Positions 1 to 64,000 of a stretch of 64,000 bases of DNA are shown here, piece by piece. Origin of the DNA: Octopus vulgaris (Eukaryota). The stretch is from positions 14,942,001-15,006,000 of the forward strand of contig OX597814.1 in NCBI GenBank assembly GCA_951406725.2, given 5' to 3'. A model generated the notes under the pieces. That model did not search any database. It saw only the letters and a program-made list of their open reading frames with translations, and was not told the DNA's origin. Positions within the stretch are counted from its first letter, which is position 1. Each line of letters opens with the position of its first letter. Position numbers and translations under genes: made by a program.

Positions 1-1289
1 AGCGTTGCATAAAGAGTGTATAATCTTCAAATTCACAAACTTTTTTCAAAATAACAGGTGGTTAATGATATAAAGAATAATTTATATTTGTTTTTAGCTT
101 TTGATATAAAATGAATACAAAGCGGAATTACATTGTCTAAAGCCAGTTATTGTTATTCAAACAAAGATATTCGGAAATGCATCTATCCGTCGAAGTTGCA
201 AATCCGGCGATAATCTATCACATATTGGAAATAAGAACTTCTTGTGACCGACATATTTCTTGTAATGTGTGTTAAGAGGAACAGCACATTATAATGCTAA
301 CCTGTTGACCCATATATTGCACGGGGGTGGTGTCTGTGGTCATGATTGATCCACAGGTACCGGAAATTAAAAAAAAAACATTACACTTCTAAATTTAATT
401 TTAATACTATTGTACATGTGTATGATTAGAAAAAGCAATTTTTTTATTTTTCATTTAGAATATTATATTTGAATAAGGCCCGTTCATATGAGCTGCGTTG
501 CATAAAGAGAATATAATCTTCAAATTCATAAACTTTTTTATAATAACCGGTGATAAATGATATAAAGAATATTTTATATTTGTTTTTAGCTATTAATATA
601 CCTGAATGCTTAAATTGTGTCCAGTGTTATGTCGTATTTGATAATTTTTGTTCTCTTGGGTACAATTCCCCTTCTTGTGCTAATGTTATTTTTGGTGACT
701 TCGGCCATTGTAGATATTCCAGGTGAAATTAAGTTGACGGTGCAAAACCAGCAATATGGACATTTCTGATAATTAAAACGTACGGCATTATCACACAACG
801 TGACACGCTGAATCCGCGCCAACATTTTGCTAAATATAAGCCTGTCTGAGGAATGCTCAGCCATTTATATGCTAATATAATAAGCAAGTAGTTCAATTCA
901 TCGCTAATCAGAGAACCAACGAAGGTGCTTTTAGTTCGGTAACACAAAATATAAGTATAAACACTTCCAGACAGAATATTCGTTTCAATATACCTTTTTC
1001 AATTATTTCAAGACGAATGCAGTAGTATATATTATTGTATGGAATGAATTAAATCATCTATCATTTTTTTAATGAGAATTTACCAAACGTACAACATCAT
1101 ATGACATATATACGAATAATGTTGGTGAAGAAGATTCATTCTTATTGCAACATTATGGAATGTCATCTAACTAGATATAAAGAACAATTCCTATCTGTAA
1201 ACTGCAATCTTACAAATAACTCACACACACACACACACACACGTACAAACCCACACACAAACACGCAAACGCACGCGCGCACACACATA

Positions 1290-2135
1290 CAGTATACTAT
1301 GGGTAAATTGTCTCCATTTTTCAATTTGAATTTTACGCATTATTTGATTTTGATTTTGTCGACCACACAAGATAGTTGTATCAGTGGGACGCTATCCGTG
1401 AGAAACTCACCATGACTCAATTCACTCTGCCATAAAGTTGGAAATGACATTCTGTACTGCTTAGTATTCGCGCTGGAAGCTCCGATACGAACAGATGGTG
1501 AACACACGGAAAACCGTTAGCTTGCCGTGTTCCCAAAACATGTACCGAGAGTAACAGATATCAAACATCAGTCAACATTACGGTGTTTGGAGTGATCATT
1601 AGTGATGATGGCGTTATGCTTCAATATATCATCCCACACGGCCTCAGACTCAAAACAGAGGCCTGCATCAAGTGTTTGAAGGGGTTAGAGCTGCCCTGGA
1701 TCAAGACGGTGGCTGCTGGAAGACTATGTCTGGCAACAGGACTCTCTATCATGCCACACAAACAGTCATGGCTGTCAGACAATTTCTGCCATCACATCAC
1801 TCCTAACATCTGGCCATCTAACTCCCCAGACTGCAACCTCCTTGATTATTATGTGTGGCGGTGCAGTTGAGCGAGAGACCATCAAAACTCCTTGTAACGC
1901 CAAAAATGACCTGAAAACAAGGATTATGGCAGCATTCACGAACCTAAATAAGAGACCGTTCTGAAGTGTCTCAGAGGATTCCGAAGTCGCTTGGAGGCCG
2001 TAGTTGAAGCCAATGGCGATTTTATTGAAAGAATTTACTCTTTAGTATTTTAAGATAATTTTATGTACTTTTGGTAAATATATCTTTTAAAATTAGATGT
2101 CAGTGTTATTTTCCTTTTTGCGTAATTTAGACTCT
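1290..2135 (+). mobile_element. Decayed Tc1/mariner-superfamily DNA transposon (maT/DD37D-like), left-arm copy
   Basis: ORF 1583-1870 contains VFGVIISDDGVM...WPSNSPDCNLLDYYVW (WPPNSPDLNPLDY motif); WQQDS lies in a shifted frame. Confidence 0.8.
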
Positions 2136-2250
2136 GTTTATATATATGTGTATGTATGTATGTATGTATGTATGTATGTATGTATGTATGTATGTATGTA
2201 TGTATGTATGTGTATGTATAAATATATATGTATACTAATTATATACATAA

Positions 2251-2287
<37 letters not shown>

Positions 2288-2290
<3 letters not shown>

Positions 2291-2871
2291 TCGGCTCCAG
2301 CTCGTATCCGAGTATTAGGTTCATCAGTTTCTATTCAGTCTCCTCGGTTGATGTTTGTGCCGAAAGTGACTTTGGAGTCCAAGTCGAGGGTGAGAGAGTC
2401 GTGGACAGAATTCAGAATTCGCACAGGATAGTCAGTGTGGGTCGAGGATATTGACGCTCCTTTCTTCACTTGTATTTTACCGCCTCAGACTTTTGTCTGT
2501 TCTGATCGAAGGAGCTGGTTCCATTCCGGATAGCAGTCCTCCAGGCTGATCTATCCATGGCACTTTTTTCCCATGAGGATGTTTAGATATTAGTTTGAGC
2601 CCGGGTCCGTTTGAGCTGTTCTTTAAAACAGAATTTTAGACCACCTCTGGATCTTGTTCCGATTGCAAGTGCTCCGTGGAGCATGATCCACGGAAGACGT
2701 GAGGGCTCCATACGCTGGACGTGACCTACCCAGCGGAGGCTACGGCTGAAAATGGTGGATTCGATGTTTGATTGTGAGGCACGGCGAAGAACATCGTTGT
2801 TGGTAATGTGATCTTCCTATCGAATATTGAAGAGCTTTCGTAGATTGAATTGCTTGAAGCATTCGAGGCGC
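2288..2871 (-). mobile_element. RTE-clade LINE 3' fragment, inverted copy
   Basis: Reverse complement of 2908-3480. Confidence 0.8.
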
Positions 2872-3480
2872 CTGTGAGATTTGGATGCTGTATCGTCGTC
2901 ACTTCAAGCGCCTCGAATGCTTCAAGCAATTCAATCTACGAAAGATCTTCAATATTCGATAGGAAGATCACATTACCAACAACGATGTTCTTCGCCGTGC
3001 CTCACAACCAAACATCGAATCCACCATTTTCAGCCATAGCCTCCGCTGGGTAGGTCACCTCCAGCGTATGGAGCCCTCACGTCTTCCGTGGATCATGCTC
3101 CACGGAGCACTTGCAATCGGAACAAGATCCAGAGGTGGTCTAAAATTCTGTTTTAAAGAACAGCTCAAACGGACCCGGGCTCAAACTAATATCCAAATAT
3201 CCTCATGGGAAAAATGTGGCATAGATAGGACAGCCTGGACGACTGCTATCCACAATGTAGCCAGCTCCTTCGAGCAGAACAGCCAAAAGAATGAGGCGGT
3301 AAAATACAGAAGAAAGGAGCGTCAACATACTCGATCCACATCGACCATCCTGTGCGAATTCTGCCCACGACTCTCTCACCACCGACTTGGAATCCAAAGT
3401 AACTTTCGGCGCAAACATCAGCCGAGGATACTAGATAGAAAATGACGAACCCAATGCTCGGATACGAGCTGGAGCCGACG

Positions 3481-3482
<2 letters not shown>
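2868..3482 (+). mobile_element. RTE-clade LINE 3' fragment (end of RT and C-terminal C2H2-like motif)
   Basis: Reads ACEIWMLYRRHFKRLE...ITNNDVL, then MEPSRLPWIMLHGAL...RSRGG...DRTAW...CEFCPRLSHHRLGIQSNFRRKH, typical of the RTE ORF C-terminus. Confidence 0.85.
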
Positions 3483-3558
<76 letters not shown>

Positions 3559-3560
<2 letters not shown>

Positions 3561-4563
3561 TAGCATTAAAGACCCGTCGTTGCCGGGTCATAGTGCTAGT
3601 GCATGTATATGTGTGTATATATATGTGTACATATTACATGTACATCTATATATATACAACTACATATAAAATGCAAAATACAAAGGTATATCTTGATATC
3701 GCTAGTGATAACAATACACACACATATATATATATATATCCTAGCATTAAAGACCCGTCGTTGCCGGGTCATAGTGCTAGTGCATGTATATGTGTGTATA
3801 TATATGTGTACATATTACATGTACATCTATATATATACAACTACATATAAAATGCAAAATACAAAGGTATATCTTGATATCGCTAGTGATAACAATACTC
3901 AATTAGCTCTTCTTTTTTCTCTACATTGTATACTTTATAGACAATAGTATTTTCTTTAATTTAATTATTTATTATCCATCTGAACTATTCCATTTCTGCA
4001 CGCTAATTTTATTTTTAATTTATTCCCATACATGTGAAACCACTTATTCAAGTTCAAATCATTGATGCAATTTTATACCAATTGCTATTTTTACCTTTGT
4101 TATGTTAGGATTATATTATACTTTAGTTTGATTTTAATTATTACTTACTACATATAAATGAATTGTTATTATTATTTTTATTGTTAAAGTGGAAGCATCT
4201 GACATAAAATAGAGAAATATTTTTGTTTCACTTTTAACACGTAATACTGAAATAGTGAAGAAGATATGATATTGCTATGGGCTCGCTCTAAGCAAGAAGT
4301 TGAACATGGACCCTAAGTAAGGCATATGTAAAATTTGAATGAAATTGGTTGTGTAGTTCTCAAGTTTAAGGGAATCGTAGTGGAGAAGATATGATATTGC
4401 TGTGGGCTTACCCTAGGCAAAAAGTTAAAATTTTTTGCTGATGACACTCCCCGGACCCTAAGTAAGGCATGCGTAAAATTTGAATGAAATTGGTAGTGTA
4501 GTTCTCAAGTTTTAGGGAAACACACAGACAGACAGAAACACATTCTCAGTTTTATATATATAA

Positions 4564-4566
<3 letters not shown>
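3559..4566 (-). mobile_element. Non-autonomous Helitron/Helentron-like element whose terminal hairpin-CTAG segment is tandemly duplicated (3559-3718 and 3740-3898)
   Basis: Hairpin gacccg-tcgttgc-cgggtc flanked by ctag. On the minus strand the 5' end reads tctttatatatataaaactgaga followed by (tctg)n, homologous to 23674 onward. Confidence 0.55.
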
Positions 4567-4617
<51 letters not shown>

Positions 4618-4685
4618 GTATATAATTAGTATACGCATACATATATATTTATACATATACATACACACATGCATATCTATATAAA

Positions 4686-5552
4686 CAGAGTGCAGTGAAT
4701 ATATTGTCGTCTAAATTATGCAAACAGGAAAATAACACTGACATCTCATTTTAAAAGATATATTTACCAAAAGTAAATAAAACTATCTTAAAATACTAAA
4801 GAGTAAATTCTTTCAATAAAATCGCCATTGGATTCAACTACGGCCTCCAGGCGACTTCGGAATCCTCTGCAACACTTTTGAACGGTCTCTTGTTTAAGTT
4901 CAGGAGGGCTGCCATAATCCGTGCCTTCAGTTCATCTTTGGCGTTACAAGGAGTTTTGATGGTCTCTCGCTCAACTGCACCTCACACATAATAATCAAGT
5001 GGTGTTGCAGTCAGAGGAGTTAGGTGGCCAGATGTTAGGGGTGATATGGTGGCAGAAATTGTCTGACAGCCATGACTGTTTGTGTGATATAGTACAGAGT
5101 CCTCTTGCCAGACACAGGCTCTTCCAACAGCCACCGTCTAGATCCAGGGCAGCACTAATTCCTCCAAGCTCTTAATGCAGCCTTCTGTTTTGAGTCTGAG
5201 GCCGTGTGGGATGATATATTAAAGCATAACGCCATCATCACTAATGATCACTCCAAACACCGTAATGTTGACTGATGTTTGATATCTGTTACTCTCGGTA
5301 CATGTTTTGGGAACACGGCAAGCTAACGGTTTTCTGCGTGTTCACCATCTGTTCGTATCGGAGCTTCCAACGCAAATACTAAGCAGTACAGAATGTCATT
5401 TCCAACTTTCTGGCAGAGTGAATTGAGTCATGGTGATTTTCTCACAGATAGCGTCCAACTGATACAACTATCCTGTGTAGTCGACAAAATCAAAATCAAA
5501 TAATGCGTAAAATTCAAATTGAAAAATGGAGACAATTTACCCATAGTATACT
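4686..5552 (-). mobile_element. maT/Tc1-mariner remnant, right-arm copy
   Basis: Reverse complement of 1290-2135 with the same internal structure. Confidence 0.8.
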
Positions 5553-6249
5553 GTATGTGTGTGCGCACGCGCATGAGTGTATGTATGTGTATGTGCGCGT
5601 GAGTGTGTGTGTGTGTGTGTGTGAGTTATTTGTAAGATTGCAGTTTACAGATGGGAGTTGTTCTTTATATCTAGTTGGATGTCATTCAATAATGTTGCAG
5701 TTAGAATGAATCTTCTTCACCAACATTATTCGTATATATGTCATATGTTGCTGTACATTTGGTAAATTTTCATCAAAAGATGATAGATGATTTAATTCAT
5801 TCCATATAATAATATATACTACTGTATTCGTCTTGAAATAATTGAAAAGGGTATATTGAAACGAATATTCTGTCTGGAAGTGTTTATAATTATATTTTTT
5901 GTTACCCAACAAAAAGCACCTTCGTCGGTTCTCTGATGAGCGATGAATTAAACTACTTGCTTATTATATTAGCATATAAATGTTTGAGCATTCCTCAGAC
6001 AGGCTTATATTTAGCAAAATGTTGGCGCGGATTCAGCATGTCACATTGTGTGATAATGCCGTACATTTTAATTATCAGAAATGTCCATATTGCCGGTTTG
6101 CACCGTCAACTTAATTTCACCTGGAATATCTACAATGGCCGAAGTCATCAAAAATAACATTAGCACAAGAAGGGGAATTGTACCCAAGAGAACAAAAATT
6201 ATCAAATACGACATAACACTGGACACAATTTTATCATTCAGGTATATCA

Positions 6250-7245
6250 ATAGCTAAAAACAAATATAAAATATTCTTTATATCATTTATCACCGGTTAT
6301 TATAAAAAAGTTTATGAATTTGAAGATTATATTCTCTTTATGCAACGCTGCTCATATGAACGGGCCTTATTCAAATATAATATTCGAAATGAAAAATAAA
6401 AAAATTGCTTTTTCTAATCATACACATGCACAATAGTATTAAAATTTAGAAGTGTAATGTTTTTTTTTAATTTCCGGTACCTGTGGATCAATCATGACCA
6501 CAGACACCACCCCCGTGCAATATATGGGTCAACAGGTTAGCATTATAATGTGCCGTTCCTCTTAACACACATTACAAGAAATATGTCGGTCACAAGAAGT
6601 TCTTATTTCCAATATGTGATAGATTATCGCCGGATTTGCAACTTCGACGGATAGATGCATTTCCGAATATCTTTGTTTGAAAAACAATAACAGGCTTTAG
6701 ACAATGTAATTCCGCTTTGTATTCATTTTATATCAAAAGCTAAAAACAAATATAAATTATTCTTTATATCATTAACCACCTGTTATTTTGAAAAAAGTTT
6801 GTGAGTTTGAAGATTATACACTCTTTATGCAACGCTTCTCATATGAATGCGCCTTACTCAAATATCATATTTGAAATGTTAAAAAGTAGAAAAAAATATG
6901 TCTAATCATACACAAACACAATGGTATTAAATTAAAATTTAGAAGTGTAACGTGTTTTAGTTTCCGGTACCTGTGGATCAATCATGACCACAGACACCGC
7001 CCCCGTGATATGTGGGTTAGCAGGTTAATAAACTGTAAAAAAATCAATGTCCTGTTCCTTTTAACACATTTTAGAAGAATTATGTCGGTGACAAGAAGTT
7101 CTTATTTCCAATATGTGATAGATTATCGCCGGATCTGCAACTTTGACGGAAAAATGCATTTCCGAACACATTTGTGTCCCTACAATTATCGTTGAATGAG
7201 AATATACGTTGCACAATGTAATTCCGCTTTGTGTTTATATTATAT
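6250..7245 (+). repeat. ~487-bp tandem duplication of the IL-17 upstream module
   Basis: agctaaaaacaaatataaa at 6253 and 6738; tgcaacgct at 6341 and 6828; ttccggtacctgtggatcaatcatgaccacagacacc at 6472 and 6962. Confidence 0.9.
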
Positions 7246-7388
7246 ATAAGCAAACACGGGACAGGTTAATGTCAATCACATCGCCAATCACATCGAGAAG
7301 AGAACAATTCGACCTAAGTTGAAAATAGTAATAGTATACAGCTACCGACTCTACATTTTGTGCCAAGTTATCGAACTCGAACATTACA
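7140..7388 (+). promoter_or_regulatory. IL-17 gene A proximal promoter and 5' UTR (ATGCATTTCCG motif, kB-like GTAATTCC, TATA box ~7241-7250)
   Basis: Motif order and spacing are conserved upstream of all six exon-1 copies; tatatataag lies ~145 bp before the ATG. Confidence 0.65.
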
Positions 7389-7403
7389 ATGAAGACATCT
7401 ACA
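7389..7403 (+). CDS. IL17: IL-17-like gene A, coding exon 1 (MKTST), phase-0 intron to 9522
   Basis: ttacaATGAAGACATCTACA|GTAAGT. The same micro-exon/donor pattern recurs at 12703, 32671, 36069, 48055 and 62891, and it joins exon 2 in frame. Confidence 0.85.
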
Positions 7404-7552
7404 GTAAGTAAATATACTACAATGATATTATCTGCTATATTTATCTTTGTAATAATATTTTCATCCTACATTAACTAAATATATGTACTGGGGCCATATG
7501 TATACATACACATACATACATGCATGCATACATACATACATACATACATACA

Positions 7553-7620
<68 letters not shown>

Positions 7621-7929
7621 TATGTATATGTATATGTATATATATTCACTTACCTGTTGATTAGTTTTCGATGCTAATGGGAATTTTCTACTCAAAGTGT
7701 TGTTAATCACAGTTCCAATTTATCTAGAATCGCAGTTGAGTATAAATGAGCAACCATCTGCCAAAGATAATCAATAATACAGTTTTGAACGCTTTCACTC
7801 TTTACAAGGACATGCAACGCAATATATAATCATTGCTTTCACATCACAGAAAAGTGTAAGAGTCTGGCTTGAAACCATATTCACCTTGGCTGACCGAAGT
7901 ACAAAAACTTGGATTCAGTACAGTATTCT

Positions 7930-8292
7930 CAAAAAAAAAAAATAAGCATTTTTAGAGAGTTATAGCCAAAAAAATAGCAAAAAAATGCATTAAAAATGGG
8001 GAAAAAATGATGGTAAATTTTTTTTAAATCGTTGACTCATCGTAGACATTTTTAGAGAGTTACTTCCCTTATATAATAGCGAAAAAATGCATTAAAATGA
8101 AAAAAATGATGGTAATTTTTTTTTAAATCGTAGACTCATCGTAGACGCGCGCTAATACCCAGAAGGGCTCGATATGAATCACGACTATAAGATACCCGGT
8201 TTTGGTTAAACTGCACCGCAAAATGTGGAAGTAGTTAGGAATCTAAATCGTAGGAGACAGACACACAACTTCACTTTTATATATAAAGAAGA
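7930..8292 (-). mobile_element. Helitron/Helentron-like non-autonomous repeat fragment in the gene A intron
   Basis: Terminus ...agacagacacacaacttcacttttatatataaaga resembles 4530-4566; internal subrepeats (catttttagagagtta, aatgcattaaaa). Confidence 0.4.
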
Positions 8293-8366
8293 TATATATG
8301 TTTCTATTCCCTTTGTTCGTACCCCATTTTTTCTCTCATATGTATATATGTGTGTGTGTATATATG

Positions 8367-8425
<59 letters not shown>

Positions 8426-8889
8426 ATATGTTACAATAATTCGATAGTCAAGATAAAACTCTGAGTTTCAGATGCCGAAGTGGAAAACCACAACACCATC
8501 TCTTCGATTATATAATGGGAAATTATTGTGTTATAATTCCGCTACTTATATAAATTAAGATTAAAAGTTCATAGTAAACATTTCCTCTGTTTACATAATA
8601 TCGGGGTCTCTTTCTTTCTTTTGTTATCTTATCGTTTTTACTAATATATATATATATACTTTATTAATAAAGCACATTATTCTACCTCCGGTATTCGAGT
8701 ACTATTTTTCCACCTTGTTTTGTATTTACGGACTAACCCTGGTATATAAGTATATATGCATATATGCATAATCCCCTTTCCGTTCTTTCACTTCCTTTTT
8801 ACTTGACTGAGACCCTTTATATCGACCACTATTGAAAATCTTAATAATTGAGATGTTTTACAAGCAAAAATTTTGAGATTTTTGATTTT

Positions 8890-9308
8890 ACTCTCTTTTT
8901 CTCTTTTTTTACTTGTTTCAGTCATTTGACTGCGGCCATGCTGGAGCACCGCCTTTAGTCGAGCAACTCGACCCCGGGACTTATTCTTTGTAAGCCCAGC
9001 ACTTATTCTATCGGTCTCTTTTGCCGAACCGCTAAGTGACGGGGACGTAAACACACCAGCATCGGTTGTCAAGCAATGCTAGGGGAACAAACACAGACAC
9101 ACAAACATATTCACACACACTTATATATATATATATACATATATACGACAGGCTTCTTTCAGTTTCGGTTTACCAAATCCACTCACAAGGCATTGGTCGG
9201 CCCGGGGCTATAGCAGAAGACACTTGCCCAAGATGCCACGCAGTGGGACTGAACCCGGAACCATGTGGTTGGTTAGCAAGCTACTTACCAAGCAGCCACT
9301 CTTGCGCC
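8890..9308 (-). mobile_element. tRNA-derived SINE, family A
   Basis: Head gagtggct...ggtaagtagcttgctaaccaaccacatggttccgggttcagtccc (A/B boxes); at least 7 copies in the window. Confidence 0.9.
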
Positions 9309-9521
9309 TATTTTCTTTTTTTCCTTTTTTTTTTTGTTTATATTTGTGTTTTCGCGTATCACTTTGGTATTTGTCACCCATTCAACTTTCTGTAATAGAC
9401 TTTCGTAAAGTGTTTCGTTATAAATTTATATATGCGTCGAAAATAAATGAATTTTTTGATTAAGCTGATAAATGTCTCAAATCGAAAGTAACCTTGACAA
9501 AGATATATTTTTCTCTGACAG

Positions 9522-10049
9522 GTTCTCTCCAGCATCGTCATATTTCTATTCAACATCGCCTTTCTTGTATCATCGGCATCAATTCCAGACCAGTGTAAAA
9601 TACCAGCCAATCTGAAGGTTCAGTACCAGACATTGTCCCGTGCAGCTATTGGCAATAACTTTTTACTACCAGTTGAAAGAGCTCCGGCCGGAAGTAAGCA
9701 GAACTCCCAGACAGACGGGGATAAAACTTGCCCAACGTCTCCTTCATCCAGCGATATCATCCGTGAACGTTCGACCTGCCCTTGGTACCTGAACATTACC
9801 CATGATTCAACAGTTTTCCCTCCATCGCGCACCGAAGCCGTGTGTCGCTGTAACGACTGCTTCGATTCAGACAACAACCACGAATGTGTGATGGTATATA
9901 CTCCAATGACTGTCCTTAAACGTACCGATGAATGTGTTGATGGACTGTACGTGTATAAACCAAAAGTGATTGAAGTAGCCACAGCTTGTGCATGCGCACG
10001 AAAAGCCGACACACGAAATGTTGACGGCGATGATGATTACGAGTCGTAA
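9522..10049 (+). CDS. IL17: IL-17-like gene A, exon 2; spliced protein 180 aa, join(7389..7403,9522..10049)
   Basis: Acceptor ttttctctgacag|GTT. Hydrophobic signal VLSSIVIFLFNIAFLVSSA. IL-17 motifs RSTCPWY, CRCxxC, V-L-K-R and TACAC. 10 Cys, NIT sequon, AATAAA at 10310. Confidence 0.93.
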   Translation, partial: VLSSIVIFLFNIAFLVSSASIPDQCKIPANLKVQYQTLSRAAIGNNFLLPVERAPAGSKQNSQTDGDKTCPTSPSSSDIIRERSTCPWYLNITHDSTVFPPSRTEAVCRCNDCFDSDNNHECVMVYTPMTVLKRTDECVDGLYVYKPKVIEVATACACARKADTRNVDGDDDYES

Positions 10050-10488
10050 AAACGGATAGAATAACGATGTATAAATATGTAATCCAGACGTTATTCAATA
10101 TTTTATGAAAGATTAACTCGACCACCACATAGTTATCATAATTTCAACATATATTGCTTAAAACTTATATACCATTTTGTATCTTATATAATTGCATATT
10201 TTATAAATTATAAAAATATATTTGTAAAATGTATTAACTAACGAATATAGAATATATTTTAACCTAAAATTGAACAATTCGTAATTCATCTGAACTTGAG
10301 AATACTTATAATAAATACAATATAATTAAGTATACTTCATTTATAAATCAACTGAGTCTGTCTATTTTTGTAATAAATACAAAATGCATCGTGAGTTTTA
10401 TAATGAGTGTACATATTCATATAAACATATAGAGCCTTACATATATATACACGCGCATGCATACCTACACACATACATACACACATAC

Positions 10489-10525
<37 letters not shown>

Positions 10526-10555
10526 CGCATCCATGCATATATTTCAGTATTTGTA

Positions 10556-10610
<55 letters not shown>

Positions 10611-11328
10611 TCACACTTAGAAATTTTGTACAATCAAACAGATGCATACTCACATACATACATGCTTACATGCGTACATGCATACTTTTTCCCTGCCAAG
10701 AAGGGTTCAGTTTTATAAAATACTAATTTAGCCAATCGATTAAAGTTCCGTTTTAATTCGTTCATAATATTCTTTCGAAGTATATATGTTCGTATAGGTA
10801 TAAGAAATTTCGCAATTTCTTTTTTTTTTTCCTCATATTTTTGCAATACAGTAGATATAGAAAAGATATATAAATATGTACTCTATTTTAATTGGATTCA
10901 CTAACTGAATAAAATATATACCACAAGCCTAGAATTATTCTTTGTGTCTTTCGTATCTTATATCTTTGATCTTTAAGCATACACATATTAACTCACACAA
11001 GAAGGATGTCCAGAAGTTATTGTTCATAAAATGCAAATATACAAATTGTTTGTGATTATCTCCTACATACCCTGCAAAGTAAGGTGAAAAACATCTTAGA
11101 CCCAAAACGTTTTGGTTAAATGCTACGTTACAGACATTCGTTTAAACGACGCTCTATATTCAAACTTAATAATATATTAGTGCCCAAGCTTGATCGCAGC
11201 GCCACGGCTATTACGAAAACAACATAGCAACAAGAACAACAGCAACAACAACAACAAATATTCTGATGCGATACCAGGTATTGGATCTCATGGTTTCTGA
11301 TCTTAACTGATTGGAAGTGTTGTCATGT

Positions 11329-11699
11329 GGATGGAAGCACTCCGTCGGTTACGACGACGAGGGTTCCGGTAGATCCGATTCAACGGAACAGCCTGCTCGT
11401 GAAATTAACGTGTAAGTGGCGAGCACTCCACAAACACGTGTACCCTTAACGTAGTTCTCGAGAATATTCAGCGTGACACAGAGAGTGACAAGGCCGGCCC
11501 TTTGAAATACAGGTACAACAGAAACAGGAAGTTGTGGTGAAAGAGTACAGCAAGGATCACCACCATCCCCTGTAGGAGCCTCGTGGAGCTTTAGGTGTTT
11601 TCGCTCAATAAACACTCACAACGCCCGGTCTGGGAATCGAAACCGCGATGCTATGACCGCGAGTCCGCTGCCCTAACCACTGGGCCATTGCGCCTCCAC
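11329..11699 (-). mobile_element. tRNA-derived SINE, family B, with 11-bp target-site duplication, nested in an older repeat (~11260-11930)
   Basis: Head ggaggcgcaatggcccagtggttagggcagcggactcgcgg...gtttcgattccc; TSD tgttgtcatgt at 11318-11328 and 11700-11710. Confidence 0.9.
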
Positions 11700-11971
11700 T
11701 GTTGTCATGTATACATTTTTTGATGGTGTAAAAGATGGGCTACAGCAAATATTCTGCTCAATACCACAGACTTGTCTGGATCGGCTACTCGAACTGAAGA
11801 GAATTCTAACCGAAGCCACTTTGCAAGTTCATGCGCTGTTTCTTTTGATATGAGATCACCATGTCACGCATATTGGGTTATGATGCATGTGCCTTGTGTA
11901 CCCTTATCAAACGGGCAGACTGTGCTTCATATATTTTACGTTAGTGTCCATTTGATAGGATGCACTGATCT

Positions 11972-12085
11972 ATAATAATAATAGTAATAATAATAATAAT
12001 TATTATTATTATTATTATCATCATCATCATCATCATCATCATCAACATCATCATAATCATCATCATCATCATCATCATCATCAAT

Positions 12086-12135
<50 letters not shown>

Positions 12136-12140
12136 TATTA
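11972..12140. repeat. (TAA)n/(TTA)n/(CAT)n compound microsatellite
   Basis: Direct reading. Confidence 0.95.
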
Positions 12141-12776
12141 TATTCTCTTCATGCAACGCTGCTCATATGAACGGGCCTTATTCAAATATAATATTCAAAA
12201 AGTGAAATAAAAAAATTGCTTTTACTAGTAATACACATGTACGATAATATTGAAATTAAATTTAGAAGTGTAATGTTTTTTTTAGATTTTTTTATTTCCG
12301 GTACCTGAGGATCAATCATGACCACAGACACCACCCCCGTGCAATATATGGGTTAACAGGTTAGCATTATAATGTCCTGTTCCTCTTAACCCATTTTACA
12401 AGAATTATGTCGGTCACAAGATGTTCTTATTTACAATAGGTGATAGATTATCGCCGGATTCTCAACTTCGACGGAACAAGCATTTCCGTAATATTTTCGT
12501 TCCTTCTACGTTCGCTGAAAGAAAACATTGTTTACCTGTGATAATTCCGCTTTGTATTCATATTATATATAAGCAAACTCAGGAAAGGGTAGTATCATTA
12601 AGAACGCATATCACATCGCGAAGGAACATTTCAGCCAAAGTCAAAAATAATAATAATATAACTGCCGACTCGACATTTGCTGCCAAGTAATCGAGCATTA
12701 CAATGAAGACACCTACATTCAGTAAATATTCATTAACGATTTTGTTGCTATATTTACGTTTGTAGCAATATTTTCA

Positions 12777-12780
<4 letters not shown>
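12140..12780 (+). pseudogene. Orphan IL-17 promoter and exon 1 (MKTPT at 12703-12717) with destroyed donor and no exon 2
   Basis: Homologous to 6330-6740 and 7200-7465. Reads ATGAAGACACCTACA|TTCAGT instead of GTAAGT. No + strand exon 2 was found downstream. Confidence 0.8.
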
Positions 12781-12824
<44 letters not shown>

Positions 12825-12829
12825 CAATA

Positions 12830-14820
12830 GTGTTATTGGATGCTCAAGAAAAGAAAGAAAGAAGGGGGATTTAACGATTAGAGCGGAGCTCTTCGCCAGA
12901 AACATAGGAAAAGGTAAGATCTAAGGAAGGGAAGACAGAGGAAAAAAATCGCCAACGATACACACGTGGCCACACACACACACACACACACCCACACACC
13001 CACACACCTACACACCTACACACACATAGAGGTGAGAGTTTTGGTATATGAAAGAACGTGGCTGGATGTATAAAAGACAAAAAGGAGTGAAAAAACTACA
13101 GAAGGGTTGTGCTATATGGTTAAAGAATATATTTAAATCGTTATGTTAGACAAATGTTATAAAAGTTTGCATATAGTAACATAGTTTTTTGAGAAATAAA
13201 CGGTTTCGTATTTTCTTTTCAAATTTCTTGAACTATATCGTGTCATGTCTTCTTGAACTATATCGTGAAGTATGGAGTTCCAGGCACGGGAAGGTAATCA
13301 GGAATGTTTTCCGGGATAAGGGAGATAATCAAACATGTTGGAAATGACTAATTTAACATGATTTAGTTTAGAAGGAGTAGAATGTTACAAGTGATTAGGT
13401 TTTGCTTTATATTTTTTTCAATGAGGTGAGTTTACTTATGTAGAAATGTTAGAAATGGATCAAGTTTTGGCTTATATTTTTCAATGAAGAAGTTTCCTAA
13501 TTAATCTAACTTGTGTTGGTGTTCCAAAGCATATTGATAGAATGGAAAGATTATAAATTGTGGTAGTAGTTGCTTTGCGCATTTCTCAATATGTTCACTA
13601 GAGGGTATCATTCTATATTCTGGGAATGCAATCTGCTGTCGATACAGAATGCATCTGCGTCTGAGCGATAATCCCGTGGACCCTATGTAGTTTTGGTGGC
13701 AGCCCGAGCATCTTACGTCATAAATCAGGTTTTCTGAAGCACAAGTAAAATTAGATTTGATATTGAATTTTTTCCCTCTTTGAAGAGGAATTCTGATCCT
13801 TCTAGAAGGTTTAGGCATGTTGCGCAATTTGGTCTACCACATTTTTTCACTTTGCATCCGTTATTTTAGAAAATAATTTTGCCTCTGTGAGGATCTTTTT
13901 TAGTGATTTCGGTTTTTTGTAGCTTTTAATGATTTTATGTATGTGTAAAATTTCCTTCAATTTGGGGTCCATTAGTAAATTTTGGGTGATGATGGTGAAG
14001 GCTTCTTTGTTTCTGGGGTTGTATATGGATATGTACAGCAGTATTTTTGGGGAAGGTATGTTGCTGTGTTGAACTTTTCTATGTCGAATTGTGTTGCACG
14101 TCTGATTCCATCCTTTATGAGTTGAACTGGTTAGTGTCTATCAATTAGGGTGTTTTTGAGTTCTTGCAGTTTAAAGATTCTGGTATTTTGTTCCGACACT
14201 ATTGTGCATATCCTTCTTGCAAGGTTGATGGGGTGTTTGGTTTGGTGTGTCATCTCTTGTGAAGGGTAGGAGAGTCCAGTTTGCTGGACATTGTTGTAGA
14301 GCTGAAAAAGAAGTAATTTCTACTCTTCTCCTCTGGAAGCCATCTACTCGCAACACCAGAGGGCGCACACTCTCCTACCCTGATGTAATCTCCAGGGATA
14401 CAGGCATCCAGCAACAGGACCTCCGTAATGCTATGATGGACCGTGAAGTCTGGCGCAACATGGTAAATTCCATTGTCTCGACCACGGTCGAACAATGATG
14501 ATGATGAGGATGACTCAAAAAGCAGATATTGTTTGGCGTCTGTGGTTTTGTAAAAATATGTCCGTTTCTATTTTTAGGTTTAATTTTTAATTAGTATATT
14601 TAAAAATGGAAGCTCCTTTTGGTTGTATTCCATTGTGAACTGTATGTTTGGTTTGACGCTGTTCAATAGGCTTTTGAATTTTAGGAGTTTATCTATGTTT
14701 TCATTCCAGAGTATAAATCAGTCGTCTAGGAATATTTTCCAATTCTCTTTTATGCATTGGGAAAGGGGGTTTCTAAAGGTAGGTAAAGTTTCCAGATATA
14801 TTAGTACCTCCTGGAGGTAA
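12830..14820 (-). mobile_element. Decayed Penelope-like retroelement (RT end, GIY-YIG endonuclease, terminal repeat remnant)
   Basis: WKIFLDD...IQFTME...LPFL (RT); KTTDAKQYLLF; NLARRICTIVSE; FTCASENLIYDVRCSGCHQNYIGST (GIY-YIG). Confidence 0.9.
14247..14513 (+). mobile_element. 5'-truncated RTE-type LINE nested in the Penelope element
   Basis: RRVQFAGHCCRAEKE...LLWKPSTRNTRGR...AMMDREVWR, with a (TGA)n tail. Confidence 0.8.
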
Positions 14821-14836
14821 TAATATACCTGGAGGA

Positions 14837-14896
<60 letters not shown>

Positions 14897-15022
14897 CGCC
14901 CTGATGCAGTACCAGGCAGTGGCTCTCATGGAGTAACTTATTGCTGATCTCACCAAAAATTGAACAGTAAATTGCACAAACACCCATACAACCACACACA
15001 CACACTCATAGACATATACACA

Positions 15023-15083
<61 letters not shown>

Positions 15084-16293
15084 GCATGCACACACACACA
15101 CACACACACACGCATACGCAGGCACACATACATTCACAAGCATGCAATCACACACACAGTTACACGCAAATACACAAGCGCGCATGCATTTATTTAACAA
15201 AATAGGAAAAATGCCTTTTGGCTTGAACATGGAGCTTTTACGTAAAAGAATACTCAACTATAAGATATGTATGTGGTTGAAGGAATTGTGGTTTAATGTC
15301 AGATATATTATGTCCTGTGTTAAACAAATTCAATGATACTTATTAAATACTGATAATTATCGCTAAAATTAGATCCAATAAAATGGTAGGACATTATAAT
15401 TGTCAAAATATTATATAGATTTAAATGCTCATTAAAAAAGAATACATAACAATTACAAAAACCCCGAAGTACAGCGTCACAAAACTTCTGACTACAAGTC
15501 TATTCAAATGCAAAGTATAACGACAAGGATTCTAGTTTGAATTTTGTTCGCGATGAAAACTGCAAAGTGAAATCAAACTGCTCTCACATCAAGTTCACAG
15601 GTGGACGGTGCAGGTAAAACTAAATGGATCTGAACCAAAATGGGAAGTTAAAAGTAAAAAGCCACAATGTAGGCAGCTAAAGTTCAAGAGCGATCATGCT
15701 TCTGTTACAAATACACCAGAAGAATGATTGGCGTAGAAAAAATAAAACATGCGACTTTTATCATGAGCTCCTTTAGATTTAAGTAATTTTGTACTTCCTG
15801 TTATATAGGCGTTGTAAGTAGCATTCCTTAATCCATTGTTCATATCAGTTGACGAACAAAGTCCGTTTAGCGATTGCGAGATATTACCATCATGTCATTA
15901 CTACTGTCGCTTTTTTTTAATTATTTTATGTGTTTGATTCACGTGAATTTTTAAAAAATCTGTTTAGTATATATCTGTTTAAAAATCTGTTTAGTATATA
16001 TCTGTTTAAAAATCTGTTTAATAATATCGTGAATCTAACCAGTCTAAGACTCTTATTTTGTACTCTCTATATAACTGTTGTAGCATTTTACCTCAGATTA
16101 GATTACTCAAGATGTTTTGTCCTCAACACAAGCGTTACGTTAGAGGGGTGGACGGTCCAAGTTAAACTAAATGGATTCAACCATCACGTGGTGAACCAAA
16201 ACGGGTTGTTAAAAATAAAACGCCACAATTTGGGTAGCTAAAGTCCAAGAGCAATAATACTTCCGCTACATCTCCAGATAATTAACCAGAGAA

Positions 16294-16514
16294 GGCGGCG
16301 AGCTGGCAGAAACGTTAGCACACCGGGCGAAATGCTTAGCGGTATTGCATCTGTCGTTGCGTTCTGAGTTCAAATTCCGCCGAGGTCGACTTTGCCTTTC
16401 ATCCTTTCGGGGTCGATAAATTAAGTACCAGTTACGCACTGTAATCGACTTAATCCATTTGTCTGTCCTTGTTTGTCCCCTCTATGTTTAGCCCCTTGTG
16501 GGCAATAAAGAAAC
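16294..16514 (+). mobile_element. SINE family C
   Basis: ggcggcgagctggcagaaacgttagc...gagttcaaattcc...gcctttcatcctttcggggtcgataaa; TSD ataa(t/c)taaccagagaa; further copies at 52974 and 56711. Confidence 0.9.
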
Positions 16515-18416
16515 AGATAACTAACCAGAGAATTAATCGTGAGGGTGATATACGAAAACCAGAAGAAAAGATATAGCCAGGATTAAAAAAATATACTACA
16601 AATATTAACAAAAATGTACATGCCAAACAAATAGCATGAAGTAAATGTGTCAAATAAAAATGAACAATACAGTAAATGTGAAAACACAGCCAAAAGGTCA
16701 TATTAATGGCTGAAAAATGTTAATAAAGTCTTTAGAAATTCCTGTTATTTCTTACAACATCAAAATCAAGAAAGCACATAAGAATGTAATGAGAGCAAAT
16801 AGTGGGTAATAAATAAAGGATTTTGTAATTTTAAATTTATTGTCTAGAATATTTCAATGCATAAGATTTTACACGTAGTCTTCCGATGTGAAGTCAGATA
16901 AGTGAGTCCAAAACAGCGACGAAAAAGGGTGTTGAAATAAATTGGTTGAATTAATTTTAGCGGCATCGTTGACGGAGGAAAAATATCTGTTGGTATCAGG
17001 AATAAAAAAAAAATGCTATTAATTCAAAATGTCGTTGGCCGAGTATTCGTCAAATTAAAACACGTTGCGAAATGAAGACGATTCTGTGTGAAAATTGGCA
17101 GATTGTGATCGCAACGTAAACGTGCAACTGCATAAACATAGACAGACGTTGACTCAAGAAGCATGTCAATGGTGAGATACAAAATGTGCAAAGTGCCAAA
17201 CTCCGACCCAGAAATTCTTACTACTTGCAATTTCTGAGGAATAGAGCTGAAGAAAATTGAAGAATATGGGATGAAAAGGTTGCCGTGCAGCTGAAAAAAT
17301 TTCAAATTTTCCCATTTTCCGGTCGTGAGAAAAGGGGAAATGACTTCTAATGCAGGGGGCAAAACTTCACAATTATGCTATACGCAAAAAATATGTGGCG
17401 AAATTGTAAACTTGACACGAACAGCAGATGAAGAAAACCGAACTTGGTAATACTAGGGTGAGTCTTGGTTGTTTGAAATCTTGTCATTGTCAAAAGCAAC
17501 GAAAGGAACTGGAAAACAGTCATACTGTCATCGTTATAAGAAAGTGAATTGTCTAGAAATAAACACTGGCAGGAGTTTAACTCGGTAAACATTTCTTGCA
17601 AAAGGTGACAGAAACGACGTTATCAAAATACTGGACTTGGAGGAGTAGTGAGAGTTGATAAATGTACGTCAAAATCGTTCACGCACTGCTTATGTTGGAA
17701 AGGCGAAAGAGCAGCTGTAACAGCCTTGCGAAGGAATTTTCTGACCGGAAAAAATGTCTGCAATATGCAAGCTACTGAATTTCAAACTGGGAAACGAGAA
17801 TTAATAGGCAAGTGCCTCCAGTTTTGCTGTTAAAATATATTAAAGACTTTTAACGTTAGAAAGAAAATTAGCGTTGGTAGCTGGATTAACTTTTTTTCTG
17901 CTATAAGTTCTAAATTGATGCAAGTCGCCAATCTGATTTTTTGAAACACGCACATGTAAACATGTAGTTACACTAAAGTTTCCTTGATAGGACGTTTTAA
18001 ATCGGTTTACTCTTCAGAAGCTGGTCATCTTCCATGGCTCGGGGGGTATATTGTGATAGAGTTTGAGTGTGATGCATTTCACTCGTTTCTGTTCGTTATT
18101 TTTTTTCATATATATACTAATTATCAAAACTTAATAGAAATACTTACACATGAATAACGAAAGACACTTTTATGCTTGGAGTATACTTATATTACCAAGA
18201 AAAACAAAAAAAAGAAAACTATCGCACTAATAAATTCATTATTTGCATGAATCTCTTCTTGATTTCTGTAATACAAAATGACAATACTGAAAATTCTTAT
18301 ATAAATACAAAATCATATTTATTAAACTTTGCGTTCGGAAAGTGCTTTATTAAAAAAATTCATGAAAGTTTATGCAAAAATGATTAACAATTATATTTAA
18401 ATGAGAATGTCTTCAA

Positions 18417-18494
<78 letters not shown>

Positions 18495-18612
18495 GAGAGA
18501 GGCTTGTACTCCTCCTATGGGTCTCTTTTACGGGACCACTAAGTTACGGGGACTTAAACACCACCATCAGCGGTCAAGCAGTGGTGGGGACAAACACCGA
18601 CACAGACTACAC

Positions 18613-18666
<54 letters not shown>

Positions 18667-18694
18667 TTAAAAGCAGCAGAAAATTCAACAAAAC

Positions 18695-18732
18695 CTGTTA
18701 CTCTGAGTTTCCCGTTGCCGTTCGTCGGACAG
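18695..18732 (-). ncRNA. Hammerhead ribozyme-like motif (core variant CCGACGA)
   Basis: ctgt-CCGACGA-acg-gcaa-cgg-GAAAC-tcaga-GTA-acag; stem I ctgt/acag. Confidence 0.5.
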
Positions 18733-18834
18733 TTTTTGCTGAATTTTCTGCTGCTTTAAATAAACCATATTACTCTACCACTGGTATTTGAGTACTCTTT
18801 TTTCCACCTTGTTTCACATTTATGTGTTTACTCC

Positions 18835-18895
<61 letters not shown>

Positions 18896-18917
18896 CATAC
18901 TCATACACGAGCACACA

Positions 18918-19125
18918 AAGGGATGGCGAGAAGTTCCTGGCTTTAAGGGTGTCGCGAAACGCCTAGTGGTGCCCCCTACCTTCCGAATTCTTACACAAGG
19001 CTTTGTAACCTGCGGGACCGTCACAGTTAGTGTGTGAATCTGAGATTATTTTCAATAAAATTATAATTAACTGATACTCCTGTATTTTCTTTTAACCCAA
19101 ACCAAGAACTTCTCAACCCCACGCC
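18918..19125. mobile_element. MITE-like element with mariner-type imperfect terminal inverted repeats
   Basis: gggatggcgagaagttcctggcttt versus aaaccaagaacttctcaacccc. Confidence 0.45.
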
Positions 19126-19463
19126 TTGTATAGGGTTGTGTATGTGTGTGTGTGTCGTTGGATATGTACAATCATGATAAAACTCAAAATGGTCGAAGAC
19201 TTAAATATGTTGTATATGTCAGACATGAGTCAAATAATATATTGTTCATTTCAAATAAACAATACAATAAAATATGTTAAAGATAACATATAAATATGTG
19301 GACACGGAGATTATGAAATGTTTTATGATATATGGAATTAAATAAACTATAAACATATTTACAAAGTATATATGTATGTGTGCGAATTTTATGTACAGTT
19401 GTGTGCAAATTATAATGCCCTCTTAGCGGTCAAGTTAATCTTTCATAATATTGTGAATAACCT

Positions 19464-19994
19464 TTATGTTTCGTAAGACGCATATTTGTCGTTTTTATAT
19501 CCATCAATTTTTCTTGCACACACACAAGCTGTACCTACATTAATCACAATTGGTTTATACACGTACAGTCTAGCAACACATTTATTTGTACGTTTGAGGA
19601 CAGTCATTTTAGTATATACCGTCACACATTGGTATTTGCTGCTGCTAAAATCTCGACAGCCTCTGCAGCGACACACAACTTCGGTACGGGATGAAGGGAA
19701 AACTGTTGAATCATGGGTAATATTCACGTACCATGGGCAGGTTGAACGTTCGCGGATGATATCAATAGATGCAGAAGATGTTGGGCAGGTTGTATCCCCG
19801 ACGATCAGTGGTTTCCGGTTACTTCCGACTGGAGTAACTCTAGCCAGTAGGAAAAACTTGTTGCCAACGGCTGCACGGGACAGCCTCTTGTATCGGAATT
19901 TCAGATTGGTTGGTATTTTACATTTGGTTGGAATTGACGCCGATGATACAAACGAGGTGACGCTGGAGAGAAATATTACAATGTGGGAGAAAAC
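19464..19994 (-). CDS. IL17: IL-17-like gene B, exon 2; spliced protein 181 aa with exon 1 at 32657-32671 or 36055-36069
   Basis: Acceptor ttttctctctggcag|GTT. Signal VFSHIVIFLSSVTSFVSSA. Motifs RSTCPWY, CRCRGC, VLKR and TACVC. 10 Cys aligned with gene A. Confidence 0.93.
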   Translation of the reverse strand, partial: VFSHIVIFLSSVTSFVSSASIPTKCKIPTNLKFRYKRLSRAAVGNKFFLLARVTPVGSNRKPLIVGDTTCPTSSASIDIIRERSTCPWYVNITHDSTVFPSSRTEVVCRCRGCRDFSSSKYQCVTVYTKMTVLKRTNKCVARLYVYKPIVINVGTACVCARKIDGYKNDKYASYET

Positions 19995-20178
19995 CTGCCA
20001 GAGAGAAAATATCTTTGTCAATGTTACATTAAATATGGAGGCACAGTTGTTGGCGTATTCAAAAAATTAATTTACTTTAGGCACATATATCAATTTATGA
20101 TGGACCAACTTAATGAAATCCTATTACAGGAAGTTGAATGAGTGACAAATAACAGAGTGATATGTGAAAACACAAATA

Positions 20179-20339
20179 CTCTTTTACTTGCTTCAGTTAT
20201 TTGATTGCGGCCATACTGGAGCACCGCCTTTAGTCGAGCAAATCGAGTCCAGGGCTTATTCTTTGTAAGCCCAGTACTTATTCTATCGGTCTTTTTTGCC
20301 GAACCGCTGAATTACAAGGACATAAACACACCAGCACAG

Positions 20340-20402
<63 letters not shown>

Positions 20403-20497
20403 CATATATATGACGGGCTTCTTTTCAGTTTCCGTCTACCAAATCCACTCACAAGGCTTTGGTCGGCTCAAGGCTAAAGTAGAAGACTCTTGCCCAA
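20179..20497 (-). mobile_element. SINE family A, 5'-truncated
   Basis: Matches the body and tail of 8890-9308. Confidence 0.85.
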
Positions 20498-20635
20498 AAT
20501 ATAAAGAAACCACCAACAAAATAAAATCATTGCTTTACAGTTTATCTCAACTGTTATATTTTTCAACAGCTGCCATATTTGTTTCAATCGAGAGAAAGAG
20601 AGAGAAACGAAAGGAAAATAAACATACATAATTAG

Positions 20636-20678
<43 letters not shown>

Positions 20679-20925
20679 GTGTGCATGTGTGTGAGTGAGA
20701 GGGAGAGAAAGAGAGAGAGAAGAGAGAGACGTGCAGAGAGAATAGACAAATGGATGTGAGTTTCTAAATAAACAATTGTAGTCTGTCAAAAATTGTTTCC
20801 CAATATAAAGAAGTTTTAGTTTAGTTACCTCTTGAATTATCGTTGACGGTGAGGGAGTGAGATAGCAATAACTTGAACAATACATTATCCGAATCGACGC
20901 ATTTGTGATGTTTTAATGACGATGT

Positions 20926-21135
20926 GGAGGCGCAATGGCCCAGTGGTTAGGGCAGCGGACTTGCGGTCGGAGGATCGCGGTTTCGATTCCCAGACCGGGC
21001 GTTGTGTGTGTTTATTGAGCGAAAACACCTAAAAGCTCCACGAGGCTCCGGCAGGGGATGGTGGTGATCCCTGCTGTACTCTTTCACCACTCTAAAGGCG
21101 GTGCTCCAGCATGGCCGCAGTCAAATGACTGAAAC

Positions 21136-21166
<31 letters not shown>

Positions 21167-21167
21167 T
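20926..21167 (+). mobile_element. Chimeric SINE: family B head joined to family A 3' end, plus poly(A)
   Basis: Family B sequence up to ...gtactctttcaccac, then ctaaaggcggtgctccagcatggccgcagtcaaatgactgaaac and a long A tract. Confidence 0.8.
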
Positions 21168-21424
21168 GTGAAATGCTATTCACCACGTTTGAAATTATTG
21201 GAACAATGCTAATGATATTTTGGTTACGCTTGTGCAGCTTCATAGCTATACTTAAGATCTTAGCTTCTCTGTTGTTCCTGAAATTTTCGCATTTCATTAC
21301 GTTGATAAAGTAACATTAACGTGATAGTTAAAAAAATCCAACTAGTTTTAGGAAGGCAACTAACTACAAACTAGAAAGTTAAACTATGTAGTAGAAGAAA
21401 TATATATATATATATATATCTTAG

Positions 21425-21690
21425 CACTTGTGCCCGTGCTAGTAGGGTGCCAAGAGCACCATCCGAGCGTGATCATTGCCAGAGCAGCCAACTGGCTTCC
21501 GTACAAGCGGCACGTCAAAAGCACCCAGTACACTCTCGGAGTGGTTGGCGTTAGGAAGGGCATCCAGCTGTAGAAACTCTGCCAAATCAAGATTGGAGCC
21601 TGGTGCAGCCATCTGGTCGCGCAGCCCTCAGTCAAAATCGCCCAACCTATGCTAGCATGGAAAGCGGACGTTAAACGATGATGATGAGGA
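21425..21690 (+). mobile_element. SINE 3' part with an RTE-like (TGA)n tail
   Basis: ggcgttaggaagggcatccagctgtagaaac...gctagcatggaaagcggacgttaaacgatgatgatg. Confidence 0.65.
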
Positions 21691-21992
21691 TATATATATA
21701 TATATGTAAGGAAAGGAAAAAATATATTTGTGTAGACCATCTTTAATCTAAAGTTCGTACAAATCCAATTAAGATTCTACAAATTATTTCCAAGCTTAAT
21801 TCCAAAGGCAAAACGAAAAACATAAACGTTTCGAAATCAAATTTAGGTTTTTCTTCAGGAAATCATTATTGGAGAAAATAGGTTCAAAACCTATATATAT
21901 ATATACATATATTTAACAGCCCAAACAGGAACAAACAATTAAAATCTGATAGAAGGAAATTACCTGAACGCTAGACCACTCAAAACAAGAAA

Positions 21993-22075
<83 letters not shown>

Positions 22076-22110
22076 CAAAATAAGCAACAAGAATAATATC
22101 TTCTGTAATT

Positions 22111-22194
22111 TGGTACGATCGTTTCACGCTACATCATTTTATTTAATATTGTAAGTATTACAACAATTTTAAAATGTTGAGCAATCATCAGCCA
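22111..22194 (-). ncRNA. Type I hammerhead ribozyme with long stem II
   Basis: tgg-CTGATGA-ttgctcaacatttta...taaaatgatgtagcgt-GAAAC-gatc-GTA-cca; palindromic stem III acgatcgt. Confidence 0.7.
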
Positions 22195-22399
22195 TTAATA
22201 GAGGTTTTCCATCAATACATATACTTATTTTCATGTTAAATGATAGCATTATAAAGAGGGTAGATATATAGACAGTGATGTTGATTTGAATGTTAAGAAC
22301 ATTATGGTATTAGAATTTATCTTCTGACTGAAGAATATTCTTAAAGTTAGTTTGAACTGCTAGAAAGTGGGTAGGTATCTTTTGCTGATTGGAGACAAA

Positions 22400-22442
<43 letters not shown>

Positions 22443-22565
22443 ATATAAAAGGAATTCCAACCTTGTCTGATTTTCACGTTTTATTTACAATCTTATAATG
22501 ATATAAGATAATATAATATAATAAAATAAAATAATATAATAGAATGTTAAATGTTCATTATGATT

Positions 22566-22608
22566 GAACTAGTACTTTCATGCATTGAATTCTGCAATCT
22601 TCAGGTTC
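22566..22608 (-). ncRNA. Minimal type I hammerhead ribozyme
   Basis: gaac-CTGAAGA-ttgca-gaattcaa-tgcat-GAAAG-ta-CTA-gttc; stem I gaac/gttc; palindromic agtact. Confidence 0.7.
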
Positions 22609-22902
22609 GTGTAGTAGTGGTGACAGTCATGCTTCACAATTTTTGACTGTAGCGAGATGATTGAATCTGTGCCTTAAATACAGCTGTGTGGACTCCAGAA
22701 TGCTAGGTTTTGCAAACTGTATTCTGAACAATCAGTGTTGTAGTATCACTCAATTACTTAAGCTGATTGGTTGGTTGAGCTGATTGGTTTAGGCGTCACG
22801 GTTTGTTGGACATGTCAAGAGTCCTGTATCTTAACCTTGGCCTAGGCTTCTCAATTTTTGACAGTCAAAAATTGTGAAGCATGACTGTCACCACTACAAC
22901 AC

Positions 22903-22945
22903 GAACCTGAAGATTGCAGAATTTAATGCATGAAAGTACTAATTC
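22903..22945 (+). ncRNA. Minimal type I hammerhead ribozyme (mirror copy)
   Basis: gaac-CTGAAGA-ttgca-gaatttaa-tgcat-GAAAG-ta-CTA-attc. Confidence 0.65.
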
Positions 22946-23100
22946 AATCAGAATGAACATTTAACATTCTATTATATTATTTTATTTTATCTTATTATAT
23001 TATCTTATATCATTATAAGATTGTAAATAAAACGTGAAAATCAGACAAGGTTGGAATTCCTTTTATTAATATATTCTTCTATACACAATCACCCCCCCCC

Positions 23101-23150
<50 letters not shown>

Positions 23151-23673
23151 CACAATATATAAATATTTGATAACGACAATTGTATTACTGTCTAAAATAC
23201 GCAAAAACTTTGTGAAAAAAAAATTATTAATTACTAAGAATAATAGACTTAGCTAAAGATTAAAAAATTAAAAACCAATATATTATCGACTAAAACATAA
23301 TGAATACCATAATTCAAAGTTAATAACATAATGATTTAAAACGAAAGTAAAAAGAAATTCATTTATTAACAAATGGCTACCTTCAAGTAAAACAGAGTAG
23401 TATCTCTTCAATATGAATAAATGAATTAATTAATGAAAATGATTGAAAAGTAATTGCATGTAAAATTCTTTCAATCTCTAAATATCAGATAAACTTAAAT
23501 CACTGAAAATGTCCTAAACATTTACATTTAAATATAAAAAAAGGATTATTTGCTACAATAAAAACTTATATTACATTACGTTACAAATTGAATCAAACCA
23601 AGAAATAAATATTTGCATATGTAAACGTACATATATACACATACATACATACATACATACGTATAAATATAAT

Positions 23674-23911
23674 AATCTATATATGTAAAACTGAGAATTA
23701 TGTTGACTGTCTGTGTTTCTGTGTGTGCATTACTAAAACTCGAGAACTACCCAACCGATTTTATACAAAATTTACACATGCCTTACTTAGTGTCATGGGC
23801 CAAGACATTTTCAACTCCTTGATTAATGCGAGCCCGGATCAATCTCTTATGTTTTACACTATTTCAGTATTACGTATCAAAAGTGAAACACTAACACTAC
23901 ACATGTGTATG

Positions 23912-23945
<34 letters not shown>

Positions 23946-24239
23946 TGTATGTATGTATGTATGTATGTATGTATGTATGTATGAATGTATATATATATAT
24001 GTGTGTGTGTATATATATATATGTATGTACGTATGTACGCATGTATGTATGTATGTATGCATGTATGTATGTATGTATGTATGTATGCATGTATGTATGT
24101 ATGTATGTATGTATGCATGTATGTATGTATGTGTGTGTGTTTCTCTGTGTGTATGTATGCATATATATAGAGATGTATATGTATAGATCGATATGTATGC
24201 GTGTATATATGCGTATGTATATGTGTGCGTATACGTATT

Positions 24240-24300
<61 letters not shown>

Positions 24301-24362
24301 GGATGTATATTTACATATGTACTAGCTCAATAGCCGCCTTATCGAGCCGCTTTTAAGCTAGT
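23674..24362 (+). mobile_element. Helitron/Helentron-like non-autonomous element containing (TATG)n
   Basis: 5' tctatatatgtaaaactgaga...aaatttacacatgccttacttag is homologous to the reverse complement of 4455-4566; 3' GC-rich stretch followed by ctagt at 24358. Confidence 0.55.
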
Positions 24363-24597
24363 TCCTGTGGAGGGCACTTCATTGAGTTTTGACCCATTAA
24401 TGATAATTCATACATTGAGTATTTATGATAGTTTATTAAACTTGACCTATATTTTCCAAGCAATGAATAATTTTCATTAAAACAATGATATAATTTGTCG
24501 ACTTGGAATTTATTGCAAAGCTGCATATGATAAACAACATTTTTTTGTCTTCTTATCTAGGTGTCAGTACCATTTTTATCTGTCTAACCTCTTTCTG

Positions 24598-24662
<65 letters not shown>

Positions 24663-25459
24663 GTTGATTATTTTCAACTATTATCGTCACCAGTACCACC
24701 AACACCGCCACCAAAACTGACATACACATACCATTCAGACCTCCGATGCCAACTGTATAAATACCTTTGACTCCGCCGTCTTCCCCTCCACCACCATCAC
24801 CACTGTCTTTCACATTGCTTACTGACCAAAATCATCGCCGTCGCTTCTGCTTGTAATGACAACTATCATACCTCATACTATTAGTATCACCCCATTACCA
24901 TCACAACCGTCAATCTGCTACCCTCTCTATGCCTAATATTACTCTTTTCCCATCACGGGGAATAGTGGAAGTTTCAGTGAATATTGAGAGAGGAAGTCAA
25001 AGTGGCATTTATTATTATAGATATATATAGATGTATATGTATCGAGAGATACTATGAAAATATTTAGGGTAGAAAATTCAGAGAAATGATTTGCCAGTGG
25101 CCAGCATGTGTAATAGAGTTAATAGACAAAATATTTTTCATATAAATTAGTGTACATTTCTATACACAAAAGAGGTGACCTCTAACAGGACACCTTACAT
25201 GCTGATAAGGGTAGTTAAAACCCAAACCACGGATAAGGGCAATTTCAAAAGGTATGAAAAAAAACATTTAAAAAGTTACCACTTGTACTCAAGTTTCGAC
25301 ATTAACGTACAAATAAAAAATTTGCCATCCGTGTCTCACCAGCAAGGGCGCTATAATTAATGTATATTTGTGGAACACTGAAGGCACACATATTCCATCT
25401 ATATACATTATAATTTTTCAAATCCACCGCGCAATCGCAGCTGTAATCAGCAGCAAATA

Positions 25460-26724
25460 TCAGGTCATCCCTAATTTCTGTCCGATTTTTCTTTTTTCTA
25501 AATTGAATGAAATTTAATCGTATTTTATAATTTCGAATGGAATTAAAACTTATTTTTATGCATTTGTGTACATTTAAAGCTATTACATATTATTTTACTG
25601 AATAAGAGAATTAAAATTTCTTTCATTAAAACCCTTTCTAACATAGAAGTATCCACAGAGCATTTGAGGCACATATTGCTTTATGAGTATAAAAAAGGAA
25701 GCTCTGCAGCCGAAGCGACTCGAAACATACACTGAGTTTATGGGAAAGAATGATTGAATGAAAGAACCTGAGAAGATGGTTTGCAAAATTCAGAAGTGGA
25801 GAGTTCAGCCTTGGGGATGAAGCTCGAACAGGACGTCCAGTTGAATTTGATGATAAGCTCCTTGAGGCATTACTTGAAGTAGATCCTGCATTATCAGTTG
25901 ATGAATTGGCAATAAAGCTTAGTTCAAACCATACAACTGTTCATCGTCATCTTCAACAACATGGAAAGGTTTCTAAACTTGTAAAATGGATGCCTCATGA
26001 ATTGTCCAAAAGCAACCGCACTTCCTGAGTTGGCAGCTGCTATTCTCTCCATTCTCGCGAACTCAATTCACCCTTTTTGGATAGACTTGTGACGAAAAAT
26101 GGATCTTCTATCGAAATGTTAAACGTCGTAAACAGTAACTTCGTAAAAGGGAAAAAGCTCAACCACAACCGAGAAGGGAACTTCATGAGAAAAACGCTCG
26201 TTTCTCTATTTAGTGGTTGTGCAAAGGAGTAGTTCACTGTGGATTGTTACCACCTAATGCAACAATCAATGCCCAAGTCTACTGTCAGCAATTAGAACGT
26301 TTGAACCAAGCTTTAAAGAAAAAGTGACCCGCTTTAGGGAATAGAAAAGGAGTGATGTTTCATCAGGACATTGCGCAACCCTACACTGTAAAGATCACAT
26401 CACAGAAGGTTGGGAAAAATTCTTCATCCACCATATTCTCCCGACCTTGCTCCTTCAGACTACCATTTGTTTCGTAGTTTACATAATCATTTGGGGGACA
26501 TAACTTTCGCAAGCCAGGAGGAGGTCGAAACTGACATTTCAGAGTTGTTCGCTTTGAAACCAAAAGAGTATTATATTGATGGGATTAAAAAGCTTGTAAA
26601 TAGATGGAATGAAATCATAGATAACCAGGGAAAGTACATTGATGATTAAATTTCAATTAAATATAACATTTGATCACTTGTTTTCTTTATTCAAAATTCG
26701 GACAGAACTTATGGGACGACCTGC
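25460..26724 (+). mobile_element. Full-length decayed mariner (DD34D) transposon
   Basis: TIRs caggtcatccctaatttctgtccga / cggacagaacttatgggacgacctg; KWMPHEL and HPPYSPDLAPSDYHLFRSL motifs; frameshifts and stops. Confidence 0.93.
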
Positions 26725-27064
26725 AAAAAATTACGTACCAAAGGGTTGTGAGTGGATTACTCAGACCGAATATATGTATGCATTCATGTAAGTGTGTGTA
26801 TACAAGTGTATGTGTGCATTCATGTAAGTGTGTGTATACAAGCAGAGTTCATTTTGTGCGCATGGTAGCAAGTCAGCGTGTGTGCGCATACACATGTATG
26901 CATATATGTATGTATGTCTGTATGCATATATGTATGCATTCATGTAAGTGTGTGTATGCATGTATGTATGTGTGTGTGTGTGCATATGTATATATGAGTT
27001 CTGTATATTCATGTGTTTGTGTGTTTTTATGTGTGCGTGTTTGTTTGCATATGTGTGTATCTGT

Positions 27065-27330
27065 CTCCTTGTGTGAGCATGTCTGTGTCTCTGTGTGTGT
27101 ATGTATAGGTTTGTGTGACTATGTACTCTGTCTGTATGTATGGATGTGTAAAAGTAAGGGGGTAAAAATATTCATAGTATTCGCGTAGCGGACATGTCCA
27201 TACCTACACATGCGCGCCCGCCCACCCACGTATAAAAGTATACACTCATCCACCCTCACTTGAACCACGCACATTCTCACCCACACCATTCGCCCAAAAT
27301 ATATATATATATATATGTATATACATATAT
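27065..27330 (+). repeat. Local direct repeat, second copy at ~29538-29800
   Basis: ctccttgtgtg.gcatgtctgtgtctctg...cacaccattcgcccaaaat is present twice, near-identical. Confidence 0.9.
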
Positions 27331-27518
27331 GTATGTATATATATATGTGTATATATATATATATACATATATATACATATATATATACATATATATACAT
27401 ATATATATATATATACATATATATATACATATATATTTATAGATATATATGTATATATATATATACATATATATACATATATATATACATATATACATAT
27501 ATATATACATATATATAT

Positions 27519-27557
<39 letters not shown>

Positions 27558-27572
27558 ATATATATGTATGTA

Positions 27573-27620
<48 letters not shown>

Positions 27621-27707
27621 TTGAATTACCTGCTAATACCCGGAAAAGCAGGGTTTATTTTCAGTGGCCTTTCCCATTACACTGTTCATGTTTTTTCCCG
27701 TTCTCTG

Positions 27708-27912
27708 CTCAGTTTCCGCTTTAGTTCTGCTCCCATTCCTATCCCCAATCCTACGTCAGCATGTACACGCAGGTAATTGTGATTACCTGCGTATACATAC
27801 TGACGTAGGTATATAACAGTTTTATTGTTGCCACCATCCCATGATTACCTGCGTTTACATACGGAAGTAGGATTGGAGATAGGAATGGGAGCGGAACTAA
27901 AAAGGAAACTGA
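27708..27912. repeat. Nested inverted repeat / MITE-like hairpin
   Basis: ttagttctgctcccattcctatccccaatcctac pairs with gtaggattggagataggaatgggagcggaactaa; inner hairpin at 27750-27809. Confidence 0.8.
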
Positions 27913-27928
27913 ACATACATACATATTC

Positions 27929-28477
<549 letters not shown>

Positions 28478-28508
28478 TACAAAAATAATACGCTGCAGAC
28501 AGGATACA

Positions 28509-28544
<36 letters not shown>

Positions 28545-30209
28545 CATACTTACATACACATAAATATACATACATAATTTCTAATACACACCATTATAAA
28601 ATGTTGCATGTTAGACATATGTATATATATTTGTGTGTGCGTGTATGTATGTATGTATGTATTTATGCGTGTGTATGTATGTATATGTGTGTATGTATGT
28701 CTGTGTCTGTGCCTGTGAGTGAGTGATCGACAGCAGGAAATTCACCTACCCCATCTTCCTTAAATCTGCGTAATCCTCACACCTACTTTCTGTATATGTG
28801 TGTATGTGTGTCTTCTATATATGCATTTACGAAAGTGTGTATGCAAGGACTCAGGTATATGGTAGTTTTATTATTGCTACCGTCCCGTTTCACCGCTGTT
28901 CTCGCTTTCACTGATACAACTTACTCTTCCCCTCTCTGTTACTACTTCAGACTAATAATTTTGCAACCATTTCATTTTATCATATAATTCTCCCTACGCC
29001 CCTGGGGGCACATTATAGATTGATACTGAAATCCGAATAGCCTATTATTAAACTGGATGCTAGTGACACATATATGCTAAGTTTCGTGAATATAGGTTCG
29101 GTAGTTGGGGTACTAATTTGGTAACGGATAGATGGACAGAGAAAAATTGACAATTATATTTATATATATATATATGTGTGTGTGTAGTAACAAACCGAGG
29201 AGAAGAAATCCTTCAAAGGTGTGTGTTAAACATACAATTCACTTGTAAGTCAATTGGATACCATATAAATATTGGTATAATCGAATTATAAAGATAAATT
29301 AAATATAGAGATATACTATTGACAATCCAATAATCTATTTATTTTACAATATTCCATTAAATACTCTGAATATAACATAACATAATATCATAAAACATAA
29401 AGTTATAAAAACCATAAAAGGCCAACAAATATTTTCAAGTTATATATATATATATATATTTTTTTCTGATATAGATAATCACAGCTCCGGTATATATAAA
29501 ATCACTTCAGGGTCATGGTTTAGAAAAGACGAAATTCTCCTTGTGTGTGCATGTCTGTGTCTCTGTGTGTGTATGTATAGGTTTTTGTGACTATGTACTC
29601 TGTCTGTATGTATGGATGTGTAAAAGTAAGGGGGTAAAAATATTCATAGTATTCGCGTAGCGCGCATGTCCATACCTACACATGCGCGCCCGCCCACCCA
29701 CGTATAAAAGTATACACTCATCCACCCTCACTTGAACCACACACATTCTCACCCACACCATTCGCCCAAAATATATATATATATATGTATGTATATATGT
29801 AAATATATATATATACATATATATACAAATATATATACATATATATATACATATATGTATTATGAGCGTGAGCATTAACTATTCAATCGTACATCCATTA
29901 CAATTAAAAAAGCAACAAAACCATTTTAACGGACGATACAATCGAGTAAGGGCAATCCACAACCATCGAAATTCACTTCATTACATCTCAAACGCATACC
30001 AGTTTAATGCTTTTCATGTCCAAGGTAGTTGTTTGTCACGACATTTTTTGGGCACAAAAAACAGTTCGTTTCTATGTTTTTGTTTTTATTTTCGTTTCTC
30101 ATTCTGTTCGGCGTTTTTTTTTTGATGTCCTGTAACCATATATGCATGTATATATACATACATATATGTAGATATGCAGATATATGTATGTATATATACG
30201 TATATTTAT

Positions 30210-30231
30210 ATTATTATTATTATTGTTGTTG

Positions 30232-30298
<67 letters not shown>

Positions 30299-30324
30299 CA
30301 TCATCATTATTATTATTATTATTA

Positions 30325-30410
<86 letters not shown>
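30210..30410. repeat. (TTA)n microsatellite
   Basis: Direct reading. Confidence 0.95.
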
Positions 30411-30439
30411 TTTATATATGCGCTAACATGCCCTTTGGG

Positions 30440-31250
30440 GAAAGAACCTTTCTTCTCAACCACATAGTTACAGCTTCAGTCCTTGTGTGTGACACATTGG
30501 GCAAGTGTCTGCTACTATACCCTCGTGCCGACCAAAGCATTGTGAGTGGATTTGGTAGACGGAAACTGGAACAAGCCTGCCGCATATATTTAAATTTTTA
30601 TATATGTATGTATGTATTTGCGGGTGTGCATGTGTTTATACCAACGCCATCACTTGACAACTGATGTTAGTGTGTTTATGTTCCTGTAACATAGCGATTC
30701 GTCCAAAGAGACCGGTAGCATAAGTAAATAAGTACTAGATATACAAAGTATAAGAGTCCTGGGGTCGATTTCTCCGTCTAACCACCTTTAAGGTGGTACC
30801 CCAGCATAGCCGCTGTCAAATGACTGAAATCAGTAAAAGAACAAAAAGATATCGCAGGAGTGGCTGTGTGGTAAGTAGCTTGCTAACCAACCACATGGTT
30901 CCGGGTTCAGTCCCACTGCGTGGCATCTTGGGCAAGTGTCTTCTGCTATAGCCCCGGGCCAACCAAAGCCTTGTGAGTGGATTTGGTAGACGGAAACTGA
31001 AAGAAGCCTGTCGTATATATGTATATATATATATATGTTTGTGTGTCTGTGTTTGTTCCCCTGGCATTGCTTGACAACCGATGCTGGTGTGTTTACGTCC
31101 CCGTCACTTAGCGGTTCGGCAAAAGAGACCGATAGAATAAGTACTGGGCTTAGAAAGAATAAGTCCCGGGGTCGATTTGCTCGACTAAAGGTCGTGCTCC
31201 AGCATGGCCGCAGTCAAATGACTGAAACAAGTAAAAGAGAAAAAAAGAGA
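30440..31250 (+). mobile_element. Two head-to-tail SINE family A copies (older 30440-30850, younger 30853-31250)
   Basis: Both contain ttgggcaagtgtct...gtgagtggatttggtagacggaaactg...tcaaatgactgaaa. Confidence 0.88.
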
Positions 31251-32284
31251 AAATGAGACACGGTATAAATAACGGTCATTACACATTTTTCTTTCTTGCT
31301 TGTAGTAAATTTGACTTAAATTAGTTTCCAGTGTTCATTAACCAGAAATTACTCTGACGAAAGTAGCACCAAAATTTTTTTCATGTCATTTAATTATTAT
31401 AAACCGATCAATGGGCCGATTAAGTAAACCAATCAGTAACGAACCCATAATGACTACAGGAAACATCTGTAAGTCAAATTTACTTCAATAAAGAAAAATA
31501 CGGTATAACCATTATTTATACATTCTCTTGTATATATCACTGTGCGTAAAGCCCAGTATAACACAAGAACAACCACGGATACATACGTATATATATATAT
31601 ATATATATATTACATGCACATATAAATATGAATGCTCTATGTATGTGTATCTATGTATGAGTACATACATGCATATATATTTATATTTGTGTGTGTGTGT
31701 ATATATATATTTAAATGTATGCATATGCATATGTAAGAATGTTTCTTTGTACAACACAGTTGAATGTGGTTGGGTATGTAGGTCAGTCAATGGAAATCAA
31801 GTTTTAAACCCAATCTCTTAGTTTTCTCTTGTATAAAAATAATAACAAAATGGAAAAAAAACACGACATAAAATAAATTGATAACAAGATTTGTTCAAGT
31901 GTCTTTACTTAAATGCAATTCTTAGTAATTCATCACTCTGAAAACGAGCAAAATTTCTTTGATAACAAAATCCTTGTAAACATCGAATAGTAATTTACAG
32001 GCCAGTAAATGTATAAGATTATTAACTCTAACGGTCAAGTATAGGGATTATAAATGGTATACGGGTATGTTTAATAAAATTATATTTAACCATCGTCACT
32101 TTGTCTAACAGCATTGGGAAGATAGAAAAATTGTATGAAGTAAGATCGTTGTTGCTGCCTCCTTAATTACGGTAAATTCGAATTTGCCGAGTAAAATTTC
32201 TGTCAAATATTTTAATGGAGAATGTGTCATTATGAGAATCTTGCCTATATCACAATTGATAAAAGCATAGAAATGTGTAAAGAA

Positions 32285-32592
32285 ACCCTTCAGTCATTAA
32301 TGACCATGGGATTGCACCTAGAAAGTTACCCTCCACGGCACGAGACCAGGCAAGATTGTTTATAGAAGACAGGCAGTCGCCCATGCATACCAACTTCCGA
32401 TGTCATCCAAGAGAAAGACAAAGGCAGATACAGCTTGGCGCCAGTGACGTCGCAGCTCATATATATATCTGAGGAAACTGGAGCAATGTGAAATAAAGTG
32501 TCTTGGTCAAGAACACAACACAGAGCCCGGTCTGGGAATCGAAATCATAACTTCTTGATTCTGGGCCCGACGCTGTAAACACTCAGCCACGC
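32285..32592 (-). mobile_element. tRNA-derived SINE in the gene B intron (duplicate at ~35685-35990)
   Basis: Minus strand gtggctgagtg...gatttcgattcccagaccgggc...gttcttgaccaagacactttatttcaca. Confidence 0.7.
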
Positions 32593-32656
32593 TACTTAAA
32601 AACATAACTACATAAATAAAGACTGTAGATAATATCATTAAAATATGTTTACTTAC

Positions 32657-32671
32657 TGTAGGTATCTTCAT
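32657..32671 (-). CDS. IL17: IL-17-like gene B, coding exon 1 (MKIPT), proximal copy; ~12.7-kb intron
   Basis: Minus strand ttacaATGAAGATACCTACA|GTAAGT with upstream module homologous to gene A; nearest same-strand exon 1 for exon 19464-19994. Confidence 0.75.
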
Positions 32672-33908
32672 TGTAATACTCGATTACTTCGAAATGAATA
32701 TGGAAACGACAGCAGTATGGTGTAATTTTCAAATAGAGCCTGATTATATTCTGTTCTCGATGTGATACGCGTTCTTAAATCTATTGTCTGTATTGAGTTT
32801 TCTTACATATAAGGCGTAGACACAGTGGAATTACCATGGGTAAAGTACGTTATTGTTTTTCAACAGAGTAAAAGACTGATAAACATACGAAAATGCACTT
32901 TATCTCAAGGTTATGAATCGAGCTCTAATCTATCATTCAAAATGTTAAGAATGTTTGAGATCGATATAATTCCTTAGTTAGGAGTTGACAGGGTGTACAT
33001 TCCATAATTTTATTTTTTTACACTATATTAATCTATTATTTGTTTGCGGTGTTTGTGATAATCATTGATACGCAGGAACAGGATGGTACTATAATACATT
33101 CCTTTCTTATCGTTATTATCAAAATTTTGTCTATTTGTATATTAATCAAACATTTTTCAAATTTTAAAGATAAGTAGTATAAAAGTAGTATAATAAGTAG
33201 TATAATTTCAAAGATAAGTAGTATAAAAATATTAGGTTATTTTTTTCTTTTTAATTTATTAACTAGCTTGTCTGGAGTGTTAAAATTTTCTCCTCAGTTA
33301 TAAGGTCTTTTGTATGATTGTCTGGTAACATCTTGTTCCTTGCTATTGCCTATGGTCATCATAGATATTGTGATAGATATTAGATAAAGAGAAACGTCTG
33401 AGGTAACTGATAGGTTAAATTATTTTTGCAAGTAAAATCTACAGCTTTGCCACACTCTGTTTTATGCTGATTCTTCACGAAAGTTTCGTTAGAGACACGT
33501 CTGGAGGATGCTCTGTAACGCTGCTTCAATGAGTAGTCTGTTGAGTTGATTGTTAAACTTTGAAGTCGAGAGAAATCCTATTATTTGGATAACATATGAT
33601 AAACGAAAATAAACATTTACTTTCAATGTATGAAGATTTTTCTTCCATAGAAAATTCTTCAGCAGAAAAGGTGTGATATTTTGTTATACCGAATAAATGA
33701 AAGCTTTCTTAAATATCACACACCGACTCTCTCATTTGAAAAATTTTAGTAGATATTGCCAAGAGTTTTCTTCCTTGTGTAGATTTGGCATGATTCTCAT
33801 TTCTAATATGTATTTTGACCCACATACGGCACCAACTATGGCTACATATTGACTGAGAAGTAGGAATAAGCAGATGTACTTCAAGAGGAAATAGCCAGAA
33901 TTTCCCTA

Positions 33909-33956
<48 letters not shown>

Positions 33957-33999
33957 ATACGTATATGTTTATATATATATATATATATATATACGTATA

Positions 34000-34592
34000 T
34001 ATGGAGAGATAGCAGATGTCAACTCAATATTTGCGGTTGCTTTTGGTTAATTCATGAGGCATCCATTTTCCAAGTTTCGGGACACTTCCAAGTTGTTAGA
34101 GGTCGATGAACAGTTGTATGGTTTGAACTAAGCTTTATTGCCAATTCATCAACTGATAATGCAGGATCTTCTTCAAGTAATGCCTCAAGGAGCTTATCAT
34201 CAAACTCAACTAGACGTCCTGTTCGAGCTTCACCCTCAAGGCTGAACTCTCCACTTCTGAATTTTGCAAACCATCTTCTCCAAGTTCTTTCATTCAATCA
34301 TTCTTTCCCATAAACTGAGTGTATGTTTCGAGTTGCTTCGGCTGCAGTGTTTCCTTTCTTGTACTCATAGAGCATTATGTGCCTCAAATGCTCTTTGGAT
34401 ACTTCCATGTTAGAAAGGGTCTTAATCAAAGAAATTTTAATTCTATTATTCTGTAAAATAATATTTAATTAGTTTAAATGTACACAAATGCATAAAAATA
34501 TTTTTAATTCCATTAGATATTCTAAAATTCTATTAAATTTCATTCTATTAAAAAAAGGTTAAATCTGACAGGACTTATGGGGATAGCCTGAT
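34000..34592 (-). mobile_element. mariner 5' half (duplicate of 39720-40311)
   Basis: NERTWRRWFAKFRSGEFSLE..ARTGR helix-turn-helix region; TIR at 34565-34591. Confidence 0.9.
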
Positions 34593-34831
34593 ATATATAT
34601 AATTATTATTTGAGGGAATAAAATCCAAACTTACAAGGAAAAAGAATTCAATTTAGAAATATTAAATCAAATTCCACACAATATAATATATATATAAAAT
34701 ATTAGAAGAAAAAACCCACCTTTAATCAATTCAAGACATATAATTGAAAAGTTTAAAACTTTAACATAACAATTAAAAAGTAAAGATTAAGTAAATTACA
34801 AAAATAATATAATGTATATAATAGGTAGAAA

Positions 34832-34918
34832 AACGACACGTGTTTCGCTGCTATATTTATGAAACGGGTATAGTAGTAGATAAATCACTTGCATATAAAT
34901 ATAGTCGCTCATCAGGTT
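34832..34918 (-). ncRNA. Type I hammerhead ribozyme with long stem II
   Basis: aac-CTGATGA-gcgactatatttat...ataaatatagcagc-GAAAC-acgt-GTC-gtt; palindromic stem III acacgtgt. Confidence 0.75.
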
Positions 34919-34961
34919 AAAAATAAAATAGAACAATAAAATGATTAATTAGTAAATATAC

Positions 34962-35001
<40 letters not shown>

Positions 35002-36054
35002 CATGCACATATAAATATGTATGCTCTATGTATGTGTATCTATGCATGAGTACATACATGCACATATATATATATATATATATATTTGTGTGTGTGTGTA
35101 TATATATATAAATGTATGCATATGCATATGTAAGAATGTTTCTTTGTACAACACAGTTGAATGTGGTTGGGTATGTAGGTCAGTCAATGGAAATCAAGTT
35201 TCAAACCCAATCTCTTAGTTTTCTCTTGTATAAAAATAATTAAAAAATAAAAAAAAAAACACGACATAAAACAAATTGATAACAAGATGTGTTCAAGTGT
35301 CTTTACTTAAATGCAATTCTTAGTAATTCATCACTCTGAAAACGAGCAAAATTTCTTTGATAACAAAATCCTTGTAAACATCGAATAGTAATTTACAGGC
35401 CAGTAAATGTATAAGATTATTAACTCTAACGGTCAAGTCTAGGGATTATAAATGGTATACGGGTATGTTTAATAAAATTATATTTAACCATCGTCACTTT
35501 GTCTAACAGCATTGGGAAGATAGAAACATTGTATGAAGTAAGATCGTTCTTGCTGCCTCCTTAATTACGGTAAATTCGAATTTGCCGAGTAAAATTTCTG
35601 TCAAATATTTAAATGGAGAATGTGTCATTATGAGAATCTTGCCTATATCACAATTGGTAAAAGCATAGAAATATGTAAAGAAACCCTTTAGTCATTAATG
35701 ACCATGGGATTGCACCTAGAAAGTTACCCTCCACGGCACGAGACCAGGCAGGATTGTTTATAGAAGACAGGCAGTCGCCCAAGCACACTAACCTCCGATG
35801 TCATCCAAGAGAAAGACAAAGTCCGATACAGCTTGGCGTCAGTGACGTCGCAGCTCATATTTACATCGGAGGAAACTGGAGCAATGTGAAATAAAGTGTC
35901 TTGGTCAAGAACACAACACAGAGCCCGGTCTGGGAATCGAAATCATAACTTCTTGATTCTGGGCCCGACGCTGTAAACACTCAGCCACGCTACTTAAAAA
36001 CATAACTACATAAATAAAGACTGTAGATAATATCATTAAAATATGTTTACTTAC

Positions 36055-36069
36055 TGTAGGTATCTTCAT
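36055..36069 (-). CDS. IL17: IL-17-like gene B, duplicate/alternative exon 1 (MKIPT) with duplicated promoter
   Basis: Identical ATGAAGATACCTACA|GTAAGT within the tandem duplication. Confidence 0.65.
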
Positions 36070-37270
36070 TGTAATGCTCGATTACTTCGAAATGAATATG
36101 GAAACGACAGCAGTATGGTGTAATTTTCAAATAGAGCCTGATTATATTCTGTTCTCGATGTGATACGCGTTCTTAAAGCTAGTGTCTGTATTGAGTTTTC
36201 TTACATATAAGGCGTAGACACAGTGGAATTACCATGGGTAAAGTACGTTATTGTTTTTCAACACAGTAGAAGACTGATAAGCATACGAAAATGCACTTTA
36301 TCTCAAGGTTATGAATCGAGCTCTAATCTATCATTCAAAATGTTAAGAATGTTTGAGATCGATGTAATTCCTTAGTTAGGAGTTGACAGGGTGTACATTC
36401 CATAATTTTATTTGTTTACACTATATTAATCTATTATTTGTTTGCGGTGTTTGTGATAATCATTGATACGCAGGAACAGGATGGTACTATAATACATTCC
36501 TTTCTTATCGTTATTATCAAAATTTTGTCTATTTGTATATTAATCAAACATTTTTCAAATTTTAAAGATAAGTAGTATAAAAATATTAGGTTATTTTTTT
36601 CTTTTTAATTTATAAATTAGCTTGTCTTCTGGAGTGTTAAAATTTTCTCCTCAATTATAAGGTCTTTTGTATGATTGTCTGGTAACATCTTGTTCCTTGC
36701 TATTGCCTATGGTCATCATAGATATTGTGATAGATATTAGATAAAGAGAAACGTCTGAGGTAACTGATAGGTTAAATTATTTTTGCAAGTAAAATCTACA
36801 GCTTTGCCACACTCTGTTTTATGCTGATTCTTCACGAAAGTTTCGTTAGAGACACGTCTGGAGGATGCTCTGTAATGCTGCTTCAATGAGTAGTCTGTTG
36901 AGTTGATTGTTAAACTTTGAAGTCGAGAGATATTCTATTATTTGGATAACATATGATAAACGTAAATAAACATTTACTTTCAATGTATGAAGATTTTTCT
37001 TCCATAGAAAATTCTTCAGCAGAAAAGGTGTGATATTTTGTTATACCGAATAAATGAAAGCTTTCTTAAATATCACACACCGACTCTCTCATTTGAAAAC
37101 ATTTAGTAGATATTGCCAAGAGTTTTCTTCCTTGTGTAGTTTTTCCATGATTCTCATTTCTAATATGTATTTTGACCCACATACGGCACCAACTATGGTT
37201 ACATATTGACTGAGAAGTAGGAATAAGCAGATGTACTTCAAGAGAAAATAGCCAGAATTGCCTTAATGTA

Positions 37271-37309
<39 letters not shown>

Positions 37310-37470
37310 GTATATATATGTATGTATGTATATATATATGTATATACGTATATGTTTATATATATATATATGTATATATATGTGTGTGTATACAAGAGTG
37401 AGTCTACATATGTATATCTCAACAAGTACTCTCAGGATAAAACTCATGATGTTCGCAGACTTCAATATGT

Positions 37471-37547
<77 letters not shown>

Positions 37548-37559
37548 TAAAAAAGGAAA

Positions 37560-38240
37560 ATAGACACACTTAAATAGTTACAATATAATTTTTAATATAT
37601 CGGCCGGTTTCGCTATCACTATTCATGATATTATGTTTTACTTATTTGAATATATACTTTTTCTTAAGAAGAAATTTTGTCCATGTTGTGTGTGATGAAA
37701 TTCTCGAGTGAATGACTTCACAAGTAGATAAAAAAGGGAAGTAATTGGTTGTCGTTATTATTGTTATTGTTGTGGGTAAGGGAAATAACTGTTCAGCTTT
37801 CGGTAATGGGAGGGGAATATATATGTGTACAGACTGAGACAAGTTTCAAAAACCGTGTTTAGTGAGAGGATTTATGTACAGTGATGTAATCGTGAATTGA
37901 AATATGTAAAAAGATAAAAGTTGGTTATGGGTGCATATTGAGACGTGTTTTGTATTTTTCAATGAAAAAACATTCTTTATTTAAACGTTCTAGTTGAGAG
38001 ATTGTGTCTTTGCACTGGTAGAAAGGGAAGACTGTGAAATTTAGTATGATGTTTCTATTTGTACACTGAGAGGAATTTGTCTGTATTACGGGAAACGTAT
38101 TTGCTCTTTATGTAAAGTGGTTCTCTTTCTCAAGGTCATACTCGGTTGTCCAATATAGTTGTGTCCACAACCCGAGCAGGTTATTACATAAATTAGGTTC
38201 TCAGAGGCACAAGTGAAACTAGTTTTAATTGTGAAACTGA
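37560..38240 (-). mobile_element. Penelope-like element 3' part (GIY-YIG), abutting the IL-17 pseudogene
   Basis: Minus strand SFTIKTSFTCASENLIYVITCSGCGHNYIGQ...LRKRTTLHKEQIRFP*YRQIPLS, homologous to ORF 13501-13827. Confidence 0.88.
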
Positions 38241-38536
38241 GAGAAGACTGTTGAATCATGAATTAAATTTAGGTACCTAGGGCAGATTCAACGTTCACGG
38301 ATGATATCAGCATATAAGGATGTTGAGCAGGATTTATCACCATCGGGCGGTACTGCCTGGTATCTCCCGGCGGGTCCCATTTCAGCAGAAAGAAATAAGT
38401 AGTTGCCAATGGCTGCATGAGAATGACTTTCGTATCGGACATTCAAATCGGATTGTATTTTACTTTGGGCTGGAATTGTCACCGATGTTACGAGCAAAAT
38501 GATGTTGAAGAGAAATATTACTATCTGGGAGAGAAC
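38241..38536 (-). pseudogene. IL17: IL-17-like pseudogene C, exon 2 (premature stop, 3' half missing)
   Basis: Acceptor tttctttcaggcag|GTT. Reads VLSQIVIFLFNII...AAIGNY...DGDKSC...DIIRER*ICPRYLNLIHDSTVF; homology ends at Penelope sequence. Confidence 0.9.
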
Positions 38537-38995
38537 CTGCCTGAAAGAAATTATATTTGTCAATGGTACTTTCGATATGAGACACATTTATCGTCTTAAT
38601 CAAAAAATAAATTTACTTTAGATGCACATTTATGATGATCTACCTTACGAAATTTTACTCCAGAAAGTTGAAGGAGTATCATTCAAGAAATACTGGAATT
38701 ATATCTAAAAACGGAAATATAAACAAACTATGAGGAAATACGAAATAAAGTTACTTGTCTTACAGTTTGTCTCAACTAATAAGTGTCTCAACAATGGTCG
38801 ATCTAAAGTGTTGAAGTGTTTCAGTCAAGTGAGAAAGAAAGTGAGAGAAACGGAACGGAAGTATATATACGAACGGCAGTGCCCAAGCACCAACGCAGCT
38901 TGCGAGCTGAAATTAGTAAACAAAGAAAGTAAAGATATATATGTATGTATGTATGTATATATATATATACACACACATATATATATTATATATTT

Positions 38996-39028
<33 letters not shown>

Positions 39029-39053
39029 CATACATATACATACATATATATAT

Positions 39054-40311
39054 GGCCGAATTTTGAATAAAGAAAACAAGTGATCAAATGTATTTAATTG
39101 AAATTTAATCATCAATGTACTTTCCCTGATTATCTATGACTTCCTTGCGTCTATTTATAAGCTTTTTAATCCCATCAATGTAAGACTCTTTTGGTTTCAA
39201 AGCGAAGAAATCTGAAATGTTAGATTTGACCTCCTCCTGGCTTGCGAAAGTTATGATCCCAACTACGAAACAACTACGAAGCAAATGGTAGTCTGAAGGA
39301 GTAAGGTCCGGCGAATATGGTGAATGAAGAATTTTTTCCCAACCAAGCCTTTCGATCTTCTGTGATGCGATCTTTGCAGTGTGGGGTCGTGATTTTCCTC
39401 ATGAAATATCATTTCTTTTCGATTAAAAAGAGCAGGTCTTTTTTTTTCAAAGCTTGGTTCAAACGCTCCAATCGCTGACAGTAGACTTGAGCATTGATTG
39501 TTCCATTAGGTGGTAACAATTCCAAGTAAATTACCCCTTTTCAAAACCACCAGATAGAGAGAAGAAATTATTTCCCAGGAAGTTCCCTTCTCGGTTGTGG
39601 TTGAGCTTTTTCCCTTTTACCAAGCCACTGTTTACGACGTTTAACATTTCGATAGAAGATCCATCTTTCGTTAGCAGTAGCAATTCTATCGAAAAAGGGT
39701 GAAATGAGTTCGGGAGAATGGAGAGAATAGCAGATGTCAACTCAATATTTGCGGTTGCTTTCGGTTAATTCATGAGGCATCCATTTTCCAAGTTTCGGGA
39801 CACTTCTAAGTTGTTAGAGGTCGATGAACAGTTGTATGGTTTGAACTAAGCTTTATTGCCAATTCATCAACTGATAATGCAGGATCTTCTTCAAGTAATG
39901 CCTCAAGGAGCTTATCATCAAACTCAACTGGACGTCCTGTTCGAGCTTCATCCTCAAGGCTGAACTCTCCACTTCTGAATTTTGCAAACCATCTTTTCCA
40001 AGTTCTTTCATTCAATCATTCTTTCCCATAAACTGAGTGTATGTTTCGAGTCGCTTCGGCTGCAGTGTTTCCTTTCTTGTACTCATAGAGCATTATGTGC
40101 CTCAAATGCTCTTTGGATACTTCCATGTTAGAAAGGGTTTTAATCAAAGAAATTTTAATTCTATTATTCTGTAAAATAATATTTAATTAGTCTAAATGTA
40201 CACAAATGCATAAAAATATTTTTTAATTCCATTAGATATTCTAAAATTCTTTTAAATTTCATTCAATTAAAAACAAGGTTAAATCGGACAGGACTTATGG
40301 GGATAACCTGA
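39054..40311 (-). mobile_element. Decayed mariner transposon, same family as 25460-26724
   Basis: Reverse-complement homology along its length; 5' TIR at 40285-40311; 3' TIR eroded by (TA)n. Confidence 0.92.
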
Positions 40312-40561
40312 TATATATATATATATTTATTATTTGAGGGAATAAAATCCAAACTTACAAGGAAAAAGAATTCAATTTAGAAATATTAAATCAAATTCCA
40401 CACAATATAATATATATATAAAATATTAGAAGAAAAAACCCACCTTTAATCAATTCAAGACAATTACATATAATTGAAAAGTTAAAAACTTTAAAATAAC
40501 AATTAAAAAGTAAAGATTAAGTAAATTGCAAAAATAATATAATGTATATAATAGGTAGAAA

Positions 40562-40648
40562 AACGACACGTGTTTCGCTGCTATATTTATGAAATGGGTA
40601 TAGTAGTAGATAAATCACTTGCATATAAATATAGTCACTCATCAGGTT
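40562..40648 (-). ncRNA. Type I hammerhead ribozyme (paralog of 34832-34918)
   Basis: aac-CTGATGA-gtgactatatttat...ataaatatagcagc-GAAAC-acgt-GTC-gtt. Confidence 0.72.
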
Positions 40649-41022
40649 AAAAATAAAATAGAACAATAAAATGATTAATTAGTAAATATACTTTAATATA
40701 TATATATATATATATAAATTCTAAATATACATAAGTGAAAAATAAAATAATACTTCAATGATTAAATACTTTCAAATTAAATAAGATACACAACGCTATT
40801 ACAAGTCATTTAATTTTAATCAAAATAAGAAATGATTCAAATATTGACAAACTCCTTACATAAGCTAACCATATAATAAATATACATGTGTAGTATCTAT
40901 AGATTTAATATAACAATCTATAACAAAATTGACTAAATATCAAATAATATAATACCTAAATAACTTCAATTTAGTATTACAAATACATAATCCACCTATA
41001 TATCAATAAATAATATAATATG

Positions 41023-41064
<42 letters not shown>

Positions 41065-41763
41065 GAAATGAGGTAATCAGATGATCGGATGGTTCATATT
41101 TATAGATATTTATTTATATATTACATTTGTTACATATATATATATCATATATATATATATATATATAGCGAGAATAATACGTTAAAGGAAAGTAAGAAAC
41201 CTATCAACCCCAAATTAACGGAAGCTGCTAAAATATTAGAACCAAAGAAGAATACACTATGAAGATGTACAATCACAATCACCAGTCCTCTGCCAAACCA
41301 GTCAATAACATTAACAATAATAAAAACGATCTAAGTTCAACGATTCTGATTAATCTATGTAGATTTTAAAATTATAAGCGTCTTATTAATCAACTCAATC
41401 GATTCCATTCATGAAAATACAATCAAAAATTTGAAATAGTACAAATACACTCAAATCCATTATATAAACTGGTTATATTAATATCCATGTATAAAATCTA
41501 TAGATTTAATATATCACACGATAAAAAGTTAAACATAAATATTATATTGAAATAAAAACTAGTTAATTTAAAAATAATACTATTTAATGAAAATATTATC
41601 TAATTTTAATAAGAAATAAAGTCTAAGAATCATAAATTCTCAAATTAAATAATATGTAAAACGTAAAATCTTTTATAACAATTAAACATCGGACGTAAAA
41701 CATACTATCAAGAAACTATAAATAAATAAAAATATTACATCAAACAATAATAATATCAACAAT

Positions 41764-42165
41764 AGGCGTAGGAGTGGCTGTGTGGTAAGTAGCTTGCTAA
41801 ACAACCACATGGTTCCGGGTTCAGTCCCACTGCGTGGCACCTTGGGCAAGTGTCTTCTGCTATAGCCCCGGGCCGACCAATGCCTTGTGAGTGGATTTGG
41901 TAGACGGAAACTGAAAGAAGCCTGTCGTATATATGTATATATGTATATAATATAGATATGTATGTGTGTGTGTTTGTGTGTCTGTGCTTGACAACCGATG
42001 CTGGTGTGTTTATGTCCCCGTCATTTAGCGGTTCGGCAAAAGAGACTGATAGAGTAAGTACTGGGCTTACAAAGAATAAGTCCCGGGGTCGATTTGCTCG
42101 GCTAAAGGCGGTACTCCAGCATGGCCCCAGTCACATGACTGAAACAAGTTAAAGAGTAAAGAGTA
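41764..42165 (+). mobile_element. SINE family A
   Basis: ggcgtaggagtggctgtgtggtaagtagcttgc...aaagagtaaagagt. Confidence 0.9.
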
Positions 42166-43244
42166 ATAATAATAATTTCAAACACACAACGGTTCAATAT
42201 TCAAATGAAGAGAAAAGATAAAATCAGACTTAGCTTTAGCGAAGAATGAAGAGTAACTGATTTTTAAAAGAGATATATATTTTTAAGGCGTTTCTAAAAT
42301 TATCGTGTGGATACATAGTTCAAAGAAATAGAATAAATCCTTAATGAACGTGGCGGAAATTTTAAAAACGAAAAATATGAAAAAAACATTTATAAAATTT
42401 ATCTCGTGGAATACAATAAATACTCAATGAACGTGGCGAAATTACTATGAATGAAAAATCCGAAAAGACGAAAAAACTTAAAGCCTCATGAAAAAATAAG
42501 ATTTGAGAAAAACACAACTAATGGAGAAAGTAATATAAAGACACGCAAATAAAAATAACAGACACCTATCAATAACAAAAATAATCCCAGCTAAACACTA
42601 AACCTCCAAAAAAAAATACAAATGCAAAGTAAAGGAGAAAATAACGTTGCTAAGTTAATTAGAGAAAATCACTAGATTATAAATGTAAAGAATAATACTA
42701 AGCGTCTATAAGAAATAAAACCCGTGGAGACGTTGCATGGAAAAATAGAACATAAGTATTAATGAAAAAGGTTAAAGGAAATTATTAATGAAATACGGGA
42801 ATTATCTAAACTTCATGAATGAAATATAGTTAATAAAAGTAGTAATAGTAAAAATAGTATATTAAGTATTACTTGTTCATCAACACTACCCGGATCCTAT
42901 AGCAAGCTATACGCGATTATAAATATTATTATCATTAATATTATAATGATTAACATAAAAATGAACATTATCAATATCATTATAAATAATTACCATCACT
43001 AACAAATTCCAATCTACAACAAACTACCAACTGACGTCAAATTCATTCACAGCCGACTATTTCCGACCATTAAACCCTTCCTAAAGATTCCAACAGATGA
43101 AGCCCAAAACTCATCTCAAACTCACCGTCAAATATTATTCATCATTATTTAAAAAATATAATATGAGTCATAATAAAACAGTAGTAATTTAATTATTCAC
43201 ACACACACACACACAGACACACAAACACACACACATATATATAC

Positions 43245-43342
<98 letters not shown>

Positions 43343-43986
43343 GTATATATATATATATGTATAATTACATATATGTATGTTTGTGTGTATGTTTATTATT
43401 ATTATTGTTTTTTATTGTATTTTTGTTTTTATATTCGTGTAACATCGTCTGTTTTACCGTCCTTGTTTCGTACACATTCGATGCTTTTTTCCAAGGAATC
43501 TAATGCTCTTAGCTTAGTTTTCCTTGAGGCTGGCCAGATTGGAGCAATCTGAAGATTAATCAGCCGAAATTGCGAGGATGATCCGGTTCTTGACTGAAGA
43601 TTAAAGGCCTTCGAATGACTCTTCCGTGTTTTTTTGTATCGTCTATCTGTATGTTTTGTAGTCCCTTTTTGTATCATCTAGTTGTCCAGATGTTTTGCGT
43701 TCTTGTCCCATTTTGTATTTTATTATATATATACATATACATACACACACACACACACATAGACACATATATAATTGATAAATATCCGGGTAGGAAAAAG
43801 TTTAGCCATTTTTACTACCAGTGGCCTAGCAAGTAAAAAATTAGTCATGGTCCAGGAGAAATATGGTAAATGGTTTTACTTTTCATTCCCTTCGAAATTC
43901 TCCCTAATTCTGGATTTTAGCTACTCCTTCTAGCGTGTTAGGTATCCTATGATGGTTATCTCTTATGTGTTTAAATGTACACTGTA

Positions 43987-44037
<51 letters not shown>

Positions 44038-44039
44038 TT

Positions 44040-45360
44040 AATTAATCCAAACATGGAAACATGAAGAGAAAACACAACAACGCAAGAACGTGGAACAAAT
44101 ATAGTATTATTGGACGCTCAGGAAGGAAGGGAAGAAGGAGGGTTTTACGTTTCGAGCGGAGCTCTTCGTCAGAAACATAGGAAAAGGAAAGATCCAGAGA
44201 AGGGAAAACGGAGGAATAAAATCGCCAACGGTACACACGCGGAGGGAGAGTTTACGAAAAAACAAAAGACGAAGACAGGTGGTCTACAAAACAAACAGGT
44301 GTATGAGTATAACGCTCAGGAATAGAAAAAGTCTTTTACGTTTCGAGCCTACGCTCTTCTACAGAGAGGGACATAGAAAAAAACAAGGAGAGAGACAGAC
44401 TGAGCTAAAAAAAAAAAAAGCCGGAAAATTGATTTCATAACATTTATCAAGAAAAGGTCTTACAGCTGTTTCTGGTATATTTTGTATATCTCTTCATCCG
44501 AGACGGTGCGAGAAAATGTTTGAATATTAATTATTGTAGAGAAAGTATGAAATACAAAGGGAAGTAAGGGAATGAATATAGAAGTGATACATAAGGATAT
44601 TGTATTTGCAGCTCCATTATGCAAATAGAATGGTGTATACAAGTGGTGAAAAAGTTTTTCTCAAGAAATTTTCTTGTACCTGGTGTGAGTTCCGATGGGA
44701 GTTATATTTGTCATTCCAAGCAGAGAGCCCGTGTTTGGAATGTAAACAGTGTTGGTCGATCGAGGAGTTTCTTTGGTGTGAATTTAAATGTCCTGGTAGT
44801 GTTAATGGATAGATAGAGGGAGGAGAGATGTGTATGATTAGAAAAATGAGATAGGTCAAATCAAAAATAGGAGGAGAAAATGGAAGGAAAAAGAGGAGCA
44901 AAAGGGAGGGAGAAAACAAAAAAGAAATGAAGAGAGAGGGAACAAAATGAGAGAAGGTTTACTTACTTGTACTAGTGACGGCGTTCACCCAGGGCGGGTT
45001 GAGCCGGCTTCTTCTCTGGTCCTAACGGCATTATGAACCATTGCGGCCCAGGCCATGGAACGTAATGAGAGAGCGTGTGTTAGATAGTGGCCAGAATAAA
45101 GTGATAGAAGGAAGGGAGAGGTGAGGGGGAGAGGGAGAAGAAGAAGTGAGATAGTAGGGAGTAAAAGATTGTGAGATATGTGAGTAGGGGTGGTGTGATA
45201 GAGCTGTATTAAGGGATGGGTACAGAAAAGGTAGAGAGAAGATAAGTGTGGGGTGATATGTAAATGGATATTCGTTTTTGATAGTAAAAATTGAGGTGAA
45301 ATGTAGAATATAAGGGCGCCAAGTTGCTATAGACATGTGTGGCAGGTTAGTTGGAAAAGA
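44040..45360 (-). mobile_element. Penelope-like terminal-repeat region and degenerate element with tandem hammerhead motifs
   Basis: 44100-44240 is homologous to 12830-12970 at the end of the other Penelope element; hammerhead motifs at 44142, 44333 and 44458. Confidence 0.6.
44142..44176 (-). ncRNA. Minimal type I hammerhead ribozyme
   Basis: gttt-CTGACGA-a-gagc-tcc-gctc-GAAAC-GTA-aaac; intact core, stems I and II, palindromic ACGT stem III. Confidence 0.8.
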
Positions 45361-45392
45361 AAGAATGAATGTGTGAATATATATATATATAT

Positions 45393-45453
<61 letters not shown>

Positions 45454-46659
45454 AGGAAAGCGAGAGACAGAGAGAGAGAACAGTTGATTTTCATAATCAA
45501 ATAGAAACTGGAGCCCTATTTATTTAATTTAAAATAATATGACCCAATGAGGACAATTAGTATTTCAAAATGCAAATTCACCCCTTATAGAACAGCTTAT
45601 TTTTTTCCATGATCACTCTATATTTATTCTAACTATCATCCTAACATTAGTTATATATATTACAACTTTATTAATAACAAATAAATTTTCTTCATTAATA
45701 ATTACAGAAAGTCAAAAAATTGAAACAATCTGAACAATCATCCCCAGAATCATCCTACTTTTTTCTCGCATTACCATCCTTAAAATTACTATATCTACTG
45801 GATAAATCTATTAACCCACTCCTTACGATTAATGCATTGGGACACCAATGACATTGAAAATATGAATATTCAGATTTCATAAACATCGAATTTGATTCAT
45901 ATATAATTCCTTTTAAATGAACTAAATGAAGGTAAGAAGAACAAGGTAAGAGGTGCGAGACAAGAATAGACATATATGTGATTTTATAAAGAGAAAATTA
46001 TAGTTCGACAAGTATTTCTCCTTATGAGGAAGTTTCAGTGTGTTAGATATAGTGTACAACTTTGTGTAATATCCTACTCAAGTTATGCAATTAAACTATT
46101 CTGATTTACTAATTCATTTATACATAAATCTGTATAAGCATTCTGTGAATTAGCGTTTGCTTAACTGAATAGTCTATCCCTATGAAGAATCGCCAATCGT
46201 ATTTGAATTACGTTTTCCAAATCAAGGCATTTCTGAAATCTGAAAGCGAAACTAGGCCGCTAACCACTAAATTCTCGAAATGTTTGACGTCTCTCTAACC
46301 AAAATTTTCTGCTGCATTGTTGTTCAAAGATATCAGCTTCGCTATTGTTCTCCGCAATTTTACTGATAAAGATAATAAATTATTGTCAAATTTGTATTTA
46401 TACATTAAGGTTGAAATTATTTTCGACTATGTCGCCGGTCAGATAAGTGGATTTTATATTCACTATATTTGTTTTCAAAAATTCATTTAACGTAGCGTCT
46501 CCAAGCATTCAGCTAATGTATTTTAATCATAAGAATGTAAACAATACAGTCGACGATATGTCTGTCTATCTATCTATCTATCTATCTATCTATTATCTAT
46601 CTATCTATCCATCTGTCTGTCTGTTTAACTATCTATCTTTCTATCTATATGTATCTATG

Positions 46660-46731
<72 letters not shown>

Positions 46732-46739
46732 TACATATG

Positions 46740-46793
<54 letters not shown>

Positions 46794-46814
46794 CATATGT
46801 ATATACATATGTAT

Positions 46815-47351
46815 ATATGCAATGAATTTGCAGTTGAAAAAATTGTAGCTGACATGGAAAACTGGAAGCCATCTGAATATTCGAAAAAAGTTACCGGTAT
46901 CATGATGGTTCTCGCTGGATGACATCATGATAGCAGCTCAGTGTTCTGTGAATTATGTAAAGGTTGCAAGCCGTAACAAGGACAAATTCTACGAAGATTT
47001 CGAAGCAGTGACCACAAGGAAGGGACACAGCACGCGTTCTTTCTGCGTATACTCACCGAAATTCGTGCCCACATTTTGAACGGGTCATTAAGGTCAATTC
47101 AGATGGCTATGTGAAACCCCTGGACACTGATCATTCCCTGGTTGCAGAGCGTTGCTGCTGGAAGGCCATACGTGTGACAGCATGAATCGGCTTTTTGCCA
47201 TACTTCCGAAATGCGTTAAAAGTGGTCATCAGAGAATTTCTACATCACTAGCCTCAATTTCTGGCCTCTTAATTGCCTCGACTGTAAATCCATGAATTAT
47301 GACGGATCGCGGTCAGAAAGACACCAAACAAGGCCAAACTGGTGGTTAAGA

Positions 47352-47355
<4 letters not shown>
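46815..47355 (+). mobile_element. Highly decayed maT/Tc1-mariner fragment
   Basis: IPWLQSVAAGRPYV*QHESAFCHTS and FWPLNCLDCKSMNY, related to 1583-1870. Confidence 0.6.
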
Positions 47356-47395
<40 letters not shown>

Positions 47396-47488
47396 ATACA
47401 TATTTATATATGTGAGAATTTTGCTTTAGAAGACAGCTCAATATGAGTGTCTGGATTTTGTACAGCCACTGAAAACCATTTTCCTGTG

Positions 47489-47528
<40 letters not shown>

Positions 47529-47749
47529 CGTATTACAACAAATCGTTAACAAGATTCGTTACATTGTCTTTAACGTAAATGTAATTATGGATAAATTAGA
47601 ACTGTGATGAAAGAAAAGACTATATGAAAGCTAGCAGAATTTCTTTGAACACTAAACCCACGTAAACTTCGAATAATAATCTGCAAGAGAGTAAATGTGC
47701 AACAGTATTAACTATAATGATCAAGTGTAGTGATTCTAAATGGTGTTAT

Positions 47750-48010
47750 CATTTTGATCACTTTGACCGACCAGTCCATCAGGCGTCCATTTGACACCGC
47801 TGGTCACAGCACGCTGTCCACTCCTCTCTGGATCGCGCCTTTCTCATCCACGTGATCCCAATCGTCCTCTTGAAATCGTCACTCCACCGTCGTAGAGGTC
47901 TTCCGGGTGGTCTTTTCCGCTCACGCGGGTACCACTTAACAACTGCGTGCGTCCACCGATTATCGGTGAGGCGGGCGACGTGTCCAGCCCATCTATACTT
48001 GCTGCGAGTG
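47750..48010 (-). mobile_element. RTE-type LINE 3' fragment
   Basis: Minus strand WAGHVARLTDNRWTHAVVKWYPRERKRPPGRPLRRWSDD. Confidence 0.8.
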
Positions 48011-48040
48011 TAATAATATTATTAAAATGTGTTTACTTAC

Positions 48041-48600
48041 AGCAGGTACCTTGATTGTAATGCTCGATTTCTTCGAAATGAATACGGATTACTTGTTAGT
48101 AACAAGAGAGTCAAGAGCAGTATAGCATTATTTTCAAATAGAGACTAATTATGTTGTCCTCTAGATGTGATTTGCGGTCTTAATAATATTGGATGTCTTG
48201 ACTTTGCTTAGACATAACGGAACTACCACGGATAAAGCAAGTTATTGTTTTTCAACACAAGTAGAAGGAAGTAACAAAATTTCGGAAATGCATTTTTCCG
48301 TTAAGTTTGTAAATCCGGCGGTAATCGATTATATTGAACGTTTTTGACCGACATAATTCTTGGAAAATGGGTTAAAAGGAACAGGACATATATTTAATTG
48401 ATTTTGTATTAATCCACGTTGCATGGGAGCGGTGTTTGTGATTATCATTGATTCATATGTACAGGAAATTACAAAACATTACGTTTCTAATCTATATTTG
48501 AATAGTATCTGTGTATGTTAGGCAGCAAATATTTTTTTGTTTTCAAATTTCAAAGATTATATTTGAGTAAGGAGGATACATATGTGAAACGCGGCATTCA
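48041..48600 (-). pseudogene. IL17: IL-17 pseudogene C promoter and exon 1 (48041-48055) with ATG>ATC
   Basis: Minus strand gagcattacaATCAAGGTACCTGCT|GTAAGT; upstream module homologous to the others (aaaaatgcatttccga, aatcaatgataatcacaaacaccgc). Confidence 0.82.
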
Positions 48601-48771
48601 AGTAGCAGTTAGCTAAATTGATAGTTGGACGTCAAACCGGGAAGATCCTATTACTAATATAGAATATAGTAAATAAATATTTCCACTTAAATTTTGGACC
48701 TTTGGATCTATTGTATTTTTCCCATTGAATTCGGCATTTTCCTTTCATTTCCATTCACACATACCGCATTC

Positions 48772-48843
<72 letters not shown>

Positions 48844-48982
48844 TTATTTATCTATCTATCTATCTATCTATTTATCTATTTATCTATCTATCTATCTTCT
48901 TGATCATTGTAAACCTACTTTTGGGTCACCTTATACATATATGTGTGTGTATCTCTCTATATATGTATCCAGCCAACCAGCC

Positions 48983-49036
<54 letters not shown>

Positions 49037-49491
49037 AAACACAATGAACAACATATTTCAAGCATTCCTGTTGACTTTTTCCATCTCATTGTTTAGTTAC
49101 CATTGATAAGGTTCAGAGACCAACTAAATCTGATAGTCTAAATGTACTTCTGGGTACCAAACCAGGAATATTGAATTACTCGCGCATATATACACATTAT
49201 ATATATTTACAATTTTTACAATCCAGCCGTCCTTTCAATCGTAATTTCGTCTTTCTGAACCAATGGATCATGAAGTGACTTATATATATATATATATAAT
49301 GGAACTGTGATTATGTATATCACAATAAATATATATAAATCGAAACAATTTGCTGGCCTTTTAAACGGTTTTTATAATTATCTATATAATATTATGTTAT
49401 ATATTATATTCATGGTATTTAATGCAGTATTGTAATAGAGATAAATTATTGAATTTCAATAGAATATCTCTAAAACTTAATTTATCTGTTT

Positions 49492-49512
<21 letters not shown>

Positions 49513-49529
<17 letters not shown>

Positions 49530-50195
49530 ATTTGGCTCAAAAGCAAATAGCAAGGCCATGTAGGGAGACATGGAGTTAAGTACAGGGTGGTGTTCATGTA
49601 AAGAGTTCAGGCCACTTGAGGTCAAGGGAGGCTTTGAACAAAGCGGTCGTCGGCATCTTCACCATCTCGTCTGGCAGCTTGTTCCACGGATCCGCAACCC
49701 GGACGGAGAAAGCTCCTCTCCTTCGATTGAGATGAAATCGTCGCAGGTAGAGCTTTTCGGAATGACCCCGCAGCCGACGCTCTGGAGCAGGAGTGAAGAA
49801 CAGCTCTTTCGAGAGGTTACACTTTCCGCTTATGATGTTGTGGGCGAGAATGAGATCACCACGGCGGCGGCGTTTTTCAAGAGAATAAAGGTCGAGCGTC
49901 CTCAGCTTTTCTTCGTAGGACAAATTTTTGAGACCATGAACCATGCGGGTAGCCAGCTTCTGGACTCTTTCGAGATGCTGTATGTCTTTGAGGAGATAAG
50001 GAGAAGAGGCTTGAATCCCGTACTCCAATATGGGTCTCACCAGCGTGACATAGAATGGTAGGAATATGGCTGCTGTGAACATTCCAAATGACCGTCGAAT
50101 CAAGAACAGAATTCCGCGTGCTTTGTTGGCAGCATGGACGCACTGGGCCGAAGGCGAAAAGGAGGAATCCACCAAGATACCCAGGTCCTTTATCT
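49513..50195 (-). mobile_element. CR1-clade LINE 3' fragment with (TAAC)n tail
   Basis: LVRPILEYG...LERVQKLATRMV...YSLEKRRRRGDLI...RGH...FSVRVADPWNKLP; the ORF is still open for 193 aa. Confidence 0.92.
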
Positions 50196-50287
50196 AATCG
50201 GTATATTATATGTATGTATATATGTATATATATATATATATGTATTATATGTATGTGTATATGTATATATATATATATACATGTATG

Positions 50288-50328
<41 letters not shown>

Positions 50329-50385
50329 GCATACATGTACACATATATATGCATTTAGACATACATACATACATACATGCATACA

Positions 50386-50469
<84 letters not shown>

Positions 50470-51189
50470 TAAGATTCAGGTGTATCAAGCACTTAAAGAA
50501 TGCTAAGGCAAAGGGTCGAGTTAAAATTATATGCATACACAGCAACTATAGACGAATACAAATGTTGGTATCGAAGTAGAGGCGGCAAGATATTCAGTTT
50601 ATGTGCACAGTTAATTGAACTCTGCTAAGTATATTACTAGCCCCTGTGCTAACCCAGAACTGCATATTGTATTAAATAATACAATATCTATCTATCTATC
50701 TATGTAGCGGCCATTGCGGCCATAATTTATTTCGGAACACTCGAGGTGCAGGTTCCGAAAAAGGTGAATCAGAAATTAATAAATAACAAACGATGGAAAT
50801 TTGTCAATTCATTACAACTGTTTTCAACAGAATTTGTATTCACTAATGGGTACATTATATCATTAAAAGAAACCATTTTCTTTATATGAGTGCGCAAACC
50901 ACAATATTAGGAACGTTCAAATACATTTCAAAATACTTGAAATATTTAATAATTTAAAAACATTTTCCAGCTCTTTCAGCATGCTGAACTGTTAATCTCT
51001 ACACATTTTCCTCCCTCTGTTTGCTTTTTCATTCTCTCTCATTTTAATCCTTTCTCTCGAAGCGCGTAGGCTCAAAAGCTAAAGAACCTTTCCATTCTTC
51101 CCGAGCGTTAATTTCGGGCATTTGCTTGTTGTTCCTTCTCATAACTTCGTCTTTTGTTTTCTGTAAAGTTAAACTATATATATATACCT

Positions 51190-52100
51190 ATCTTTCTAAC
51201 CTTCCATGTCAGCAAAGTCATTGACTGCCTTGTCAGAAAGGGATTCATTGCGTCCCTTGAAGATACTGACTTGCTACCTAACGCCCAGCTAGGTTTCCGT
51301 TCAAGAAGAAGCCAGGCTGTAGCAGCTATTGGAGCTCTCTCCAAGAAGACACTAACAGAGAGTGGAGTGCCTCACAGAACTATGTAGCGGCCGTTGCTGT
51401 TCATGGTCGCTCTTTCAGACATGCTATCAGTTACACAGACAGCCACACTTATTAGCTATGCCGGCGACACAAAAGTAGTACAAGCAGTCAAGGAACTTTC
51501 TGATGCTAATCTTCTACAGAAAGACCTAGATGCAATACATAAATGGGCTGAGGAAACCAACATGCAATTTAATGTAGGCAAATTCCAAGCCCTCCGCTAC
51601 CAGCTGATTTGTGCTCAGGAGATGTAACAACCATACTTTGGGCCAAAAGGAGCGGTAACCCAGAATTAGATACAGTGCGAGATCTCAGGACTGATATGAA
51701 CAATGATGCCTCGTTTCAGACTCGTATCACCAAGATGCTAACACTGTGCAGGCCAATGGCTTGTTGGATTCTGAGAAGCTTCAGAAGAAGAGACCAGGAA
51801 ACTATAGTGATACTATGAAGGATATTTGTCCTCAGCCGTTTGGACTACTGATCTCAACTATGGTCACCTTACAGTGTCAGATTAATAGCAGAACTTCAGG
51901 CGATTCAGCGATGTTACACAAAGAAGATTGCAGCAATGGAACAGCTGGGCTACTGGGAGGGAACAAAAGAGATTCGACTCTTCTCTCTGGAGCGACGAAA
52001 GGGAAGGCATGCAGTGATATATGTATGGATGATCGTAGAGAGGCACACACCAAACTTTGGAAGCGAGAGCTATACTAGACCTCGAACTAGACCCATGATA
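51190..52100 (+). mobile_element. Old fragmented CR1/L2-group LINE RT remnant
   Basis: QLGFRSRRS, SGVPH, SYAGDTK, LQKDLDAIHKWAEETNMQFNVGK, SLERRK. Confidence 0.82.
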
Positions 52101-52973
52101 AAACAGCGTGGGTTGCAAGAAACGAAACAAAAGATTATGATCAGTGTAAAACGGCAAAAAATTTATGTTGAGGTAAATGGCAGAAAACAAGTATCGATTA
52201 AAGTTGTTGATTCAAGGGTAAAATTGCTGTTGTGTAATTGTTACCGGTTGACATACACGAAATATTGAAGTGGCTGTAGATCATAGAGCTTCTATGCTGA
52301 AAATGGCCATTTCAGTAATTCTGTCCAATTGGTTATCTCTAGAGAACAACGTTTCCGAGCCTTTCTTCATGCACAAGTTGAACTTTTGACCTTTTGGTAC
52401 AATATTTAGTGAAACAAAAAAAAAAAAACCCCAAAAAACCCCATCGGATGTTGTTTGACGTGGATTTCCTTTTAGATCATGATTGTATTACTGTATGATT
52501 TGACACATTGAAGTGCCAAGAAAATACATAAGTGCGTGACATACTCCTTGATTTAAAAGTGTTGAAAGTCACGTATACGAAGACTCTTGAAACAGTGTTG
52601 GGGTCGACTATACACTTTTCGTCAATGTCAGCTGCTAAGCAGTTTGCATTGAGTGGACGAATGTTGGCATCGGTGAAACTGTAAGATTACAGGAAGTGCT
52701 TTTGTTTCTTTTGTTGCATTTGTGGAGTTTAGAAGAAGCTAGAATTTAGTGAAAATCAGTAGTGTAGATGTATGAAATTTTGACGGTGTCATAGTTAGAT
52801 ATATTCTAGTAGTTATATTGCAAAGAAAATCGTTTTTAAAATAGAATGATGTATCGCCAATACAGCGACATCAATATTGTCTGGAGGTGGTAATCACCTT
52901 ATATATATTTCTACGTATGTTGCATGCATGAATGTATTGACCCACCTCTCTATGTGTACAGGTTTGTGTACAA

Positions 52974-53203
52974 GGCGGCGAGCTGGCAGAAACGTTAGCA
53001 CGCCGGGCGAAATGCGTAGCCGTATTTCGTCTGCCGTTACGTTCTGAGTTCAAATTCCGCCGTGGTCGACTTTGCCTTTCATCCTTTCGGGGTCGATAAA
53101 TTAAGTACCAGTTACGCACTGGGGTCGATGTAATCGACTTAATCCCTTTGTCTGTCCTTGTTTATCCCCTCTGTGTTTAGCCCCTTGTGGGTAGTAAAGA
53201 AAT
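52974..53203 (+). mobile_element. SINE family C
   Basis: Homology to 16294-16514; flanking duplication of acaggtttgtgt. Confidence 0.9.
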
Positions 53204-53469
53204 ATATGTGTTACAGGTTTGTGTTTGTATTTGTATATTTAATTATATCTTAGCCCCTCTTTCTAGTGAGAGAAAACGTACAGTTACTAACATGAACTCC
53301 AATATCATCACGTTTTATTAGCTTCGCCGCTGGTACATTATAATCCCCAGCACAACGTTTTGGTTTCCCCAATAATAAGCTGTAGTTATAATTACAATAT
53401 CATACCAGCAGCACTTTGACATTTCGATGTGAACCACAACAGCAACACTACTATCATTAACACAATATT

Positions 53470-53470
53470 G

Positions 53471-53537
<67 letters not shown>

Positions 53538-53997
53538 TAAAATCAGCAACACCATCATTATTAATCATCAACACCCCTCCTCCTCCCCCTCCTCCTCCTC
53601 CTCCTCCTCATCATCATCATCCTCTTCCTCCTCCTCCTACTCCTCCTCCTCATCATCATCATCATCATCCTCTTCCTCCTCCTCCCCATCCTCCTCCTCC
53701 TCCTCCTCCTCATCATCATCCTCTTCCTCCTCCTCCCCCTCCTCCTCCTCCTCCTCATCATCATCATCATCCTCTTCCTCCTCCTCCCCCTCCTCCTCCT
53801 CCTCATCATCATCATCATCATCCTCATCCTCCTCCTCCTCCTCCTCCTCCTCCTCCTCCTCATCATCATCATCCTCTTCCTCCTCCTCCTCCTCCTCCTC
53901 CTCCTCCTCCTCCTCATCATCATCATCCTCCTCCTCCTCCTCCTCCTCCTCCTCCTCATCATCATCATCATCATCACGATCATCATCATCAACAACA
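53470..53997. repeat. Compound (CAT)n/(CAG)n/(CCT)n triplet repeat with higher-order units
   Basis: Direct reading; repeated catcatcatcctcttcctcctcctccccctcct units. Confidence 0.95.
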
Positions 53998-54303
53998 TTT
54001 TTTTCCGATCACGTTGCAAAAAAAAAACAACATTGCCAGATGCCTCACCATCGTCATTATCGCTGCCACCTGCTGACAGCTTCATCTGCAACTGTCGTAA
54101 TCCGTGTCATAATCAGCACCACCATCACTATCAGCATCACCATCTCCATTGCTACCAACTCTATCACCACCGCCACCGTTATCATCATTATCGTCGCTTG
54201 CATTACCTTCACCAATATTTGTCACAATTTTGCAAGCCAACACCAACACCACCACCCTCGTCAACGCTATCTTACTCGTTTCACTCCGTGTATTTCTCTG
54301 TCT

Positions 54304-54700
54304 GGAGGCACAATGGCCCAGTGGTTAGGGCAGCGGACTCGCGGTCATAGGATCGCGGTTTCGATTCCCAGACCGGGCGTTGTGAGTGTTTATTGAGCGA
54401 AAACACCTAAAAAGCTCCACGAGGCTCCGGCAGGGGATGGTGGTGATCCCTGCTGTACTCTTTCACCCAACTTCCTCTCACTCTCACTCTTACTTCCTGT
54501 TTCTCTTGTACCTGTATTTCAAAGGGCCGGCCTTGTCACTCTCTGTGTCACGCTGAATATCCCCGAGAACTATGTTAAGGGTACACGTGTCTGTGGAGTG
54601 CTCAGCCACTTACACGTTAATTTCACGAGCAGGCTGCTCCGTTGATTCGGATCAACCGGAACCCTCATCGTCGTAACCGACGGAGTGCTTCCATCCATCC
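54304..54700 (+). mobile_element. SINE family B, full length, 12-bp TSD
   Basis: TSD atttctctgtct at 54292-54303 and 54701-54712; (CCAT)n tail. Confidence 0.92.
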
Positions 54701-54899
54701 ATTTCTCTGTCTATCTTTTCGAACAATCTCTCTGCAGTTGTTACAGAACAATGCCATTTTACTTACCCGTCTCAAAAGGGTCTACGATTTAACACAATGT
54801 TTATTTGCAGATATAACAATTTTAAAAGATACCAGTTAAAACTTCAGCATCTGCATGCCCAAGGTATAATCTCTTTATACACATATAAATATATATATA

Positions 54900-55066
54900 G
54901 GTGCAGGAGTGGCTGTGTGGTAAGTAGCTTGCTAACGAACCACATGGTTCTGGGTTCAGTCTCACTGCGTGGCATCTTGGGCAAGTGTCTTCTGCTATAG
55001 CCGAGGGCCGACCAATGCCTTGTGAGTGGATTTGGTAGACGGAAACTGAAAGAAGCCCGTCGTATG

Positions 55067-55120
<54 letters not shown>

Positions 55121-55347
55121 CGTGTGTGTGTGTGTTTGTGTGTCTGTGTTTGTCCCCTCCACCATTGCTTGACAACCGATGGTAGTGTGTTTACGTCCCG
55201 TAACTTAGCGGTTCAGCAAAAGAGACTGATAGAATAAGTACTGGGCTTACAAAGAATAAGTCCTGGGGTCAATTTACTCGACTAGAAGGCGGTGCTCCAG
55301 CATGGCCGCAGTCAAATGACTGAAACAAGTAAAAGAGTAAAAGAGTA
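54900..55347 (+). mobile_element. SINE family A
   Basis: Homology to 41764-42165. Confidence 0.9.
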
Positions 55348-56054
55348 TACACATAGACATAGACAGACAGACAGACACACAAACACACAAAAACACAGAA
55401 TATACACACTCACGTGACAAAGACAGACATTAAGATAGACAGAAGTGGGTCTATCTTATTATCTGTCTTTCTCACTCTATATATTCACGTGGACCATTTA
55501 CACTTAATCCATTACTTCAACATGAACGCATCATTCAAAATACTGCCAAAACACTGCCTAGATTTACTTGGGATTATACCCGAGGGCCTATAACTTTATG
55601 GAAGTACGGGTCAACCTCCAGCCCTCTGGAAAGAGATGCACTGTGAACTTTATTCTCCTGTCAGTATTCCATCTAATTTTACTCTTTATTCTTCTATTTT
55701 ATTTTTTATAAACTACGAATTTCCCTGTCTGGAACTGTCATACATACTTACCTTGTCCGGATATGCCAGCCTATCACATACTTACCCAGTGTCCGGATAT
55801 GCCAGCCTATCACATGCGATACCTAGAAACAGCTGTAAGACTTCAAATTCACCTTAACCTAAATTATCATAAATGACTTGAGATACTCGTCCTGCCTCGC
55901 TTTTTGTTGTCCTTTTCCTGTAATATATACCAGCTAACACAGAAGCCTTAAACGGATCCCTAGCTCCAGCTTCGGCTGTGAAATTGGAACCTACAGGATG
56001 ACCAATTATAGCACTTAGCATACCTATTCTTTTAGATCACAAGTAGATTGAAGC

Positions 56055-56091
<37 letters not shown>

Positions 56092-56131
56092 CTCTTATTT
56101 CTAGCAATGTAGGTGTTTCTAACAACCTAAT

Positions 56132-56204
<73 letters not shown>

Positions 56205-57360
56205 CTAGGTTGCTAGAAACACTTTTGCTGGAAATAAGAGCTAAAACGCTCTAAAATTGTAGTCAAAGCACATAATTATATGCATATATACTGACATGGG
56301 CTATCGTCGTACGAAAACATCGATTTAGTATTCCTTATACAGACCGGTCAGTTTTGGTAATTTTCGCTGCCTCATCAGTAAGGACTTATTCGAATTTGAC
56401 AGATTCTGGATTGAATTCTCTGTCAGTATATATGTTTTCACCATAAAAATCTATGGATGATTTCGCAAATTGCTATTGTGTACACAGAAAATTAATGTCG
56501 ACAGCAGTATACAATGTTTTACCAAAAAGGAAAACTATAAATATCCCTAAATATGACTAGGGCTTTAGAAACACCTACGTTGCTCGATAGTCCCTGTCAC
56601 TATATATGTGTAAAATAATGTGTTTTGGCTACAGCATCAGAGCATTTTAGTGCTTAATTCTAGTAATGTAGGAGTTTCTAACACCCTAGTCATACCTAGT
56701 AATAATTATATATTTCTTTACTACCCACAAGGGGCTAAACATAGATGGGGACAAACAAGGACAGACAAAGGGATTAAGTCGATTACATCGACAACAGTGC
56801 GAAACTGATACTTAATTTATCGACCCCGAAAGGATGAAAGGCAAAGTCGACCTCGGCGGAATTTGAACTCGGAACGTAACGGCAGATGAAATACGGCTAC
56901 GCATTTCGCCCGGCGTGCTAACGTTTCTGCCAGCTCGCCGCCCTAGTAATAATTATAGTTTTTCTTTTCGGTAAAGCATTGCAACCTGGTGTCAAAATTA
57001 ATTTTCTGTATCCACATTAACGATTTGCTAAACCATCAGTAAGGTTTTATGGTGAAAACATATATACTGGTAGGGAATTCACTCTGGAATCTGCCGAAGT
57101 CGAGCTAGTCCTCATTGATGAGGCAACGGAAATTGCTGAAACTGACCGGTCAGCTTAAGGAATTCCCGATCGGTGTTTTCGAGCGATTATAGTCTTTGTC
57201 AGTATATATGTACGCATTTATGTGCTTTCACTACAGCATTAAAACATTTTAGCTCTAATTTTTAGCAACGCAAGTGTTTCTAACCCCCTAGTCATAGTTA
57301 GTGAAAATTATAATTTTACTTTTTGGTAAAACATTGCAAACTGCTGTTTATATTAATTAT
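56205..57360. mobile_element. Retrozyme-like ~350-nt tandem repeat with hammerhead, in two inverted arrays (56205-56590 minus; 56600-57360 plus)
   Basis: Monomer boundary motif gtttctaac...ctag recurs ~350 nt apart in each array after removing the SINE; hammerheads at 56333-56383 (-) and 57110-57160 (+). Confidence 0.6.
56711..56941 (-). mobile_element. SINE family C with 16-bp TSD
   Basis: TSD cctagtaataattata at 56695-56710 and 56942-56957. Confidence 0.92.
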
Positions 57361-57953
57361 ATATCTTATATTACTTTTTATCATCTTAATTTATTGACTA
57401 CAGCAAATCCATATATGTATATCTATCTATCTGTCTGTCTGTCTGTCGTTCTATATATCTGTCTGTCTGTATATCTATCTATCAATCTATCTTTATATAT
57501 ACATACATATATAAATAAATAAATATATATATATAATATTAAATTAAAGATAAAACCACTATTAGGCAAATCAAACAGTGAAAAACATAAGCCAATACAT
57601 AAAATTAATTAAAAATATAAAAGTTAAAAATACAAAATTAATTAAATAATTCAAACTTATAAATTTTATATATATATACAAATATATATATATATGTATG
57701 CATATTTTTATATTTATATATTATTTTATTTATTAATTAATTAATTAATTTTTTTTTTATATATATCAAAAGTGTTAAAAGTTTAATAAAAGATAAAGAG
57801 TAAAACACGAAGTTTCATTTGGGAAATAAAACATGTATAAGAATAGTAACAATATATTTTAAGGTAAAGTTTGTCACAAATAGTGAAACGGTAACCTTTT
57901 GTAAGAGAAAGGAAGTGCAGTGCATAAAACATATGAAGGAAACATCTGCACAA

Positions 57954-58006
<53 letters not shown>

Positions 58007-58745
58007 TGAAATTTACATAAAAACAAAAGAGAAAGACAGGTGCATAAACAACAAACAGGTGTATTATTTTGACTCTCGGGAAGGTTAGAAAGTCTAGCCA
58101 AATTAGCGGCCCCACTTCTTTGAACATAACATTCTGTTGACTAAAGAAACCAGATATATAAATTTGTTGCCCTCTTTGGTCAACACACCTCATTCATATC
58201 CCACACTACATCACTGATTATTGAAACTTTCTAGAACTCTTTCATTTAGTACTATATCTTGGCATTTCATTTTCATAATTCTTTCCAGACAAGCCCCTAT
58301 TCCCTAATCTGCACTTAACCCTGAAAATCACAAAGCATTCCCCAGACAACTTTTGTAATACGTATGTCAATGGCAACATAACGGCTTTAAAGCTCTTGGT
58401 ACTGCTGCAGTGGACTGACAAGTAAAATACTTCTTAATCAGTATTTTACACATATTTATTATTCGTTCTGACTCATAGTCCACTCCCTACTTTCACGACT
58501 TTTCCTCAACTAAGATGAGATAGAAGCTTTTGCAAATAAGTTGTTCTAGGGCAATAACCAGTATCAGCTTGAGATAAAAAAAGAACTGGAAGTAAAGCGA
58601 CCTCAGACGATGCTATACGATAGCTTCACCCTTGAAGGCGAGACTGCTTTTGTTGTAAATTGAATAAAGCAAATAAGTTGACAAAATATCACAATACATT
58701 TGTCTCAACACTTTAAAACAAGAAAAACATACGTACATACATGCA

Positions 58746-58828
<83 letters not shown>

Positions 58829-59136
58829 CTGTCTGTATGTATGTATGTATGTATCTTTGTATGTATGTATAAATATTACTGTAATATCAGCACCTAGCAA
58901 TGTTTAGGCACAAGGAAACTTGGGATTAGTTAGAATGTGTTTGTGACATATTTCAACTGTTAAAAGGCAAATATATTGCAGTTACAGTGGGAAAATCGTC
59001 TCTTATGGTAGAAAAAACAGCACATTTGCTCAGAGTTGCAACTCTGGGCAGATATGATGTGTTTACACCTTTATATCATAAGAGAACTTTGCTCCACAGT
59101 AGCTGAAGTAAATTTGCCTTTTAGCAAATTCCACTC

Positions 59137-59215
<79 letters not shown>

Positions 59216-59217
<2 letters not shown>

Positions 59218-59575
59218 TAGTTAGTTAGTTAATTTTTGGGCTCAAAAAGCAAAAAGCAAGGCCATGTAGGGGGACATGGAGTTATGTACTGGGTGGTGTT
59301 CATGTAAAGAGTTCAGGCCACTTGAGATCAAGGGAGACTTTGAACAAAGCGGTCGTCGGCATCTTCACCATCTCGTCTGGCAGTTTGTTCCACGGATCCG
59401 CAACCCGGACGGAGAAAGCCCCTCTCCTTCGATTGAGATGAAATCGTCGCAGATAGAGCTTTTCGGAATGAACCCGCAGCCGACGCTCTGGAGCAGGAGT
59501 GAAGAACAGCTCTTTCGAGAGGTTACACTTTCCGCTTATGATGTTGTGAGCGAGAATGAGATCACCACGGCGGCG

Positions 59576-59578
<3 letters not shown>
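59216..59578 (-). mobile_element. CR1-clade LINE 3' fragment, second copy
   Basis: Near-identical to 49513-49871 including the (TAAC)n tail. Confidence 0.92.
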
Positions 59579-59672
<94 letters not shown>

Positions 59673-60099
59673 CAAGTGATTGGAAAAATAAAAGTAAAGG
59701 TCATTCAACATATTTATTAGGATTTAAAGGTTTCATTCTAAACAGTTTCATACGGATTCCGAGTTACTCCAAGCTTTGCAGACCGATACGGAGCCTGTCT
59801 CCTCAGACCAGTAGATTAGCTGAAAAATTTCAGATCTGCCTATACCACCGGCCTGAGGAGATAAGCTTGTTTAGGGACCTGAGAAACGTGAAGTTGCACG
59901 GAATACGAATATACGAATCAAATTAAATTATATATATATATATAATAAATAGATAAAACGAACGGTTTACGGCTGGTAGCTTCCGCTTTCATTTGCCATA
60001 TATCTGCACGGCTGGACAACATAATGGAAGCATCATAGCATCATAATTTCGTAATAGCTATAAAACCGTCAAAATCTTGATTATTTTTATGTTTTTATT

Positions 60100-61145
60100 T
60101 ATTTATTATTAGTGTTGCTTAATATATTTGCTAAAATTTCTGTTTCTTTTCAGACACCATCAGAAAAATGTAATTAAAATTCATTAAAATGACAGATCTA
60201 TCGGATTTTCAAAGAGGTCAAATTGATGGTGCTCCTCTGGCAGGCGCTAGCGTAACGAAAACAGCCAAAGTACTTGGTGTATCAAGAAGTGTTGTCTCGA
60301 AAGTAATGACAGCTTTTGAGAAAGACTAAAAAACTTCCTCGTCGAAACAAAATTAGGAAGGAAATCAAAACATTGAGATAGGGGCCGTCGGACTCTTACA
60401 CGAATTGTTAGAAACGATCACAGAAGTACAGCCCCCAAAATTACTGCAGAGCTTAATGACCACCTCGAGAACCCGGTTTCTACAAAACAATGTTCGCCGG
60501 GAGCTTCACAAACCGTTTAGAGTGGAGTAAAAACCTACAGAATTGGTCCCTAGAGCAGTGGAAGAATGTTAGTTTCTCGGATGAGACATCCTTTACTTTA
60601 TTTCCAACCACCGGCCGAGTATATGTGTGGAGACAGCCAAAAGAAGTAATTGATTCAGACTGCTTTCTTGCAACTGTTAAACATGGAGGAGGATCTGTGA
60701 TGATCGGGGAAGAGGGGGGGCTATATCTTGGAAATACGCCGGCCCAATGGTTTCCCTTCATGGTAAAATTAATAGTCAAGTCTATTGAAGCATTTTATCT
60801 GATCAAATTCATCCTGTGGTTGCGGTGTTTCCGGAGGGAAACGCAATCTTTCGGGTTACCAATTCACACTGCTAACGTTCTTACTGAATGTCACGAGGAC
60901 CATTCTAGTGCAGTTGAACATCTTATCTGGGCGCCACAGTCCGAGATCTCATTATTATCATTGCATTTATGGTGCATTTTAGAAGAAAAAGTAAGGAGTC
61001 GATACCATCACTACAAGAACTGGAGACTATTTTAGCTGAAGAATGGACGAAAATTCCTTTGGAAATACATCAAATTATGTACGAGTCCATACCTCGTAGA
61101 ATTGAAGCTGTAATTACTGCCAAAGTGGTACTATCCCATATTAAT
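60100..61145 (+). mobile_element. Decayed Tc1 (DD34E) transposon
   Basis: MTDLSDFQRGQI...SVTKTAKVLGVSRSVVSKV; QWKNVSFSDETSF...TVKHGGGSVMI; WAPQS; ESIPRRIEAVITAK. Confidence 0.9.
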
Positions 61146-61957
61146 ATATGTATATATATATATATATATATTCGAAGCCAAGAAGCCTATAGACAATAAC
61201 CTATTGGCAAATAACGACATTCTGCATAATCGAACCAGGCGTAACCGAGTATATTGTACGAGTTTGTTTCTGAAAAGTCACCCGACCAGCCACATCTGCA
61301 CCCAAGGATGCATCATAATCAGTTGTATACTATCTCACTTGCGAAGGATCGATGCAAGATGAGTTAAAACGATCGTTGTAATTAATAGAGAATCTCGTGA
61401 ATTCTTGAATTCTATTTTATGCTTCAACGACTACGCAGGAATTCTTGAGGTAGATCCAGTGGGATTTACACTGTGAATGATTTTTGATAGTGATAGACAG
61501 TGAACGTGCTTTAATCGGCATACAGCCATGTGTATACGCACGCTTTAATCAACTTCCTATATATATCAGATAATCCATCGCTTGGTGGTGCACATCATGT
61601 AAGCAGTCAACAAAGGGTCATTTAAAAACTCGAATTAAAGTTTGAAAAGTTTAATGTACTGTGTATAATAATGTATTCTGATATGTCCCGAAACAAAGGT
61701 AGGTACTACGCTGAAGGTCAGAGACATATATATGATATAAACTTTCGTTATATTGTATGTTCTCTATTGTCAGTTAAAACTTTGAGGGAAAACATTATCT
61801 TATATCTGTTATCATCACTTATTTCGTGATGTAATACGTATTTCGTTGGATAGGATGTCATGTATGCTACATTGTGTACAATTATACAATGCCAATCCCA
61901 TTATTCAATGAAAATTTTTGCGAAATTTACGGATGTTTTGTAAAAACGCACACACAC

Positions 61958-61997
<40 letters not shown>

Positions 61998-62091
61998 GTA
62001 TATATTAAATATATATATATATACATATATATATATCATATATATATTATATATATAATATATATATATATATTATATTATATTATATGTA

Positions 62092-62133
<42 letters not shown>

Positions 62134-62166
62134 GTATATATATATATATATATCATATATATATAT

Positions 62167-62229
<63 letters not shown>

Positions 62230-62639
62230 AGGAGAGAGAAAAAGATATATATATATATATATATTTAGAGAGAGAGAGAGAGACACACACACACACGCGC
62301 ACACACGTGATTGGAAAAATATAAGGTCACTCAACACATTTATTAGAAGTTACATGTTTTATTCAAAACAGTTTGGTTGGAGATTCCGTGTTAAAACTGA
62401 TGTTTTACAAATCAAAAGTACACAAGAGACAGGATCGTAATATTTACGTGACTGTTTATGAATAATTAATTTCTTTCGACACCTACTGCACCCATACCGG
62501 GTTGACAGGCTAGTAAACAATAGGTAAAAAATATAACCTTTTATTGTAATACCTGTCCCAATGTACATAATAGCAAATATATGGGTCACGAAAATTTTTC
62601 CACTTACCGATAAGTTTCCTCCGGATTTAAAACCTCAAC

Positions 62640-62760
62640 GGAAGAATGCATTTCCGTCATTTTGCTAGTTCCGCCTCGATATCTATAAATTTCATAATTT
62701 ACGTTAAATATGTCTCATGGGGAAATTCCGTTATGTCTATATACAATATATAAATAAGCA
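62640..62760 (+). promoter_or_regulatory. IL-17 gene D promoter: ATGCATTTCCG motif, NF-kB site GGGAAATTCC (62720-62729), TATA box (~62747-62756)
   Basis: Exact match to the GGGRNWYYCC consensus ~20 bp upstream of tatataaata; same layout as the other IL-17 promoters. Confidence 0.7.
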
Positions 62761-62890
62761 AACTTAGGATAATTGATATCAAAAAGAAAGCAAATCAGAT
62801 CGAGAACTGAGTACAGTCAAGACCCCCTTGAAAAAGTTATATCATATTGCTAAAGTCTTCGTCTTTGTTCCCATTTCAACAAGCCTTACA

Positions 62891-62905
62891 ATGAACATGA
62901 CAAAA
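62891..62905 (+). CDS. Putative IL-17-like gene D, coding exon 1 (MNMTK); exon 2 expected beyond the window
   Basis: ttacaATGAACATGACAAAA|GTAAGT; same length, context and promoter motifs as the other exon-1 copies. Confidence 0.65.
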
Positions 62906-63022
62906 GTAAGTTATAGCATCTTAACGGCATTATATATCATATATTTCAGGTTTACACAGTAAATATTCGTAAGTCAATACTATCTGATGCATTTATCTTT
63001 CTATTAATGTTTCCTTATATAA

Positions 63023-63058
<36 letters not shown>

Positions 63059-64000
63059 AAGTATTTATGTATGTATATATTACATATATGCATATATGCA
63101 TACATACATACAAAGATACCTCCATCGTTGAGTGCATTTGTGAACTAATATAGTCGGTGAGGGATAAGGGAAGAGAGGCGTGTTAAAATATATACAATGC
63201 TTCAACTATGGTGTAGACAATGAAACCCAAACGCATTTCTAGCTGACAAATACTCATACCCGCAAACGAAAAGTAGGGAAAACAGATTTCCCTCCCCATT
63301 TCATTTGCATCAACATAATTCTTGTTTCTTTGCCGAACAGATGGATAAAATTAAACTGTTTAAAACAATCTAACGTTTTTTTTTCTGTTTAATCCTCATC
63401 GCCCCCATTCAGAAATATTGAGGTTGGTCAAGAGAGTGAATATTTTTGCGCCTTTACCCTCAAGCAGTGTGGATAAGCTTTGTTGAGTGTATCTTTTTCT
63501 CATTATATTGAACGATTTATCGTTTGAAATACTGTATTTTATTGTAGGAACAATTTAATTCTTTAAAGACTCTTGATTAGGAAACGAATTTTTTTAGTTC
63601 TTTGTTTTACGATTATTATATAGTAGGGGTTGGGACTATGGAAATTTCACTTTACATAACTGCTATTAAGTCTATTTAGATGAAAGCATCATGAAGTTCA
63701 TGTCCTTTTTCAGTACGCTGAATCTTTAGTTTGGGCCTTCGCTTTCATTCCATAGCGAAGTTTGTTTAAAGCATAACTCTCTTCCTTCTTTCATTCAACA
63801 ATGAATTTAAAGCTGCACATGAAGAGTTAAATTTACAAAATAGAAGAAAGAAATGCTGTGCTTGCGTTTTCTCTTTTTTTTTTGTGTACTGTTAATTGAC
63901 TGAAGAGATGTAGATTCTAATTAACAATATTTGTAAAACATATACCGTCAGAATGAAAATAGTTAGTTATTGACATTTTCAACGGAACAACCCGAAACAG

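Follow-up and report, generated by a model that had tools for sequence, protein, structure and literature searches.

At the left end of the window, the 64,000-nucleotide stretch of Octopus vulgaris DNA analyzed here, two multi-kilobase arms face each other across a 36-nt spacer in a broken LINE, next to an IL-17 gene (gene A). The preferred reading, to which a probability of about 0.6 is assigned, is that of a real inverted duplication that arose by fold-back at 2-3 nt of microhomology, has since undergone patchy conversion between its arms, and is predicted to include a head-to-head twin of gene A. The expansion of IL-17 genes in octopus is usually attributed to unspecified tandem duplication; this locus retains a readable junction and conversion tracts, so that the mechanism becomes testable by comparison of a few related assemblies. 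A multi-kilobase palindrome with a 36-nt spacer that lasts in the germline is also relevant to research on palindrome fragility. Coordinates of the features are collected in Table 1.

Table 1. Features of the inverted duplication and of the adjacent IL-17 gene (positions within the window; negative positions lie to its left)
Feature	Position	Strand	Remarks
Left arm of inverted duplication	1..2871	.	leaves the window at its edge
Right arm	2908..6836	.	extent is where the mirror is still inside the window
Spacer, single-copy, LINE sequence in right-arm frame, likely fold-back loop	2872..2907 (36 nt)	.	frame reading and homologue match
Non-LTR retrotransposon 3' fragment, cut at junction	2870..3482	+	homologue matches; mirror 2287-2871, - strand
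Centre-side homogenized patch	2908..3193 (partner 2586-2871)	.	4 differences in 286 nt (1.4%)
Old patch, same LINE fragment	3194..3482	.	36 differences in 289 nt (12.5%); own changes on both arms
Right-arm-only insertion, ~1.0 kb, in microsatellite	3558..4555	.	internal 178-nt direct duplication
Decayed Tc1/mariner-type transposase (candidate)	4709..5512	-	mirror 1331-2130, + strand; Atlas DDE_3 clusters, score 0.92
Promoter module, upstream copy of tandem pair (~490 nt unit)	6243..6743	+	whole copy mirrored in left arm, about 99%
Promoter module, gene-proximal copy	6729..7254	+	79% to upstream copy; in-window mirror stops within, at 6836
IL-17 gene A exon 1	7389..7403	+	MKTST then GT donor; predicted mirror -552 to -566
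IL-17 gene A exon 2	9522..10049	+	complete twin requires left arm out to about -3,212

Geometry and reality of the palindrome

Alignment of the two arms gives 166 mismatches in 2,856 aligned columns, and at base 1 of the window the left arm is still paired with the right arm, at 99% over 377 nt, which bears out the initial annotation: it described arms of several kb that enclose a spacer of 36 nt and still match where the window begins. The arms are of unequal length because the ~1.0-kb insertion is present only in the right one. Inverted, duplicated arms on either side of a single-copy spacer are the arrangement by which a fold-back inverted duplication is recognized.

Contigs from four public sequencing runs (X1, X3, X4 and X5, covering three coded organisms, with X4 and X5 being two other organisms) were compared over 5630-7480, and the results are drawn from 32 of 172 pieces, 40 of 117 variant rows and 24 of 27 loose ends. 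Both arm versions are present in contigs of all four runs, so the inverted duplication is almost certainly genuine and predates the split of the three coded organisms. The left-arm letters of the window make up 18 of the 30 variant rows listed for 5630-6836. Over 5718-5879, X1 and X3 each show one contig with 0 differences and another with 9 differences and 1 gap, matching the window's arms; over 5630-5837, contigs of X4 and X5 show 5 versus 15-17 differences, and arm-specific letters of that stretch are common to the different organisms, the contigs being unphased.

The initial annotation considered an assembly artefact unlikely, and the fusion of two paralogous loci or haplotypes head-to-head by way of a fold-back chimeric read is now a very remote prospect. 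Near-identity does peak beside the centre, where the adjacency and orientation of the arms across 2872-2907 are as given by the assembly, the one source for the centre; no joints are listed for the four runs over 5630-7480, a stretch that excludes it. One chimeric molecule, however, would not yield the 4 substitutions of the inner 286 nt, nor the off-consensus LINE changes carried by both arms, and the window holds zero N letters, while both versions recur in every run.

The centre of the palindrome

The plus-strand frame from 2870 translates as ACEIWMLYRRHFKRLE, crossing the spacer into the right arm, in agreement with the LINE frame that had originally been read through the spacer. By its motifs, the fragment is presumably RTE-like. 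A full HMMER search found it homologous to the C-terminal part of LINE proteins that bear reverse transcriptase (a word-indexed search of proteins that started from this fragment had given no match among 36 candidates), and of eight long homologues of the centre frame that were scanned, seven contain RVT_1 and four an endonuclease domain. Likeness to the homologues continues across the spacer and ends at the junction (2870), before which positions -14 to -1 show no agreement with the homologue consensus. The ancestral sequence of one arm runs unbroken through the spacer and breaks off sharply where the other arm begins.

In 41 of the 49 homologues that extend that far, the residue directly before the junction is Tyr, which suggests a microhomology of 2-3 nt, not 4-5; this length is deduced from the protein consensus of homologues, not from ancestral LINE DNA, and the priming homology was probably 2-3 nt on that basis. 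A copy primed by fold-back at GCGC(C) within the LINE had been proposed in the initial annotation. The fold-back geometry stands, with likeness that stops at the junction and a spacer in single copy, but the GCGC(C) motif does not, as it is unreadable from the duplicated product and the homologues indicate 2-3 nt. The spacer loop lacks a strong intrinsic hairpin (-1.5 kcal/mol, z +1.15), which fits the expectation for microhomology priming.

Neither fold-back nor arm conversion is new as a mechanism. In the accessible part of their paper, Hermetz et al. (2014, PMC3907307) describe human fold-back inverted duplications with spacers of 766-70,466 nt and inverted microhomology of 2-8 nt (2 nt in 7 of 13 junctions). 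These resemble the octopus locus in the single-copy spacer between inverted arms, and some of the human events likewise have their junction within a LINE or SINE. The human events are megabase in size, de novo and paired with terminal deletions, whereas the octopus case is interstitial and common to three coded organisms; its arms have aged to 10-12% divergence around a spacer of 36 nt, and the much greater length of the human spacers speaks against the fold-back reading.

Patchwork divergence and conversion between the arms

Judged from their alignment, the arms are a mosaic of old patches (10-12% divergent) and re-homogenized patches (1-3%), not one frozen copy. Divergence is uneven among eight bins (chi-square p about 1e-13), and permutation places breakpoints at 3193 (p=1e-4), 5183 (p=0.008) and 5984 (p=0.0015), two of the three falling in dead transposon sequence. 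The arms of the transposase remnant differ by 10.4% up to 5183 and by 3.3% beyond; a Pfam scan of the remnant at 4709-5512 gave no match. At the promoter side, divergence is 1.2% over 6250-6836. The old patches, at 10-12%, have diverged some five to six times as far as the window has from the two other organisms sampled (about 2% from shared 31-mers, an upper bound). Near-identical IL-17 paralogues need not be young: in these arms, divergence of 1% at the promoter goes with 10-12% elsewhere.

Near-identity that is clustered in neutral sequence, as it is here, is the expected mark of arm-to-arm conversion. Gene conversion between the arms probably shaped the patches, and the patchy divergence suggests that the palindrome is old and has seen conversion between its arms more than once. 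A quite improbable alternative dispenses with conversion and ascribes the low-divergence patches to purifying selection on regulatory DNA together with uneven mutation rates. It draws on the outer low-divergence region, which consists of promoter sequence common to other IL-17 promoters in the window, but the steps from 1.4 to 12.5% and from 10.4 to 3.3% occur inside dead LINE and transposase fragments and are kept after removal of CpG sites. In addition, the two window arms agree at 6295, 6300 and 6339, where X4 and X5 carry non-window letters only (in the rows listed, unphased). In X4 a single 224-nt contig crosses 5951-6173, where the window arms differ at 7 sites, although unphased single contigs of this kind may be collapsed bubbles.

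Other candidates were set aside. CpG decay was rejected as a source of the patchwork, because the pattern persists after CpG sites are removed. Replacement of one arm from a different LINE copy was also rejected, because changes from the LINE consensus are spread over both arms (12 versus 16, p=0.57). The letters at 6413, 6417 and 6441 were dropped as changes common to both arms, since they equal two older promoter copies. Part of the right-arm insertion at 3558-4555 is found again, inverted, at 23.6-23.9 kb.

That the arms are a mosaic also means that today's junction may derive from a later template switch and be younger than the duplication. According to one such scheme, an older inverted duplication of other origin had a spacer of at least 322 nt, which shrank to 36 nt much later, when a template switch caused 286 nt of right-arm sequence to be copied inward. 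The divergence of 1.4% over the 286 nt beside the spacer, with a sharp step at 3193 to 12.5% just outside, would suit this history; moreover, in the accessible parts of the respective papers, primate palindromes have their least stable regions at the centre, most of all where spacers are small (PMC8327919), and template switching homogenizes the arms of inverted repeats (PMC8604942). However, a single fold-back followed by centre-side conversion yields the identical sequence and does so with no additional junction, and, with the old patch itself part of this LINE fragment, the first event took place less than 300 nt away in either case. We regard the two-step scheme as unlikely and lean, with some reserve, towards the present junction being the original break.

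A proposed sequence of events

Under the preferred fold-back reading, a break or stalled fork in the LINE would have produced a single-stranded 3' end, which would have annealed to an inverted match of 2-3 nt at a distance of 36 nt and primed copying outward, across the transposase remnant and then the promoter. Each arm then accumulated substitutions, until they were up to 10-12% apart, and the right arm gained its 1-kb insertion. Tracts of a few hundred bases, visible as the patchwork, would later have been overwritten between the arms; repair by way of a hairpin or a template switch may have done this at the centre, and conversion aided by selection near the promoter. The left arm is predicted to continue over exon 1 at -552, and probably exon 2, resulting in two divergent, near-identical IL-17 genes.

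Gene A and its predicted twin

Gene A is an IL-17 gene (Pfam PF06083, E 7e-16, 58.8 bits versus a gathering cut-off of 24) that sits just outside the part mirrored within the window. Its N-terminus, MKTST, is also present in protein P0038, and the mirror coordinate of its ATG is -552. A twin of exon 1 to the left of the window is likely in view of the run contigs and related proteins described below, and a complete twin gene there is somewhat less so, though still favoured. Gene A clusters with proteins of O. sinensis and O. bimaculoides. Three O. sinensis proteins are 95, 95 and 98% identical to it, although the MKTST exon 1 is missing from two of these three models. In O. bimaculoides, the copies of this clade group by species (100/99, 100/97). 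Metagenome contigs scanned with gene A gave 72 pattern matches, none of them a relative.

The left arm might instead be a copy of the promoter only, with or without exon 1, and hold no working gene, an orphan like the copy at 12.1-12.8 kb; this we judge rather doubtful. There are precedents within the window, where other first exons are orphaned or broken (12.7 kb, 48.0 kb), and three of the four runs (X1, X4, X5) have a loose end at 7211, short of exon 1. Opposed to this are the rise in arm similarity towards the gene (1.2% divergence over 6250-6836), the two versions that run on to 7263 in X5, and the several near-identical proteins of the gene A clade held by relatives. The loose end at 7211, the start of which has no match anywhere in the window, is read as a distant paralogue because the second contig of X4 at 7208 leaves 7188 uncovered, but it could instead mark the end of the arm. 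Two versions are seen in X5 over 6823-6976, with 2 and 10 differences, and again over 7124-7263, and in X1 over 7154-7208, so that second promoter versions reach to ~130 nt from the start codon in two runs; past 6836, these could be alleles or a third paralogue, as contigs show neither the orientation of a copy nor what it adjoins. Exon 1 is covered by contigs of X1 and X3, and the depth of the X3 contig is 67, between the values for one version (41-45) and their sum (86), although contig depth is no copy number.

The initial annotation saw in fold-back inversion one of the routes by which this cluster makes new genes. That idea has this one locus behind it; the other head-to-head promoters (about 48.0-48.6 kb and 62.7-62.9 kb of the window) had no mirrored arms between them. 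Elsewhere in the window there is a broken copy of promoter and exon 1 at 12.1-12.8 kb, and the first exons at 12.7 kb and 48.0 kb have lost the donor and the ATG, respectively.

Related systems

The palindromes of sex chromosomes (primate X, PMC8327919; human Y, PMC8600007) are similar, as far as the accessible text of these papers goes, in their gene-bearing inverted arms (the gene in the octopus arms being a predicted one), excess likeness of arms within species (towards which, in octopus, three sites and one 224-nt tract of unphased contigs point) and unstable centres. They differ in their arms of 8-140 kb, within-species arm divergence of <0.2% and spacers from 77 nt, whereas in octopus the conversion is patchy (1-12%) and the arm, as far as it is known, measures a few kb. 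A bolder reading, which can only be called tentative and is on balance unlikely, is that the locus is a long-lived, autosome-type palindrome of LINE fold-back origin in which two head-to-head IL-17 genes and their promoters are kept alike by ongoing conversion, the hairpin-prone 36-nt centre being repeatedly re-perfected and not deleted. If so, the grouping by species that copies of this IL-17 clade show in O. sinensis and in O. bimaculoides would be explained by fold-back and conversion, and the ancestral element would survive uncut as the LINE piece to which one O. bimaculoides gene model is fused.

The octopus locus is also comparable to young inverted gene duplicates at close spacing, such as those of Caenorhabditis elegans (PMC3194840). 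Among the animals tabulated in that paper, head-to-head pairs comprise 10-21% of linked duplicates, and homogenization is proposed there between inverted duplicates that lie close together. The accessible part of that paper gives no junction anatomy; the octopus junction and conversion patches are readable to the base. The IL-17 cluster of O. bimaculoides has 31 genes, as cited in PMC8353272, and shares with the present genes both family and tandem clustering; the portion of that paper available refers to tandem duplication only, with orientation, palindromes and conversion unmentioned. Our literature search found no account of fold-back or arm conversion in the octopus IL-17 cluster, although the orientation of genes in the cluster may be covered in the octopus genome paper of 2015 and its supplement.

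Two minor points concern the contigs of the public runs. An X3 contig at 6340-6489 was rejected as a left-arm sequence, as it is of the 12-kb promoter type. The loose ends at 5967/6000 and 6889/6922 belong to 34-nt matches that are loose at both sides, and were disregarded.

The palindrome and its gene

Self-comparison of the window delineates an inverted repeat with a left arm at 1-2871, a right arm at 2908-6836 and a spacer of 36 nt. Aligned globally, the arms mismatch in 166 of 2,856 columns, and identity is still 99% at base 1; the window contains no N. Both comparisons uphold the initial annotation of a multi-kb palindrome with a 36-bp spacer that still matches at base 1. The right arm is the longer because of an insertion (see the table), whose ends we take to resemble those of Helentron/DINE-1-type non-autonomous elements. 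A partial inverted copy of that insertion lies at 23622-23890.

From the centre outward, the right arm carries a LINE 3' fragment, the insertion, a transposase remnant and a doubled promoter module. An Atlas match provides a lead that the remnant may be a decayed Tc1/mariner-type transposase; a Pfam scan of it gave no match. The promoter module (~490 nt) is tandemly doubled, with copies 79% alike, and the mirror seen in the window stops within the second module, 552 nt upstream of the ATG of gene A, an IL-17 gene (Pfam E 7e-16).

Features in and around the IL-17 loci of the window
Feature	Position	Strand	Remarks
Insertion, right arm	3558-4555		~1.0 kb, sits in microsatellite
Gene A exon 1	7389-7403	+	five codons
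Gene A exon 2	9522-10049	+	
Orphan IL-17 promoter and exon-1 copy	12137-12801	+	splice donor lost
Second intact IL-17 exon 2	19467-19994	-	tail-to-tail with gene A
Small inverted repeat	22445-23066		206-nt arms, 97%, 210-nt spacer
Candidate first exons of second IL-17	32671, 36069	-, -	within 2.4-kb direct duplication
Broken IL-17 exon 2	38243-38536	-	stop and truncation
Broken IL-17 promoter, exon 1 without ATG	48013-48597	-	
Diverged inverted repeat	56225-57268		325-nt arms, 78%, around inserted short repeat
IL-17-like exon 1	62724-62910	+	faces away from broken gene at 48 kb

Reality and age of the duplication

Contigs were compared with the window over 5630-7480 in four of 24 public sequencing runs from four studies (two of coded organism A, one each of B and C); none contains more than 72% of the stretch's words, and 32 of 172 pieces and 40 of 117 variant rows were examined. 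Among the rows listed, 18 of 30 variants up to 6836 carry the left-arm letters of the window, and four of nine indels fit gaps of the arm alignment. At 5718-5879 in runs X1 and X3, one contig equals the right arm exactly and another, with 9 differences and one gap, is like the left; X4 and X5 likewise contain two versions, at 5630-5837. Two arm versions are thus present in every run, and the duplication is therefore real and older than the divergence of the three organisms. Since contigs carry no information on orientation and the stretch compared lies away from the centre, the head-to-head join would follow from the assembly. That the palindrome is a chimeric-read artefact, already doubted in the initial annotation because the arms have diverged, is indeed unlikely: four sites distinguish the arms even within their innermost 286 nt, where each arm has changes of its own, and both versions occur in all four runs.

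The centre and a probable fold-back origin

The + strand frame from 2870 runs through the spacer and on into the right arm, as had been proposed. The LINE fragment, which from its motifs we take to be RTE, has 2,289 relatives (HMMER); of eight long matches scanned, seven have RVT_1 and four an endonuclease domain. In 49 homologues that extend upstream of the spacer, among 150 matches listed, there is agreement with the window across the spacer and none at all before it. Directly before the junction 41 of the 49 have Tyr, a codon that would leave room for a pre-existing inverted match of 2 or 3 nt to 2908-2910, judging from protein residues, and not for the GCGC(C) microhomology of 4-5 nt originally suggested. 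The predicted loop does not by itself fold into a notable hairpin (z +1.15).

This anatomy would fit fold-back priming as in human inverted duplications, for which one study gives 2 nt as the commonest microhomology, but spacers of at least 766 nt (PMC3907307). Yeast studies cited in a review report that 5-9 nt repeats with 3-12 nt spacers drive palindromic duplications (PMC7999016), so the 36-nt spacer falls between known cases.

Uneven divergence of the arms

Divergence between the arms is uneven (chi-square p about 1e-13), and remains so without CpG sites. The LINE fragment has 4/286 differences adjoining the spacer versus 36/289 beyond 3193, the transposase remnant has 49/472 and then 11/329, and toward the promoter divergence drops from 25/361 to 7/587; in permutation tests with the breakpoint left free, the respective p values are 1e-4, 0.008 and 0.0015. 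Since the LINE has its own changes on both arms (12 versus 16), the high-divergence patches record real age. Selection can account for the promoter patch, but hardly for steps within dead transposons. Two cross-organism signs agree with arm-to-arm conversion as the source of the patchwork: at three positions on which the arms of the window agree (6295, 6300 and 6339), X4 and X5 have non-window letters only, and X4 yields one 224-nt contig over a tract in which those arms are distinguished by 7 sites. Both signs could stem from collapsed or missing contigs. Alignment to older copies of the promoter disposed of a third argument, based on positions 6413, 6417 and 6441.

The junction now seen may be a product of late homogenisation at the centre and so be younger than the first duplication. 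Primate X palindromes are known to undergo conversion between arms, and they too are least stable at their centres (PMC8327919).

Duplication by fold-back and conversion between arms are known processes; head-to-head pairs, also known, make up 10-21% of linked duplicates (PMC3194840), and tandem expansion has been described for octopus IL-17 (PMC8353272). The duplication itself is of a known kind, and the likely conversion patchwork makes it richer than first noticed. Literature searches, which did not extend to the 2015 genome paper or its supplement, turned up neither palindromes nor conversion for the octopus IL-17 cluster.

The predicted twin

The duplication is real; the head-to-head twin of gene A is a prediction. 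Farther out than the mirror can be followed, paired versions are seen in X5 at 6823-6976 (2 and 10 differences) and again at 7124-7263, and in X1 at 7154-7208. The second versions beyond 6836 could belong to the left arm, to another allele or to a third paralogue. Exon 1 is covered by contigs in X1 and X3, and contig depth, ambiguous in X3, is a weak hint of a twin. Three runs have a loose end at 7211, short of exon 1, which we tentatively read as a distant paralogue because the second X4 contig at 7208 does not reach 7188. We put a twin of exon 1 at roughly three in four; a full twin gene is somewhat less assured, at modestly better than even odds.

Three Octopus sinensis proteins from one chromosome-size contig share 95, 95 and 98% identity with gene A exon 2. 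These form one clade with gene A, and its sister is a group of five O. bimaculoides entries, some of which are probably one gene in two assemblies. Such species-wise clustering fits conversion or parallel duplication.

In P0040, an O. bimaculoides gene model, residues 1-95 are a LINE reverse-transcriptase piece fused to an IL-17 exon 2 of the gene A clade; a LINE lying upstream of the gene has probably been mis-predicted as an exon. Among the collected matches the LINE piece is closest to P0067, which is likewise the top long match for the LINE in the window. The element may be the uncut ancestral one upstream of the orthologous gene, though LINEs of such kind are common in octopus.

Other IL-17 copies and small repeats

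The first 365 nt of the orphan copy are 89.6% like the upstream promoter module, and the whole is 76% like the proximal promoter of gene A; no + strand exon 2 follows it in the window. The second intact exon 2 is 99% identical to P0025, an O. sinensis protein, and the direct duplication that holds the candidate first exons (31579-34000 and 34968-37353) has 94.8% identity. The promoters at 48 kb and 62724-62910 are ~70% alike, with no mirrored arms between them.

Five letters past a TATA-like box (7271-7281) differ from the contigs of X1 and X5, which have the letters of the 12-kb promoter here; the version in the window looks like a local duplication of a neighbouring motif. In the small inverted repeat, the spacer is flanked by a 20-nt direct repeat, which yields a near-perfect 35-nt hairpin at 22846-22880; the whole may be either a foldback element or the product of a second template switch.
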